The position numbers and the translations under genes are program-made. A stretch of DNA of 64,000 nucleotides from Candidatus Bathyarchaeota archaeon. GTDB taxonomy: Archaea > Thermoproteota > Bathyarchaeia > Bathyarchaeales > Bathycorpusculaceae. Where the stretch lies: the NCBI GenBank assembly GCA_963772455.1, contig CAVYXJ010000010.1, positions 320,001 to 384,000 of the forward strand, in the 5' to 3' direction. Of the stretch, positions 1 to 64,000 are shown in pieces; position 1 is the stretch's first letter; each line of letters begins with the position of its first letter. A model generated the notes under the pieces. That model did no database searches and was not told where the DNA came from. It saw only the letters and a list, made by a program, of their open reading frames with translations.

Positions 1-600
1 GTGAAAAATTTACTCTTCTTCTTCTAACAAATATATATTTCATCAGTTTAGTTCCTCAAGAATCTGTACCTGCCAAAATACCTTTAGTGATAACTACTGA
101 ACAGGAAAAATCCTTAATAAAACACCAACACATCCTGATTTTCTGCGGGAAGATAAGCTTGACCGTCTAATTCATCAAGTAAAAATACTGCTTTAAAGAA
201 AAACCGCTTTTCAAAAATTAGTAACATGCTCAATCCTGGTTTCGCTACTGGGATGGTTGTTATTGCTGAGGGAAAAGTTATTGGGGATGGTAACCGCTTA
301 GCAATAAAGAATTAATTACCAGCAACTTTAAGATACTAAGAAATGTTAACTTTGAGGTCACAAGCGTTTATGTTAAGATTGGAAATGGAGTTCCTTTCTA
401 CAAGCAATGCTTGAAGGTTTAGATAGCGATTTGCCCCCACAAGTAACACTAGAAGTGGTTGGTGCGGCAGGAATTAACAAACCTTTAAAAGAAAACAAAT
501 CTAGCAGAAGAGTCAGACATATTTCCTAAGCCATACGAATAGCTGGAAAAAAAGGGGAAATCATTTCAAGGAGAAAAATATTTGCAGCACACAGTAGAAT
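1..600 (+). pseudogene. Degraded conserved archaeal hypothetical protein, probable RNase H-like/YqgF-like fold (5' end at or beyond the window edge)
   Basis: Stitched frames give VITTEQEKSLIKHQHILIF..NPGFATGMVVIAEGKVI..VYVKIGNGVPFYKQ/LLEGLDSDLPPQVTLEVVGAAGINKPLKEN..RVRHIS*AIRIAGKKG, with in-frame stops and shifts; runs into the Clp1 start. Confidence 0.5.
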
Positions 601-1673
601 CAAACAAAACAATGCTTGTCGATGGCCCAGCGTCAGTAAGGCTTGTTTTAGGAAAAGCTGAAGTGTTCGGATACCCAATGAAAGAATCACAACGAGTTTT
701 GATTCAAATAGGAAAACGCCTTCCCTTTTTTGTCAGTGAAAAATCAACATTTGATGTCTCTTTAGGCGCCAGTTCTGGCATAGCCGAAACAATGGGCAGC
801 ACAAATCCATCATCATGGAACACAGTGGTTGAAGCCATTTTGGGTTTGCCAAAGCGCCCTGCGGTTGTAATGATTTTGGGGGCAGCTGATTGTGGAAAAA
901 GTAGTCTTTGCACTTATCTTGTAAATAAATTAGTTGATGGAAAATGTAAAGTTGCAATCTTAGACGGCGATTTAGGTCAATCCGACATAGGTCCCTCAGC
1001 CACCGTTGGTTACAGTTTAACATCTAAACAAATATCAGAATTATACGATTTAAAGCTGAAAAACGCTTTTTTTGTTGGTGTCACCTCTCCTCTTACAGCA
1101 TTGTCCAAAACCATTGAAGGTTTGGTTACAATGGAAGCTGAGATTATGAAGGGACAGGTTGATTTTGTTTTAATTAATACTGATGGCTTTGTTGATGGTG
1201 AAATTGCTGTTAAATACAAGGTTGACCTAGTCAAATCGCTTAAACCCGACATAATCATAGGCATACAAAAACAAGGTGAACTAGCACCCTTGATCAACTG
1301 CTTAGAGAGTCCAGCTTTCATAGTTGAACCATCTTTTGCTCTAAACCCTCGAACACCAGAAAAACGCAAACACCTCAGAGAAATGACTTATTCAAGATAC
1401 CTAAAAAACGCAAAACTGCAGATTTACCCCAAGAGTCAAGTGACTATCGAACCCAGAAACGCTATACCAAAAAACCAAGAACCAGAAAAAGGAATACTCG
1501 TCGGTTTATGTGGTCGAGGCAGCAAGTTTTTAGGAATCGGTGTGTTGCGTGAAGTTAATCAACTTCGGAAAGATCTGAAAGTTCAAACAGCAGTTTCAGC
1601 TAAACCCTTACGGATTATTATTGGAAAAGTAATTGTTAACGAGAAGCTTCAGGAAGTTCAGACTGAGTCCTAA
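582..1673 (+). CDS. Clp1/Grc3/Nol9-family polynucleotide 5'-hydroxyl kinase
   Basis: Walker A GAADCGKSS, DGDLGQSDIGP and INTDG motifs, RKHLRE lid. Confidence 0.88.
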   Translation: MQHTVESNKTMLVDGPASVRLVLGKAEVFGYPMKESQRVLIQIGKRLPFFVSEKSTFDVSLGASSGIAETMGSTNPSSWNTVVEAILGLPKRPAVVMILGAADCGKSSLCTYLVNKLVDGKCKVAILDGDLGQSDIGPSATVGYSLTSKQISELYDLKLKNAFFVGVTSPLTALSKTIEGLVTMEAEIMKGQVDFVLINTDGFVDGEIAVKYKVDLVKSLKPDIIIGIQKQGELAPLINCLESPAFIVEPSFALNPRTPEKRKHLREMTYSRYLKNAKLQIYPKSQVTIEPRNAIPKNQEPEKGILVGLCGRGSKFLGIGVLREVNQLRKDLKVQTAVSAKPLRIIIGKVIVNEKLQEVQTES

Positions 1674-3603
1674 AAAAATTGCTAACTTCAGAAGCTAAAA
1701 CGTCTTTTTTATCTGGCAAAATTTTCATTCCGTTAGTTATCCATGACGGCAAAAAGTTTTTACAGTAATTTGTTGCAAAACGAAAATCCAAGAACACAAT
1801 GGCGCCTCGATCCTCAAGTGTCCTTATAGGTCGCCCCGCAGCCTGCGAAGCCTTTTTCATAGCGGGCAAAACATAGCCGTATTCACGTCCAAACCCTGGA
1901 AAACATTTTTCATAATACTCAATTTGAGCTTTAATTCTTGGTGTTGGTTCGGCATAAGGCACGCCAACTACCACTACTGAATTCATTTGGTTGCCTGGAA
2001 AATCTACACCTTCTGATGTTCTTCCACCTTGAACGCCTAAAAATACGGCGCCGCCTTTATCGCCACAGGCTTTGAAGTCTTGAACCATTTTTTCGTTAGC
2101 TTTTGAAGTCATGCCTTTTCGTTCATAGAAGAGGGGTTTTAATAAAGCGTTTTCTAAACCTTCAGCTAACAAGGAATTTAGAACTTGGAAAGAAGCAGCG
2201 AAGATTCCTGTGTTAGTTGGAGTGCTATTTACAACTTCATTGATGCGTTCTACCATGGTTTGGTACATCTGGGGTGTTCTCTTATCCATCGATGTGGTTA
2301 CACCAAGAGAAACGGCGGCGAAAACATGTTCCTTTGGAAACGGTGAAGGAACAACAAACTTAACTGTGCTTTCCGGTAAACGAGTAATTCTTGCGAAAGC
2401 TTCCAGCGGCTGAAGTGTCCCCGACATAATGACATTGGCGTAGGTTGATGAGAAAACAGGTTGTGTAACCTTCGATGGGTCCAGCGCCACTATTTCTAGT
2501 TTGGTGGTTTTGTTGTTTTCTTTGTTGAAGTACCTGCTTGCTACATTGATGAATGAGTCATCTTTAATTGTATCGAACCATTTGAGCAGAAACTCACTCA
2601 TTGAATGAACATATGACCTTGGGTTTTTACCATCAGCCAACAAAGCCTTCTTAATAATTCCGCCTGCCTCATGCATGTGTTCAAAGAACTCTCTGGGACG
2701 TGGAATGTTGCCCTTTTTCTCGATAATTTCGATAATAATATTTGCTGAAATTATTTCTTCCCGGCTTATTTTATCCGTTATTTTTTCTATTTCAGTTCGG
2801 AAGAAAAAAATAAAATCCTCGATATCTTTGTGGCCGAATCGTGCAGCTTCCATCTCCGCTGCCCTCATAACGAAAAGCGAAAGGGTGCTTCCAGAGATGC
2901 TAATAGCAGTTTCAGGCAAATTATGTGCTTCATCAACAATTAGAATTATTTTCTGCAATTCCGTTTCAAGGTTCTTAACAAAAGCCGTTCGTATAACGGG
3001 GTCGAAGACATAGAGGTAGCTTAGTGCAATGACTTTAACGTCTGAGAGCCCTGCTTTTACAAGTTCATAAGGGCAGACTTCTTTCTTCTTGCAGATTCGC
3101 TGGATTTCTGAGCCCATATAGGGGCGGCTGGCTACCTGCTGTTGGAGTTGCAAGTAGTCATACGTACGCTCTTCTACGTTTGTGTAGAATGGGCATCTGC
3201 TTTTCGCTTTGAGGAGCTCGCACATTTCCATAAGTGACTTCGAATCAAAAGCGCCCTTAGAAGCGAAAACGTTAAGACACATTTCGTTACGGCCACGGAT
3301 TGAGAGGCCGGAGACTTGGTGTTTTCTAAATACTGCTCTTAACTCTTCAATGACACGATCATGTTGACGATGAGTTCGTGCTACATAGAGGATTTTGAGT
3401 TTTTTTTCGATCGCGATAGGCAAAACGGCGGATAGAGCTGAGATCGTTTTTCCCAAGCCATTACTGCCTTCGATTAAAACAGAACGCCTACCAGCTACTG
3501 CATTGTAGACAGTGGTTATGAAATCATCTTGATGAGGGCGTACGCTGTCATAGGGAAAGTATTCTGCAACTTGACTGGGAAGCTTAATCATACCTGATTT
3601 CAA
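1636..3603 (-). CDS. xpd: XPD/Rad3/DinG-family Fe-S DNA helicase
   Basis: Q motif RPHQ, GSNGLGKT, four Fe-S Cys (EMC, MCE, RCP, VCPY), DEAH, SGTL, SEGVDF, QAAGRPIR. Confidence 0.9.
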   Translation of the reverse strand: MKSGMIKLPSQVAEYFPYDSVRPHQDDFITTVYNAVAGRRSVLIEGSNGLGKTISALSAVLPIAIEKKLKILYVARTHRQHDRVIEELRAVFRKHQVSGLSIRGRNEMCLNVFASKGAFDSKSLMEMCELLKAKSRCPFYTNVEERTYDYLQLQQQVASRPYMGSEIQRICKKKEVCPYELVKAGLSDVKVIALSYLYVFDPVIRTAFVKNLETELQKIILIVDEAHNLPETAISISGSTLSLFVMRAAEMEAARFGHKDIEDFIFFFRTEIEKITDKISREEIISANIIIEIIEKKGNIPRPREFFEHMHEAGGIIKKALLADGKNPRSYVHSMSEFLLKWFDTIKDDSFINVASRYFNKENNKTTKLEIVALDPSKVTQPVFSSTYANVIMSGTLQPLEAFARITRLPESTVKFVVPSPFPKEHVFAAVSLGVTTSMDKRTPQMYQTMVERINEVVNSTPTNTGIFAASFQVLNSLLAEGLENALLKPLFYERKGMTSKANEKMVQDFKACGDKGGAVFLGVQGGRTSEGVDFPGNQMNSVVVVGVPYAEPTPRIKAQIEYYEKCFPGFGREYGYVLPAMKKASQAAGRPIRTLEDRGAIVFLDFRFATNYCKNFLPSWITNGMKILPDKKDVLASEVSNFFRTQSELPEASR

Positions 3604-3975
3604 TCTTTTTGATTTCTCCTCATGAAAGGCAAAAATTCCTGTAACATATTAGAGCTTGCAGTAATGCACATAGTGATCATTTTTGCCTCCCTCATCTGAA
3701 AATACAGCCACAAATATGGTTTGCAAACTATAAATACCAATTGCGATAACAACAGATGTTTGAGAACCAGACGGATCAAGAGCTGATAGAATATTCAAAA
3801 ATTGCTCCGCCAAAGTTAGTAGGGATGAGGTTAAGGAGGTACGTCTTGGTCTATTGAATCGCTCCACAGACCCACTGGCATTGTTGTTGGGGTTTTGCGT
3901 TAATAGGAAAGGTTTTTAGTATAGTTATTATATGAGACAGTGAAAAAGTGTATAGTGTAAAGTGAGGTTAACATT

Positions 3976-4704
3976 ATGTCTGTATTTGCAGCCCCAGGAG
4001 CATATGACCGTGCCATTACCGTTTTCTCGCCCGATGGACGACTCTTCCAAGTAGAATACGCGATGGAACTAGTGAACCGCGGAGCCACAATAATAGGTAT
4101 CCAATCCACAGAAGGTTTAGTTCTCGGTTCAGAAGAAAACATCGAAGTCCTTGAAGAAGCAGGATTTTCGTGGAAAATCTTTCGAGTAGATGACCATATT
4201 GGCGCAGCCATAGTTGGCTTAAGCTCCGATGCAAGAATCCTAATTGATCAAGCAAGAATTTACGCTCAAAGCAACAAATTAACTTACGACGAACCCATCG
4301 ACGTGGAAGTTGTAACTAAACGTATATGCGACATCCAACAAATGTACACACAACACGCAGGTGTACGGCCTTTCGGCGTCTCCATTATCTTCGGAGGAGT
4401 CGACAAAACAGGAACTCGTGTCTTCGGAACACACCCAAGCGGAACTTATAGAGGCTATAAAGCTACAGCATTAGGCGCAGGTAGAGAAACAGTTCTCGCT
4501 ATTCTAAAAGAAGATTACAAAGAAGACTTAACTCTCGATAATAGCATAAAACTCACAGTCAAATGTTTGGTGAAAGCCCTTGAAGCCCGCCAACTCCCGC
4601 CGAGAATAAAAATCGCAATCATCCCTGCTGCAACACAGAAAATGGAAATGCTAAACGATAATACTGTGGAAGGTTACATCAAAGAGCTGGGTTCAAGCAA
4701 GTGA
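3976..4704 (+). CDS. psmA: Proteasome alpha subunit
   Basis: YDRAITVFSPDGRLFQVEYA signature, RPFGVS. Confidence 0.97.
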   Translation: MSVFAAPGAYDRAITVFSPDGRLFQVEYAMELVNRGATIIGIQSTEGLVLGSEENIEVLEEAGFSWKIFRVDDHIGAAIVGLSSDARILIDQARIYAQSNKLTYDEPIDVEVVTKRICDIQQMYTQHAGVRPFGVSIIFGGVDKTGTRVFGTHPSGTYRGYKATALGAGRETVLAILKEDYKEDLTLDNSIKLTVKCLVKALEARQLPPRIKIAIIPAATQKMEMLNDNTVEGYIKELGSSK

Positions 4705-4711
4705 AAAATTA

Positions 4712-5401
4712 ATGAGCGAAAAGTTCACCGTCGCGCGCTTAACAAGAGAAAATGAGCATTTTGAAATACTAGTTAAACCACAGAAAGCGCTCGACTACCG
4801 AAACGGAAAAATCGCGGGAATAACCGAGGTTTTAGCCGCTGAAATGATTTTCGCTGATGCTAACAAAGGCACCAAAGTTTCTGAAGAAGCAATGAAAAAA
4901 GCCTTCAAAACGTGTGATCCATTAAAAATTGCAGATGAAATAATAAAGAAAGGCACTCTGCAATTGACCACCGACCAAAGACGTAAAATGGTGGAAGATA
5001 AGAAAAGGCAAATAATAGATTTTATTTCTCACCAAGCAGTTGACCCAAAAACAAATTTGCCACATCCTCCAGCAAGAATTGAAAATGCAATGGAGCAAAT
5101 TCGTTATCCAATAGATCCATATAAGCCGATTGAGGAACAAGCCAAAGACATAGTTAAACTTCTCCGACCAATCTTACCCCTTAAAATAGAGCAGGTAACT
5201 GTTGCCGTGAAAATACCCACACAACATGCTGCAAGAGCTTATGGAACAGTCAAAACGTTAGGAACCATCAAGCGGGAAGAATGGCGCGGTGATGGTTCAT
5301 GGTATGGCGAAATCGAATTACCAGCAGGATCATACTCTTCGTTGATAAACAAACTTGGAGACGCAACCAAGGGAACGGGAGAAGCAAAAATAATCTCTTA
5401 G
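4712..5401 (+). CDS. sdo1: Ribosome maturation factor SBDS/Sdo1
   Basis: HFEILV, DPKTNLPHPPARIENAM; conserved position after psmA. Confidence 0.95.
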   Translation: MSEKFTVARLTRENEHFEILVKPQKALDYRNGKIAGITEVLAAEMIFADANKGTKVSEEAMKKAFKTCDPLKIADEIIKKGTLQLTTDQRRKMVEDKKRQIIDFISHQAVDPKTNLPHPPARIENAMEQIRYPIDPYKPIEEQAKDIVKLLRPILPLKIEQVTVAVKIPTQHAARAYGTVKTLGTIKREEWRGDGSWYGEIELPAGSYSSLINKLGDATKGTGEAKIIS

Positions 5402-5428
5402 TAATGAAAAAAAATGATAGGTGATTTT

Positions 5429-6142
5429 ATGCCAACATTCTTTGAAAAAAAACAGCTTGTTACGCCCGGAGAAATGCTCGCTGAAGGCGACTATTTACCT
5501 GGCGAAAACACGTATGTAGAAGCAGGCAAGATTTATGCCTCAAGGATTGGACTCGTAGACAGCGATAACAAAAAAGTAAACGTTGTTGCATTAAGGGCAT
5601 TTTACGTCCCAAAAATGGGTGATATAGTGATAGGAACAGTCATCGAAGTAGGCTTCAATGGCTGGACAGTCGATATTAAAGCACCCTACACAGCGATGCT
5701 TCGAGCATCAGACGTACTTAGCAGACCCTTTAAACCCCAAAACGACGAGTTATCCCAAGTCTTAACAGCAGGCGACTTAATCGTTGCCAAAATCGCGACC
5801 TTCGATAGAGCACACGACCCACAATTAACAGTGGGAGAACCAGGACTTGGAAAAATTACTCGAGGCCAAATCCTACATGTGACCCCAACAAAGATTCCCC
5901 GAATTATCGGACGGAAGGGTTCAATGATTTCAATGATAAAGCAAGAAACCAACTGCCAAATAATCCTTGGATTGAACGGAGTCATCTTGGTCACTGGCAA
6001 AACCTTGGAAGAAGAGGAACTCGCTATTTTCGTGATTCGAAAGATTGAGGAAGAATCCCATACAAGCGGTCTTACTGATCGCATTACACAGTTGTTAAAA
6101 GAAAAGAAAATAGTTAAAGTGGAGGAAAATAAAGTTGAATGA
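5429..6142 (+). CDS. rrp4: Exosome RNA-binding subunit Rrp4
   Basis: VTPGE N-terminus, S1 domain ([11 protein letters not shown]), KH loop IIGRKGSMI; ATG 5429 after GGTGA SD. Confidence 0.95.
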
Positions 6143-6869
6143 AAAACCAGATAAATTAATCGATAAAAAAGGCATCCGATTAGACGGTAGAAAAGCGGAT
6201 GAACTTCGCCCTGTTAAGCTTCAAGTAGGCGTCTTGTCACACGCTGATGGATCAGCCTATATTGAACATGGAAAAAACAAAATTTTAGTCGGCGTTTTTG
6301 GTCCAAGAGAAGTGCATCCAAAACACTTGATGCAACCAGACCGCATGGTTTTGAAAGTTCGATATCACATGGCGCCATTTTCTGTTCAGGAAAGAAAATC
6401 CCCCGCACCATCCAGAAGAGAAGTTGAACTCTCAAAAGTCATAAAAGAATCTTTAGAACCAGCCCTATTCTTGGAATTGTATCCACGAACAGGAGTTGAC
6501 GTTTTTATTGAAGTCTTGCAAGCTGACGGAGGAACAAGATGTGCAGCTATCACCGCAGCAGCCCTAGCAATCGCAGACGCAGGTGTTCCAATGCGTGACT
6601 TAGTTGTAGGTTGTGCAGCTGGAAAAGTTGACGACACTGTAGTGCTAGACCTATACGATGCCGAAGACAAACTTGGCGCAGCAGACGTACCAGTAGCTTA
6701 TATGCCCGCTTTAAACGCAATTACCTTGTTGCAAATGGATGGCATTTTAGAGCCTGCAGAATTCGAAAAAGCTGTTTACATGGCTATGGAAGGCTGCAAG
6801 AAAATCTATGAAATGCAAAAGGAAGCGTTAAAGACCAAGTATATGGTTGTTAAAGAGGTTGAAGAATAA
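6135..6869 (+). CDS. rrp41: Exosome catalytic subunit Rrp41
   Basis: [30 protein letters not shown]. Confidence 0.96.
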
Positions 6870-7660
6870 TGTCATCACTTGTAACTAAAGTTAGACTAAA
6901 GCAAATAGAACAACTAATCGAAAAAGGCAAACGCCTAGACGACAGAGGCTTGCTTGATACCCGCGAAATCAAAATTGAACAAGGTCTAATCGAGAAAGCT
7001 GAAGGATCCGCAAGAGTTTTCCTTGGAAAAACTGAAGTCCTAGTAGGCGTCAAAGTCGGACTTGGAGAACCATTCCCAGATACACCAAACGACGGTGTCT
7101 TAACAGTAAACGCAGAATTAGTTCCATTAGCTTCACCAAACTTTGAACCAGGACCACCAGACGAAAGTTCAATCGAACTAGCTCGAGTTGTAGATAGAGG
7201 CATCAGAGAATCAAAATGTGTCGATACTGAGAAACTTTGCATTGAACCAGGCAAGAAAGTGTTCGTTGTCTTCGTTGACATTTACGTACTCAACCACGAT
7301 GGAAACTTGATTGACGCAGCGGCGTTAGCAGCTATGGCAGCTCTCATAAATACAAAAATGCCCAACTATGAAATCAAAGATGGCGAACTAAAAATGAAGC
7401 AAGGCTACACTCAACTGCCACTTAAGAGCCATCCAATTACAGTCACCACAGGCAAAATTAACAACCATCTGTTTACTGATCCATGGATTGAAGAAGAACA
7501 AGTCATGGATTCACGTATAACATTTGCAACAAAAGAAGATGGAACTATATGCGCAATTCAGAAAGGCGGCTCTAGCTATTTCACACCGCAACAGATTTTA
7601 GAAGCCTCAAAGATTGCTCTGGACAAAGCAGCAGAACTGCGCAAGAAACTTGATTGGTGA
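6869..7660 (+). CDS. rrp42: Exosome subunit Rrp42
   Basis: KAEGSARV, FEPGPPDE, ELARVVDRGIRES, DGNLIDA. Confidence 0.96.
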   Translation: MSSLVTKVRLKQIEQLIEKGKRLDDRGLLDTREIKIEQGLIEKAEGSARVFLGKTEVLVGVKVGLGEPFPDTPNDGVLTVNAELVPLASPNFEPGPPDESSIELARVVDRGIRESKCVDTEKLCIEPGKKVFVVFVDIYVLNHDGNLIDAAALAAMAALINTKMPNYEIKDGELKMKQGYTQLPLKSHPITVTTGKINNHLFTDPWIEEEQVMDSRITFATKEDGTICAIQKGGSSYFTPQQILEASKIALDKAAELRKKLDW

Positions 7661-7668
7661 GATAAAAG

Positions 7669-7992
7669 TTGCCTAAAATGAAGAAAGTCGGTCCAACACG
7701 AGGTCTAGGGGTACGTTACGGCTCCACAGTAAGAAAACGCTATATGAAAGTAATGATTGAACTCAAGAAACCCCACAGATGTCCACAATGCGGATTTAAC
7801 CGCGTTAAACGTGAAAGCGTTGGCATTTGGAAATGCAAAAAATGCGAGTTCACTTTTGCAGGCGGAGCATATACACCAGTAACTAAATTAGGTGTTGTGG
7901 CCAAACGTGCAGCTAAAGGTGCGCCAATTGAAGAAACGGCGAAAGCTGTGGCGGCTGTCGAGTCGGCAACTGAAGAAGATAACAACGAGTAA
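7669..7992 (+). CDS. rpl37ae: 50S ribosomal protein L37Ae (eL43) with acidic C-terminal tail
   Basis: GVRYGSTVRK, CPQC..GIWKCKKC, FAGGAY. Confidence 0.95.
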   Translation: MPKMKKVGPTRGLGVRYGSTVRKRYMKVMIELKKPHRCPQCGFNRVKRESVGIWKCKKCEFTFAGGAYTPVTKLGVVAKRAAKGAPIEETAKAVAAVESATEEDNNE

Positions 7993-8075
7993 ACATTTTC
8001 TTTCTTTTAATTTTTTTATTTCTATTTTTATTTATTACTCTAAAGGTCATGTCTTAGCATTGGAGCTGCTGAATT

Positions 8076-8330
8076 GTGATTGGCGCAAAGGCTTTTATTC
8101 GCCTAAAATTTAATTCACAGAAACAACTTTCTACGCTTCTTGAAGCTTTAACGCCAGAAACCAAAGCCCAAGTTACAAGGCGAGCCAACGTTATGCTTGA
8201 AGCCGAGGGGTTATTTCTCGTATTGACTGTTGAGGCTAATGACACAGTTGCTCTGCGTGCAACATTGAATGCTTATCTACGATGGATAAATTCTATGGTT
8301 AATGTTATACAAATGGTTGAAAGTACTTAA
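8076..8330 (+). CDS. pcc1: KEOPS complex subunit Pcc1
   Basis: ALTPE, LTVEANDTVALRATLNAYLRW; usual operon position. Confidence 0.88.
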   Translation: MIGAKAFIRLKFNSQKQLSTLLEALTPETKAQVTRRANVMLEAEGLFLVLTVEANDTVALRATLNAYLRWINSMVNVIQMVEST

Positions 8331-8428
8331 TTTTAGAAAATTTTAAAAATAGTTTTTAACGTATTTGATAACCTTATTGAGATTCATAACAGAGACTTAA
8401 GATGTGAAATGTACAAAGTTAAAGAAAA

Positions 8429-8683
8429 TTATTTGTATTTTGTTTTGAAAAACAAAATCACTATTGCTTGAATAAACGCCAAAGAATTTGCAACAATAAT
8501 CGGTAAGTCATTAACGAAAATCCCATATACAAACCATAAGAGCACTCCAGCCCCAAAGAGGGTGAACATCCCTGTGGAGATATCTTTGGTGGATTTTGTT
8601 TTGTAAACTTTGATTAATTGTGGAAGAAGCGAGACTGTTGTAAATAACGCGGCTACAAGCCCGATAATTGTTATTGCATCCAT
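8429..8683 (-). CDS. SemiSWEET (PQ-loop) transporter
   Basis: 84 aa, 3 TM helices, LPQLIKVYKTKSTKDIS, W..YG, IIVAN. Confidence 0.9.
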   Translation of the reverse strand: MDAITIIGLVAALFTTVSLLPQLIKVYKTKSTKDISTGMFTLFGAGVLLWFVYGIFVNDLPIIVANSLAFIQAIVILFFKTKYK

Positions 8684-8869
8684 GAATGCACTTTTTGCTT
8701 AAGAGAAGTATTTAGCTTTCGATTACCAAAAGTAGTTTATTCATACGTAAAATGCAAAAATTAGGATTTTACATTTACCGTTGATGATACTTTTTGGAAA
8801 GGAAGGTTTAAATAAATACCGCCATATTTCGTATATGCTTTAAAGTTAAAAAACGGATGAAAACTTAGC

Positions 8870-9361
8870 ATGTCGTCACAGGAATATCGCTATATACTTC
8901 GTATAATGGGTACAGACGTTCAAGGTACCTTGAAGACTTATTACGCTGTCGCGCAAGTCAAAGGGGTAAGTGCAGCTCTCGCAAACGCAGTTATTAAAAA
9001 AGCGGGAGTAAACCCTGATCTACGCGTTGGTTTTATAACAGAATCAGACATCAACAAAATCGAGGATGTAATTAAGGACCCAGCAAAATATGGTATTCCA
9101 AGCTGGATGTTTAATCGTCGAAAAGACACAGACTCTGGAAAGGACCAACATATTTTGAGTTCTGAACTTGCATTCAAAATTAAAACTGACATTGATCAAG
9201 CTAAAGAAATCAGGTCTTGGCGTGGATACCGCCATGCTTACAGCCTGAAAGTACGTGGCCAACGAACAAAAACCACTGGAAGAGCAGGCAAAGCCTTAGG
9301 AGTTAAGAAGAAGACTCTAATGCAAAAGCCAGGTGGAGCACCAGCAGAAGGAGGCAAATAA
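8870..9361 (+). CDS. rps13: 30S ribosomal protein S13
   Basis: [32 protein letters not shown]. Confidence 0.97.
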
Positions 9362-9363
9362 AC

Positions 9364-9954
9364 ATGGGAGATCCGAAGAAACAGCGTAAGAAATTTGATA
9401 CTCCACGTTTCCGATGGCGAAAAGATGTCCTCCAAGAAGAACTAAAACTCTTGGGTCAATTCGGTCTAAGAAACAAACATGAACTCTGGCGTCACAAAAC
9501 TTCTCTATCCAAATACAGAAGCATCGCCAGATCACTCATCAGCAAAACTACTGAAGAACGAGCAAAAATGGAAAATGAATTGCTCGCGCAACTGAAGAAG
9601 AAAGGCATCTTGGATGAGACTACAGTGCTGGACAATGTTTTAGACTTAACCATTGAAGACATATTGGAACGAAGACTGCAAACAGTAGTTTTCCGAAAAG
9701 GCTTAGCCAGAACTATTTTCCAGTCACGCCAACTAATCACACATGGACATGTAACAATAGATGGTCGCCGAGTAACAATCCCCGGCTATATAGTTCTAAA
9801 AGAGGATGAAGCAAAAATAGTATATTCACCAGAAAGCGCAATAGCCGTTCCAGAACACGCATTACGCGTTGGATTAACAGTGGTGGCTAAACAAGTTGAA
9901 GCTAGACCACCTCAAAGAGGTCGCAGAGGCGGACGCGGAGGCGGCAGATTTTGA
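9364..9954 (+). CDS. rps4: 30S ribosomal protein S4
   Basis: [33 protein letters not shown]. Confidence 0.97.
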
Positions 9955-10358
9955 GCGCTCCCAACAATAAACGCAACGAGAAGTGGGCAATCGTTCACAT
10001 ATTCAGCTCATATAACAACACTTTAATCCATATCACTGACATTTCAGGCGCAGAAACAATAGCCCGCACAACAGGCGGAATGTTCGTCAAAGCTGACCGC
10101 ATGGAATCTTCTCCATACGCAGCCATGCGTGCATCAACTGGAGCAGCCGAAATTGCACGTGACAAAGGAATTACCGCTATCCACATAAAAGTTCGAGCAC
10201 CAGGCGGCGCAGGACCAAGAACACCTGGACCAGGCGCTCAAGCAGCCATTCGAGCATTAGCCAGATTTGGTTTCCGCATTGAACGTATCGAAGAAGTCAC
10301 ACCAATTCCCCACGATGGAACAAGACGACCCGGTGGCAGAAGAGGCAGAAGAGTCTAA
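9951..10358 (+). CDS. rps11: 30S ribosomal protein S11
   Basis: [40 protein letters not shown]. Confidence 0.97.
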
Positions 10359-10408
10359 TCTGCAATATTCTTCCTTTATGGAAAGTAACTTATTGGAGTG
10401 TTTAGCAA

Positions 10409-11224
10409 GTGAAAATAGAAGTCCTTGAAAAAAACGATATCAACCTACGCATAGCCGTTAGAGATGCGGATGTTCCTTTAATGAACGCTCTGCGACGCCT
10501 AGCACTTGCTGAAGTTCCTTGTATGGCTATTGAAGAAGTTGTAATGATAGAAAACTCTTCAATTCTTCAAGATGAAATTATTGCTCATCGACTTGGTCTC
10601 ACACCTCTCAAAACTGATTTAGATGCATACAGTCTCGCTGAAGAATGCGAATGTAAAAGTGAATTTGGCTGCTCACAATGTCGAGTAACATTAACTCTTG
10701 ATGCTGAAGCAAAGGAAGGAACAAGAACTGTTTATTCCGGCGAAATTGTTTCTGAAAACCCAGAAATTGTGCCTGTCTCAGACAAAATTCCAATAGTTAA
10801 ACTTGCAAAAAACCAGAAGCTAAAACTGGAAGCTTACGCAAAACTTGGAATAGGCAAAACCCATGCAAAATGGCAGCCTGTTTCAATGTGTGCATACAAA
10901 TATTACCCAAAAATAACTACTCCAACAGAGAAATGTGAAGATTGCTCAAAATGTGTTGACATTTGCCCCAAAAAAGTTCTTGCAATAAAAGACGAAAAAG
11001 TTGATGTGCGCGATCTTTTAGCATGTAATCTTTGTTTGGATTGTGTTGATGCTTGCCCAAAAAAACCCTCTCCGCTCAAAGTTGAATGGGAAAAGAACGC
11101 TTTCGTAATGAGCATTGAGTCTACAGGTGCTCTTCCTCCGGAACGGGTCTTAAAAGAAGCAACTAAACTGTTAGGCAAACAACTAAACGAGTTTGAAGAA
11201 CAAATAAAGGCTGGATTACAATGA
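10409..11224 (+). CDS. rpoD: RNA polymerase subunit D (Rpo3) with ferredoxin-like domain
   Basis: NALRR, DEIIAHRLGL, HAKWQP, ESTGAL; two CxxCxxCxxxCP motifs. Confidence 0.96.
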   Translation: MKIEVLEKNDINLRIAVRDADVPLMNALRRLALAEVPCMAIEEVVMIENSSILQDEIIAHRLGLTPLKTDLDAYSLAEECECKSEFGCSQCRVTLTLDAEAKEGTRTVYSGEIVSENPEIVPVSDKIPIVKLAKNQKLKLEAYAKLGIGKTHAKWQPVSMCAYKYYPKITTPTEKCEDCSKCVDICPKKVLAIKDEKVDVRDLLACNLCLDCVDACPKKPSPLKVEWEKNAFVMSIESTGALPPERVLKEATKLLGKQLNEFEEQIKAGLQ

Positions 11225-11583
11225 GAGAAACAAAAACTACAAACCCACAATTAATCGATCTTATTTATCTTCTTAAGAAAGAAAGCCGTGATAAGCAAGC
11301 ACCTATCTGGCTAGACGTCGCTGACCACTTGGCAAAACCACGAAGCCAACGCGTTGCTGTTAACTTGAGCAAATTAAACCGGCACACAAAAAAAGCAGAA
11401 GTAATAGTCATACCAGGTAAACTCTTAGCTTCAGGTAGTATAGATCACGCTTTGACTGTCGCAGCATTCGATATCTCAGATAAAGCTAAGCAAAAACTTG
11501 ATGCGGTTAAAGCTAAATATATAACCATCTCAGAGCTGTTGGAGAAAAATCCCAAAGGCTCAAACGTAAGAATTATTCGGTGA
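11221..11583 (+). CDS. rpl18e: 50S ribosomal protein L18e
   Basis: KTTNPQL, APIW, VNLSKLNR, IPGKLL, NPKGSNV. Confidence 0.95.
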   Translation: MRETKTTNPQLIDLIYLLKKESRDKQAPIWLDVADHLAKPRSQRVAVNLSKLNRHTKKAEVIVIPGKLLASGSIDHALTVAAFDISDKAKQKLDAVKAKYITISELLEKNPKGSNVRIIR

Positions 11584-11588
11584 GAAAA

Positions 11589-12035
11589 ATGCAAACAACT
11601 AAAACATCAGTCACTTTCGTGAACGCTGAAGGCTTAATCGTTGGTCGAATGTGCAGCAAAGTAGCTAAACGATTGCTAAATGGTGAGGAAGTAATCATAT
11701 TAAACGCTGAGAAAGCTGTTTTCTCTGGCAAGAAGAAAAGCAAAGTACTTGAAGCACATAAATTCCTTGAGGTTGGCGCTCCCATGCGTGGGCCTTTCCA
11801 TTATCGTAGACCTGACCGTTTTCTACGAAAGATAGTGCGTGGTATGGTTCCTTTTAAGTTGCCTAAGGGCAAAAGTGCCTTCAAACGGTTGAAGGTGTTT
11901 ATGGGCATCCCGCTTGAATTCAAAGATCAAAAAATGATAACATTCGAAGAAGCTAATTCAATAAATCTTAAAGGACCACACTTTACCCTTGGCGAATTAG
12001 CAAAGGAAATTGGTTGGTTCGACAGGATGGAATAA
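11589..12035 (+). CDS. rpl13: 50S ribosomal protein L13
   Basis: VGRMCSKVAK, NAEKAVFSG, GPFHYRRPD, VRGMVP; alternative GTG start at 11580. Confidence 0.95.
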   Translation: MQTTKTSVTFVNAEGLIVGRMCSKVAKRLLNGEEVIILNAEKAVFSGKKKSKVLEAHKFLEVGAPMRGPFHYRRPDRFLRKIVRGMVPFKLPKGKSAFKRLKVFMGIPLEFKDQKMITFEEANSINLKGPHFTLGELAKEIGWFDRME

Positions 12036-12037
12036 TT

Positions 12038-12448
12038 ATGCCCGCAAAAAAAGTTTTAGTTGTTAGTGGAAAGCGAAAAACTGCAGTTGCCCGCGCCGTT
12101 GTTAAGCAAGGTGTAGGTAGAGTGCGAATAAATATGACTCCAGTTGAAATTGTTGAGCCTGATATTGCTAAAGCAAAAATTATGGAGCCTCTGCTTCAGG
12201 CAGGCGCAGATGTTTGGCAACAACTTGACATGGATGTAAAAACTAGTGGTGGAGGATATATGGGACAAGCTGAAGCGGCACGCATGGCAATATCAAATGC
12301 TCTTCTAAAATGGACAAAAAGTACACATCTTCGGACAGTATTTAGTGAATACGATCGTACAATGATTGCTGGAGACTCACGAACTAAAGAAACTAAGAAA
12401 GTGGGCGGAGCAGGCGCGCGGTCCAAAGAGCAGAAAAGCTACAGATAA
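12038..12448 (+). CDS. rps9: 30S ribosomal protein S9
   Basis: GKRKTAVARA, GGGYMGQAEA, GARSKEQKSYR. Confidence 0.96.
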   Translation: MPAKKVLVVSGKRKTAVARAVVKQGVGRVRINMTPVEIVEPDIAKAKIMEPLLQAGADVWQQLDMDVKTSGGGYMGQAEAARMAISNALLKWTKSTHLRTVFSEYDRTMIAGDSRTKETKKVGGAGARSKEQKSYR

Positions 12449-12466
12449 GGAGATAGAAGTTACAAT

Positions 12467-12697
12467 ATGATTATTCCCGTAAGATGCTTTACTTGCGGCA
12501 AACTCGTTGGAGACCGTTGGGATGAATTTACTCGTCGAATAAAGACAGGTGAAAACGCCAGTGACGTTCTTGACAGTTTGGGTTTGAAAAGGTACTGTTG
12601 TAGACGTATGTTGCTCGCAAACGTAGAAATCATTGATGAAGTATTGAGGTTCTACGAAGAAGCCGAGAAACGTAAAGAAGCCCGCAACTTCTATTAA
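12467..12697 (+). CDS. rpoN: RNA polymerase subunit N (Rpo10)
   Basis: [18 protein letters not shown]. Confidence 0.98.
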
Positions 12698-12900
12698 AAT
12701 TTCTTTTTTAGTTTCTTTATATTATTGGGCGAAAGCTTGCTCTTGAATGCTCTTTTCTAATGTGGTTTTAAACCGCACGATGTGATTTCACAAATTATAT
12801 TTTGTTCTTTGAAAAGGCAATTTTCTAAGATAAGTATAGTCGAAAACCAATTTCAGGGAAGATTAGAGTTTAAAAATATATTAGAAATTTAGACTAAAGC

Positions 12901-13308
12901 TTACAATAAAATTCTTTTTATTATAAAAGCGTGAGTGGCAGTTCTCTCCATAAAAACCCCAATTTTGTTATCGCCCACGCTCATGCAAAGTACCTTTACG
13001 TTTTTGCCCTCAACTAAGACGCTTTCAATATCTGCCAGATTGAATTGTATTGCAATTTCGTTGCTTGACTCAGAAATTTGAGATGACAAGATAGCGTAGT
13101 CGATTATTTTTGTTTGCTCGGCTAAGTCTATTATGGCTGAGGTATTGTTTCTGAGAATATAACCTGTGACTCCTTTTAGTTTGCGTATTTCTGATAAACT
13201 TGCAGCTAAGTTTTCGAAAACAGTATTATCATCTCCGACCGAAATAACTGGAGCGTTATTGTTTGGTTCGGTTGAGATTTCAATATTTGTTTTCTGTTTC
13301 AACACCAT
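12901..13308 (-). CDS. Roadblock/LC7 (MglB-like) domain protein
   Basis: Helix-LKGVTGYILR-helix-ADIESVLVEGKNVKVLCMSVGDNKIGVFME pattern typical of the roadblock fold. Confidence 0.7.
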   Translation of the reverse strand: MVLKQKTNIEISTEPNNNAPVISVGDDNTVFENLAASLSEIRKLKGVTGYILRNNTSAIIDLAEQTKIIDYAILSSQISESSNEIAIQFNLADIESVLVEGKNVKVLCMSVGDNKIGVFMERTATHAFIIKRILL

Positions 13309-13317
13309 ATCTCACGC

Positions 13318-14121
13318 TCATTCGATTACAGGTTTAACCATAACTAACTTGCCTTTTTCAGTTTGCAAGGTTTGAAGAATTTTTTCAGGTATTTGGATAA
13401 TGCCTTTAGAATTGGCTTTTTCTTCTTTGATAGCTTTAAATTTGCAGGTGGTTTTTTTGCCATCTAAGGCTTGTATGTCAACCATAGTGATTTGTTTGCC
13501 CTCGTATAGATCGCTCCATTTCGCTAAAATTTCGCCATCGATTCTCACTGTGTCGGCTTGGACAAGTATGCCTCCGATTTTTTCAACCATGAATTGGTTG
13601 ACGGGTGTTTTTGGCAAGGCTTCGTAAATTGGTTGAGTTTCGGGTATAGGTTCTATGTTTGGTTTTTCTTCTTCCAGTGGCAGAGGCGAAACCTTTTCTT
13701 CGATTGGCAGGTCTTGGAGTTCAATAGTTTTTTGTACTGAGACCTCTGGTTCTAAAGATTCATGCTGTTCAACTAAGCGGGCAATTGTTGGAATTACAAC
13801 CTGAGTTAGTGATTTAACGATTTCTTGGTTTGCTTTACGTGAAGAAACCGTTGCTAAATAAAGGCTATCCATTGCTGTGATGTTAAGTTGACTTCCGCCT
13901 GTTTGGATAGTTAGGCATTCAACTCCTCCGATTGACTGAGCTGGTAAGGAGATATTTTCAAAGTTGGCAATTAGTTTCTTGGTTTGGTCTTCGTTTGTGG
14001 CTTTAGTATTAGCAATGGTCTGGCCATTGTTTTTAAAAATTAGAACGTTGGTGGTTTCTGGGCTTAAGGTTTTTAATTCATCTATGACTGTTTGGAGCGG
14101 GTTTGAATAAGCCTCAGTCAC
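13318..14121 (-). CDS. Roadblock/longin-like N-domain, acidic Pro-rich linker, C-terminal beta-barrel (Cdc48-N/double-psi-like)
   Basis: N-terminal IDELKTLSPETTNVLIFKNNGQTIA..GGVECLTIQ..YLATVSS; C-terminal DTVRID..GIIQIPEKILQTLQTEKGKLVMVKP. Confidence 0.55.
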   Translation of the reverse strand: MTEAYSNPLQTVIDELKTLSPETTNVLIFKNNGQTIANTKATNEDQTKKLIANFENISLPAQSIGGVECLTIQTGGSQLNITAMDSLYLATVSSRKANQEIVKSLTQVVIPTIARLVEQHESLEPEVSVQKTIELQDLPIEEKVSPLPLEEEKPNIEPIPETQPIYEALPKTPVNQFMVEKIGGILVQADTVRIDGEILAKWSDLYEGKQITMVDIQALDGKKTTCKFKAIKEEKANSKGIIQIPEKILQTLQTEKGKLVMVKPVIE

Positions 14122-14145
14122 CGTTTAGTCTCCTTTTTCTTCGAC

Positions 14146-14571
14146 CTAAGATATTTTGAATAAGATGCGCTCTGGAATGCCATCATCTTCTACTACTAGG
14201 TACTTGAGACCTTCAGTGTCACCGAGTTGATCAAGCCATTTTAGGGCTTCACGCACTTTTTGCAATACCAATAATCTTTCTTGGTGGCTGCGCACTACAG
14301 ATTCTATTGCTGTTAACTCGTGAGATGCATTAGCGTCTAAAATAATGTTTAAGGTTCCAACAGTGATTTCGTTTTGGCTTTCCATTGGGGCTTTTTTGCC
14401 CGCCAACTTCATAACGACTTCGCGAACCTTTTTTGATTTCTCTGCTAACGTGCGGATTTCATCGAGTTTTCGTAGATATTCGCCTAAGATGCTTTTAGTT
14501 TCGGACAATTGCTTGTCTAAAGCTTCGGCTATTGCTTGGGCGGATGAATATTCTTTAATTTGTGTTACCAT
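14146..14571 (-). CDS. Uncharacterised coiled-coil protein
   Basis: 141 aa with SD, two long amphipathic helices and a C-terminal beta hairpin (KYLVVEDDGIPERILFK). Confidence 0.75.
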   Translation of the reverse strand: MVTQIKEYSSAQAIAEALDKQLSETKSILGEYLRKLDEIRTLAEKSKKVREVVMKLAGKKAPMESQNEITVGTLNIILDANASHELTAIESVVRSHQERLLVLQKVREALKWLDQLGDTEGLKYLVVEDDGIPERILFKIS

Positions 14572-14599
14572 GATTTGTTACTTCCTAAATTTTTTTCTA

Positions 14600-14639
14600 A
14601 ATAGAGAAAGAGGAAAGTTAGGTGAAGATTCCTTCACCT
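14600..14639 (-). terminator. Hairpin plus pyrimidine tract after the pilin gene
   Basis: 8-bp inverted repeat AGGTGAAG (14620-27) / CTTCACCT (14632-39), followed on the minus strand by a T/C-rich run. Confidence 0.6.
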
Positions 14640-14676
14640 TACCCCCGAATTTCTAGATGTTCTAAATGTTGGACGT

Positions 14677-15127
14677 TTATGGGTTGTATGTTGCAGTGTA
14701 GACGATGTTGTTCCCTTTGGCTGTTGACGAATCCAAGTTGATATTGTGCACCTGCTGCTGAATTGAACCGAGTTGCTAGAGTCAAAGTGATAGACCTTTG
14801 TCTGCCTTTAGCAATGGTGGTGTTTGCTATAAGATCGTTACTGCACTGCTGCAACTGTGTTTCCGTCTATTGTACTGCCTTGTTAGATATTATTACTGAG
14901 GATGCACCACTATTTCTAAGCTGTTAGAGTAACGGTATGTATGCCGTTAAATATGGATTTGATGACTGTGACTTGTTCTGCGTTTTCATGAGGCCGAGGG
15001 ACATTCCTCCCATCCATGCTGCGACGACGACGCTGACTGCGACTGTGACGGCGATCAAGATGATTGATGCGACTACGGGGCTTAATCCTTTTGCGTTTTT
15101 CTTAAATTTTCTGAAGTATTTGTTCAT
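14677..15127 (-). CDS. Archaeal type IV pilin (class III signal peptide), multiply frameshifted in this assembly
   Basis: FKKNAKG|LSPVVASIILIAVTVAVSVVVAAW; stitched continuation AEQVTV..TVTL..LRNSGASSVII..GAQYQLGFV/TAKGNNIVYTATYNP* ending TAA at 14677. Confidence 0.8.
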
Positions 15128-15184
15128 TTTTCTTATTTTCCTTTTGTAGGTTTGTAATACTTATCGACGGAATCAGCCTTTTAA

Positions 15185-15203
15185 ATATTACGTCTTACTA
15201 CAC
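15185..15203 (-). promoter_or_regulatory. Candidate operator next to the pilin TATA box
   Basis: ATATTACG-N3-TAC-N-ACAC adjacent to TTTAAA; same motif at 15729-15747. Confidence 0.5.
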
Positions 15204-15329
15204 CATATTAAATTGTTGTTGTACACAAATGCAGCTAAGCCAAAATACCTCAAAAAAAGTAAATTATTGTCACAAAAAGAAATAAATGATAGAAAGAAAA
15301 CGGCTTTTATGCCATTTATCTAGCTAAAT

Positions 15330-15671
15330 TTATTTTTTAACGTCTAGTTCGTCAAAAAATCCGAGAAGAAGATTTGATACTTTCTCTCCAAGAACAGTTT
15401 TCACATAGTATTTTTTGAGAGGATCTATTCGTTCACTTTTAGCTAAACCCAAAGATTCGATCTCTATCATTCTTGCTCTAAAAGTACCATCACTGAGGGT
15501 TAGGTTATTGTCTTTCATGAAGTCTTTAGCATCCTTCCATTTGCCTCGACCAACATGAAGCAATAGCAAACAGTCGATGGCATGATCTTTCTCAAGCATC
15601 GATTTTATAGCTGCTAGCTTTGGTTCTGTGAGTACGCGTTTAATCTTTTCTTCATCCACATTCTTCACCAT
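15330..15671 (-). CDS. Winged helix-turn-helix regulator (HxlR/MarR-like)
   Basis: LSDGTFRARMIEIESLGLA..KKYYVKTVLGEKV recognition helix and wing. Confidence 0.7.
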   Translation of the reverse strand: MVKNVDEEKIKRVLTEPKLAAIKSMLEKDHAIDCLLLLHVGRGKWKDAKDFMKDNNLTLSDGTFRARMIEIESLGLAKSERIDPLKKYYVKTVLGEKVSNLLLGFFDELDVKK

Positions 15672-15728
15672 TTTTCTATTCTCCTTTCATTTGTTAATTA
15701 TTGGAAAAGACGCCTAAGCATTTAAACT

Positions 15729-15747
15729 ATATTACGAAATACGACAC
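15729..15747 (-). promoter_or_regulatory. Candidate operator next to the wHTH gene TATA box
   Basis: ATATTACG-AAA-TAC-G-ACAC just beside TTTAAA (15721-26). Confidence 0.5.
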
Positions 15748-15996
15748 ATATCTCCAGACGCCTATCTCCCGAATAAATTTAATAAGATTAACCCCTTAAT
15801 AAACCTGCAACCAAGTAAGCGAAAAAACAATTCATCCAACATTAAAACTCAATGTAAAAATCGAATAACATTCACAATAAACCCAATAATAGATGAAATA
15901 TTAAAAATGAGGTTCAATAAAGTATGCATGGGTATTTTGGGTATGGAAAAGCTTAACAGACTCAAAAAGGTAGTTCCCAATTAAGAGACGAAAGTT

Positions 15997-16578
15997 TTGG
16001 TTTCCAATATAGATTATGAAGTTCCAACTTGGAATCAAATATATGAAATGCTTCTTTGTCAATCACAAAAAATAAGCTGCCAAAATTATAAGCCAGATAT
16101 CATTGTTGCCATAGCACGAGGAGGCTTAATACCTTCTCGCATCTTAAGTGATCTATTAGAAATCCCGAATCTTAGCTTTATTCAAATAGAATTCTATACT
16201 AACATAAATCAAACATTGCAAGAACCAAATCTGAAACAAACCTTAATTACAAATGTAACGGGCAAAAAAATTCTTCTAGTTGACGACATCTCGGATACAG
16301 GAAAAAGTCTGAAACTTGGCAAAATTCACCTTCAACAACTAGGGGCTTTAGAAGTAAAAACAGCCACATTGTACCAAAAACCACTCTCCGTAACAGTTCC
16401 CGATTTTTGCGAAAAACAAACAGTTGCTTGGGTAGTTTTTCCGTGGGATACAAAGGAGACTCTTCGAAAAATAATTAATAATCAATTTGGTAAACGAATT
16501 CTAAATCAGGAATTGGCAAAACTTGTAAAAGCGGGTTTGCCTAAGCAGCTAGCTGAAAAACTCTTAAAAGACTTGTAA
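15997..16578 (+). CDS. Type I phosphoribosyltransferase (hypoxanthine/xanthine-guanine-like)
   Basis: AIARGGLIP, ILLVDDISDTGKSL, WVVFPW. Confidence 0.9.
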   Translation: MVSNIDYEVPTWNQIYEMLLCQSQKISCQNYKPDIIVAIARGGLIPSRILSDLLEIPNLSFIQIEFYTNINQTLQEPNLKQTLITNVTGKKILLVDDISDTGKSLKLGKIHLQQLGALEVKTATLYQKPLSVTVPDFCEKQTVAWVVFPWDTKETLRKIINNQFGKRILNQELAKLVKAGLPKQLAEKLLKDL

Positions 16579-16589
16579 TTGGAATCAAA

Positions 16590-17153
16590 ATGTTGCAATA
16601 CTTAAGAGGGTACGGTAAATACTTGGAAATAACAGGGTACAACAACGTAGAGTTCGACAGAGTTGAATTATTTTTAAAAGCCAATCGAAAACAAACTTGC
16701 CAAAACGTAGATATTCAATTCTTTGATGCTGACTTAATTGCAACTCAAGAACATCTATACTTCGCTGTTCTAAACGCTCTGCAAGCTTTCGATAACAAAA
16801 CCAATTTTTCAAAGAGTCTAGCTATGGAAACAATGTTATATGCTTCGGCAGAAGGGCAAATAAAAAAAGCCATAATTCGGGTTGGAATAAAACCTCAAAC
16901 TCACAATATGGCGATAGTAATTATTGGTGATGACCCAAAACAAATAGAAACTATGCTTAAAGCAGTAACAAAAAACATGGGTAGTGAACCTGATGAGGGC
17001 GTTCTTGGTTTAACAAAAGACAAGGAAGAAAAAATTAAGGTAGCCTTTGAAATTACAGAACAAGAATTAAAAGTTCTTGAAAATGATAATCAAAAGAAAG
17101 CAATAATTAACTTGGTCATTGAGCGTGTTGCCTTACTTTCGACTCAATTGTGA
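16590..17153 (+). CDS. cgi121: KEOPS complex subunit Cgi121
   Basis: QFFDADLI..HLYFA, SKSLAMETMLYASAEGQIKKAI, IERVALL. Confidence 0.85.
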   Translation: MLQYLRGYGKYLEITGYNNVEFDRVELFLKANRKQTCQNVDIQFFDADLIATQEHLYFAVLNALQAFDNKTNFSKSLAMETMLYASAEGQIKKAIIRVGIKPQTHNMAIVIIGDDPKQIETMLKAVTKNMGSEPDEGVLGLTKDKEEKIKVAFEITEQELKVLENDNQKKAIINLVIERVALLSTQL

Positions 17154-17154
17154 G

Positions 17155-17691
17155 TTAAATCATTTTTTCTTTAATAACTGCCAGCATATCATTAGGCTTT
17201 AATAGAGACAGACCTGTTAAAGCTCCCAGGACTTCAATAAGCATGATTTTGTCAGGGTTTTCAAGGTTAGCTGTATTTTTAATTTCTCCTACCGCTGCCT
17301 CAATAAGTTCTTTTGAATGGAGATTTGTGAAACGTTTTTCAATTGTTACTCTGAAAGTTTCGTTTTCGCCTATTTTTTTGGCTAACTCTGCAGTCGCTTT
17401 TTTGATTTCCTCCAAATCGGTAGGTACAACCTTTTCTATTGGCAGAATTCTTAGTGCATAACGAAATTCGTATGGGCGTTCTTTTAAGATATTGCGGAAT
17501 TTTTCTATAACAGTACAGGGATCAAGAGAAGTTTTTGCAACAATTAGGCCGCGTATTTTTGTTTTTGCTGCTTGTGCTTCGGTGTCGCCTAGTTCTTCTT
17601 TGAGCATGAAAAGAATTTCGTTAATCATTGGGCGTTCGTTTCCCCGAGAGGTGGTTGCTATAAGATTGAAGCCATTTATCATTGTTGTCAC
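17155..17691 (-). CDS. Stand-alone THUMP domain protein (Tan1-like)
   Basis: LRILPI, TFRVTIEKR, ANLENPDKIMLIEVLG. Confidence 0.85.
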   Translation of the reverse strand: MTTMINGFNLIATTSRGNERPMINEILFMLKEELGDTEAQAAKTKIRGLIVAKTSLDPCTVIEKFRNILKERPYEFRYALRILPIEKVVPTDLEEIKKATAELAKKIGENETFRVTIEKRFTNLHSKELIEAAVGEIKNTANLENPDKIMLIEVLGALTGLSLLKPNDMLAVIKEKMI

Positions 17692-17934
17692 ACTTGAAGG
17701 GAATGATGGTTGAGAGGTTATTTTTGCTTTCGCTAATTAGTTTCTGCTATTTTGGCGAGACTCCTGAATGATTCTTTGTTAAACGAATTTGTAAAAGTGT
17801 ATTAAAGAATTATTTAATCATCAAAACAGTACAGATGACTACTGCATCGATGCAAGGGTAAAAGTTTATATTTCCGTTGGGTTTTTAGCATAAAACCGTA
17901 TTAAACAAGGTTCTAGTAAATAGGGAATGATAAT

Positions 17935-19584
17935 ATGGCGTATTTAACAACAACAAATTCAGGACAACCGGTCCTCATCCTTAAAGAAGGTACAACAAGA
18001 AGCAGAGGCAAAGAAGCCCAAAGAAACAACATAATGGCAGCACGAGTAATCGGCGAAGTACTAAAAACCACTCTGGGCCCACGCGGCATGGATAAAATGC
18101 TGATTGACAGCCTAGGCGACATCACAATAACAAACGACGGCGCAGCCATCCTCAAAGAAATCGACGTTGAACACCCAGCAGCAAAAATGATGGTTGAAAT
18201 TGCAAAAACCCAAGACGACATGGTGGGCGATGGAACAACCTCCGCAGTAGTTCTCGCGAGCGAATTACTCAGAAAAGCTGAAGAACTTCTTGACCAAAAC
18301 ATTCATCCAACAATTCTTGTAAGCGGTTACCGTAAAGCTTCTGTAAAAGCAATTGAAGCCATAGGAAAAATGGCAGTTCCACTAGATGTAAAAGACCGCA
18401 AAACGCTCCTTAAAGTCGCTTTAACCTCAATGAGCAGCAAAGCAGTCGGCTCAGCAAAAGATCACCTAGCAGAAATATCCATAGATGCAGTTTCACAAAT
18501 CTCTGAAAAACGCGGCGACAAAATAATCGCGGACATAGACAACATTCAACTCGTCAAGAAAACAGGTAAAAGCCTTCTTGAAACACAATTAATTCAAGGT
18601 ATAATAATTGACAAAGAAGTTGTCAGTCCAGGGATGCCAAAAGTCAAAGAAAACGCAAAGATCGCACTTTTAGATTCAGCCTTAGAAATCGAGAAAACCG
18701 AAATCACCGCTGAAATCCGCATCAAAGACCCCTCACAAATGAAAGCGTTCCTCGATCAAGAAACCGACATGATGCAAGACATGGTTAAAAAAATCAAAGC
18801 CTCAGGCGCAGATATAATCTTCTGCCAAAAAGGTATCGATGACATGGTTCAGCACTTTCTATCAAAAGACGGTATAATGGCCGCAAGACGTGTAAAAGAA
18901 TCCGACATGGAAAAACTTGCAAGAGCCACAGGCGGAAGAATAGTCAGTGACTTAGATGACCTCAAGAAGGCAGACCTCGGCTTAGCCGGACATGTTGAAG
19001 AACGCAAAATCGGCGATGACAAAATGATATTCGTTGAAAAATGCAAAGATCCACACTCAGTTGCAATCCTCATACGTGCAGGCTTAGAACGAATGGTTGA
19101 TGAAGCCGAAAGAGCAATGACCGATTCACTATCAGTAGTATCAGACGTATTAGAAAACAACAAAATCGTCGCTGGTGGCGGAGCAGTAGAAATTGAAATC
19201 GCTAAAGAACTACGTAAATATGCAACCAAAGTAGGCGGACGTGAACAGCTTGCAGTTGAGGCATTCGCGGATGCAGTTGAAGTAATCCCACGCACACTCG
19301 CAGAGAACGCAGGCTTAGAGCCAATCGACATACTAGTTGAGCTACGACAAGTACATGACAAAGAAACCGGCAAATATATGGGGATCAACGTTTTCACAGG
19401 CAAACTACAAGATAGCATTGCAAACGGTGTAATCGAACCAATCGTAGTCAAAGAACAAGCCATTAAGTCAGCAGCAGAATCAGCAGCAATGATACTACGC
19501 ATAGACGACGTAATTACATCTAAAGCACCAAAAGGCGGTCCAGGTGGCCCAGGCGGAATGCCGGGCGGTATGGGCGAAGAATAA
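17935..19584 (+). CDS. ths: Thermosome (group II chaperonin) subunit
   Basis: [31 protein letters not shown] tail. Confidence 0.98.
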
Positions 19585-19728
19585 ATTTTCCCCTTTTAAC
19601 TTTCTTTTTTAATTTCTTCTAAAAACAATTTTTCGAAATTATTATTTTTCTCTATTGTTCAATAGAGCTTATTTTGTTATTAAAAATGGTTTTATAGTTG
19701 AACGCCGTAAGTTGGGCGTGCTTCAATC

Positions 19729-20727
19729 GTGTCTCTGGTAGAGTCAATCGCTATAGTTGTTGGCTTGATAGTTTTTGAAGTTGTCAACAGCGTAGACAAC
19801 GCTATCGTTAATGCCAGTGTCTTAAAAACGATGAGCATGCTGTGGCGTAAAAGATTCCTCCTAATCGGCATTATAACATCAGTTTTTTTAGTGCGGTTTA
19901 TTTTGCCGCTGATAATAGTTTGGATTTCGGTACCCACAATAAGTGCATCTGACCTGTTTTTGGCATTTTTGGGGCAAAGTGACGTTGCTGCATCCGCCAT
20001 CGAACAGCAAAAACCCATAATTCTAATGTTTGGAGGAGTATTCCTGCTGTATCTTTACATTCATTGGCTGTTTCTTGAAAAGAAAGAGCCACTCTACATT
20101 GAAAGGTTCATCAAAGAAAAGCATGGTGTCTGGTTTTTCGCATTTGCCGCAATCTTACTTGTTATTATTATGTATTTAGCTCGTGCTGACCCATTGGTAA
20201 TGCTTGCAGCAGCCATAGGAAGTGCAACCTTCTTCATACTTTATGGTATAAAAGAAACTGCTGAAGCTAGCGAACGCAACATGGTGGCAGGAACAAGTAA
20301 TCTAAGTGACCTCTCAAAGTTCCTTTATCTTGAAGTTCTCGATACAACCTTTAGCTTTGACGGAGTTATTGGTGCATTTGCCTTTACCATAAATCTGTTT
20401 CTCATTTTGATAGGTATTGGAGTTGGAGCGTTGGTGGTTAGGGAATTAACAATCAAGGGAATTGATACCATAGCCAAGTACAAGTACCTAAAGAATGGAG
20501 CTCTAACCTCGATAGGTTTCCTTGGGTTATTCATGATTATTGAGGGTTTCAACGTTGATTTACCTAGCTATGTTCCGATAATCGTGACATTCCTACTGAT
20601 TGGCGTGGCTTTCTATGTGTCTCGAAGACTTCTAAAAACCGCCAAACCAAAAAAGGACTGCAGAACTCAACAACAACGATCTAAATATCAAATGCTAAAA
20701 TATGCCTACTTCTCTGGTCTGCATTAA
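19729..20727 (+). CDS. DUF475/TerC-like integral membrane protein
   Basis: SVDNAIVNA, FLYLEVLDTTFSFDGVIGAFA, YLKNGA. Confidence 0.88.
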   Translation: MSLVESIAIVVGLIVFEVVNSVDNAIVNASVLKTMSMLWRKRFLLIGIITSVFLVRFILPLIIVWISVPTISASDLFLAFLGQSDVAASAIEQQKPIILMFGGVFLLYLYIHWLFLEKKEPLYIERFIKEKHGVWFFAFAAILLVIIMYLARADPLVMLAAAIGSATFFILYGIKETAEASERNMVAGTSNLSDLSKFLYLEVLDTTFSFDGVIGAFAFTINLFLILIGIGVGALVVRELTIKGIDTIAKYKYLKNGALTSIGFLGLFMIIEGFNVDLPSYVPIIVTFLLIGVAFYVSRRLLKTAKPKKDCRTQQQRSKYQMLKYAYFSGLH

Positions 20728-20771
20728 GGTACAAAACCTATTTATTTCTTATAGAGAACCATCTTTCCCGA

Positions 20772-20846
20772 GCTCCGGTAGTATAGTCCGGTCAAGTATG
20801 CCGGCCTCTCGAGTCGGCGACCCGGGTCCAAATCCCGGCCGGAGCA
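20772..20846 (+). tRNA. tRNA-Glu(CTC)
   Basis: Acceptor GCTCCGG/CCGGAGC, anticodon arm CCGGC-CTCTCGA-GTCGG, T arm CCGGG-TCCAAAT-CCCGG. Confidence 0.93.
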
Positions 20847-20877
20847 CTACTATTTTTAATTTTTCAACAGAATTAAA

Positions 20878-21981
20878 TTATTTGTATATGAGCGTTGAAC
20901 AGAGTTCTTCAACGGTTCGGTTAAGCGTTAACTCTGCCATGTTTCGGCTGTAATCCATAATTCGCCTTGAACTGTCAAAGATTAGTCGCAATAGTGAGTT
21001 TATGTTTGGGTCGAGTTTTTTGCTTGACATTAACATGATTAATTCGTTTTCGAGGGGGATGAGTGCTTCGCGTTTGGAGATTAGTTTTTCTGCATCTTTG
21101 TAGTCTCTTTTGAATAAGGCTTTGATTGAGTCATCGTATAGTTGGTGTGCTTGAAGGCTGAAATTGACGAGTTGATTGTAAATTTCTTCGTCTATTGGGT
21201 CTTTTATGAATAGGGTTTGGTCATCGATTAATTTTTGTAGAGTGTCCAGGTTGTTTATTATGGTCATTGCGTTTTGGGCGATGCTTTCTATGTCATTTAC
21301 TGCTATGCGATAGAGGAGGAACTCTTTTGGTGTTTTAAATCCAAGTTCACGGTAGAGGTTACGTTCTATGCCATGTTTTAACTGGCGTACAATGTAGAGT
21401 CCGAGGCGGTTTACGTCGTTGTGTGCGCTTATGACGCTGTCAAATAGTGTTGTGCTTCGATCTTTTAGTGCAGCTATGGCATCTCTGTTTGCGGCAAGAG
21501 CTACGATTGCCATTCTACGGACGGCTTTTTCTAATGGAAATTCTGAGTGTTTGATTAAAATTTGTAGGGTTATTTCATCTTGGGTTTCATCAATTATTTC
21601 TGATCCTAAAAATTTATCTCGGGCTAGGTTTTTTATTTGGGTTTTGTTTTTTGTTGCGTCTTGAGTGTTTTTGAAGTGGACTCTAATTATATCGGCTCCA
21701 ATTGCATAGAGTGCGCGTATCATTCGAACCATTGCTTGTGGGGGTTCTTTGGGGTCGATGTTTATGCAGTATTCTTTAGGTTTGGAAGAATCGTCTCTGC
21801 CTTCTTTTTCCATTATTGTTCTTGGAACCAAGGTTAGTGTGGAGTCAGGTTGGGTGTTGAAGGCGATTTCGCTTCCACGTTTTAAGCCTATGTCTTCTAC
21901 CCATTCTTTTGGGAGGGAAATGATGTAGGAGCCTCTTCCAGTGCATTGCACTCTTCTGTAACCAAGATCTTTTTCTGCCAA
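20878..21981 (-). CDS. AbrB-PhoU family transcriptional regulator
   Basis: RRVQCTGRGSYIISLPKEW AbrB domain, ALYAIGAD, GSEIIDET, two PhoU-like helical repeats. Confidence 0.88.
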   Translation of the reverse strand: MAEKDLGYRRVQCTGRGSYIISLPKEWVEDIGLKRGSEIAFNTQPDSTLTLVPRTIMEKEGRDDSSKPKEYCINIDPKEPPQAMVRMIRALYAIGADIIRVHFKNTQDATKNKTQIKNLARDKFLGSEIIDETQDEITLQILIKHSEFPLEKAVRRMAIVALAANRDAIAALKDRSTTLFDSVISAHNDVNRLGLYIVRQLKHGIERNLYRELGFKTPKEFLLYRIAVNDIESIAQNAMTIINNLDTLQKLIDDQTLFIKDPIDEEIYNQLVNFSLQAHQLYDDSIKALFKRDYKDAEKLISKREALIPLENELIMLMSSKKLDPNINSLLRLIFDSSRRIMDYSRNMAELTLNRTVEELCSTLIYK

Positions 21982-22253
21982 AGTATTCGCCTGGTAAACG
22001 TTTCGTATAGATTACGTATATCGTTAAGGTACATATAAATGATTATCGACAAAGTTATATAGAATACATGCTATTTTGTGGGCTATCCTGAAAAAAGAGG
22101 GCAATGAAATGCCGTTAAACACTTGTAAAATAGTGGTAAAAAATGATAATCAAATAATAACAAGCAAGGGCGTATTATGCACAAACGATACTGAACTCCA
22201 TGTGTTTATGCTCACTTGTCCACGCGAAAAAATAATTAAGGAAGAGTTTTAGC

Positions 22254-22697
22254 ATGAAAAAAATAATTGCAAAACAAGAAGCCTGCATGGGGTGCGGAAT
22301 ATGTGAAGTCCACTGTACCGTAGCACATTCAAAATCAAAAGATATTATCAAAGCCTACAACAGCGAAAAGCCTAAACCCCTAAGTCGAATCAGACGAGAA
22401 GTAAACAAGCCAGTTTCATTTGCCATCCAATGTCGACACTGCGAAGATGCTCCATGTGTAAGCGCATGTCTATCCGGTGCTATGCAGAAAGACCAAAAAA
22501 CAGGTGAAGTAACTCACAACAAAGAAAAATGCATAGGTTGCTGGACTTGCGTCATGGTTTGTCCATATGGTGCTTTAATTATGGATAAGGAAGGTCACGT
22601 TGTTGCCAAATGTGATTTATGCCAAGGTTTAAGCGAACCTGCATGCGTAGCAAACTGCCCTAACCAAGCGTTGGTATTCAAAGAGGTGAAACTATAA
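22254..22697 (+). CDS. 4Fe-4S dicluster protein (DmsB/CooF-like)
   Basis: Four Cys groups: CMGCGICEVHC, CRHCEDAPC..C, CIGCWTCVMVCP, KCDLC..PACVANCP. Confidence 0.9.
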   Translation: MKKIIAKQEACMGCGICEVHCTVAHSKSKDIIKAYNSEKPKPLSRIRREVNKPVSFAIQCRHCEDAPCVSACLSGAMQKDQKTGEVTHNKEKCIGCWTCVMVCPYGALIMDKEGHVVAKCDLCQGLSEPACVANCPNQALVFKEVKL

Positions 22698-23977
22698 TGG
22701 TGAAGTACGTCATTATTGGTGCTTCTGCAGCTGGTATCGCCGCAGTCGGAGCTATAAGAAAAATTGATCCTGTTGGAGCGATCATGGTTTTTACTGAAGA
22801 AGAGTGCTCGGATTACTCTAGACCAATGATAAGCGAGTTAGTTAGCGGTAAAGCAGATCTCTCAAAGATGAAGTGCAAAGCCGAAGACTTCTGGACGGAA
22901 AATAAAGCAGAAGTACGTCTGGGTGTAAAGGTTACAAGTCTAAACTTGGCAGAGAAAACCGTAAACTTGGAAGGTGGAGAAAAAGTAGTTTATGAAAAGT
23001 TGTTGCTTGCCACAGGAGGTAAACCATTTGTTCCTAAAATGGAAGGGCAAGAAAGAGATGGTGTTTTCACATTCACGAGTATGGCAGAAGCTCAGCGGTT
23101 ATCTGCAAAAATTGATAGTTTGCAAGCGAAGAGCGCCGTGGTTATTGGTGCAGGTTTAATCGGAATAAGCGTTACTGAAGCCCTTATGAAACGTGGATTA
23201 AAAGTTACCATTGTTGAACTTCAAGAGAAGATCCTAAGTTTGCTTCTAGATTCGAAAGCATCAGACATTGTTGAGGCAGTTATTAGAAAAGCAGGAGTTA
23301 ACTTTGCTACTGGGCAATCTGTGCAAAAAATTATTGGTAAACCAGAAAATGCTGGAGTAGTTGGCGGAGTAATCTTAACTAAAGGCGACGAGGTGCCCTG
23401 TGATCTTGTCATTGTAGCTATAGGTGTGATTCCACGAACTGAACTTGTAGTTGGAACAGATGTGAAAATAAACAGAGGAATAGTTGTGGATAATTTCATG
23501 CAAACCAATGTTCCTGACGTTTATGCCAGCGGCGATGTAGCTGAAACTTACGATTTTATTTTAAACCAAAGTCGTTCATTGCCTTTGTGGCCGCTAGCGG
23601 TTTTGGAAGGCAGAGTTGCAGGTGCAAATATGGCAGGATCAAAAATCAGTTATGAAGGAGGCACCAACATGAGCAGCTTCAAGTACTTTGGAATACCCAT
23701 AGTTTCGATCGGTTTAGCTAACCCAAAAGAAGATCCAACGCTGGAAATCATCGTTAAGCAAGACTTAGAACATAATGTGTACAAAAAATTGGTTCTAAGA
23801 AACAATATACTCGTTGGCATGACCTTGGTTAATTGTATCGATCGCGCTGGAATATTGTTCATCTTGATTAAGGATAAAGTTAACGTGAAGAAATTTAAGC
23901 AAGATCTGCTTCGAGACGATTTCGGTTGGGCCGTTTTGCCTGTTAAGATGCAAAGAGAAATGGGAGTTGTCCAATAA
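22697..23977 (+). CDS. FAD-dependent NAD(P)H oxidoreductase (NirB/NROR-like)
   Basis: IIGASAAG, LLATGG, VIGAGLIG, TNVPDVYASGD. Confidence 0.9.
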   Translation: MVKYVIIGASAAGIAAVGAIRKIDPVGAIMVFTEEECSDYSRPMISELVSGKADLSKMKCKAEDFWTENKAEVRLGVKVTSLNLAEKTVNLEGGEKVVYEKLLLATGGKPFVPKMEGQERDGVFTFTSMAEAQRLSAKIDSLQAKSAVVIGAGLIGISVTEALMKRGLKVTIVELQEKILSLLLDSKASDIVEAVIRKAGVNFATGQSVQKIIGKPENAGVVGGVILTKGDEVPCDLVIVAIGVIPRTELVVGTDVKINRGIVVDNFMQTNVPDVYASGDVAETYDFILNQSRSLPLWPLAVLEGRVAGANMAGSKISYEGGTNMSSFKYFGIPIVSIGLANPKEDPTLEIIVKQDLEHNVYKKLVLRNNILVGMTLVNCIDRAGILFILIKDKVNVKKFKQDLLRDDFGWAVLPVKMQREMGVVQ

Positions 23978-25092
23978 TGAACCAAAATGATAGAAATATA
24001 ATCAGTCCTTTCGGGGACGATAAGGATTTCTCAGGCTGCGCCCTCTTCGGCATGATGAATACTCAGGGTACACGATTTGGCTCTAAAGACCCTGTTCGAG
24101 CAATCACCAATATGCATGACCGCGGCAACGGAATGGGTGGTGGTTTCGCAGTCTACGGAATATATCCAGATTTCAAAGAACAATATGCATTCCACATAAT
24201 GTACCTGGGCAAGGATGCAAAAGAAAAAACTGATAAAATTCTAGCTTCAAAGTTTGATATTATATACGATGAAGAAATGCAAACCAGACCAGCTAATGTT
24301 CGGGATCCACCGCAGGTATGGCGTTACTTTGTTCAGCCCAAAAAATTGCGTCCAGAAAATCAAACCGAAGAAGATTACGTTATTGACGCAATTATGCATA
24401 TTAACAGTGAAACCGGAAAAGCATTTGTTTTTTCCAGCGGTAAAAACATGGGGGTTTTTAAAGGCGTTGGTTTCCCAGAAGATGTTGCAGAGTTCTTCTG
24501 TTTAGATGAATATGAAGGATACCTTTGGTCTTGCCACAGCCGATTCCCTACAAACACTCCTGGTTGGTGGGGAGGAGCACATCCCTTTAGCATCCTGGAT
24601 TGGACAGTGGTACACAACGGTGAACTCTCATCATACGGCATAAACCGTCGTTACTTGGAAATGTACGGTTACAAATGTACCATGCAAACAGACACCGAAG
24701 TTTTAGCATACGCTGTGGATTTGCTTATGCGAAGACAAAACTTGCCAATAGAAATGGTTGCACAAGTGTTGGCTGCGCCTTTATGGAGTGAAATTGATAC
24801 GATGGAACCCAAACAAGCCCAGATTCTTAGAACGCTGCGTCAAACCTATGGAAGCCTACTAATGAATGGGCCATTCAGCATAATTATTGCTCATCATAGC
24901 GAAATGATAGGCTTAACTGATAGAATCAAACTGCGACCCATGGTTGCAGGTACAAACGGAGACTACACATACCTCTCATCTGAGGAATCCGCCATGCGAT
25001 TAGTCTCGCCGAACCTAGATAAGTTCTGGTGTCCAAGAGGCGGCGAACCTGTTGTTTGCAAATTAAAAGACACCCTTGGGGGCTTAAAATAA
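23977..25092 (+). CDS. gltB1: Glutamate synthase, class II glutamine amidotransferase subunit
   Basis: Propeptide then CALFG, HSRFPTN..WGGAHPF, VHNGE, TDTEV. Confidence 0.9.
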   Translation: MNQNDRNIISPFGDDKDFSGCALFGMMNTQGTRFGSKDPVRAITNMHDRGNGMGGGFAVYGIYPDFKEQYAFHIMYLGKDAKEKTDKILASKFDIIYDEEMQTRPANVRDPPQVWRYFVQPKKLRPENQTEEDYVIDAIMHINSETGKAFVFSSGKNMGVFKGVGFPEDVAEFFCLDEYEGYLWSCHSRFPTNTPGWWGGAHPFSILDWTVVHNGELSSYGINRRYLEMYGYKCTMQTDTEVLAYAVDLLMRRQNLPIEMVAQVLAAPLWSEIDTMEPKQAQILRTLRQTYGSLLMNGPFSIIIAHHSEMIGLTDRIKLRPMVAGTNGDYTYLSSEESAMRLVSPNLDKFWCPRGGEPVVCKLKDTLGGLK

Positions 25093-26603
25093 TGAAAACA
25101 TTCATCCAACCCGAATACCTAATTGATCGAGACGAAAAACGTTGCATTCGCTGCAAAGTATGCATTAACCAATGCACCTATGACACCCACCTATACGATG
25201 AAGAAACAGACACTGTATGCAGTAAAGAAGAGAACTGTATTAACTGCCAACGATGCGTAACTTTTTGCCCAACTCACGCAATCACAATTAGAAAGAACCC
25301 TAACGTAAGTCGAGACAACGCCAACTGGACTATGGAAAAAATTCGAGATGTGAAAAAACAGGCAGAAACTGGGGGCGTAATCTTAACTGGAATGGGCTGC
25401 GATAAACCAGAATTCACTTACTGGGATCGACTGCTTCTAAACGCTAGTCAAGTCACTAACCCTTCAATAGATCCATTGCGGGAGCCTATGGAAATCCGAA
25501 CTTACCTTGGTACTAAACCCGATTGCTTAGATTTCAAGGTTGAAAAAGGCGACACTGTATTGAAGACACAGTTGACTCCGCAGCTTTGCTTGGACACGCC
25601 AATAATGTTCTCTGCTATGTCTTATGGTGCTATCAGTTTAAACGTGCATGAATCTTTGGCTCGAGCTGCAACTGAATGCGGTACATATTGGAATACGGGT
25701 GAAGGTGGCTTAGATAAGAGTCTCTACAAATATGGTGATCATACCATTGTTCAAGTTGCTTCGGGCAGATTCGGAGTTCATTCAGATTACCTCAACGCAG
25801 GTGCAGCAGTAGAAATCAAAATTGGTCAAGGAGCAAAACCGGGAATCGGCGGTCACCTTCCTGGAGAAAAAGTCACTGAGCACGTCGCCAAAACCCGAAT
25901 GATCCCCCAAGGAACAGATGCACTCTCACCTGCACCCCAACATGACATTTACTCTATTGAAGACTTACGTCAATTAATCTATGCATTAAAAGAAGCAACC
26001 AACTATACCAAACCAATATCCGTTAAAATCGCTGCAGTTCACAACGTAGCCGCAATTGCCAGTGGCATGGTGCGGGCAGGAGCAGACATTGTTGCTTTAG
26101 ATGGAGTTAGAGGAGCTACTGGTGCGGCACCTAAAGTTATTCGAGACAACGTGGGTATACCCATCGAATTAGCCATTGCCCAAGTAGACCAACGTTTGCG
26201 TGAAGAAGGCATACGAAACAATGCATCATTGGTTGCTGCGGGAGGAATTCGAAGCAGTGGCGATGTTATAAAAGCCATTGCACTTGGAGCTGACGCAGTT
26301 TACATTGCAACCGCAGCCTTGATTTCTATCGGATGCACAGTTTGTCAACGTTGTTATACTGGAAAGTGCCCTTGGGGAATTGCAACCAGTGATCAATGGA
26401 TTAGTAAACGAATAAACCCAGATATTGCATCTAAGAGACTTGTGAATTTGCTCAATAGTTGGAGTTTAGAGATTAAGGACATGATGGGTGGTATGGGCAT
26501 AAATGCTATTGAAAGCTTACGTGGTAACCGTTTGGCGCTCAGAGGTGTTGGTCTAAGCGAGACCGAGCTAAATATATTGGGCGTAAAGATGGCAGGAGCG
26601 TAA
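25092..26603 (+). CDS. gltB2: Glutamate synthase FMN subunit with N-terminal 2x[4Fe-4S]
   Basis: AMSYGAIS, NTGEGG, QVASGRFG, EIKIGQGAKPGIGGHL, CTVCQRCYTGKCPWG; ATG 25092 overlaps the upstream TAA. Confidence 0.94.
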   Translation: MKTFIQPEYLIDRDEKRCIRCKVCINQCTYDTHLYDEETDTVCSKEENCINCQRCVTFCPTHAITIRKNPNVSRDNANWTMEKIRDVKKQAETGGVILTGMGCDKPEFTYWDRLLLNASQVTNPSIDPLREPMEIRTYLGTKPDCLDFKVEKGDTVLKTQLTPQLCLDTPIMFSAMSYGAISLNVHESLARAATECGTYWNTGEGGLDKSLYKYGDHTIVQVASGRFGVHSDYLNAGAAVEIKIGQGAKPGIGGHLPGEKVTEHVAKTRMIPQGTDALSPAPQHDIYSIEDLRQLIYALKEATNYTKPISVKIAAVHNVAAIASGMVRAGADIVALDGVRGATGAAPKVIRDNVGIPIELAIAQVDQRLREEGIRNNASLVAAGGIRSSGDVIKAIALGADAVYIATAALISIGCTVCQRCYTGKCPWGIATSDQWISKRINPDIASKRLVNLLNSWSLEIKDMMGGMGINAIESLRGNRLALRGVGLSETELNILGVKMAGA

Positions 26604-26607
26604 AGAT

Positions 26608-27411
26608 ATGTTACAACAAAGAACTAAACCCTTGGAAATCGACGCAAAATACCAAAACCTAATCAAAACTGAAGATAAAGTGGTCAAAATAAACGCTGAA
26701 GGCCTCTATTACAAAGAATTAAACTGCTTACTAAGACAGGTAATCACAACAGACGTTGCGCGAATTGAACTGCACAATATTTGTGGACAACGATACTTAG
26801 GTACAGATCTCGACACCAAAATACCAATTGACATTTTTGGAACACCTGGAAATGACTTGGGTGCTTTCATGTGTGGACCCAAAATAGTTATCCACGGCAA
26901 CGCACAAGACGCTAGCGGCAACACAATGAACGAAGGCCAAATAATTGTTCATGGGCACGCAGGCGACTTAACAGGGCATTCGATGCGAGGCGGTAAGATT
27001 TTCATTAAAGACTTTGTCGGCTACCGCGTAGGCATCCACATGAAAGAGTACCAACGAAAAATCCCTCAAATTGTTATCGGCGAAACCGCGGGCGACTTTC
27101 TCGCTGAATACATGGCAGGTGGAGTTATCCTCATTTTGGGGTTAAACCTTAAAGAAGGTGAAAAGAGCGTTGCAAAATTCGTTGGTACAGGAATGCATGG
27201 CGGAGTCATCTATGAACGCGGTGATATCCTTGTACCTGAACCTGGAACTAAAACTATGTCTGTGGGTAAACGCGATTTGCAAGTTATCACGAGTTTAGTT
27301 AACGAATACTGTAGTCACTTTGGCTCCGACCCTAAAACAATTCTATCTGGCAAATTCAAAAAAATATTGCCTCTCTCAAAGCGACCTTACGAAAAACTAT
27401 ACTCCCACTAA
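26608..27411 (+). CDS. gltB3: Glutamate synthase GXGXG beta-helix subunit
   Basis: GQRYLG, GTPGNDLGAFM, GIHMKEY, EYMAGG, GTGMHGG. Confidence 0.92.
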   Translation: MLQQRTKPLEIDAKYQNLIKTEDKVVKINAEGLYYKELNCLLRQVITTDVARIELHNICGQRYLGTDLDTKIPIDIFGTPGNDLGAFMCGPKIVIHGNAQDASGNTMNEGQIIVHGHAGDLTGHSMRGGKIFIKDFVGYRVGIHMKEYQRKIPQIVIGETAGDFLAEYMAGGVILILGLNLKEGEKSVAKFVGTGMHGGVIYERGDILVPEPGTKTMSVGKRDLQVITSLVNEYCSHFGSDPKTILSGKFKKILPLSKRPYEKLYSH

Positions 27412-27523
27412 AACCACTTTATTTTTTGTCAAAATTATTATTTTTGTGAAAAATCAGGTGAATTTTCTTCTTCAATTCTTGGCAATAAATTATAATTAAG
27501 GATGAATAAAGTGAAGAAAAAAT

Positions 27524-27736
27524 TTAGCCCTGCGCTCTTCTGATTTCTTTTTGCTGAGCCATAAGTAGCACTGCCAAAACCGCCAAAAATATTGTTGCGA
27601 ATACAATCACACCGATGAATATTTTGTACGAGAAGTCTATGTTAACGTAGAAAAGCACCAAAATGAACACTAGCACCAAAGCTAAAACTAGTGCTTCCAT
27701 ATATCCATTGAAGACTTTCATTCTTCCAAAACTCAT
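27524..27736 (-). CDS. Small two-TM membrane protein
   Basis: SD GGTGA, two hydrophobic helices, basic tail. Confidence 0.65.
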   Translation of the reverse strand: MSFGRMKVFNGYMEALVLALVLVFILVLFYVNIDFSYKIFIGVIVFATIFLAVLAVLLMAQQKEIRRAQG

Positions 27737-27902
27737 TTGATTTTCACCGGTTTCAATGTTCTTGAGCTAGCGTATCATATTAATTTTCTGTCTCCATACT
27801 TCTTATTTTTCGGTTATGCTTGAAGTCCTAAGCTTTGCTCTAAAAACTTATATTGAATATTATGTGATGTACAAGATCATAACTTAAAGAGGACATAACT
27901 AA

Positions 27903-29063
27903 TTGCTGATTCTAACAGGTAAATTGCGACGAATGCTTGTTTCTGAAATTGGCAAGGTCTTCCTCATTGGTTTATCCTCAAGACTTCTTATTTTTGGAGT
28001 AACTCTTTTAACATCTGTTTTTTTTAGTTCAACAAGAATTGTATCGTCAATTCCTTTTGTGAATTTTTTTAGTCAGTGGGATGGGGCTTGGTATAATCAA
28101 ATTGCGCTTTTCGGGTACCCTGGTGGAAGTGATCCTCTTAGTGGAAATTGGGCTTTCTTTCCTCTTTATCCTTTTTTGATGCGTGTTTTTGGGACTCCGT
28201 TTTTTGGATTAATATCGTCTGCTGACGCGGTTTTATTCTCTGGCTTTTTGATAAGTAATATACTTTTTTTTGTAAGTCTGTTTCTTTTTTATCATTTAAC
28301 TAAGGTCATTTTTGGGAAAAATAGTTTAGCTTTGATTTCAACAGTTTTCTTTGCGTTTTGGCCAGGAGCCCTATTTTACTCAGCAGTGTATTCTGAGAGT
28401 TTATTTATGACGTTTGCTTTGGGTGCTTTCTACCTTTTGGAAAAAGGAAAATCAGGCAAATCAGCGGTTCTTGGTTTTTTTGCCGCTTTGACGCGTAGTA
28501 GTGGCTTTTTAGTGTTCATACCTTTTGTTTATAATGGACTGCAAACTCGTAAGTACCGCACAGCAATTTTACAAACTTTTGCAATATTCTTACCCTATTT
28601 GCTGTTCAATGTTTATGGGTACTTTTCAACTGGTTTATTTCCAGTAAGAGAAATAGTTTACAATCATATTTGGGGAGCATCAAGACTCACATTTACCCAA
28701 GTAACTGGTTATCAAATAGGCTATACAGGATTGTTTTCGATTGAAGCATTTTTAATTCTTTTGCCGTTTGCTTGGTTTCTTCTTACCGAAAAAATTCCCA
28801 TTAGTGATTTTGTTAAAGGTTTAGTTGCTCAAAGAAAAGATTTGAAATATTGGATTTTTTCAATTTACACTCTTTTGATGTTGCTTTTCTATTCAGACCC
28901 TCAGAATCTGCATAGATATGCTCTGCCGATTTTGCCTTTGTATTGGGTTTCAGCTTTGGTATGGGGGAAGAATAAAAAAATAGGTAAATTAATGCTCATT
29001 ATATCTTCGATAATTTTAGTTTTAGGTACAATATTGTTTACTACAGGTAACAACTACTTGTAG
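27903..29063 (+). CDS. GT-C mannosyltransferase, PIG-V/GPI18-like
   Basis: WDGAWYNQIA..GY, AFFPLYP, YSESLF, TRSSG; polytopic. Confidence 0.85.
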   Translation: MLILTGKLRRMLVSEIGKVFLIGLSSRLLIFGVTLLTSVFFSSTRIVSSIPFVNFFSQWDGAWYNQIALFGYPGGSDPLSGNWAFFPLYPFLMRVFGTPFFGLISSADAVLFSGFLISNILFFVSLFLFYHLTKVIFGKNSLALISTVFFAFWPGALFYSAVYSESLFMTFALGAFYLLEKGKSGKSAVLGFFAALTRSSGFLVFIPFVYNGLQTRKYRTAILQTFAIFLPYLLFNVYGYFSTGLFPVREIVYNHIWGASRLTFTQVTGYQIGYTGLFSIEAFLILLPFAWFLLTEKIPISDFVKGLVAQRKDLKYWIFSIYTLLMLLFYSDPQNLHRYALPILPLYWVSALVWGKNKKIGKLMLIISSIILVLGTILFTTGNNYL

Positions 29064-29115
29064 GTTTTAAGAATCTATTTTTTTATATTAGGTGGGATTC
29101 GAATCATTACCCTGA

Positions 29116-30333
29116 TTAGCTTTTTCGCGAAATTAGCATTGATCCTATCGTTGCCATTATGGCCGTCGTAACTATGACAACTATTGCTATGTCCACAAAA
29201 ATATCTGCATATAAGAGTCCGAGTTGCGCTGGCAAAGTAGCTAAAACCGCCGTGGCTAATCCTCTTGTCAAAATTACAGTCAGAATTTTACGTTCATTGC
29301 ACAATGAACATTTAACCGTGGTTAACCAAACTGCGCCATAACGGGTGACAAGCATAATTGCTGAAAGCACAACTCCCGAAATTAAAACAGTTACGCTTGA
29401 AACAGACGCGATAATGCCTAAGAAAACAAAGAAGAAAGTGCTGATTAGAAACGCCACTTCAGCCTCAAAGCGCTTCAAACCCTTAGTTACAGACAGTGTG
29501 ATTTTGCCTCCATTTTGGTTTGTATCGAGGTTTAGCCTAAACACTTTGAGAAGGTCGTGTTCATTTCCCAAAATCAAACCGAAAAGCAATACACACAAAA
29601 CCCCGCTTCCGCCTAAAACTTCAGTAGCGGCATAACCCAATAGCACAATACCTAAAGTCAGCATGTAGGTGAAAGGCAAAGAAGAGACTTTTTTTAATGC
29701 AAATAGCCAAGCAAAACCTAATCCAATGCCGACGACTAATCCGATGAGGAATTTGCCTGCGATGCCTATGCCGATTGCTGTTACGTTGGCGTTGCCTGTG
29801 ATTAAGATGTCGATTATGGCTATTGCAATGACGATGCTAAATATGTCGGTGATGGCGGATTCCAATATTAGTATGGTTGCGCCTTTTTCGCTGATTTTTA
29901 TTTTGTTTGCTAACGAAACCACGATTACTGAACTGCTTCCGCCAAATATTGCCCCGAAAAGTAACCCGTAGAGCAAAGGCATGTTTAAGGCGTACATCAT
30001 GAATGCTGCAACACCTAACATACTGAAAACAAAGCCCAGTATAGCCAGCAAGATTGCTTTTGGGCTGTTGTAGAGGACTTGTTTGATGTTTAATCCCATT
30101 CCCCCGTCAAATATGATGAAGGATAAAGCTAACGCGGCGATGTAAGGCGCGAAACTCTTTATTGCTTCTGGGGCAAATATTCCAAGGACAGGTCCAAAAA
30201 CGGCCCCTAAAAGTATGAGTATAAGCATGTCGGGAAATCCTGTTTTGTTGAAAAGGTGATTGGCTAAGAAACCAATCAAGATTATTAATGCACTTACAAT
30301 AAGTGCCAAGGAAACGGAATCAACCAAGTGCAA
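29116..30333 (-). CDS. CPA1 (NhaP-type) cation:proton antiporter
   Basis: IIFDGG, ILESAITD, FFFVFLG, TRGLATAVLA. Confidence 0.88.
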   Translation of the reverse strand: MHLVDSVSLALIVSALIILIGFLANHLFNKTGFPDMLILILLGAVFGPVLGIFAPEAIKSFAPYIAALALSFIIFDGGMGLNIKQVLYNSPKAILLAILGFVFSMLGVAAFMMYALNMPLLYGLLFGAIFGGSSSVIVVSLANKIKISEKGATILILESAITDIFSIVIAIAIIDILITGNANVTAIGIGIAGKFLIGLVVGIGLGFAWLFALKKVSSLPFTYMLTLGIVLLGYAATEVLGGSGVLCVLLFGLILGNEHDLLKVFRLNLDTNQNGGKITLSVTKGLKRFEAEVAFLISTFFFVFLGIIASVSSVTVLISGVVLSAIMLVTRYGAVWLTTVKCSLCNERKILTVILTRGLATAVLATLPAQLGLLYADIFVDIAIVVIVTTAIMATIGSMLISRKS

Positions 30334-30546
30334 TCAAGTACACATCACATCGGGAATCGTTATTAAAACTTTCAGCGAAGAAACATTAATTGTGTTTTTA
30401 CAAAAAACCTAAAAGGTTCTCGAATCTATAGCATTCTGATCGTAGTGATAGTGTATAAACGCAGAAGAAACGCTATAAGCTTTTATAGATATGTTGATGA
30501 GAGATGTTAAAAAGAAAATGTCAGCTTCCGAGAGGATAAAGACTAA

Positions 30547-33500
30547 ATGCCCTACATAAAAAAAATTGAGTTAAAAGGCTTTAAGTCTTTTGGACCACAA
30601 ACAGTTAAAGTGAACCTTGATAGGGGTTTTACGGCGATTACGGGTCCAAACGGAAGCGGAAAAACCAATATTATGGATGCTCTTCTTTTTTCGCTTGGAG
30701 AACTTAGTACAAAAAGGCTTCGTGCTGAAAATTCGGCTAAACTAATTTTTCACGGGTCCGAAAAAGCTGGGCAAGAAAAATCCAAAATGGCCAAGGTAGT
30801 TGTACAATTTGATAATTCAGATGGAACTATGCCTGTTGATACAACTACAGTTACAATTTCTCGTGAAGTTTACCGAAACGGGCAGAGCGTTTACCGTTTG
30901 AATGGTCGTAGAATGTCGCGTACTCACATCACAGAAACGCTTTCCATGGCTGCAATAAGTAGCATGAGCCAAAATATTATCCCACAGGGCACTATTACAA
31001 GGTTAACTGATGTTAATCCGCTTGAAAGAAGAAAAATCATTGAGGATCTCATCGGCATAGCCCAATATGATGATGAAAAAACAGAAGCAGAGGAAAAGTT
31101 GCGTGCTGCCGATATTTCAATCCGGACAGCTATGGGTAGAATAGATGAAGTTCAAAAACGTCTCGATGATTTAGAACGTGAACGCAACCAACTTTTGCGC
31201 TACAATTTCATTCAGACCGAGACAAAAAAGTTTCAGGCAGTAAAAATTTCAAGCGACTTAACCCAAATGAACCTGAAAATTAATGAAAGTTCTGGACAGA
31301 CTGTTAAAGTTAAGGAGAGAGTTGACAAACTAAAAGAGCAAAGGGATCTTCGTAGAACCAAACGTCATGAGATTGAAGGGGACTGGCGAAAACTTAGTGG
31401 TGAAGGTCTTGAACAGGGTGGTTCAGAGGTTCTTAAAGTTCAAATTAAGATTGGCGAGTTAAAATCTAAATTAACTGAACTTTCTACGAAAATTAATTCT
31501 GGGCAATCTACTCTTGAAAGCTTTAAGCGTGTTCGAGAAAACAATCTTGCGCAACATGAAAACCTGAGAAATGAGATTAGAGAAAACCGCTTAAAGATTC
31601 GTCAATTCCGAAGTGAGCATGAAAAACTTAAAACTCAAATAACAGAAAAAGAAGCGGCGCACAGTGTTTTAGCCCAGGAAACAAGTCAGCTTTGGGGAGG
31701 ACTTGACAATAACAATCTTCAGATACGAGCGTTCGAAGCTCAAATTGAAAGTCATGTTAAACGAATTGCTTACTTGCGTTCAGTTTACACTCAGGATAAA
31801 TCAGCGCTTCGACTGTGCACTGGCAGAATTAAAAATTTAAGTGTTAGACGAGAGAGATTCCAAACCAGTCAGGTTGAAATAGAAAAATCTCTCTCTGAAC
31901 TTGAACAAGTTCAAAAAGAACAAAAAATCCAACTTAGGACTCTTGAAAATGCAATCGAGCGTAAAACAAGTCAGAAAGAAACAGTTCTAAAAGAAATTAC
32001 CGAAGCAGAGAAAATTGCGAGCTCAGCCAAAGATGCTGTTATAGAATTTGCTACTCAAAGAGACCTTGCAGCAACAATTGCCAACGAAGAAAAAGCTCTT
32101 CGAGGCATCGAGGAAATGGGCGATGTTGGTGCTATCGCTGGTATTCATGGCAGACTGCGTAACCTTATAAAAATTGACAAAAACTTCAAAAAAGCTATCG
32201 ATGCAGCTGCCACTGGTTGGCTTGATGCTTTAGTTGTTAAAGACATCGATATTGCCTTTACTTGCATGGAAACTCTAAGACGCATGAAACTGGGCAGAAT
32301 TAAAATTATTCCGCTTCAAGGCGCAATCAACATAAAAAATAAAGAGCCACCCAAACGAGAAGGTATAATTGGGCCTCTTTCAGGTTTAATGAAATATGAT
32401 AGCGCTTTTGCATTGGCAGTCAACTATGTTTTCGGAGACACAGTTGTTGTTTCCAATGATAAGACGGCATTTGCTCTTTCAAATGAGGGCTATCGGGCAG
32501 TCACGGTGAATGGTGACTTGTATGAGCCAGGCGCATTCGAAAGTGGCTATTATCGTGCACCTATCGATTTCTCGACGATAATTCCCAGTGAAAACGCATT
32601 AAAGAGTTTAGATGAAGCCGTAAAAGCGTTGCAGCAGCATCTTACTCAACGAGGTACGGATATTGTAGGGATTGAGGAAGAGCTTGAATACACAAAAATT
32701 GCAATTACAAGACTCACAGAATCCGTGGCTACATTAGAAAGAGAAATAATTAGAATTAAGCGTGGAGTTAAAAGAACCCAATTTAACATTCGTCACTTGG
32801 AGAAATATGGGGGAAAACTTGAACGTGAAGCAGCCTCCTATAAAGGTCGCATGGAAATTTACAGAAATGAGCGAAACTCTATTCGAAAAAATCACCAAAA
32901 AATCCATGCTGAAATCGCAGCTTTAAGATTAAAAACTGATGTTGCCCATATCCAAGAATTAGAAGTTCAACGTGAAAAAATCGGCGAAGAATTAAATACA
33001 CTTCGTCAACGGTTGGGTTCTGCACAAACGGAAATTTCAACTTACCAATCTCAATTCGATAGAGTGTTACGTAATGGCTACAAGAATACTAAGATTCAGC
33101 TTTCGAAGGTTGATCAGCAGCAGAATAAGCTTGCTAAAGAAGTTGCGGATGCACTTTCTGAACGTGACGCAATAAAGAAGGAAGCGGATGAGTTAGAGAA
33201 AAGCCGAGTTGATCTCTCTAAAGCTGTATTTTCAGCCCGTGAAGAATCCAAGAAATTTACTTCCCAAATTGATTCAATCGATTCAGAACTTAGATTGCTG
33301 GATTCGGAGTATGAGCAGGCAGAGCGTCTTCTAAACCAATTGCAACTCGGGATAGAAACTAGTCAACTGCGTTTGCAACAACTTCAAGGCCAACTTAGAA
33401 ATTTTGGTTACGAGGTGGCAATAGAAACTAACCCAAGGCAGGTTCAAGAAGCCGAAACAACCATTCGCATGATGCAGTTTGAAATGGAAAGAATAGGAGC

Positions 33501-34098
33501 TATAAACCAGCTGGCTTCTTCACATTATTCAGAGCAGATTTCAAGATACCGCGAATTATCTGTGCGCTTAAACGAATTAGAGAGAGAAAAACAAGCCATA
33601 GTTCTATTTATGGATGAGATTGAATCTAAAAAACGCAAGGTTTTCATGACAGCTTTTGAGAAAATCAACACTGCATTGAAGGTTTACTTCGAAAAACTCA
33701 CTGGCGGAGGAGAAGCATCACTTAAATTAGAAAACCCAGAAGAACCCTTCAATGGAGGCATAGATATGATTGTGCAATTTCCAAACAAGCCTGCAATCGT
33801 TGTAAGTGGAGCTAGCGGTGGTGAACGTTCTGTTTCAGCAGTCAGCTTTATTTTTTCTCTCAAAGAGTTTACGCCAGCGTCATTCTACATCCTAGACGAA
33901 GTTGACGCGCACTTAGATGCTTATCACACAACCAAACTTGCTGAAGTACTGCTTGAGGAAGCAGGAAAAATCCAGTTCATAGTAATTAGTTTACGACCAG
34001 AAATGGTAAACAAAGCTCAGAAAGTCTATGGTGTCTATGAACGCAACGGAGTTTCCAATGTGGTGACTGCAAAGTTCCCACCGGAGGTAGCCAGGTAA
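30547..34098 (+). CDS. smc: Chromosome segregation protein SMC
   Basis: GFKSF, GPNGSGKT, coiled coils, hinge (GIHGRL..VFGDT..G..SGY), ASGGE, DEVDAHLD. Confidence 0.97.
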   Translation: MPYIKKIELKGFKSFGPQTVKVNLDRGFTAITGPNGSGKTNIMDALLFSLGELSTKRLRAENSAKLIFHGSEKAGQEKSKMAKVVVQFDNSDGTMPVDTTTVTISREVYRNGQSVYRLNGRRMSRTHITETLSMAAISSMSQNIIPQGTITRLTDVNPLERRKIIEDLIGIAQYDDEKTEAEEKLRAADISIRTAMGRIDEVQKRLDDLERERNQLLRYNFIQTETKKFQAVKISSDLTQMNLKINESSGQTVKVKERVDKLKEQRDLRRTKRHEIEGDWRKLSGEGLEQGGSEVLKVQIKIGELKSKLTELSTKINSGQSTLESFKRVRENNLAQHENLRNEIRENRLKIRQFRSEHEKLKTQITEKEAAHSVLAQETSQLWGGLDNNNLQIRAFEAQIESHVKRIAYLRSVYTQDKSALRLCTGRIKNLSVRRERFQTSQVEIEKSLSELEQVQKEQKIQLRTLENAIERKTSQKETVLKEITEAEKIASSAKDAVIEFATQRDLAATIANEEKALRGIEEMGDVGAIAGIHGRLRNLIKIDKNFKKAIDAAATGWLDALVVKDIDIAFTCMETLRRMKLGRIKIIPLQGAINIKNKEPPKREGIIGPLSGLMKYDSAFALAVNYVFGDTVVVSNDKTAFALSNEGYRAVTVNGDLYEPGAFESGYYRAPIDFSTIIPSENALKSLDEAVKALQQHLTQRGTDIVGIEEELEYTKIAITRLTESVATLEREIIRIKRGVKRTQFNIRHLEKYGGKLEREAASYKGRMEIYRNERNSIRKNHQKIHAEIAALRLKTDVAHIQELEVQREKIGEELNTLRQRLGSAQTEISTYQSQFDRVLRNGYKNTKIQLSKVDQQQNKLAKEVADALSERDAIKKEADELEKSRVDLSKAVFSAREESKKFTSQIDSIDSELRLLDSEYEQAERLLNQLQLGIETSQLRLQQLQGQLRNFGYEVAIETNPRQVQEAETTIRMMQFEMERIGAINQLASSHYSEQISRYRELSVRLNELEREKQAIVLFMDEIESKKRKVFMTAFEKINTALKVYFEKLTGGGEASLKLENPEEPFNGGIDMIVQFPNKPAIVVSGASGGERSVSAVSFIFSLKEFTPASFYILDEVDAHLDAYHTTKLAEVLLEEAGKIQFIVISLRPEMVNKAQKVYGVYERNGVSNVVTAKFPPEVAR

Positions 34099-34815
34099 AT
34101 GGCGTCATCTTCACCCACAACTCCTATGAGGCGACCGTTTTATCTTCGCCCCCCATGGAACATTCTCTTCGAAGTTAGCAAACTTGAAAAAGTTACACCA
34201 TGGAACGTTAACATAGCTTATTTGCTAAGGTCTTTTCTAACGGAAATGGAGCGAACAGAAAAAGTAGATTTCCGCGCTTCAGGCGTGGCATTGGATTCTT
34301 CAGCTTTAATTTATTTAATGAAGTCTAAGCTCCTGCTCACTCTGCAAGAGCCACCGGTGTTGGCTAAGGGTCCAACGGATTTTGTACCACCACCATTATT
34401 CCTGCCATTGCGACATGAATTAACATCAACAACCATCGAACATTTACTCGATGTCTTAAAAGAAGTCTTGAACGGGGAAAAGCTTCTGACTTTGAACCCT
34501 GAAGTTAAGACCCATCCAGTTTTTCCAGCACTCACAGATTTACTACCCCAATTCGACAAGTTTATGGCTGAACTCGAACTGCAAGTTGACCAGTTATATG
34601 CCATTTTATGTGAGAAAGTAGGAGGTCAAGGAATAATTGATTTTACAACTCTCTCAAAAGGTGCGACTCGAATTGAAGCGTTGAGAATGTTTATTTATTT
34701 ACTGTTCCTTGCGCAGAATGGCTTAGTTAGTTTGTGGCAGAATGAAGAAACAGAGGAACTCTACATAGCTGTGGGGAAACTGAACGTTGGAAAAGTCGAA
34801 AAACCTACAAGTTGA
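34099..34815 (+). CDS. scpA: Segregation/condensation protein A (kleisin)
   Basis: PWNVNI, DFRASG..YLMKS, FIYLLFLA..LWQ; directly after smc. Confidence 0.88.
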   Translation: MASSSPTTPMRRPFYLRPPWNILFEVSKLEKVTPWNVNIAYLLRSFLTEMERTEKVDFRASGVALDSSALIYLMKSKLLLTLQEPPVLAKGPTDFVPPPLFLPLRHELTSTTIEHLLDVLKEVLNGEKLLTLNPEVKTHPVFPALTDLLPQFDKFMAELELQVDQLYAILCEKVGGQGIIDFTTLSKGATRIEALRMFIYLLFLAQNGLVSLWQNEETEELYIAVGKLNVGKVEKPTS

Positions 34816-35437
34816 TTCAAACATAACGGCAGAGCAAACGATAGAAACTGATCGAAAAGCTCATCATTTGGCATTACTAGAAGCAGCTCTTTACGTTGCT
34901 GGTCGTCCACTTGACTTAAACGAGCTATGTCAAGTTGTAGGTAGTCGTTCTAAGAAGAGAACCCAAATTTATATTGAAATGCTGATGAAAGAATATGCAG
35001 CTCGAAATAATGCATTAGAGATTTTATCACTTAAGAATGAACGCTATGTTCTGCAAGTGAAGGCGGAATTTACTCACCTCATTAAGAAACTCGTGAACCG
35101 GCCTCTTCTCTCGTCTGGTCCGCTTAAAACGCTTTCTTATATTGCTTATCGGCAACCTATCTCTCAGAAAAGAGTAATTGATGTTCGAGGTCAACACGCG
35201 TATGGGCATGTAAAGATGCTTAAGGATATGGGGCTGATTATGTCGGAGAGAAGTGGGCGTTCTTTGGCATTGAAGACAACTGATTATTTCGCTGATTATT
35301 TTGGCTTAACTACGGATACATTGGTAATGAAGAAAGACCTCAAGAAGATTTTTGGTGAAGCAATAAAAGAGGATGCTGAAGAGAGACAAGAAAAAGAAAA
35401 GCAAGAGCAACAAGAGAATAATGCCAAACAAGTGTAG
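34787..35437 (+). CDS. scpB: Segregation/condensation protein B (kite)
   Basis: LEAALYVAGRPL, TLSYIAYRQPI, VRG, TTDYFADYFG. Confidence 0.93.
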   Translation: MEKSKNLQVDSNITAEQTIETDRKAHHLALLEAALYVAGRPLDLNELCQVVGSRSKKRTQIYIEMLMKEYAARNNALEILSLKNERYVLQVKAEFTHLIKKLVNRPLLSSGPLKTLSYIAYRQPISQKRVIDVRGQHAYGHVKMLKDMGLIMSERSGRSLALKTTDYFADYFGLTTDTLVMKKDLKKIFGEAIKEDAEERQEKEKQEQQENNAKQV

Positions 35438-35668
35438 TTTGGATCTTTTTTCCAGAACTAAACAATTGTTAATCAAACAAACAGAAATTGGATGGAAGAC
35501 GTAATATGTACGTTAATTATTGGTTTTTCTAAATGTTGTTTAGTAACAACAATTATAGAATAAACCATTTAAAACCAGAAAAATACACAGAAAAACAATC
35601 AATAAACAAATACATTTATATTGAAATCTACGGTTTTAGTGACTACTCGAACGTAGGAAATGTAGAAT

Positions 35669-36061
35669 ATGTCTACTCATAGCAGTTTACGCAAAAGAAA
35701 ACTTTCAGGCGGCAAAAAAAGAGCTTACCGCTCAAAGAAAAAGTATGAAGCAGGCGGTTACCCAGCAGAAACAGTTCTTGGTGAGCCAAGACGAAAGACC
35801 ACCCGAGGTATGGGCGGTATATGCAAAATCAAAGCTCTCGCCGAAAAATTCGCTTCAGTAACTGACCCTAAAAGCGGCAAGACAGAAAAAACTGAAATCA
35901 CACGCGTTGTCAAAAATGGTGCGAACGTTGACTACAACCGCAGAGGCGTAATAACAAAAGGCGCAGAAATCGATACTGCATTAGGCTTAGCAAAAGTTAC
36001 AAGTCGACCAGGTAGCGACGGCGTAATAAATGCAGTTCTCATAACAAAAACAAAGGCATAA
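35669..36061 (+). CDS. rps8e: 30S ribosomal protein S8e
   Basis: RKLSGG, RGMGG, RRGVITKGA, VTSRPGSDGVINAV. Confidence 0.97.
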   Translation: MSTHSSLRKRKLSGGKKRAYRSKKKYEAGGYPAETVLGEPRRKTTRGMGGICKIKALAEKFASVTDPKSGKTEKTEITRVVKNGANVDYNRRGVITKGAEIDTALGLAKVTSRPGSDGVINAVLITKTKA

Positions 36062-36074
36062 TTTTTTTATTATT

Positions 36075-36383
36075 TTAACGTCTTATTGACTGCTGCTGTT
36101 GGCTTTTTATCTTAATTAATTGTTTCGCTATCTTTTGAATTATTTTTTCTTTTGCTTCGTTCTTTTCTACAAGTAACATTCCTGATTTAGCCCAGGGAGT
36201 TTTTGGAAAGTGCGCTTCAAGGTTAATTTCGTTTTTTAAACATAGTTTATCTGTTGCTTCTTTGATTTCCAAGATTTTTGGGGATTGCACAGCCATGGCT
36301 TTTGGGACGCGTCGTCCATCTTTTCTGGTTTTGTTACAGTCGAAGTAGATTGGCCAGATTATTGCTTTATCGAGTTTTCTCAT
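36075..36383 (-). CDS. srp19: Signal recognition particle protein SRP19
   Basis: IIWPIYFD..TRKDGRRVP, FPKTPW..SG. Confidence 0.93.
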   Translation of the reverse strand: MRKLDKAIIWPIYFDCNKTRKDGRRVPKAMAVQSPKILEIKEATDKLCLKNEINLEAHFPKTPWAKSGMLLVEKNEAKEKIIQKIAKQLIKIKSQQQQSIRR

Positions 36384-36393
36384 GTGTTTCACC

Positions 36394-38145
36394 TTATTTG
36401 TGGGCGTAATAAGCGATTAGTTTCTCGCTGACTTCGTTTATGTTTACAAATCCGAAGCGTTCAAACTGTATGATGATGTCTGGCTTTAACTTTTTGCAAT
36501 CAGCCTCAGCAAATCCTTCTACAACTGAAGCGTCTGGCATGACTATTTGTGTTGGGAATTCTGATCCTTTGGGTATCCATTGGATGAGTTGGACTTTGAT
36601 TTTTCGTACGTCTTCGTAGGATTCGCTGACAAATTTTGCGGTCACTGCGTTGTCTGTTTTTGTTTCGATTTTGACATTGAATAGTTCCATTAGCCTAAAG
36701 ATTTTTTCAGGTTCCATTGTTTCCGAGTCTTTCTTTGAAATCCAAAAACTCACGGCTTTATCTTCACTTTGGGGTGTTATTGTGTATTCTCTGAATCCAT
36801 GTTCTGGTTTTTCGGGGTGAAGGGGTAGTTTGGTTTGGAAAGTTTTTGGAAGTCCTGTTACTTTGAGTTCGAAAGGTTGAGCTACGAAGAAGTATCTGTT
36901 GCTGATGTTGTCGAGGATTTTGCGGTTGTATGAAAACAGGTTTTCCCAGCTTAAAGTAACGTCGTTTGGTTTGATGCCTACGTCAATTATCATTTTTTTG
37001 ATGGCTTCTGAGGTGATTCCGCGTTTTCTTAGAGCTGCGAATGTTCCTAATCTTGGGTCGTCAAAGCCTGTGTATGTGCCTGCTTTTATGCCTGCAACGA
37101 TTTTGGATTTGCTCAAGTCGGCGCCTGTGATTTTTAGTCTGCCATAATGTATGGCTTCAGGATAATCCCATCCTAAATAATTGTACATGTATTTTTGGCG
37201 CACCATGTTGGTGTAGTGTTCTTTGCCGCGGATGATGTGGGTCATGCCCATTAGATGGTCGTCTAAGCCTGCTGCTAAGTTGTAGAGTGGCCATACGATG
37301 TATTTGCTTCCTACTCTTGGGTGAGGATATTTTATGGTGTCGATGACTCTTAGTGCTGGCCAATCTCGGATAGCTGGGTTAGGGTTTTCTAGATCAGTTT
37401 TTATTCGAACAACTGCTTGGCCTTCAGTGTAGCCGCCAGTTAGCATGCTGTGCCATCGTTCTAAATGTTCTCCAGCTGGTAGATCTCGACATGGGCAGGC
37501 GATTTTGTCTATTATTTTTTTGCGGAATTCTTCAGAGGGGCATTCACAAATGTATGCGTTTCCTTGTTCAATGAGTTTTTCTGTGTATTCGTAATAGATT
37601 GGTAAGCGGTCGCTCTGGATATATTCTTCATCAACTTTGCAGCCCAGCCACTTCAAATCTTGTCTGATGCTGTCATAAAATTTTAAGGAGGGTTTTTTGA
37701 TTTTTGGATCTGTATCTTCAAAGCGCAGAATGAATTTGCCATTGTAGTTGCGTGCGTATTCGTGGCTTAGAAGTATGGCTCTTGCTGAACCTAAATGGAG
37801 AACGCAATCTGGGTTGGGCGAGAATCTTGTGACGATTTGTTTGTATTTGTCGGCGTTTGGCAGTGGTGAGAGATGTTTTTCTTCTGGTTTCTCTTTCTTT
37901 TGGGTTTCAGGCCATTTCGCTTCAACAATTGCTTTCTGCTCAGTTAATGATAAACTGTTAACTTCACTTACAACGGCGTTAATGACGCTTGATAGCTCTT
38001 TTACGCGGCTTCTCAATTCTGCTTTTTCTCCCAAAATCTTGCCAACCATGGCACCCGCCTGAGCTTTTCCATCATGCCCAACCGCATTTAACAAAGCAGC
38101 TTTTCGAATAAGTTCTCTAAGGTCAATGTCGTTTTCTAATTCCAA
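36394..38145 (-). CDS. gltX: Glutamyl-tRNA synthetase
   Basis: TRFSPNP..LHLGS, RFEDTD, THIIRGKEH, LSKS, QFERFGF. Confidence 0.96.
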   Translation of the reverse strand: MELENDIDLRELIRKAALLNAVGHDGKAQAGAMVGKILGEKAELRSRVKELSSVINAVVSEVNSLSLTEQKAIVEAKWPETQKKEKPEEKHLSPLPNADKYKQIVTRFSPNPDCVLHLGSARAILLSHEYARNYNGKFILRFEDTDPKIKKPSLKFYDSIRQDLKWLGCKVDEEYIQSDRLPIYYEYTEKLIEQGNAYICECPSEEFRKKIIDKIACPCRDLPAGEHLERWHSMLTGGYTEGQAVVRIKTDLENPNPAIRDWPALRVIDTIKYPHPRVGSKYIVWPLYNLAAGLDDHLMGMTHIIRGKEHYTNMVRQKYMYNYLGWDYPEAIHYGRLKITGADLSKSKIVAGIKAGTYTGFDDPRLGTFAALRKRGITSEAIKKMIIDVGIKPNDVTLSWENLFSYNRKILDNISNRYFFVAQPFELKVTGLPKTFQTKLPLHPEKPEHGFREYTITPQSEDKAVSFWISKKDSETMEPEKIFRLMELFNVKIETKTDNAVTAKFVSESYEDVRKIKVQLIQWIPKGSEFPTQIVMPDASVVEGFAEADCKKLKPDIIIQFERFGFVNINEVSEKLIAYYAHK

Positions 38146-38166
38146 ATCTAATACGCTCGCTGAAGT

Positions 38167-39237
38167 TTACTTGTTTCGTGTAATCAAGAATTCGGCGAAC
38201 GCTTTTAATTTTTCCTTAGCTTGGGGCGTTGGAAGAAGTTTTTCGGTTGCCCTCCAGCTTTCCATTACCATTTGTTCTGCAGTTTGCTTTACATATTCTA
38301 TGGCGCCATATTTCTGAATGAGTGCGATGGCTTCATCTCGTAGTTTCTGGTCTGAGGTGTGCATGTTTAGAATTTTTATTAGTCGCGCTTTGTCTTTGCT
38401 GTTTGCTTTTTTGAGTGTGTAAATAACCAATAAGGATCGTTTGCCCTCAGTGATGTCTCCTCCGACGCATCCTTTGCTCTTGGCGAATTCTTGCCCCGTC
38501 AAATCCAATATGTCATCTTGCATCTGGAAAGCGACACCTATGCTTTCTGCAAATCGACCGAGCTTTTCAACTAAGGGTTTGTTGGCGCCAGAGAGAACAG
38601 CAGCCATCTTTGCTGCCATACGCGCGAGAGTGCCGGTTTTGTAAGCACACATCTGCAAATAATCATTTTCATCTAAGTTGTCGGCGTTTGCGATGCCACG
38701 GTGCCATGCTATGTCCATAGCTTGTCCCATGCTTAAGTTAATCATTTCTTGTACATAGACTTCGTAGATATCCCGTTGCACTTCGGCCTTAACTTTTGTG
38801 GCCATTGTCATAAGTGGCAAGAGCGGCAGGTAATACATTGCATTTCCAGCATTAACTGCGATGTCGGTTTGGAAAATTTTGTAGGTGCATGGTTTGCCAC
38901 GGCGAACTTCTGAGGAATCTTCGATGTCATCGATGACAAGTGTGCCGTTGTGGATGACTTCGGGAATTATCGAGAAATCTAAACAATAATCGGCTTTTTC
39001 GCCTAATGCCTCGCAAATGAGCAAGAATAATGCTGGGCGCCAACGTTTTCCGCCGCGATCTAGCATATCCCAGATTGGGTCGGCAATTGCTTTGTTTAGC
39101 GGCTCAAGAGTGTAGCTGTAGATTGGTGGTTCAACTTTGAAAAGAATGGCGTCTTTGGTGAATTTTCTTGGGATGTATTTTTCGATGGCTTTGTCTATTT
39201 TGGGTGCTGTTTGTTCAAGAAACTTTTCAATATCCAA
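38167..39237 (-). CDS. idsA: Geranylgeranyl diphosphate (polyprenyl) synthase
   Basis: GGKRWRP, DDIED..RRG, GQAMD, YKTG, FQMQDDILD; TTG 39237 after GAGGAG SD. Confidence 0.92.
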   Translation of the reverse strand: MDIEKFLEQTAPKIDKAIEKYIPRKFTKDAILFKVEPPIYSYTLEPLNKAIADPIWDMLDRGGKRWRPALFLLICEALGEKADYCLDFSIIPEVIHNGTLVIDDIEDSSEVRRGKPCTYKIFQTDIAVNAGNAMYYLPLLPLMTMATKVKAEVQRDIYEVYVQEMINLSMGQAMDIAWHRGIANADNLDENDYLQMCAYKTGTLARMAAKMAAVLSGANKPLVEKLGRFAESIGVAFQMQDDILDLTGQEFAKSKGCVGGDITEGKRSLLVIYTLKKANSKDKARLIKILNMHTSDQKLRDEAIALIQKYGAIEYVKQTAEQMVMESWRATEKLLPTPQAKEKLKAFAEFLITRNK

Positions 39238-39238
39238 G

Positions 39239-40330
39239 TTAATGTGCTCCTCTTTTTGCATATTTTTGCAGGTTGTAGCCTCTGGCTTGAAGCCACTCGC
39301 CAGTTTTACCTGTAATAACTATGGAGATCTTTGGTAAATCTTCGATTTTTTCTGCTCCGACAAGGAACATGGCATTTCGTAGTTCTTCAATTAAGCTTGA
39401 AAGTTTTTCTTCGGTTTCTTTTGCGCTTTTAACTGCGGTCTGGAGAATTGGTTGGGAAATGCTTGCTAGAGATGCGTTAAGGGCTAAGGCTTTAGCTATA
39501 TCAGTGCCACATCGTAAGCCACCTGAAGCTATCACTGGTAACTTTACAGTTTGAACTGTTTCAATAAGACTTACAACAGTTGGTATGCCCCAGTCCCAGA
39601 AAGCTTCTCCTGATAAATTCGCTGTTGCTGTTGAGCGGTAATATTCGACTGCTGCAAAACTTGTTCCCCCAACTCCGCCCACATCAATTGATTTGACGCC
39701 TGCATTTTCGAGGGCTTTGGCATCTTCGGCGGAAATTCCTGCACCAGTCTCCTTAACAATCACAGGCGTATCAAGAGCGCCTGCGATTTCAGCGATTTTG
39801 GCTAAAACCCCTTTAAAGTTAGTTTGTCCTTCGGGCTGAACTGCTTCCTGCAACGCATTCAAATGTATTGCAACAGCGTCAGCGTTAATCATTTCTACGA
39901 CTTTTTTAACTTCTTTTAATCCGTAGCCGTGAACTAGTTGGACTCCGCCGATGTTGGCGATTAAGAATGCGTTGGGTGCCATTTTGCGTGCTATTGCGTA
40001 GGTGTGTTCGAGTTTTTGGTTTTCGATTGCTGCTCTTTGGCTTCCAACTCCCATGCCTAACCCGAGTTTTTCGACGGCTTGGGCAATTGATGAGTTAATT
40101 TGGGTGGCTTGTTCAGTTCCGCCAGTCATTGCGCCAACTATTATTGGGGCATTAAATTTTTTTCCAAGAAAAGTGGTTGATAATTTGATTTTTTCTTTGT
40201 TTACTTCTGGGAGCGCTCGGTGAATTAATTGGATGTCTTCGAAGCCTGAGGTGGCAGTTTTGGCTTGCGCTTTGTTTCCTAAACATATTCTTATATGGTC
40301 TTCTTTGCGCTTCCCAGTTTCGTTAGCCAT
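39239..40330 (-). CDS. fni: Type 2 isopentenyl-diphosphate isomerase
   Basis: RKEDHI, AMTGG, GVGSQR, HLNALQE, VKETG, ASGG. Confidence 0.96.
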   Translation of the reverse strand: MANETGKRKEDHIRICLGNKAQAKTATSGFEDIQLIHRALPEVNKEKIKLSTTFLGKKFNAPIIVGAMTGGTEQATQINSSIAQAVEKLGLGMGVGSQRAAIENQKLEHTYAIARKMAPNAFLIANIGGVQLVHGYGLKEVKKVVEMINADAVAIHLNALQEAVQPEGQTNFKGVLAKIAEIAGALDTPVIVKETGAGISAEDAKALENAGVKSIDVGGVGGTSFAAVEYYRSTATANLSGEAFWDWGIPTVVSLIETVQTVKLPVIASGGLRCGTDIAKALALNASLASISQPILQTAVKSAKETEEKLSSLIEELRNAMFLVGAEKIEDLPKISIVITGKTGEWLQARGYNLQKYAKRGAH

Positions 40331-40331
40331 T

Positions 40332-41135
40332 TTAGGTCTTCTCTATTTCAGTGCCTAACACACTTTGGTCTGTTAGCGCTCTGTAAATAGATAACCCTTT
40401 TGTGGCTCCGGTAACTGTAACATGGACTCCGTGCTCTATTGCAGGTATTAATGCACATATTTTGCCTGCCATGCCGCCTGTAACGTCTTTGCCTTGGGCT
40501 TTGCCAAGTTTAGGTTGAATTGCTTTGAGCTCGGCTAACGTTAGTTTCTTGTAGGCTTTTGCATCTGGATTGGTTTTTGGGTCTGCATCAAATATGCCAT
40601 CTGTGTCGGTGCCGACAACGATTTTTGAAGCGTTGTATTTGATTGCTAAGTACGCGACTAATTGGTCGCCTGAGAGGATTGTGAAGCCTAATTTTTCGTC
40701 TAAAACTGCATCGCCATACATGACGGGTGTGAAGTTCATTTTTTGCATTGTTTTGAGGACTGTTTCGTCAAAGACTTTTATTTTTCCGTTTTCGGTTAAG
40801 AAACATGAAGATGGTGCGATGCTTACAGCGGCGATCTCATGCCAAATCATAGCATCCATGACTAGACCGTTTAGAACAGTCATTACGTGGTGGGTTTCGG
40901 CGAAGCCGAGTTTTTGGGTTGGATCCTCATTGTAGCCTTCTTTTAAGCCGTATTTTAATGCGGTTGGGTGACCAAAGCTGCCTCCTCCATGCACAACGAT
41001 TAGGTTGTCGAGGTCTGCACGCTTGATTTCTTCCGCTAAACGGTTTATTATTTCAGTTTTTGCGGCTAATTCTCCGGTTTTATCAGTGATGGCTGAACCG
41101 CCAATTTTTAGGATGATGGGTCTTGAATCGCTCAT
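40332..41135 (-). CDS. ipk: Isopentenyl phosphate kinase
   Basis: LKIGGSAITDK, HGGGSFGH, LSGD, DVTGGMAGK. Confidence 0.94.
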   Translation of the reverse strand: MSDSRPIILKIGGSAITDKTGELAAKTEIINRLAEEIKRADLDNLIVVHGGGSFGHPTALKYGLKEGYNEDPTQKLGFAETHHVMTVLNGLVMDAMIWHEIAAVSIAPSSCFLTENGKIKVFDETVLKTMQKMNFTPVMYGDAVLDEKLGFTILSGDQLVAYLAIKYNASKIVVGTDTDGIFDADPKTNPDAKAYKKLTLAELKAIQPKLGKAQGKDVTGGMAGKICALIPAIEHGVHVTVTGATKGLSIYRALTDQSVLGTEIEKT

Positions 41136-41315
41136 TGTAATCGTAACCAACTATGATTATTTGTGTTCTGCTAATTTAACATTACAGTTCGAAGGAAGTC
41201 CCATTAAGTGAATGTGGACAAATTTTTCGTTTGATAGTGGAACAACAACCAACAGGTTTTGTTAAAACCGAAGTTTTGCTTCTTAAAGCATGTTGAAGCA
41301 TTAGACTGTTTGTGC

Positions 41316-41369
41316 AATATCCCGCAAAGGTGTTTTTCGTAAGTTTTATCTTATGAGTTGTGGGATATT
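41316..41369 (+). promoter_or_regulatory. Inverted repeat operator flanking the antitoxin promoter
   Basis: AATATCCCGCAA (41316-27) / TTGTGGGATATT (41358-69), one mismatch, around a TTTTAT box. Confidence 0.55.
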
Positions 41370-41383
41370 AAAGCGCGAACGCA

Positions 41384-41647
41384 ATGGCAACGTCGAAAGT
41401 TGATCGAAAACATCGAATAGTCATAGACGAACAAACCAGAGCAAAAACTCACCTCAAAGCAGGCGATACTGTAATAATTGAACCGCTAGACAGTCACAGC
41501 TTTAAAGATACTTTGTCAGACTTTACATCAGAAAAAGTCGAAGATGACCCAGCGAGGAAGATGCGCCACAAACCCGCCAAAATCAAGCATTACATTCCGC
41601 CCGAGGAACTCGAAAAAATCATGGAAGAAACGATGTGGGAAGAATAA
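41384..41647 (+). CDS. AbrB/MazE-family antitoxin-like protein (orphan)
   Basis: SKVDRKHRIVI..RAKTHLKAGDTV. Confidence 0.75.
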   Translation: MATSKVDRKHRIVIDEQTRAKTHLKAGDTVIIEPLDSHSFKDTLSDFTSEKVEDDPARKMRHKPAKIKHYIPPEELEKIMEETMWEE

Positions 41648-41679
41648 CTAACCCAGAAATCAAATTCCTGGACATGTGA
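41635..41679 (+). pseudogene. Possible 5' stub of a deleted PIN/VapC toxin
   Basis: Overlapping GTG frame reads GRITNPEIKFLDM*, resembling the first PIN strand (FLDxN). Confidence 0.35.
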
Positions 41680-41778
41680 GGATTTCGCTCATTATAACTA
41701 GACCAGCTACGTTTGGTTTGGCATTCTTTGATTACCTTTGGGTGTGTCTTTTCTCAGGATTAAAAAACTTGATGTTTT

Positions 41779-42144
41779 TTAGAGTTCAAGCAGGATTTTT
41801 TTGAACTGAGGTTTTAAGTTGGGTAAAACATTAATTGCCATATTCCACATGGCGTTGGGGTCAGAACCAAAGTATTCGTGTGTTAACTCGCTTCGAAGTT
41901 CGCTTAGTTCTTTATAGGGTATCCGATAATGGTAAAATCGTGATTTGATGCCTGAATGCTTCGCCAAAACTCTTGCAGCTTCGCCGATGTTCCGAAGGTT
42001 AGCATCCACCGCATCAATTCTTAAGTGGTCTTCAGCAAAAGCTTCTTGAGTTAACCCTTTGGTGTACTTCTCTATTTTTTCTATACTGTCAATAATTTCG
42101 GTCAGGTATAAACGAGGACTTCTTTCAAGGTGATCGCTTTTCAT
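41779..42144 (-). CDS. HEPN/DUF86 ribonuclease toxin (HepT-like)
   Basis: YLTEII, DAV..LRNIGEA, Rx4H motif RSELTH followed by EYF. Confidence 0.9.
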   Translation of the reverse strand: MKSDHLERSPRLYLTEIIDSIEKIEKYTKGLTQEAFAEDHLRIDAVDANLRNIGEAARVLAKHSGIKSRFYHYRIPYKELSELRSELTHEYFGSDPNAMWNMAINVLPNLKPQFKKILLEL

Positions 42145-42437
42145 ACGGGTATAGCTTCCTTGAGCACCTCATCTTTTATGTGCCTGTTCAGGAACTCTTT
42201 GGATACAACATCCACTTTAACGCCTAGTTTTCTTCTAAGATATTTTTTTAAGCCTATGATCGTAAAATAATCGTAATTCGTCGTTGAGTAAGTGACCAGT
42301 AGGTCTATGTCGCTTTTTTCGTTGGCTTGATTTCTTGCGTATGAACCGAAGATGTCTATAGTTTCGACTTGGAAGCGTTTCTTTAACGTGGGCTTTAGTG
42401 TTTCAAGCTCTTTTTTTATTTCTTCAAGAGTTTTCAT
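42141..42437 (-). CDS. Minimal nucleotidyltransferase antitoxin (MntA-like)
   Basis: FGSYAR..SDIDLLV, VDVV; ATGA overlap with the HEPN gene. Confidence 0.92.
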   Translation of the reverse strand: MKTLEEIKKELETLKPTLKKRFQVETIDIFGSYARNQANEKSDIDLLVTYSTTNYDYFTIIGLKKYLRRKLGVKVDVVSKEFLNRHIKDEVLKEAIPV

Positions 42438-42500
42438 TGGGTTTCATTATGGTTGATGTTATTTAAAAGCGTTAAAAAACTATATTGGAAAAAAGGATTT

Positions 42501-42887
42501 CTAAAATAAAGTGACGGTGTCGTTTTCAATAATTACTTTATTGCCTGTTTTGATTTTGCTTACGTCGATTTTGTCTATGAAGGGGATTTCGCTAATGATG
42601 GCTCCGACGGCAACGATGGTTTCGGTTTCTTTGTTTATCATGCCTGCGGGTGCTGCACCGTTCTTTTTTAGGCGGTAGAGTGTGTAGCTGCCCACTGTGC
42701 TGCCTTTGCCTTGTGGGAAAACTAGGATTTTGCCTTTGACGCTTTGTCCTTGGAGTTCGTGTCCTTTTTCGGTGACTACGCCTGTGTTGGGATCTACGCC
42801 GCCATAGAATGAAATTGGCTGTGTAGTGACGAGTGCTTCGCCTTCGGCTTTGCCTTTGTAGATTATTCTGCCTTTTAGCTGTTCCAT
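42501..42887 (-). CDS. Phosphomevalonate dehydratase small subunit (aconitase X swivel, DUF126)
   Basis: [24 protein letters not shown]; true start at MEQLKGR. Confidence 0.9.
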
Positions 42888-44074
42888 TTTCCAGTCACCG
42901 CTGCTTGGACGCATTCTTTCATGCTTCCCATTTTTGTTTTCATAAGGTTTTGCCTTGAATAGAAACATCCCTTTGCGGATGTGGTTGCTAAGGATTTGAA
43001 TCTGCCTTTTAGAGGTGCGACTGCCATGCAGGTGTCGCATGCAAATTTGGCTCCAGATGCCTCAATGACTTCGGTGTAGCCGCGTTTATCTGCAAGTTGC
43101 TTGGCAGTTCGGGATGTAGCAACCCAAAACTCTGTGCCCTGTGCCACCTGTTTGCCTTTCACTAATTCTGCGATTTCAGAAATTTCTTTAATTGAGCAAT
43201 GTGGGCATCCTACGCAGACAAGTTCAATCTCTGAAACGTCGTCGTTGATGTTGTCGTAGGCGTTTTTCAGGTCGTTTTGTTCAATTACGACTTTTTCTTT
43301 TAGTTGGGGTTGTTGTTCTGCTCCAGGCGTTACGCCCTTCATGTAGAAAAGTGGTTTAGCGCCGTAAGTAACAACAGAAGCGCAGAATGATTTTAGTTCG
43401 TCAAGTTCTGCTGCTTTTATGCCTGTGATGTATGGGATTTTGTTTTCTGCTTTCTTTCCTATTGCGTATCCAAGTGCTCCCCAATCGGATAGTTTGGTTA
43501 ATTCTGCATTAACCTCGACTAAGACATCTGGTGCGCGGTTTTCATCTAGATGCAATCCGTAATTTGGGGTTTTGCCAACAAAAGCTGCTGCAAGTGCTGA
43601 TGGTCCGCCTTCGCGGTTTGTTCTTGCGCCTAAAATTGAGTTTGCGAATGTTACTGCGCTGCTTTCTGACCATGCGAGGTGTTCGCCGTATAGTGGAAGG
43701 TTGCCGATTAGGTATGGTGTGCAGGTGCAGCTGATTAGGATGCCCATGCGTCTGAAGGCGTCGATTACTAGATTTTGTTTTTCGGCAAATTCTGGGCTTA
43801 TGCCGAGTTGCTGCCAATTTTCAAGATCCATTCCTGCTGGGTTTAATGTGGTTAAAACTTTGACTCTGCCGTCGACAGCTAGCTCGTTTAGGAATTCTAA
43901 TCCTGCGTCGCCAAGATTATGGTAAGATACTCCTGCTACTTGGACGCTTCCTACTTTGATTAGGTCTTTTGCTCCAAAGATTTCGCCTAATGCAACGAGG
44001 ATTTCCATGCTTTTTCGGACGGCGTAGCCTTCTTTGCCGTCCAGCATTGCTTGTTCTTGTTTAGTTAACTCCAT
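42875..44074 (-). CDS. Phosphomevalonate dehydratase large subunit (aconitase X, DUF521)
   Basis: [35 protein letters not shown]; alternative GTG start at 44083. Confidence 0.9.
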
Positions 44075-44079
44075 ATTTT

Positions 44080-44349
44080 TCACTCGGTGTATCCTGTTTC
44101 ATATGCCCATTTCTTCATTTTATCGCTTACTTTTGGGTCTTTAGTACGTAAACGAAGGTAAGCTATTACAAAGTTTGCTTATACATGTCCTAGGACGATT
44201 TCTTCTTTAAGCCACATCAGAAGCTCCTTATGCGCCGCGACGATTTTGTCTTCTTTTATGAATCCCTTCTGGGTTGCTATGCTGTAGAGGTCTTCTTGGG
44301 TTTTCCCAGATTTTTCCTCAACTCCTTGCATATACGCTTTGTAACTCAT
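44080..44349 (-). pseudogene. DUF4287-like protein with an internal TAA
   Basis: MSYKAY..KSGKT..WLKEEIVLGHV*ANFVIAYLRLR..WAYETGYTE*; frame continues past the stop at 44179-81. Confidence 0.65.
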
Positions 44350-44360
44350 TTTCCTCACCA

Positions 44361-45668
44361 TTATAGGTATTTGTTTAGGTCAATTTTGATGTAGTCTACT
44401 TTCTTAAAGCCCTTGCCTGTGGATACCATTGGTGCGGTGGCGTCTAAGCCTGCTTTGGCTGTTGTTGCTTTTTTGCCTTCTGAGAGGTTGCCTGATGGGT
44501 CAAGTGAGGAGCCTGGTTGGTTTGAGAGGATTATTGTGTTTTTGTCGGCTTGGAGTCTTGTTGCGATTGCCCATTCCACGTCGTGTGGGTCATAGATGTT
44601 GATGTCTTCGTCTACTACGACGCAGTGTTTGAGTGATCCATGTCCTTTGAATGCGGCGGCGATTGCTTTTTTGCCGTCGTCGGCGTTTATCTTTTTGATT
44701 TGCACTACTGCGTGGAGCCAGCTGCATCCGCCAGGTGTTATGTAGACGTCTTTGCATTGGCAGACTTTGCCCACTTCGTTGTAGATGGTGGGTTCTTTTG
44801 GCATACCCATTAGGAACTTGTGTTCGTTTTTGCCTGCGAGTATGGTTTGGTAAATTGGGTTTTTGCGGTGTGTGATGCATTTGATTTCTACGACGGGTTG
44901 TTGGCGTTCGCGGTCAACGATGCCAGTTAAGTCGAGGAAGGGTCCTTCGGTGGCTTTTTCTTTGGTTATTGTGCCTTCGAGTACAAATTCGGCGTTTGCG
45001 GGAACTTCTAAATCGATGGTTTTGCATTTTACAAGGTCTGTTTGCTCTAATGCGTTTGCCATTCCCAGCTCATCCACGCCCGTGGGCAGGGTTGTTGCTG
45101 CCGAAATCAGCGTTGCAGTTGAGTTGCCTATGCAGAATGCTATATCCAGCTCTCCGCCTGCCTTCTTTAGTGCTGAGTCGGTGCCTCGGTTCTCGACGAT
45201 ACGGGCGACAAAATGGTTTTTGTCTTTAAGCATGAGTCTGTGGAAACACATGTTTCTTCCCAATTGTGGGTCTTTGACGATGGCTACGGCTGAGGCTATG
45301 TATTTTCCACCGTCTTTTTCGGTGTAGTGCATGATGGGTAACTTTGTTAAATCAACTGTTTGTTCTACAATTTCTTGGCATGCAGCGTTTTCAACCATTT
45401 TTGGTGTAGTTGGTTTTTCGATGGCGTTGAGAAGTTTGGGTAGAAGCTGATCTTTTGTAATGCCCATTGATCGACAGATTAGATCTTTAGAGGACATGAG
45501 ACCAGCCACGACGGGGTAGCTGGATTCTTTAACGTTTTCAAAAAAGACTGGTTTTTCGCTTAAAGCTGCAATTATGCCTGCCATCTCATATTCGGTTGAG
45601 ACTGGCTTTGTAATCTTTGTTAATTCATTATTCTTTTGGAGTTGTTCCATGAAGTCTCTTAAGCCCAT
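44361..45668 (-). CDS. UbiD-family decarboxylase, probable trans-anhydromevalonate phosphate decarboxylase
   Basis: DGGKY, FHR, EFVLEG, EGPFLD, VDEDI..VEWA..TR, GSSLDPS; next to the PMDh genes. Confidence 0.85.
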   Translation of the reverse strand: MGLRDFMEQLQKNNELTKITKPVSTEYEMAGIIAALSEKPVFFENVKESSYPVVAGLMSSKDLICRSMGITKDQLLPKLLNAIEKPTTPKMVENAACQEIVEQTVDLTKLPIMHYTEKDGGKYIASAVAIVKDPQLGRNMCFHRLMLKDKNHFVARIVENRGTDSALKKAGGELDIAFCIGNSTATLISAATTLPTGVDELGMANALEQTDLVKCKTIDLEVPANAEFVLEGTITKEKATEGPFLDLTGIVDRERQQPVVEIKCITHRKNPIYQTILAGKNEHKFLMGMPKEPTIYNEVGKVCQCKDVYITPGGCSWLHAVVQIKKINADDGKKAIAAAFKGHGSLKHCVVVDEDINIYDPHDVEWAIATRLQADKNTIILSNQPGSSLDPSGNLSEGKKATTAKAGLDATAPMVSTGKGFKKVDYIKIDLNKYL

Positions 45669-45740
45669 TTGATTCGCCTTAAGAGCAATTTACTTGTTTT
45701 CTTTCTTAAATAACAATCGCAAAATTTCTTTTGTTCTTTT

Positions 45741-45900
45741 TGTGTGGGTGTGGTGGGATAAATTTGCACACATCACTTTGGGCTTTGGATTTGGTTGGTT
45801 TTTTGGTTTGGGTTGTTTTTCTTTTTGTGTTATGAGTGTGGGAAGAGGTTTGGTCCACAAAGTCAACATGGGTTCTATGTTGAGATGTGTGGGTGTGGTG
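45741..45900 (+). other. G/T-skewed structured noncoding element with 15-bp direct repeats
   Basis: TGTGTGGGTGTGGTG at 45741 and 45886; nested pairings 45767-74/45884-91 and 45775-80/45858-63; hairpin 45863-83. Confidence 0.5.
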
Positions 45901-45946
45901 TGGGAGTTTGTGGCGTCTTTAATTGGTTTTATATATTGATTAGCTA

Positions 45947-45973
45947 AAAAGTATAAATTACTGTTGTACTTTT
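45947..45973 (+). promoter_or_regulatory. vapBC operator overlapping the TATA box
   Basis: AAAAGTATAA / TTGTACTTTT inverted repeat, one mismatch. Confidence 0.5.
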
Positions 45974-45993
45974 GTATAACTTAAGGTGGGAAA

Positions 45994-46239
45994 TTGATAG
46001 AGGAAGAGATGAAAGTTGGACCAAAAGGCCAAGTTGTCATTCCAAGAGTCATGCGAAAAGCGCTTAAGATTAGTCCTGGCTCCAAGGTGTTGTTCAAATT
46101 GGACGATGGAAAGCTGATTTTGGAGAAACCAAGCGTTGATGCTGTAGCTGTTTTCAGAAAAATTGCCAAAAAAATCAGCTATAACGAAAAAATAGATCCA
46201 CATCAGTACCAAGAAGAGATTGAAGCGAGAAATCCTTAA
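45994..46239 (+). CDS. vapB: AbrB-type VapB antitoxin
   Basis: KVGPKGQVVIP..RKALKI.PG. Confidence 0.9.
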   Translation: MIEEEMKVGPKGQVVIPRVMRKALKISPGSKVLFKLDDGKLILEKPSVDAVAVFRKIAKKISYNEKIDPHQYQEEIEARNP

Positions 46240-46635
46240 ATGATCTATATCGATTCCAACGTCTTTGTTTACGCAATCTTAAATACAGAAGAGATTGGAG
46301 AAAAAGCAAGGTCTTTGCTTCAAAGAATTCAACAGGGAGACGAGAAAGCAGAAACCTCAGCGTTGACTTTTGATGAAGTATTTTGGGCAATAAAGAAAAT
46401 TGATTTTGAAGCAGCGCTTGAAGCAGCCCAAGCGCTCTTGAACTTTCCTAATTTGGAAATCGTTTCTGTCGACCGAGACCTATCCCTATCAGCTCTACAA
46501 ATAATCAAGGAATATCATTTAGATCCAAGAGACGCCATTCACGCTGCAACGGCAATTGCTGGAAAGGCAGAAGTTGTGGTTTCAACAGATCCACATTTTG
46601 ATAAGTTAAAGGAACTTAAAAGAAGGTCACTTTAG
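46240..46635 (+). CDS. vapC: PIN-domain VapC toxin
   Basis: YIDSNVF, TFDEV, RDAIHAATA, STDPHFD. Confidence 0.93.
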   Translation: MIYIDSNVFVYAILNTEEIGEKARSLLQRIQQGDEKAETSALTFDEVFWAIKKIDFEAALEAAQALLNFPNLEIVSVDRDLSLSALQIIKEYHLDPRDAIHAATAIAGKAEVVVSTDPHFDKLKELKRRSL

Positions 46636-46677
46636 CCTTAAAACCATAAGATCGCTCAGTTTATTCAAGAAGGATAG

Positions 46678-47232
46678 CCACCCAACTCCTCAAACATCAT
46701 CAAAGCCACGACAGATCAAGGAACACAAATTGAACTATCAATCAAAGGAAACATAGCAAGCACCCAAATCTCAAACACCACCATCACAACAAATCAAACA
46801 ACCTCAAAAACAACAATCGCGTTCACCCTAACAGGGCAACCTGGAACAACGGGATTTGCCAACCTCACAATCCCAAAAAATACAATACCCTATGATGGAG
46901 CCCCAACAGTATACTTTGATCGCACGATAGTTCAAAATCAAGGCTTCTCAATGGATGACAATAATTTTTACGTATGGTACGAAACGCATTTCAGTATACA
47001 TCAAATGGAAATCGTATTCATGCCATTTTCTACTACGTTCACGCCGTTGCCTGAATCTCAAAATTCGCTTCCAAGTTTAGGTTTAGTGGAAATTGCTGTC
47101 TTAACGTTGATGTGTGTTCTCGTTGCTACCGTGATTTATGTAGCGGTGAGGAATAAAAGAAGGCCAAAGAGCCGCCTTGAGGGCATAGAGGTTGGAAGGT
47201 TTACTTATTTTTTCAATGCAGCTAAGACATAG
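46678..47232 (+). pseudogene. 5'-truncated C-terminal module of a membrane-anchored surface protein
   Basis: Open frame with no start codon until 46951: KATTDQG..FTLTGQPGTTGFANLTIPK..YVWYETHFS, then TM helix and RNKRR. Confidence 0.65.
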
Positions 47233-47442
47233 AGAATTCAAGAAGCTCTAAAATTACGTGACAGAACCTTTACCGACATGCGATATCTGATTTTCTGGAA
47301 GTACTCGATGAAAAGAGCTGGATATGAAAAGGTAGCTGAATACATTATAATGCCTGAGACCCTGAAAAAATACTTTTTTTAATGATTACATTAATATCGG
47401 CTTTTCTAAACTATTTAACATGTTAAAAAAGAGGGTTAAAGG

Positions 47443-48706
47443 CTGAAAATTAGAGTATTAGGTGCCGCAAGAGAAGTGGGCGGTTCCTGCATTGAAGTTG
47501 CAACAGACCGCTCCAAGGTCGCCTTAGATTACGGTATAAAACTTGAAGGCACAACTGATGAATACCCCAAAAATTTTGACGCAATAATAGTTAGCCACGC
47601 CCACTTAGACCATTCAGGAAGCCTTCTGCGACTATCAAAATCCAGCAACAAACAGGTCATTTTAGGATCAAAGATTACTCGAGATGTCACCGTTGAATTG
47701 CTAAAAGACATGATTAAGGTTAACGAGTTTAATGGTACGCCACTGGGCTATGACAACCAAACAGTTGACCAAGTGAGTGGATCATGGAACCCAACAGATA
47801 AAATGGCTTTGCCGGACATGAACATTGAATTATATCCTGCTGGACATGTTGCTGGCGCCGCCATGACAAGTATTCAAGCAGAAGGAAAAACTCTACTTTA
47901 CACCGGCGATTTTTGCCTGCATGACACAGAAATTTTTACAGGCTGCAACCCTAAACTGCTCCCCAAACAACCAGATGTCCTCATTTCCGAGTCAACATAT
48001 GGCGGAACAATAAGGCAGCAACGAAGCGAACTCATAGACAAACTGTTCTCGGAGATTAGCTACACAATCAAGCATAGAGGCAACGTTTTGATTCCCACTT
48101 TCGCGTTCCACAGAAGCCAAGAGATGGCTAAACAAATAGACCAAGCTATTGAAAACGGAATCATCCCTAAACGCAACGTTTACATGGTTTCAAAACTCGC
48201 AAACAAAATAACAAAAATCTTCAACAACAACGCAGATCTGTTCAAGCAACAGATGCCGCAAAGGACAAAACCGTTTGAGTACAAGTATGTGCAAGAAATT
48301 GATCAAACAGCCGAAATTGACGAGCCAGCTATAGTTATTTGCACACCAGGGTTTGGTCATGCAGGGGCAAGTCTTAGCTTACTTAATGCATGGGCTGAAT
48401 TTGAAGAAAACACGATAATTGTAACTTCAGCTTACTTGCCCCAAGATAGTCCCCTAAGACTTGCGAAAGATAAGCATTACATAAAAGTCGATAGCGAAAG
48501 GTATCCAGTAAATGCAAAGATTGTCCAAATCGAACTCTCAGGGCATGCTGACCAACGCGAACTTGTAGAGTTAATAGAGTACCTCAAGCCTAAGCGAACA
48601 GTTCTTGTTCATGGCGATTTAAAGCAGGCAGAGGAACTTTCCAGAGCAGGTTTCCGACTTAACTGAAGTTAGTATTCCAGAAAAAAATGAAAGCATAACT
48701 ATATAG
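47443..48706 (+). CDS. MBL-fold beta-CASP ribonuclease (3' frameshift near 48642)
   Basis: CTG start gives KIRVLGAAREVGGSC; SHAHLDH, AGHVAG, YTGD, ESTYG, SGHAD, VHG; shifted frame ends EVSIPEKNESITI*. Confidence 0.85.
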
Positions 48707-48763
48707 CGAAAAGTGAGCTTAAAAACTCACATTTCAAAGATAGGCTTAAAAAAAGCCATCGAC

Positions 48764-49709
48764 TTAGGTTTCAACGCCTATTCGGGTTATTAAAACCTCA
48801 AAGCCCAAGCCTTTAATGGCGTCTGCAACTTTGCTCTGCAACTCTTTGCCCGGAGTCAACGCAAACATGCATCCTCCACCTCCGCCACCCGTCAATTTAG
48901 CGCCAAACGCTCCTTCTTTTCTGGCTAATTCAACAAGTAGGTCGAGTTCTTTGCTTGATACCTCGATTTCTTGGAGTAGACGATGGTTTTCGTTCATGAG
49001 TTCACCGATTTTTTTAAGATTGATAAAATTCCAGTGCTGCTCTGCCCTCATAGGCAAGTTCTTCTGCTCGTTTGAAAGATCTGCGTTGTACTTTTGTGGG
49101 ATTTTTGTTTTTGCGTTCAGTCAACGCCTTCAACCATGGCTTTGGTGTTGGCTACTTTGCCTGTGCTTCCGATGACTATTTCGACTGGCTGCCTCAATGC
49201 TTAAAGGTTCAACTTTGTCTTGTCCGCCAGCCAAGGTTTTTCTTAAACCACATAAGTCCGCCATAAGTGGCAGCGGTGTTGTCGATGCCTGAAGGGGTGC
49301 CTGCGTAGGCTTTTTCTGCTTCGTAGGCAACTTGATTGATTTTTTCATTAGCGATTTTCATGCCGAGTTCTTGGGCGATGGCACGTGCGATGGCAACGCT
49401 GCTTGCTGCCGAAGCGCCAAGTCCACTAAAGCCTGGCAAGGAGCCACCGACCCAAATGTCTAATGCTATTTTGGGGTCAATTCCCATGGCTTTTAGCATT
49501 CTTTCAATTGATTCCAATTGTTGAAGTCTTTTTTCTTCACTGTATCCCTTTGCGGTTTTTCGTTCATCTCTAACGTTGATTCCACTTTTTGCTTTTTTTA
49601 CTTCTGCATCAGTCGTGGAATCAATAGCTGACACAATTCCTGGGACACCGTGAACTACAAAATGTTCGCCGAACAAAATTACTTTTCCATAACCTGAACC
49701 TTTACCCAT
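48764..49709 (-). CDS. mvk: Mevalonate kinase (several single-base frameshifts, probable assembly errors)
   Basis: GKVILFGEHFVVHG, GLGASAA, PSGID, GAKLTGGGGGG spread over three ORF fragments. Confidence 0.88.
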
Positions 49710-49887
49710 TAATGTTACACCTTGAATTGTAGCAATGCGCTGTTTAGATAAAAATGTTCGTTTACAAACTAATATAGCAACAGAAACCCTTTCTAAAACG
49801 GCAATTTAACCGTTCGATTTACAAGGTTAAGTTTTCCGAAACCTAAAATAAGCGCGCAACAAAATTATAGCCACTTGAGGTAAAAGC

Positions 49888-51140
49888 TTGTCCTCCATCA
49901 TCGAAGACCTCATTGCTAGAAAAATCTTCAACAACCGCGGAGAAGAAACCATAGAGGTCGATGTAATCACCGCTTCCGGGTTCGGAAGGGCAGCTGCTCC
50001 AGCAGGCAAAAGCCGTGGAAAAGCAGAAGTAGCTTATTATCCACAGGGTGGAGTGGAGCAAGCTATCAAAAAAGTTGACGATTTAATTGCTCCTGAACTT
50101 GCAGGGTTAAACGCTGATTTTCAAGAAGAAATCGATAATACCCTTCACGAAATAGATGGGACTACTGATTTCAAAAACATTGGCGGAAACACTGCTTTCG
50201 CTATTTCTCTATCCAATGCTGAAGCCGCTGCAAATAGTCACAGTTTACTTTTGTTCCAATTTCTTGGGGGAAACGCAGCAAACACTCTGCCTTATCCGTT
50301 GGGCAACTGCATAAGCGGCGGCCAACATGCACGAGGCAAATCACCCGACATCCAAGAATATCTTGCATTGCCGTTTGGAGCAGAAAGTTTTCTTGAAGCC
50401 CAAACCGCCAACACACAAATCCACAAAAAATCGGGGATTACCTAAAAAAGAAAAGCACCACTTTTAACGGTGGAAAAAGCGACGAAGGCGCATGGATAGC
50501 CAACATCGACACTGTCGACGCCTTTGAGGTTATGGCTAAAGCTTGTGAAGAAGTCGGTAATGAACTGGATTTTGAATGCGGTTTTGGCATTGATGTGGCT
50601 GCTTCATCTTTTTGGAAGCCAAAAGAAGAAAAATACAATTATGAAAGCGAAGGCAAGAAACGCGATACTGCTGAACAACTTGAGTTTATGTTGGAGTTAA
50701 TTGAAAAGTACCATCTTGCCTACGTTGAGGATCCATTTAATGAAGATGACTTTGACAGCTTCTCCGAGTTAACTCGCAAATCCAAGAACTGCCTGATTTG
50801 CGGAGACGATTTGTTCACAACTAGTACTGAAAGGTTAAATAATGGAATTAAGATTAACGCTGGAAACGCTATCATCATCAAAGTCAACCAGATAGGCACC
50901 TTAACTGATGCAACTGAAACAATCGAGCTGGCGCAACGTCACGGTTACGACGCTGTCGTATCTCATCGATCCGGCGATACATGCGATTGGCACATAGCTC
51001 ATTTGGCTGTAGCATACAAATGCCCACTTATCAAAACAGGCGTGGTTGAAGGAGCACGTATAGCCAAATTAAACGAGCTAATCCGAATTGAACATTTCCT
51101 TGGTAACAGAGCCAAAATGGCAGATTTAAAAATACGTTAA
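49888..51140 (+). CDS. eno: Enolase (one frameshift in the A-run at 50425-50430)
   Basis: GGQH, DIQEY, SDEG, DVAAS, EDP, GDD, KVNQIG, SHRSG, KTG. Confidence 0.92.
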
Positions 51141-51156
51141 GAGAAGATGAAAAGTA

Positions 51157-51924
51157 ATGTCTGAAGATGAAGGAAAAGAAAATCAACCAGTTGAAGACCA
51201 AGAAGAGGAAGCTGAAGAGGCTCCTTTAGAGGAAACAACTGAAACCATTAGCACTGAGCCTGAAGCCGAAGAGGAAGAAGAAACTCAGGAAGCGCAAGCT
51301 CCAGAAGAAACACTTCTTTTACCCCGAGACACACTCCTATCAGCAGGTATCCATATTGGAACAAGGATGAAAACCCTTGACATGGAACCATTCATCTACC
51401 GAGTACGCCCAGACGGCTTATTCGTTTTAGACGTTAAAAAAACAGATGACCGAATTAGAGCAACAGGAAAATTCCTATCACGCTACGAACCAGCAAGAGT
51501 AGCAGTTGCAGCAACAAGGCTTTATGCACATGAACCAGTCAAAATGTTCTGCAAGCTAACAGGCGCAACACCTCTAATCGGCAGATTCATCCCAGGCCAA
51601 CTCTCAAACCCACAATACTCAAGCCGCATAGACCCCGAAATCATACTTGTATGCGACCCAAGAGCAGATGCACAAGCAGTCAAAGAAGCATCCAAAGTCG
51701 GCATCCCAATCGTAGCCTTATGCAGCACCGACAACGAATTCGCAGGAGTAGACCTAGTTATCCCAACAAACAACAAAGGCAGAAGAGCCTTAGCAGTTGT
51801 ATTCTGGCTATTAGCACGACAAGTACTCCGAGAACGCGGCGAACTAGGCTTTGACAAAGATCCACCAGTAACCATCGAAGACTTCGAAGCTAAAGTAACA
51901 CGCGAAGACGAAGAAGAAGGCTAA
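51157..51924 (+). CDS. rps2: 30S ribosomal protein S2 with acidic N-terminal extension
   Basis: AGIHIGT, GRFIPG, DPRADAQAVKEA, IPTNNKG. Confidence 0.96.
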   Translation: MSEDEGKENQPVEDQEEEAEEAPLEETTETISTEPEAEEEEETQEAQAPEETLLLPRDTLLSAGIHIGTRMKTLDMEPFIYRVRPDGLFVLDVKKTDDRIRATGKFLSRYEPARVAVAATRLYAHEPVKMFCKLTGATPLIGRFIPGQLSNPQYSSRIDPEIILVCDPRADAQAVKEASKVGIPIVALCSTDNEFAGVDLVIPTNNKGRRALAVVFWLLARQVLRERGELGFDKDPPVTIEDFEAKVTREDEEEG

Positions 51925-51928
51925 AAAT

Positions 51929-52783
51929 TTGCCGACAATTCGGCGTCCACATTTTGCTTCTCAATTTTATGAGGGCGACGCCGAAGCATTAAGAGCACAA
52001 ATTAGCTCTTGTTTTCTCCACAAGCTTGGTCCAAAAAAACTTCCCAAAGTCAATTTTGATGTACACCCACGAAATATCGTGGGCTTAATTTGTCCACATG
52101 CAGGCTACATGTATTCTGGTCCTGTGGCAGCTTCAGCTTTTTACGAATTAGCCATAGATGGCAAACCTGATACGGTTGTGCTTTTAGGTCCAAACCACAC
52201 AGGTTACGGAAGCGCTTTAGCATTGATGCGTGAGGGAGTTTGGCGCACACCGCTTGGCGATGTTGAAATCGACTCTGAGTTAGCTGACAAGATTCTGCAA
52301 GAAACCAACCTAATTGATGCCGATGAGTTGGCTCATCGATACGAACATTCAATCGAAGTTCAACTGCCTTTTCTTCAATTCCTATACGGCGACAAATTCA
52401 AGATTGTGCCAATTTGCTTTCAATTGCAGGATTACGAATCAGCAGTCGAAGTAGGAATGGCCCTCACAGAAGCGTTAGCAGAAACAAACACAGTTGTTAT
52501 CGCTTCATCTGACATGACCCATTACGAACCAGCAAAAGCTGCCTCGACAAAAGATCAAGCAGCACTCAAAGCAGTCACAGACATGGATGCCAAACGTTTC
52601 TACGAAACAGTTGAAACCCAAAACATAACAGCATGCGGTTTTATGCCAATTACTTCCCTAATCACTTATGCTAATGGCGTTGGCGCAAAAGAAGCCAAAA
52701 TTTTGAGTTACCATAACAGCGGCGACATAACAGGCGACCACTCAAGCGTCGTAGGCTATGCAGCAGTAAGTTTCAAAAAATAG
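51929..52783 (+). CDS. MEMO1-family (AmmeMemoRadiSam B) protein
   Basis: PHAGYMYSG, GPNHTG, TPLG, EHSIEVQLPFLQ, SSDMTHY, VGYA. Confidence 0.94.
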   Translation: MPTIRRPHFASQFYEGDAEALRAQISSCFLHKLGPKKLPKVNFDVHPRNIVGLICPHAGYMYSGPVAASAFYELAIDGKPDTVVLLGPNHTGYGSALALMREGVWRTPLGDVEIDSELADKILQETNLIDADELAHRYEHSIEVQLPFLQFLYGDKFKIVPICFQLQDYESAVEVGMALTEALAETNTVVIASSDMTHYEPAKAASTKDQAALKAVTDMDAKRFYETVETQNITACGFMPITSLITYANGVGAKEAKILSYHNSGDITGDHSSVVGYAAVSFKK

Positions 52784-52784
52784 T

Positions 52785-55093
52785 TTATGTATGAAAATTG
52801 TAAAGTGAATTTTGTTCCTTTTCCCAGTTCACTCTCAAAAGTTACAGTGCCATTCATTGCTTCAGTCATGCGTTTAACAACTGGTAAGCCGAAGCCTTGA
52901 CCTTTAGATTTTGTCGTCATCAAGGGGTGAAGAGTTTGCTTTGAACTTCTTTGGGTATTCCTTCTCCTGTGTCTTCAACGTCAATTTTGATTAGGTGCTT
53001 TTGACTGGTTGCACTTATCGTGAGGTTTCCGCCTTTAGGCATCGCTTGTACTGCATTTTGGATTAAGTTTACAAGAATGCGTTTTATCATCATTGAGTCA
53101 GCGGTGAATTGAGGTAAATTGTCTGCAGAAGGCATTGATACTTTGATGTTTTCAGGAACCGGAACGATTGCCAATGCTTCTTTGATGGTTTTTTCCAAAT
53201 CAATTTGTTCTTTCTTGGGGTCTAAGGGTCTGGCAAAATCTTGCAAATCCGCCACTATCTTGTTTATGTAAACTAAATTTTCTTCAATGCCTCGGATGCT
53301 CTCTAACAAGTTTTCTTTGGCTTCACCGTCTTGTAATGAGTCAACCTCTAATTTTTCTAAGTAAAGTTCACTAGTTATCGCTTGCAACGGGTTACGGATA
53401 TCATGACCAACCATGCCAGCAGTCTGACCAATAGCTGCCAAACGCTCGGCATCTTTGAGTTTTTTTGCCCTGTCTTCAGCTAACTCTTCCATTTGAGAAG
53501 CATACTCTTGGACTTCTGCAGCTTTTTCTTCAAGTTTCCCCTGTAGATCTTTTTGGTTGTAGAGGGATTTCGCTAGTTTAAGGTTAGCATAGCTTATTTT
53601 TGAAATCAACTCTGACAATCTAGAATAGAAAACCATTAGGTCCTGGATTTTTTCTCGGCTAAACCTTGGAATGCGATCAAACGCCTGCAAGGTACTCTTC
53701 TTTATTGAAACCGTATTTTTCTGCTTGGGCAACGAATAAAGCGCGGTCAACTTTTTCGTCTTCAAAGAAGAATTGTCCAAAGAAAACGTTAGCAACATGA
53801 TTGCCACCAATAAATAGAGGTGTAACTACATCCCACATGTTGTTTTTGCATTTGTAGAGGCGGATTTCGCCGTTTTTAAGTCCGCTTGTGAGTTCAATGT
53901 CGCTTTCAATACAGTTTTTGCAGGTATTAGGATTTACCCGGTGGAATTTGGTGCATATGTCTTGCCATCCGGTGCCTACAAGTACGTTTCCTTTCAGGTC
54001 AATTAATGCAAAACCCATTTTCGTAACCTCATAGAGGTTATTCATGGTTGCTTGCAGTTTAGGTACGTCTATTATGTTAGCTATGTCTTCTTCGGCTAAT
54101 TCTACATCAGGCGAAAGGACGGAATCTAATTTTAATTGCAGTCGTTCTTCACTTTCTCGCAGTTCCTCTTCGGTAGATTCCCGTTCAGTAATCTCTTGCT
54201 CTAATCGTTTATTGACGGTTGAAAGTTCTTGTGCGCGGTTTGCCAATGTGGTTTCGCTTTGTTTTAGGTTACGGAACAACAGTTCGTAGGGTTTAGTTAA
54301 GCCTGTTTCGAATTAGTGCTCTGTAGATGAAGTAGAAGGAGACAACGTTAAGCAGATGTCCAACCATGTTTGCGATGCCGTAAACGTCTGTGTAGAGCGT
54401 GAAGGCCATTTCTGTGGCAACTGCCAACGCCATAGCAGTTAACAGAAGTTTGTAGATGTTTGAGCTGAATTCTTTGCGTTTCTTAATTAAAATGCCGATT
54501 GATGCCAGAATTATTATTGAAATGGTGTATTCGCTGCCTATTTTAAAAAACGTCAAACTCGAAGTGTTGTTATCGTATGCAACTGGAAAATTTTGCCAAA
54601 CAAAAATTGAAACAAGAAGCAAAGCTGCAACTATACCGTAACCAACAATGATTATAGTTGGTTTAATTTTGCGTTGGGTAAATAGCAATGGAATTAGAAA
54701 TGAGAAACCAAGTACGTATCTTGTTGCGATCCAAAGTTGAGTTGCAAGGTTAGAACCTATAAAACTTGGAAAAATCCCCATTCCTTTGTAGGCTAAAGCA
54801 TGGAATACGTCCAGTCCAGCGACAAAGAGAAATGCTATGCCAATGAATACGAAATAGTTGTTGTCTACTAAGCGTCTGCTGTTCCATGCAATTGCAAAGA
54901 TGGCGAAGGCAATGACGATGCTGAAGATTTCTACGATGCCGTGGAAAAGTAGGTAGTTTTGTCGACTTAAAAAGTACAAGGCACCTAAACTTATTGCCCC
55001 AGCAGTGATGACGACAGCGTTCTTTATGTTGGCTGTTTTCTTTAGGTTCTTTGTTTCTATGGCGGCACCTAAACTTTGGTCTTCAGAAGACAT
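52785..55093 (-). CDS. Sensor histidine kinase MASE3-PocR-HisKA-HATPase (frameshifted into about 4 pieces; 3' end approximate)
   Basis: NYLLFHGIVE/TQLWIATR (MASE3), GWQDICTKFHR..YKCKNNMWD (PocR), HDIRNPL, NLIQNA, DTGEG, TTKSKGQGFGL. Confidence 0.85.
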
Positions 55094-55227
55094 AGACTCT
55101 TTTATTCTCTCCCAATGGAAATTGTAATTGACTATTATTCGATTAAGTGGTTTAAAAATATGCCCAAAAACTTTGCAAAAAGTTGTCGCAAAAAATATCG
55201 TTAAAATCAGCTTAAACCGATTATGCC

Positions 55228-55996
55228 CTAATATTTCTTTAATAGTTTTTCGAAGAAGGCTTTGGACTTAGCAATTTCTTCCATGGACGTTTTATGTTCC
55301 AGTTCCAACGTAATTGGACCTTCGTAGCCGCAGTCATGCAGCTTTAGTGAGGAACCTTGTTAGTTCTGGAGTTTCCTGCGTGAATGGTTTATGCGCCTTG
55401 TTTGCCATGTGAACATTGCAAACGCGCTTGCCATATGCATCAAGCAAATTATCCATTTCTTTAGTTTCTAATGCATGGCATAAATCAAACGTAATTCCCA
55501 TCTCACCCTCTGGATCAATTACTCCGAGGACTTCTTCTAGCTGTTCAACGTTCTTGCCAAACCCAGTTGACGTATAAGATAAATTCTCTAAAGCCAACTT
55601 GATACCGAGGCTTTTTGCAAACGGTTTAATTTCATCAAAAACTTCCCTCAAACACTTTTCCCTGACTTGTCTGGGCAACTTCTTTGAAACATTCGAATGA
55701 ACAGTCATAAGCGGAGCATGGAGTGCGCGGGCACATTCAAGCGAGATTTTGCCATAATAAACCGCCTGATGAACCTCAATAGGATCTTTCACATGCATAA
55801 CCGCTGAATGAAGCGTTAAACAATTCAAGCCTGAAGCTGCCAACGCTTTTTGTTCACGATAAACATCCGTGTCATGTTCTTTCTTGATTGATTTCATGTT
55901 AAACTCAATGTTTTGAAAACCAAGTTGCTTAACGGCAGCAAAGTTTCCATCTAAACGCAGCTTGCAGAAAATCCCATTTGACAAACTCAGTTTCAT
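55228..55996 (-). CDS. Sugar phosphate isomerase/epimerase (xylose isomerase-like TIM barrel), 3' frameshift
   Basis: LALENL, TFDLCH, VHMAN; shifted frame gives GYEGPITLE..KKY*. Confidence 0.78.
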
Positions 55997-56179
55997 ATAG
56001 TAAGTCTTCTCTGCTATTTTAGTTGCATTTTAGTTCATTTAAAAGTTGTTGGTAGAAAAAATTTTTTCTGATTCCTATTCTTCTTGGTTAGCAAAGCTTG
56101 ATGGATTCGACCTGTATCTACATTTGGTTGCATAATAGTTAATTTCTTCAACATCTAATATCCTGTTGGTGTCGAAATA

Positions 56180-56473
56180 GTGGAAGTTAAAGTTCGTTTC
56201 TTCACTAACCTTCGAGAAATCGTGAATAAAGAGAAGAAACTTTAAAGTTTCCAGACGACGAAAAAGTTACAGTCGATCTGGTTCTTGAAAACACTTTCTA
56301 AAAAATACGGCAAACCTTTCACTGAATATGTCTACAATGCGAAACGGGGCAGCCTAAAAATTTTCTTCAATTTCTCGTTAACGGAACAAGCACCTCAACA
56401 CTCAAAGGTTTAGAAACTGATGCTTAAGGATGCAGCTGTTTTGGCTATTCTTCCACCTGTCGGCGGTGGCTAA
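56180..56473 (+). CDS. MoaD/SAMP ubiquitin-like sulfur carrier (frameshifted; absent from the ORF track)
   Basis: GTG-EVKVRFFTNLREIV..FLVNG..GLET..LAILPPVGGG*. Confidence 0.8.
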
Positions 56474-56667
56474 AGAAATTGTATCTTCCGCGAAACTATT
56501 GTCCCTCATCAAACATATCTCGTGAATTAATTTTTCACAATTTTTTTGGAAAAATTTATCTCAGTGCTTTGTCCTGCAAATTCTTTAATCATGGAATAAT
56601 TTAAAATAACTCCTCTTGTTTATATCAAAGAAACACATAAGAAAAGACGCAAGGAAGAAAATAAGAC

Positions 56668-56868
56668 ATGAGCGAAGAAGGCGACACATTCTGGGTTTCA
56701 CTAACTGAAAGAATCTTTGGATTACTCCTCATAGTAATTGGTGCAGTAATGCTTTATTACACCGCAACAAGCCCCGATCTGGGACCATTTGGTGTTCTCT
56801 TTGGCGCTCTAAGCGTTATTCTAATGCTTTTGGGCATTTTCCTGCTTATTGTCAAACCGCCAAAATAG
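56668..56868 (+). CDS. Small two-TM membrane protein
   Basis: 66 aa, two hydrophobic helices. Confidence 0.65.
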   Translation: MSEEGDTFWVSLTERIFGLLLIVIGAVMLYYTATSPDLGPFGVLFGALSVILMLLGIFLLIVKPPK

Positions 56869-56876
56869 ACTTGCTT

Positions 56877-57194
56877 CTATTCTCTTCTTTCAACAATAAT
56901 TTTGCAATTAGTAACTAAAGCAGCTATTACGCCTAAAGCTGCTAACCAAGGAGCCACAACCGCGCCAACAACCCCCAGGGTTGCAGGAATTTCTAGCAAA
57001 GTTTTTCCTGCTTCATCTTTTACAATCACTCGCGTTACGTTTCCTTCATGTAGCAACTCTCTAACACGATCAACAAGGTTATTGCCAGAAACCGTGAATT
57101 CTTCACTTGTAAATTTGGGCACAGCAGTTCCGCAAACCGCACAAAACTTGTCGCCTTCCTTTAATGGAGCTCCACATTTAACGCAATAAGGCAA
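56877..57194 (-). CDS. Zinc-ribbon + DUF4342 protein
   Basis: YCVKCG..KFCAVCG; EEFTV..HEGNVTR..LEIP..LAALG. Confidence 0.85.
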   Translation of the reverse strand: MPYCVKCGAPLKEGDKFCAVCGTAVPKFTSEEFTVSGNNLVDRVRELLHEGNVTRVIVKDEAGKTLLEIPATLGVVGAVVAPWLAALGVIAALVTNCKIIVERRE

Positions 57195-57354
57195 AATAAT
57201 TCACCAAATAAAAAAACACGACAGAAAATAAAAACTTTCCTTTATAGAGCAAAAACTATACAAACAAGGTATAACAAACATAAAATTGAATTACTGTTAA
57301 TCAGTACTCACATAATATCGGACAATCATTAATTGTGAAAGGAGAAAATTTGAG

Positions 57355-59139
57355 ATGCCCACGCGCCAACCAATAGTCTGTGTTCTCGGACATGTAGATA
57401 CAGGCAAAACCTCGCTTCTTGACGAACTGAGAAAAACAAATGTTCAAGGACGCGAAGCAGGAGGAATGACCCAGCACATAGGCGCAAGTTACTTTCCTGT
57501 TGAAACCCTAAAACAACTAATCGGTCCCTACATGTCTACCTTTAAAACCGGAATAGAAATTCCAGGTTTACTTATAGTTGATACTCCCGGACACGAAGCC
57601 TTCACGAATTTGAGACGCAGAGGCGGGAGCGTTGCTGACATTGCAATTCTCGTAGTAGATATTTTGAAGGGTTTTGAAGCTCAAACCTTCGAGTGCATAG
57701 AAATTCTAAAGGCACGTAAAACACCTTTTATCGTAGCAGTCAACAAAATCGACCGCATACCTGGCTGGAAAGCTCATCCATCAACTCCCTTCCTAAAATC
57801 CTACGAACAACAAAGCAGTTTTGTTCAAGAAGACTTCAACAATCGCCTCTACCAAGTCATGGGAGAATTCTCACGGTTAAGCTTCAAAACCGACAGATTT
57901 GACCACATCCGAGACTTCACCCAAAACCTTGCTTTAGTGCCAACAAGCGCAAAAACAGGAGAAGGCTTATCTGAATTAATCATGGTTTTAGTCGGGTTAA
58001 CTCAACAATTTCTAAAAGTACGTTTACAGACCACAGATGGAGCGGCGAAAGGCTCTGTGCTGGAAGTTAAAGATGAACAAGGCTTAGGCTTAACTCTCAA
58101 CGCTATCATCTATGACGGTACCCTGCATAGAGACGATTTAATCGTTGTTGGTGGACGTGATGGTCCAATTTCGGCGCGTGTTCGAGGGATTTTGGTGCCA
58201 AAACCATTAGATGAGATGCGTGATCCTCGTGATAAATTTACAAGTGTTGAATGCGTTTACGCCTCGGCAGGTGTTAAGATTGTTGCACCTGACTTAGCAG
58301 GTGCGTTAGCTGGTGCACCCTTATTTGCTGTGCCCACTGGCGAAGATCCAGCAAAATACTGCAAACTAATCACAGAGGAAATAGGACGAATCAGAATTAC
58401 AAAGGAAATTGCAGGCGTCATCGTAAAAGCAGACACTTTAGGTTCCTTGGAAGCAATGGCCGAAATTCTCAAAGCCCATAATGTACAGGTACGCATAGCC
58501 GACATCGGAGATATCAGCAAACGCGACGTCATAGAGGCATCTGTAGTAAAGACACATGAACCTTTAGTTGGGGCAATTTTGGCTTTTGGAGTAAAAACCT
58601 TACCCGACGCAGAAACAGAAGCCGCCGCCACCAACGTTCCAATCTTTAAAGAACCCATCATTTACAACTTAATTGACAAATACTTAGCATGGGTCAAGGA
58701 TAAACGTGAATCGAAAAACGAACAGGAATTCGATGCACTCGTTAAACCTGGAAAACTCATGGTTTTGCCCAACTGCATTTTCCGCCGTGCCAAACCAGCG
58801 ATATTCGGAGTAGAAATTTTAGCTGGACGCATAAAACCCAGAATTGCTCTTATGCGTGCAGAAGACCACTCTGATTTAGGTGAATTGCAACAAATCCAGG
58901 ATAAAGGCAAAGCCATCGGAGAAGCCAAAGTAGGCGCTGAAGTGGCAGTTTCAATGGATAAACCTATTGCGGGCAGACACATATTTGAGAAGGATATTCT
59001 GTACGTAAAAGTGCCTGAAGATGACGCTAAAAAATTGCTAACTGAACACATGGACGATTTAACCAGTGATGAACAAGAGCTTCTCAAAGAATTCATTGCT
59101 TTCATGCGCAAAAAGACATTGTTCTGGGCAGGCGTTTAA
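57355..59139 (+). CDS. infB: Translation initiation factor aIF5B (IF-2)
   Basis: GHVDTGKT, EAGGMTQHIG, DTPGH, NKID, KADTLGSLEA. Confidence 0.97.
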   Translation: MPTRQPIVCVLGHVDTGKTSLLDELRKTNVQGREAGGMTQHIGASYFPVETLKQLIGPYMSTFKTGIEIPGLLIVDTPGHEAFTNLRRRGGSVADIAILVVDILKGFEAQTFECIEILKARKTPFIVAVNKIDRIPGWKAHPSTPFLKSYEQQSSFVQEDFNNRLYQVMGEFSRLSFKTDRFDHIRDFTQNLALVPTSAKTGEGLSELIMVLVGLTQQFLKVRLQTTDGAAKGSVLEVKDEQGLGLTLNAIIYDGTLHRDDLIVVGGRDGPISARVRGILVPKPLDEMRDPRDKFTSVECVYASAGVKIVAPDLAGALAGAPLFAVPTGEDPAKYCKLITEEIGRIRITKEIAGVIVKADTLGSLEAMAEILKAHNVQVRIADIGDISKRDVIEASVVKTHEPLVGAILAFGVKTLPDAETEAAATNVPIFKEPIIYNLIDKYLAWVKDKRESKNEQEFDALVKPGKLMVLPNCIFRRAKPAIFGVEILAGRIKPRIALMRAEDHSDLGELQQIQDKGKAIGEAKVGAEVAVSMDKPIAGRHIFEKDILYVKVPEDDAKKLLTEHMDDLTSDEQELLKEFIAFMRKKTLFWAGV

Positions 59140-59194
59140 CGCCCAACATATTCTTGTCAAATCCTAAGCTTTCATTTCGTTGCCGAACTTCTTT

Positions 59195-60259
59195 TTAACC
59201 GATTAATTTCTTTATTATAGGCACTCTTCTTAAGGGAAGAATCACTCCAAGACAAATAAGAAGAGTAACTATCGAGATCAAAGGAACTTCTATAATGGAA
59301 TTCAAGTTGTTTCCGCTGATTGTGAAACCCCATAAGTAACCTCGTTGCAGCGTTTCAAGTACAATCACATGGAATAGGAAGATTGCTAACGTGCTTTGGC
59401 TAATTTGTTTAATAATCCAATTGATTTTTGATTCATGTGTCTCTGTTTTGTTTATTGGAGCTTTAATTGTGTTTAAGAGTAGGAAAAACGCTGCCGACGC
59501 TAAAATCATTGTTGGGCTAAAGTAATCATGAAAATAATATGTGTTTGGTCCTCCAACAGTGGCGGCTATAACATAGGTGCCGACTAAAGTCAACACTAAT
59601 CCAAGAGTTGTAAGACCCAATAGAATACGGCGTTGTACCTTAACATTCATGAGGAATACTCCAAGCATAAAATATCCAACCCACAAAGGAAGCGAAAGCA
59701 AGTTACCATCTACATAGAATGCTCCAAAAAGACCTGGAATTGGAATGATGAAGGCTGTTAAGAGCCACACCACAAGAAAATACTTGAAAGTTTGCCGATC
59801 AATATGAGCCACAACTATGCGCAGAATTGGGGTCAATAAGTACAAACCCACAATCATGTAAAGATACCAAAAATGGTAATACGGACCCGACAATATTCCT
59901 TGAAAAACGAAGCTTGATGTAAGCGCAAGATTGTCAGCATAATAGTCCCAAGCAAAATATATGACGCCCCAAAACAAGAAAGGTAAACCAATCCGATTCC
60001 ACCGCTTCCTAAAAAAAACACTTAACGACTCAATCTTTGAAGGTTGAAGCAGCAGAGCACCTGTTAACATAACAAATAAAGGAACTCCCGTTCGCCCTAA
60101 AGTCTGGTAAACATTAACCATCCACCAGCGATAAATTTCAGTCTGATTCATAACTTGAGGAACAATTGCTTCATTTGCAGCATGGAGAGTAATAACGCCA
60201 ATGATGGCTATTGCACGAATTAGGTCTGCAGGTACAGCTCGAATTCGCTCTTGAATCAG
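59195..60259 (-). CDS. Acyltransferase-3 (WecH/OafA-like) membrane O-acyltransferase
   Basis: In-frame extension from CTG 60259 restores DLIRAIAIIGVITLH; VPLFVMLTGALLL, HFWYLY, IFLFH. Confidence 0.85.
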   Translation of the reverse strand: MIQERIRAVPADLIRAIAIIGVITLHAANEAIVPQVMNQTEIYRWWMVNVYQTLGRTGVPLFVMLTGALLLQPSKIESLSVFFRKRWNRIGLPFLFWGVIYFAWDYYADNLALTSSFVFQGILSGPYYHFWYLYMIVGLYLLTPILRIVVAHIDRQTFKYFLVVWLLTAFIIPIPGLFGAFYVDGNLLSLPLWVGYFMLGVFLMNVKVQRRILLGLTTLGLVLTLVGTYVIAATVGGPNTYYFHDYFSPTMILASAAFFLLLNTIKAPINKTETHESKINWIIKQISQSTLAIFLFHVIVLETLQRGYLWGFTISGNNLNSIIEVPLISIVTLLICLGVILPLRRVPIIKKLIG

Positions 60260-60387
60260 ATTAATCCACTCTTACCCAATCCTTCTTTGAAGGCATTATA
60301 GGCTAATAAGATTTAACTTACAAAACACAGAAAAATTATTTTTTAGGATTTGAAAAATGTTGCACAATATGTTTAAAGTGGATTTTT

Positions 60388-61038
60388 TCAAATTATTGCC
60401 TTGTAAATTTCGTTAGCAATCAATATTGCGCCCTGCTCATCTGGATGGACTCCGTCACGGAACAATTCAGAATAATTAGCCAAAGCTGAGTATACATCTA
60501 TTATCGGCAAATTAGTTTGATTTGCTACCTGTTCAATTTGAGGAATTACATAGTTTGTGAAGTATTCAGCACTTGGAGTTGTTCCATTGCAAAAAATCGG
60601 CGGCGGCTTCACAAGATAAATCTTCGGCTTACTGGAAAGTGATTGGAATTCCTCAACCAACTTTACATAGTCTTTTACAAAACTTTCATTGTTTGTTCGG
60701 ATAAGTGGGTTAGCGTCGTTTGTTCCCAACATAATAATGACAATATTTGGCTTGAATTCTTTTGCTTCTTGAAATTCGCTATTATTGACGTAGGGATTCC
60801 AAGAATCAAGTGAAGCTGTAGACCCTCCAACACCAAAGGTCCCAACCGTATAGTTTGCGCTGCCAAGTAACATCCAAAGGTCTCCCGGGTACTGAGTTCC
60901 TCCAGTGATGCTATCGCCCACACAGGCAACTCGAATTTTATCTTTATCTCCTGTAGATAACATGTAAAACGTCGTTGCTCCTGACAATAAAGCCAGAATT
61001 ATTAATGCAATTGCCAACAACATTAATTTCTTATTCAT
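60388..61038 (-). CDS. Membrane-anchored SGNH/GDSL hydrolase
   Basis: N-terminal TM helix; GDSIT, FGVGG, GTND, DGVHP. Confidence 0.9.
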   Translation of the reverse strand: MNKKLMLLAIALIILALLSGATTFYMLSTGDKDKIRVACVGDSITGGTQYPGDLWMLLGSANYTVGTFGVGGSTASLDSWNPYVNNSEFQEAKEFKPNIVIIMLGTNDANPLIRTNNESFVKDYVKLVEEFQSLSSKPKIYLVKPPPIFCNGTTPSAEYFTNYVIPQIEQVANQTNLPIIDVYSALANYSELFRDGVHPDEQGAILIANEIYKAII

Positions 61039-61263
61039 TTTCTTTCTCGTTAAACTAAATACTATTTTTTTATCCCATTAATCTGTTGTGGATTTACGAA
61101 GAATTAATAACAGACATCGAACCAAGCAGAAAAACAAAGATTTTGATAATTTGCTATCATTAAGGTCAAACAACAATCAAAGAGATCTTTTACAATAAAA
61201 CTTTAAATTGTGCAAGACTCAGAGAAAAGGTGCAAACCAGACATTAAAAACTGGTTTTTGTTT

Positions 61264-61373
61264 GCCGAGGTATCCTAGCCAGGCAGGGAGCAAGCCTGGA
61301 GATTCCCTTTGGGGAACCACATAGCTTGTGGCCTTTCGGGGCCGCGGGGGTTCAAATCCCCCTCTCGGCGCCA
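61264..61373 (+). tRNA. tRNA-Ser(GGA) with 21-nt intron (61302-61322) at position 37/38, CCA encoded
   Basis: GCCGAGG/TCTCGGC acceptor, CAAGC-CTGGAG[intron]A-GCTTG, long variable arm, GGGGG-TTCAAAT-CCCCC, discriminator G73. Confidence 0.93.
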
Positions 61374-61636
61374 TTTTTTATGGTTGTTTTTAAGGCTATT
61401 CTAGCTAATAGCTGCTATTTTTGCTTATTTGGCAATACCTCTAAAATCAAGCTTTATTCGTTGCGAATTTTTACTGGTGAGAAAATTAGGTATTTTAATT
61501 AATTATAGACCTGCCGAATGCAATTTAAGATTAGTAAATGCTTGACATTTATTGGCACGGCGTTTTCATGGCTTCGATATTGTCTACGAAAGCTATTTAC
61601 GTTAAAACAATTAAGTGAATGAGTAGGTGCATTATT

Positions 61637-63298
61637 GTGAGTCAAATGTTTTGTTTTCAGTGTGAGCAGACTGCACAGGGAAAGGGCTGCACAGCTTTTG
61701 GTGTTTGTGGAAAAAATCCTGAGGTCGCCGCGCTTCAGGACTTGTTGGTCTACTTGCTTAGAGGGTTATCTCAGTTATCAATAGAAGGGCGAAAAATTAG
61801 CGTCAAAGATGAGCAATTAAACCTGTTCATCTGCGAGTCAGCCTTCGCCACATTAACAAATGTGAACTTCGACCCGGACACATTAATCGAATACATAGTC
61901 AAGGCAGCGAGACTTCGTGATACCTTACGTGAAAAGGTGCGATCAGGCGGGGGCTATGTAGAACTTCATGGACCAGTTGATATGCTCCTTGAAAAGACGT
62001 CGGAAGGATTAATTAGACAGGGAAAACAGGTTGGGGTGAATGCTGATCCCTCAATAGACCCTGACTTGAATGGGCTTCACTGGCTCTTAATCTACGGATT
62101 AAAAGGAGTATCAGCCTACGCTTATCATGCCTACCTTTTTGGAAAAAAAGATGACAGCGTTTTCGAGTTTATTCAGCAAGGTCTTGCAGCGACGCTGGAC
62201 AAGTCTTTGGGCGTTAATGACTTTTTAGGTCTCGCTTTGAAATGTGGTGAAGTCAACATCCGAGCAATGGAGCTTTTGGATGCTGGAAATACTGAAACCT
62301 ATGGTCATCCTGTGCCAACTAAGGTTCCGCTTGGACATAAGAAAGGCAAAGCTATCCTTCTTTCAGGCCATGACCTTATTGATTTGGAACAGATGTTGAT
62401 ACAAACCCAGGGAAAAGACATTACGGTCTATAGTCATGGAGAAATGTTGCCTTCACACGGATACCCAGAGCTAAAGAAATACCCCAACTTCTACGGACAC
62501 TACGGAACTGCATGGCAAAACCAGCAAAAAGAATTTGCCGCTTTTCCTGGTGCCATATTGATGACTACTAACTGCATTCAAAGACCTATCGAAAGCTACA
62601 GGGGAAACATTTTCACTTCAGGACCAGTCGGCTACCCAGGTGTACCACATATATCCGGAAAAGACTTCTCAGCAGTGATTAACAAAGCCCTAGAACTACC
62701 AGGCTTCCCCGAAGACATTGAAGGCAAAACCGTCCTCGTAGGTTTTGGCAGAAATGCTGTGCTTTCATTGGCGGATAAGATAGTAGACTCAGTAATGAAT
62801 GGGCATATTAACTCCTTCTTCCTCGTAGCCGGCTGCGATGGCGCTAAACCTGGACGCAACTACTATACCGAGTTTGTTGAAAAATCGCCAAAAGACTCTA
62901 TCATTCTGACTCTGGCATGTGGAAAATTCCGGTTCTTCGACAAAGACATAGGCGAAATCGACGGTATCCCCCGATTACTGGATATAGGACAATGCAACGA
63001 CTCTTATTCAGCTGTTAAAATAGCCCAAGCCTTTGCCGATATCTTCAAATGTGGGATAAACGAATTGCCGTTGTTCTTCATACTTTCATGGTATGAACAA
63101 AAGGCTGTAGCCATTCTGCTGTCTCTTTTCCACTTAGGCGTGAAAAACATTCGCTTAGGACCAAGTTTTCCAGCATTTATCACCCCAAACATTCTCAAAA
63201 TACTTGTCGAAAAATTCAACATAATGCCTATAAAAACTCCAGAAGAAGACCTAAAAACAATTATCGATTATGTCAATGGGGTTTCTGTCAAAGCATGA
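61637..63298 (+). CDS. hcp: Hybrid cluster protein (hydroxylamine/NO reductase), class I
   Basis: CFQCEQT..GC..GVCGK, GHD, HGEM, TTNC, GCDG, ACGK, GQCND, WYEQK. Confidence 0.95.
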   Translation: MSQMFCFQCEQTAQGKGCTAFGVCGKNPEVAALQDLLVYLLRGLSQLSIEGRKISVKDEQLNLFICESAFATLTNVNFDPDTLIEYIVKAARLRDTLREKVRSGGGYVELHGPVDMLLEKTSEGLIRQGKQVGVNADPSIDPDLNGLHWLLIYGLKGVSAYAYHAYLFGKKDDSVFEFIQQGLAATLDKSLGVNDFLGLALKCGEVNIRAMELLDAGNTETYGHPVPTKVPLGHKKGKAILLSGHDLIDLEQMLIQTQGKDITVYSHGEMLPSHGYPELKKYPNFYGHYGTAWQNQQKEFAAFPGAILMTTNCIQRPIESYRGNIFTSGPVGYPGVPHISGKDFSAVINKALELPGFPEDIEGKTVLVGFGRNAVLSLADKIVDSVMNGHINSFFLVAGCDGAKPGRNYYTEFVEKSPKDSIILTLACGKFRFFDKDIGEIDGIPRLLDIGQCNDSYSAVKIAQAFADIFKCGINELPLFFILSWYEQKAVAILLSLFHLGVKNIRLGPSFPAFITPNILKILVEKFNIMPIKTPEEDLKTIIDYVNGVSVKA

Positions 63299-63389
63299 AT
63301 ACTATAGTGAGCTAAAGACTGACGAGGTCTGTTAAAGTCCCTACTTTTCATATTGATTACTGGATTAACGGTAGCATTAAAAGTGTCTT

Positions 63390-63867
63390 TTGTCATTAAT
63401 TAAAGAAGAGTTAGGAGCTAGTTTTGAAATGTCTTGGCTGAAAGCTATGAGAGAGAAAGAACCACCTGAACCAGTCAATCCAATTGGAACCGTTGTGATT
63501 GGCACTCTTTACCCGGAAGTAATGGACACTGCTAAAGACATGGTTAGAAGATCTCTCAAACTTGCGCAGTTTAAAGCTGTTGATGTTGGGAAAGGAGTTT
63601 CTCCAGCAACTTTTGCTTCAAAGGCAAGAGAGGTAAATGCCGATATAATTGTAGTGTCTGTTTTGCTCACAGCCGCAAAAGAGAATCTTCCAAAGCTAAT
63701 TTCTGCTTTAGAGCTTGAAGGATTAAAGGGCAGAACTGTAATTATTGGGGGCGCTGCGGTGACCAAAGATGATGCAGAAAAAATCGGTGCACTGTTTGGC
63801 GAAAGCTAGAGAAGACGCTGTAGCTTTAGCGAAGAAAGCAATGGAGCAAAAGCGGATCAGAACTTGA
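63390..63867 (+). CDS. B12-binding (corrinoid protein-like) domain lacking the axial His; frameshift near 63807
   Basis: GTVVIGTL, VDVG, ADII..SVLLT, IIGGAAVT; shifted frame ends REDAVALAKKAMEQKRIRT*. Confidence 0.75.
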
Positions 63868-64000
63868 AATTTTTATTTGATGAACTCACTTTTGCATTAC
63901 ACGGTGAGAACCGGATAGTTGCCGATAATAGAACATAATCTCTTTCAAAGACTTTCTTTCTCAAAATGCAAAAAACAGAATGCGAGGATTACACCCAAAC

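Follow-up and report, generated by a model that had tools for sequence, protein, structure and literature searches.

Background

What is known of archaeal type IV pili mostly concerns their ATPases, TadC proteins and pilins, and little is understood of their cytoplasmic control beyond the archaellum. In archaellum loci the genes for FlaX, FlaH and FlaC/D/E lie behind the archaellin gene, i.e. a filament gene is followed by a terminator-like element and then by coiled-coil and accessory genes for the ATPase and platform. Bathyarchaeia were probably hardly sampled in 2016. In that year, genes for Roadblock/LC7 proteins (arCOG02603) were described in archaeal type IV pilus loci (Makarova, Koonin, Albers 2016, PMC4858521). 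In bacteria, the polarity of type IV pili in Myxococcus is described as being controlled by MglA/MglB (PMC9481161, PMC10329633).

The locus presented here belongs to a soil archaeon of the Bathyarchaeia, and combines a pilin gene with genes for a coiled-coil protein (CC141), a Roadblock-barrel fusion and a second Roadblock protein. Compared by description, it resembles the arCOG02603 loci, as far as that report portrays them, in the occurrence of Roadblock-fold genes for cytoplasmic proteins with an archaeal pilin, ATPase or TadC; it differs from that portrayal in having two divergent Roadblock proteins, of which one carries a fused barrel, and a conserved coiled-coil protein that invariably accompanies them. 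The Roadblock fold (6hjm, 6h5b) and the tie with type IV pili are shared with MglA/MglB (and MglC) of Myxococcus xanthus and Thermus thermophilus, but no MglA-like or other Ras-superfamily small GTPase was found in five genomes searched whole. The present block further differs in its barrel fusion, in its coiled-coil partner and in sharing a locus with the pilin gene. Archaellum accessory loci have the same filament-gene-first layout, but there is no sequence relation (FlaC_arch reached E 0.031 in one distant CC141 homologue only), a KaiC-like FlaH is lacking, and the ATPase and TadC of the present system are usually unlinked to the block. Ragulator/LAMTOR and dynein LC7 likewise combine two Roadblock domains with a helical partner, which in our case is predicted to be CC141, but they are eukaryotic and serve Rag GTPases or dynein, whereas the present genome has no Rag-type GTPase over the family cut-off. 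Finally, the N-terminal double-psi barrel of Cdc48/VAT and the swapped-hairpin barrel of AbrB resemble the C-terminal domain of the fusion in its apparent internal repeat and in profile matches, although all Pfam matches of the fusion are below their cut-offs and its barrel is joined to a Roadblock domain.

Composition of the gene block

The block was delineated from the list of open reading frames of a window of 64,000 nucleotides (contig CAVYXJ010000010.1 of assembly GCA_963772455.1). A preliminary description of this DNA had reported five co-oriented genes at the point where a row of ribosomal genes breaks off after rpoN, and this layout stands: five genes, all on the minus strand, form the block, and the row rpoD-L18e-L13-S9-rpoN ends with rpoN just before it. 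The features are as follows.

12467-12697: rpoN (PF01194, E 4.5e-30)
12901..13308, minus strand: predicted 135-residue Roadblock/LC7 protein, N-terminal tail variable (Robl_LC7 and profile)
13318-14121, minus strand: 267-residue Roadblock-barrel fusion, whole gene (open reading frame)
13318..13605, minus strand: predicted C-terminal cradle-loop barrel (double-psi/AbrB-like) of the fusion, including the stop codon (profile matches)
13606..13755, minus strand: acidic, proline-rich linker of the fusion, length variable (pLDDT and homologue alignment)
13756..14121, minus strand: Roadblock/LC7-fold domain, fusion residues 1-122 (AlphaFold model and Foldseek)
14146..14571, minus strand: CC141, 141-residue coiled-coil/beta protein (open reading frame and structure model)
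14595..14646, minus strand: stem-loop (14613-14646) and pyrimidine/T-rich tract between the pilin and CC141 genes (minimum free energy and shuffles)
14677..15127, minus strand: gene of a type IV (PilA-type) pilin, not intact in this assembly (TIGR02537)
15298..15317, minus strand: terminator-like hairpin 3' of the regulator gene (consensus scan; 7-bp stem, then T-rich tail)
15330..15671, minus strand: 113-residue candidate regulator encoded at the head of the block, HxlR-like winged helix (open reading frame and ESM Atlas neighbours)

The close spacing noted for the last three genes is exact, with 24 nt between the CC141 and fusion genes (14122-14145) and 9 nt between the fusion gene and the gene of the 135-residue Roadblock protein (13309-13317). 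The hairpin that had been placed between the pilin and coiled-coil genes was also recovered, as the stem-loop at 14613-14646 (minimum free energy -24.1 kcal/mol, z -2.86, equally good structures in 2 of 200 shuffles). Its sequence is kept in loci of family f1, distant loci have a stem of different sequence at this place, and covariation is weak (three of nine pairs); it is likely to be a terminator or attenuator. Both the short gaps and this conserved structure behind the pilin gene are signs of an operon. The hairpin at 15298..15317 is weak, since the consensus scan for terminator-like sites (stem plus T-rich tail) found two in the region where 2.4 were expected.

Domain analysis of the encoded proteins

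No Pfam or NCBIfam family was found at E≤1 for the 113-residue product of the first gene. Its closest named ESM Atlas clusters are all winged-helix-turn-helix families, with a value of 0.93 for HxlR, and four of 16 members match Pfam HxlR, albeit weakly (E≥0.016). On this weak evidence, the protein described earlier as a winged-helix-turn-helix regulator looks like a winged helix of the HxlR type. With a mean pairwise identity of 72% over 14 loci, it is, like CC141 (mean identity 73%), conserved to the level of housekeeping genes.

The pilin has the N-terminus that the preliminary description ascribed to it, as the class III signal/N-terminal domain TIGR02537 is matched at residues 13-42 with 33.2 bits (cut-off 20), and Pfam Pilin_N follows below its cut-off (21.8 bits versus 25.2, E 3.5e-4). 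The gene itself is not intact in this assembly: the frame is open for 67 residues only (codons 1-67, 14924-15127, start at 15127), and the remaining homologous sequence, which extends to 14677, is scattered among three reading frames, with some five frame changes and with in-frame stops. In related loci, 53 of 59 pilin-matching open reading frames have at least 130 residues, the homologues (133–169 residues) are intact in most of these loci, and the mean identity is 73% in the N-terminal part and 26% in the C-terminal part. Processing of the pilin is possible, because a prepilin peptidase of the Peptidase_A24 family is encoded in the genome (E 2e-13, over the cut-off). The presence of the whole trio and the regulator beside a broken pilin gene would fit a role that is independent of this particular pilin.

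The fusion protein does join a Roadblock domain to a barrel, as had been suspected; the barrel, predicted to be double-psi/AbrB-like, is attached through an acidic linker. The N-terminal domain of the protein is modelled by AlphaFold as alpha-beta-beta-alpha-beta-beta-beta-alpha (pLDDT of blocks 61–76), and in a Foldseek search this model has 87 matches at E≤0.001, among them 3kye (E 2.8e-6, TMt 0.73), MglB (6hjm and 6h5b, E about 2e-5) and the p14/MP1 and LAMTOR chains (E 2.6e-5 to 1.4e-4); the Pfam family Robl_LC7 (PF03259) does not match the 267-residue protein. Residues 121–189 have pLDDT values below 50, and among 23 homologues the linker varies in length and repeats, being nearly absent in the proteins of family f5 (223–229 residues). 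The barrel appears to have a two-fold beta-beta-alpha-beta repeat (pLDDT of the C-domain blocks 46–70), and a profile of 18 sequences finds the designed double-psi barrel 7dww (E 2.3e-6), followed by AbrB (5itm, E 0.045) and Cdc48 (7dg9, E 0.051). Pfam CDC48_N is matched by 14 of the 18 members (best E 4.1e-4, all below cut-off) and MazE/AbrB by two. A basic stretch beside the acidic linker is conserved, and the barrel is duplicated in one relative of 397 residues. No name was found for this fusion architecture in Pfam, NCBIfam or the source annotations.

The 135-residue protein was likewise correctly taken for a second Roadblock protein, and judged by its sequence profile, which finds the Drosophila dynein Roadblock 3l7h (E 1.9e-4) and the archaeal Roadblock 7yh1 (E 8.5e-4), the assignment to the Roadblock fold holds. 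Its match to Robl_LC7 is below the cut-off (E 5.2e-4, 20.1 bits versus 23), and is the sole match of PF03259 in a search of the whole genome.

CC141 is modelled as beta-helix (47 residues)-beta hairpin-helix (35 residues)-beta hairpin, with a pLDDT of 76.6. No PDB structure matches the model at E≤0.001, with prefoldin beta coming closest (E 0.49), and neither CC141 nor its homologues belong to a Pfam or NCBIfam family. At E≤0.001 the family comprises 144 representatives among 1.84 billion, and it has matches in 87 of 401 Thermoproteota genomes; CC141 is thus a member of a Thermoproteota-wide family without a curated name. Prefoldin models do not match CC141 of the window at E≤1, and distant homologues match them sub-threshold only. 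CC141 was rejected as the prefoldin of the genome, since canonical pfdA and pfdB are encoded elsewhere in all five genomes searched, and the CC141 genes match neither model.

Conservation of the block and linkage to pilus genes

The preliminary description had made its reading depend on linkage of the trio of CC141, fusion and Roadblock genes to pilus genes in other genomes, and the survey of gene neighbourhoods bears this linkage out in conserved gene order, in adjacency to ATPase and TadC genes in one genus, and in co-occurrence with TadC. The order pilin-CC141-fusion-Roadblock is identical, including strand, in all 24 loci from the genome contigs, and also in all 16 further loci with 8-kb flanks (families f1, f4, f5 and f6). 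In 29 short loci the trio is always adjacent; the pilin is visible in 21 of these, and the other eight end at contig ends. The regulator gene lies upstream of the pilin in 23/24 and 13/16 loci of the two larger sets, the three of the 16 loci in which it is missing from the stretch all being from family f4. Five or more families of one Bathyarchaeia order have the unit, with varying flanks. In family f1 these are rpoN/ribosomal genes, Cgi121, a THUMP protein and the thermosome; 14 of the 24 loci have rpoN on the Roadblock side, and elsewhere it is on the regulator side (four loci, L065, L066, L067 and L069) or absent from the stretch. In families f4, f5 and f6 the pilin is still attached to the trio after loss of the housekeeping flanks.

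In genus g29, genes for a T2SSE ATPase (E 6e-36 and 4e-37) and for T2SSF (E 3e-25 and 4e-27) lie divergent from the regulator gene in two loci, L056 and L061, and the TadC orthologue lies 3.5–5 kb from the block in all four genomes. When TadC orthologues are defined by a full-length identity of at least 58%, a limit set after seeing a gap down to 40% or less, block and orthologue are both present in 34 genomes and both absent in at least 13; the orthologue occurs without the block in three genomes (G151, G032 and G646) and the block without the orthologue in one, the present one. In a newly sampled family, f82, the block was predicted and then found in both genomes. No T2SSE over the cut-off was found in five block-free genomes (95–97% complete) of the genus to which the present genome belongs, where the joint absence of block and pilus ATPase may be a single loss. 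All of this linkage evidence comes from kin, and the association with TadC at the level of the order is confounded by phylogeny. T2SSE genes occur at three loci of the present genome, intact at one and fragmented at two. No orthologue of the ATPase/TadC pair of g29 was found in this genome (best TadC E 3e-25, best ATPase 41% identity). With its broken pilin gene and no matching ATPase/TadC found, the pilus system looks partly decayed in this genome.

CC141 homologues were also followed outside the block, at 20 distant loci. T2SSE and/or T2SSF genes were found within 14 kb in nine of these, five of them confirmed by Pfam, and one of the 20 loci also has a pilin; the chance of finding such a gene in a random 14-kb stretch is a few per hundred, by a rough estimate from three to five loci per 1.5–2.4 Mb. 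Pilus genes are lacking within 14 kb at the other 11 loci, whose neighbours, read by eye, include succinyl-CoA synthetase/pyrophosphatase-like or UPP-synthase-like genes. A CC141 paralogue of 183–195 residues lies at the edge of a second type of pilus locus, beside a TrmB regulator, in all four loci examined. None of the 20 distant CC141 homologues adjoins a Roadblock gene, which suggests that the Roadblock part is a lineage-specific addition.

Proposed role of the block

We consider the block to be a real pilus accessory or regulatory module. The gene order, the folds, the conservation, the linkage to pilus genes and the absence of small GTPases are observed, and from these we infer a complex, its location at the motor and its effect. 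With about even confidence, we propose that the block makes up half of a type IV pilus system (PilA type, similar to adhesion pili) of one Bathyarchaeia order, and that the trio forms a cytoplasmic accessory complex at the motor. The block would be headed by a small winged-helix regulator, followed by the major pilin with its class III signal peptide and fast-evolving outer domain. The stem-loop behind the pilin gene would probably let only part of the transcripts pass, and the cytoplasmic proteins CC141, fusion and Roadblock would be made at a lower level than the pilin. The motor would consist of a PilB/FlaI-type ATPase of about 545 residues and a single-gene TadC of about 575 residues, encoded elsewhere except in genus g29. 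By analogy with solved Roadblock structures, the two Roadblock domains may pair, and together with CC141 they could form an accessory complex at the base made up of ATPase and TadC. Pilus assembly or activity might be controlled by it in a manner analogous to FlaX/FlaH or FlaC/D/E of the archaellum, and without a small GTPase. In a more specific version, which seems distinctly unlikely in all its detail, CC141 would join a Roadblock heterodimer that bears a protein-binding double-psi barrel on a flexible arm, and this heterodimer would directly regulate or anchor the PilB/FlaI-type ATPase, again without a small GTPase.

A different use of the same parts is that the pilus-linked trio acts on gene expression: the AbrB-like barrel would bind DNA, the Roadblock domains would dimerise or sense, and, acting with the winged-helix protein, they would govern transcription of the pilin gene or the passage of transcripts through the stem-loop. 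The barrel profile does match AbrB-family regulators (E 0.045–0.061, besides the two members matched by MazE/AbrB), its conserved basic stretch lies beside the acidic linker, a winged-helix neighbour recurs, both here and as TrmB at the second type of pilus locus, and the module is found mostly with the pilin gene, apart from the motor genes. The barrel is closer, however, to the protein-binding double-psi barrels of Cdc48-N (7dww and CDC48_N, see above), and distant CC141 homologues occur in or beside ATPase/TadC operons and not at pilin promoters, so that we regard an action on gene expression as unlikely. A housekeeping complex, chaperone-like or linked to transcription or translation, for which the adjacency of the pilin is synteny inherited within one order, is less probable still. 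It would suit the family f1 flanks, the high conservation of CC141 and the winged-helix protein, and the intact trio beside a broken pilin gene and a missing TadC orthologue. Distant CC141 homologues carry the label 'prefoldin subunit 5' in one source, prefoldin models match six of ten CC141 homologues sub-threshold, prefoldin beta is the best structural neighbour, and 11 of the 20 distant loci have no pilus genes nearby. Against this, the pilin stays attached to the trio throughout, even where families f4, f5 and f6 have lost the housekeeping flanks, canonical prefoldin alpha and beta are present elsewhere in all five genomes and CC141 matches neither, nine of the 20 distant loci adjoin T2SSE/T2SSF where a few per hundred are expected by the rough estimate given above, and the five same-genus genomes that lack the pilus ATPase also lack the block.

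The preliminary description had itself favoured an analogy with MglB, in which the Roadblock pair acts as a GTPase-activating protein and sets pilus polarity through an MglA- or Arf-like small GTPase encoded elsewhere. Resemblance of the Roadblock fold to MglB, the link of the block with a pilin, and the role ascribed to MglA/MglB in Myxococcus (PMC9481161, PMC10329633) all point this way, but the analogy fails at the GTPase. Each of the families Ras (PF00071), Arf (PF00025), Roc (PF08477) and Gtr1_RagA (PF04670) is over its cut-off in none of five whole genomes, including the present one, whereas identical searches were positive in most control genomes; the sole weak matches in the five genomes are to open reading frames of 468–790 residues, far above the length of small GTPases. 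Nor does a GTPase gene adjoin the block in any of the 24 and 16 loci examined. Since no small GTPase reaches the family cut-off in the five genomes, a switch of the MglA/MglB type is highly improbable and close to refuted.

Implications

The module supplies three candidate cytoplasmic parts of archaeal pili, including CC141 as a member of an uncurated family found throughout the Thermoproteota. The presence of Roadblock proteins in genomes without a Ras-superfamily small GTPase bears on the role of this fold before it served GTPase regulation in eukaryotes and bacteria. If direct regulation of the ATPase is true, the block would be an archaeal case of a Roadblock platform serving a hexameric ATPase, and CC141 would be a core cytoplasmic part, so far unrecognised, of many type IV pilus machines in the Thermoproteota. 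Soils and sediments are rich in Bathyarchaeia, few if any of which are, to our knowledge, in pure culture; their predicted surface structures, and the control of these, offer some of the few ways to approach the attachment of these archaea to particles or partners.

Gene organisation and conservation of the block

Five minus-strand genes, bounded by rpoN and a phosphoribosyltransferase gene, form a block at 12901-15671:

12467-12697, +, rpoN (PF01194, E 4.5e-30), last gene of the rpoD, L18e, L13, S9 row
12901-13308, -, Roadblock protein (135 aa)
13318-14121, -, Roadblock-barrel fusion (267 aa)
14146-14571, -, coiled-coil protein CC141 (141 aa)
start at 15127, -, pilin (67 aa open)
15330-15671, -, small regulator candidate (113 aa)
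15997-16578, +, phosphoribosyltransferase gene, followed by Cgi121, THUMP protein and thermosome genes

The intergenic gaps of 24 and 9 nt within the trio of CC141, fusion and Roadblock genes, as first reported in the preliminary description, were confirmed. The pilin and CC141 genes are separated by a stem-loop (14613-14646; -24.1 kcal/mol, z -2.86) that has a T/C-rich tail and shows only weak covariation in RNAalifold. A sigma-70-type promoter scan of the window was set aside as not meaningful for an archaeon.

The order and strand of the pilin, CC141, fusion and Roadblock genes are constant in all 24 loci from named Bathyarchaeota MAGs, and the same four-gene core is found in 16/16 additional loci taken with 8-kb flanks (fragmented in one). 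The proposed linkage of the trio to a pilin gene held in every locus of both sets. The regulator precedes the unit in 23 of the 24 MAG loci, the exception lying on a 2.9-kb contig, and in 13 of the 16 loci with 8-kb flanks, the three without it all belonging to family f4. The trio is also contiguous in 29/29 short loci, some of whose genomes may duplicate those of the named loci. The gene rpoN flanks the Roadblock side of the block in 14 of the 24 loci; four loci have it on the regulator side, and none of the window's housekeeping neighbours was seen beside the block in families f4 and f5. At one locus of genus g29 (L060:9830-11227) four small genes (71, 133, 151 and 88 aa), which by eye look like two toxin-antitoxin pairs, separate the pilin from the regulator.

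Among the candidates scored, 423 relatives of the fusion were identified at E<=0.001, the named ones being Bathyarchaeia. In a class-wide sample the fusion occurs in 56 of 301 genomes, all within one order.

Table. Genomes with the fusion, by Bathyarchaeia family
f1: 37/48
f2: 0/16
f3: 0/2
f4: 6/6
f5: 11/12
f6: 1/1
All other families: 0
f82 (added later): 2/2

Mean pairwise identities, all computed over the same 14 loci, are highest for CC141 (73%) and the regulator (72%), followed by the pilin (42% over its whole length; 73% in the N-part, 26% in the C-part), the Roadblock protein (38%) and the fusion (35%).

Fold assignments

The fusion was modelled with 23 homologues. Its N-terminal domain has an alpha-beta-beta-alpha-beta-beta-beta-alpha arrangement (block pLDDT 61-76), and is followed in the model by a disordered, acidic and proline-rich linker and a C-terminal beta/alpha domain. 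The Roadblock fold suggested earlier for the N-domain was recovered in the structural comparison: the 87 matches at E<=0.001 include 3kye (E 2.8e-6, TMt 0.73), and the domain also resembles MglB, p14/MP1, LAMTOR and an Asgard Roadblock. A profile of 18 C-domains matched designed double-psi barrels (7dww, E 2.3e-6), followed by AbrB (0.045) and Cdc48 (0.051); CDC48_N was matched by 14 of the 18 sequences, every one under the cut-off. At L065:7587-8780 (-) the fusion reaches 397 aa because its C-terminal barrel is doubled in tandem.

The 135-aa protein scores 20.1 bits with the Pfam Roadblock model, slightly short of the cut-off of 23, and its profile matched 3l7h (dynein Roadblock, E 1.9e-4) as well as archaeal Roadblocks. 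Profile-profile alignment of the two Roadblocks spans the full domain at E 0.034, too weak for calling them paralogues on sequence.

CC141 is modelled as a beta segment, a 47-residue helix, a beta hairpin, a 35-residue helix and a second beta hairpin (pLDDT 76.6). It belongs to no family in Pfam or NCBIfam, a fold search with the model gave nothing at E<=0.001 (best prefoldin beta, E 0.49), and profile-profile comparison with the Roadblock protein gave no match. Two leads on its identity were set aside: YlqD (ESM Atlas score 0.81) lacked Pfam support, and the only PDB profile matches, to FliA (E 0.0094) and occludin coiled coils, were judged to be noise. Complex prediction for CC141 with the two Roadblock domains returned a score of 0.00, which speaks neither for nor against binding.

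For the 113-aa regulator a winged helix has soft support. Its nearest Atlas neighbours are HxlR (0.93) and then other wHTH families only; HxlR was matched by 4/16 members at E>=0.016, and the profile found nothing in the PDB under E 0.86.

The preliminary description had likened the Roadblock pair to MglB. In this genome and four relatives, searched whole, nothing matched Ras, Arf, Roc or Gtr1/RagA over the cut-offs, the weak matches to these models lying in ORFs of 468-790 aa. The analogy with MglA/MglB therefore fails on the defining partner of that system, the small GTPase.

Association with a pilus machine

In genus g29 the regulator gene is divergent from an operon with a T2SSE ATPase gene, a single-gene T2SSF/TadC, one pilin-like gene and one gene of about 335 aa, and the TadC orthologue lies at most 5 kb from the block in 4/4 genomes. 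Outside g29 the ATPase/TadC pair is far from the block or on a separate contig. TadC orthologues were defined by full-length matches with >=58% identity, a cut set after the next matches were seen to reach <=40%; the co-occurring genomes are kin and do not count as independent events.

Table. Co-occurrence of the block and the TadC orthologue
Both present: 34 genomes
Block without TadC orthologue: 1 genome (this one)
TadC orthologue without block: 3 genomes
Neither: at least 13 genomes

No T2SSE over the Pfam cut-off was found in five block-less genomes of the window's genus (G094, G102, G127, G133, G172; 95-97% complete), and the joint absence within this genus could be a single loss. Part of the genus appears to be wholly without pilus systems.

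Broken pilus genes in this genome

The N-terminus of the window's pilin scores well as a class III signal/pilin helix (TIGR02537, 33.2 bits, cut-off 20), and the frame stays open for 67 codons. The rest of the homologous stretch, reaching to 14677, is scattered across three frames and interrupted by in-frame stops; the 450 nt of 14677-15127 contain about five frame changes. The 13 non-pilus neighbours, i.e. the four other block genes and nine named flanking genes, are intact. Most loci of relatives encode an intact pilin of 133-169 aa, and 53 of 59 matching pilin ORFs at related loci have at least 130 aa.

Two of the three other T2SSE ATPase genes of this genome are fragmented into 3-4 pieces and contain in-frame stops (contig C1, ~23700-25000; contig C20, ~64100-65400). 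The best matches to the g29-type ATPase and TadC are 41% identical and at E 3e-25, respectively, and an A24 prepilin peptidase was found; the assembly is 92% complete in 24 contigs. From the weak matches and the ATPase genes in pieces, the organism may be losing its pili, or the assembly may be poor just there; the breaks fit either real pilus decay or a poor consensus in (hyper)variable stretches. The broken genes seen in this genome are all pilus genes.

Short-read contigs from four public runs gave no cover of the variable part of the pilin (bins 14790-14983). Among public runs, the best DNA match contained 0.27 of the sampled words, and no RNA run was among the matches listed. Over the conserved N-terminal helix (14984-15080) contigs of the peat and soil runs accumulate to summed depths of 147 (run X1) and 65 (run X4), against ~1-12 elsewhere, and part into dissimilar sequences at 15007. 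This indicates a pilin segment common to many organisms or alleles, and nothing more.

CC141 homologues beyond the block

The CC141 family predates the block and is more widely distributed. A profile of the family found full-length proteins of ~135-145 aa in 87 of 401 Thermoproteota genomes, and 144 representatives at E<=0.001 among 1.84 billion. At nine of 20 distant CC141 loci, T2SSE and/or T2SSF lies within 14 kb according to our own HMMs, with Pfam confirmation for five; several of these loci carry a large secreted CarboxypepD_reg protein and one also a pilin. The other 11 have no pilus genes nearby. No Roadblock gene was found beside the distant homologues (own HMMs; Pfam on 10 neighbours). 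At L095, from a distant member of the Thermoproteota, the neighbourhood of the CC141 homologue and TadC includes a confirmed KaiC-family ATPase (PF06745, E 6e-36); L094 has a similar gene by eye, and both loci, again by eye, contain one gene resembling a TrmB regulator and one resembling a radical-SAM gene.

A second type of pilus locus occurs in the same order; its ATPase measures ~530 aa and its TadC ~500 aa. At the edge of this locus type, 4/4 loci examined (L121, L122, L123 and L124, in genomes G268, G090, G160 and G642) carried a CC141 paralogue of 183-195 aa together with a regulator of the TrmB family (305-334 aa).

One source names distant homologues (P0222, P0272-P0285; 134 aa) 'prefoldin subunit 5'. 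Canonical alpha and beta prefoldin genes are located elsewhere in 5/5 genomes tested, so this label is probably a coiled-coil artefact; CC141 did not match the prefoldin models, and the assignment was rejected.

Proposed function

Roadblock genes in archaeal pilus loci were noted by Makarova et al. 2016 (PMC4858521). Papers on Bathyarchaeia and roadblock, judged from titles and abstract openings, describe no such module, and neither does the literature naming arCOG02603 (PMC4858521).

The best-supported view is that the block constitutes one half of a type IV pilus system, the half with the pilin and accessory proteins. A role in gene regulation, with the barrel and the winged helix acting on DNA, seems unlikely. 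Slightly less probable still is a housekeeping role, in which the block would not be a pilus module: the intact trio next to the broken pilin of this genome keeps that explanation alive, but it is weakened because the pilin stays with the unit where the housekeeping flanks are gone.

In archaellum operons a filament gene comes first, then a stem-loop and genes for cytoplasmic proteins, one of them a coiled coil, a layout to which that of the block is similar. We propose that, in the pilus system to which the block would belong, the ATPase/TadC half is usually encoded away from it, and that the two Roadblock domains may pair and join CC141 in working on the cytoplasmic side of the pilus machine.
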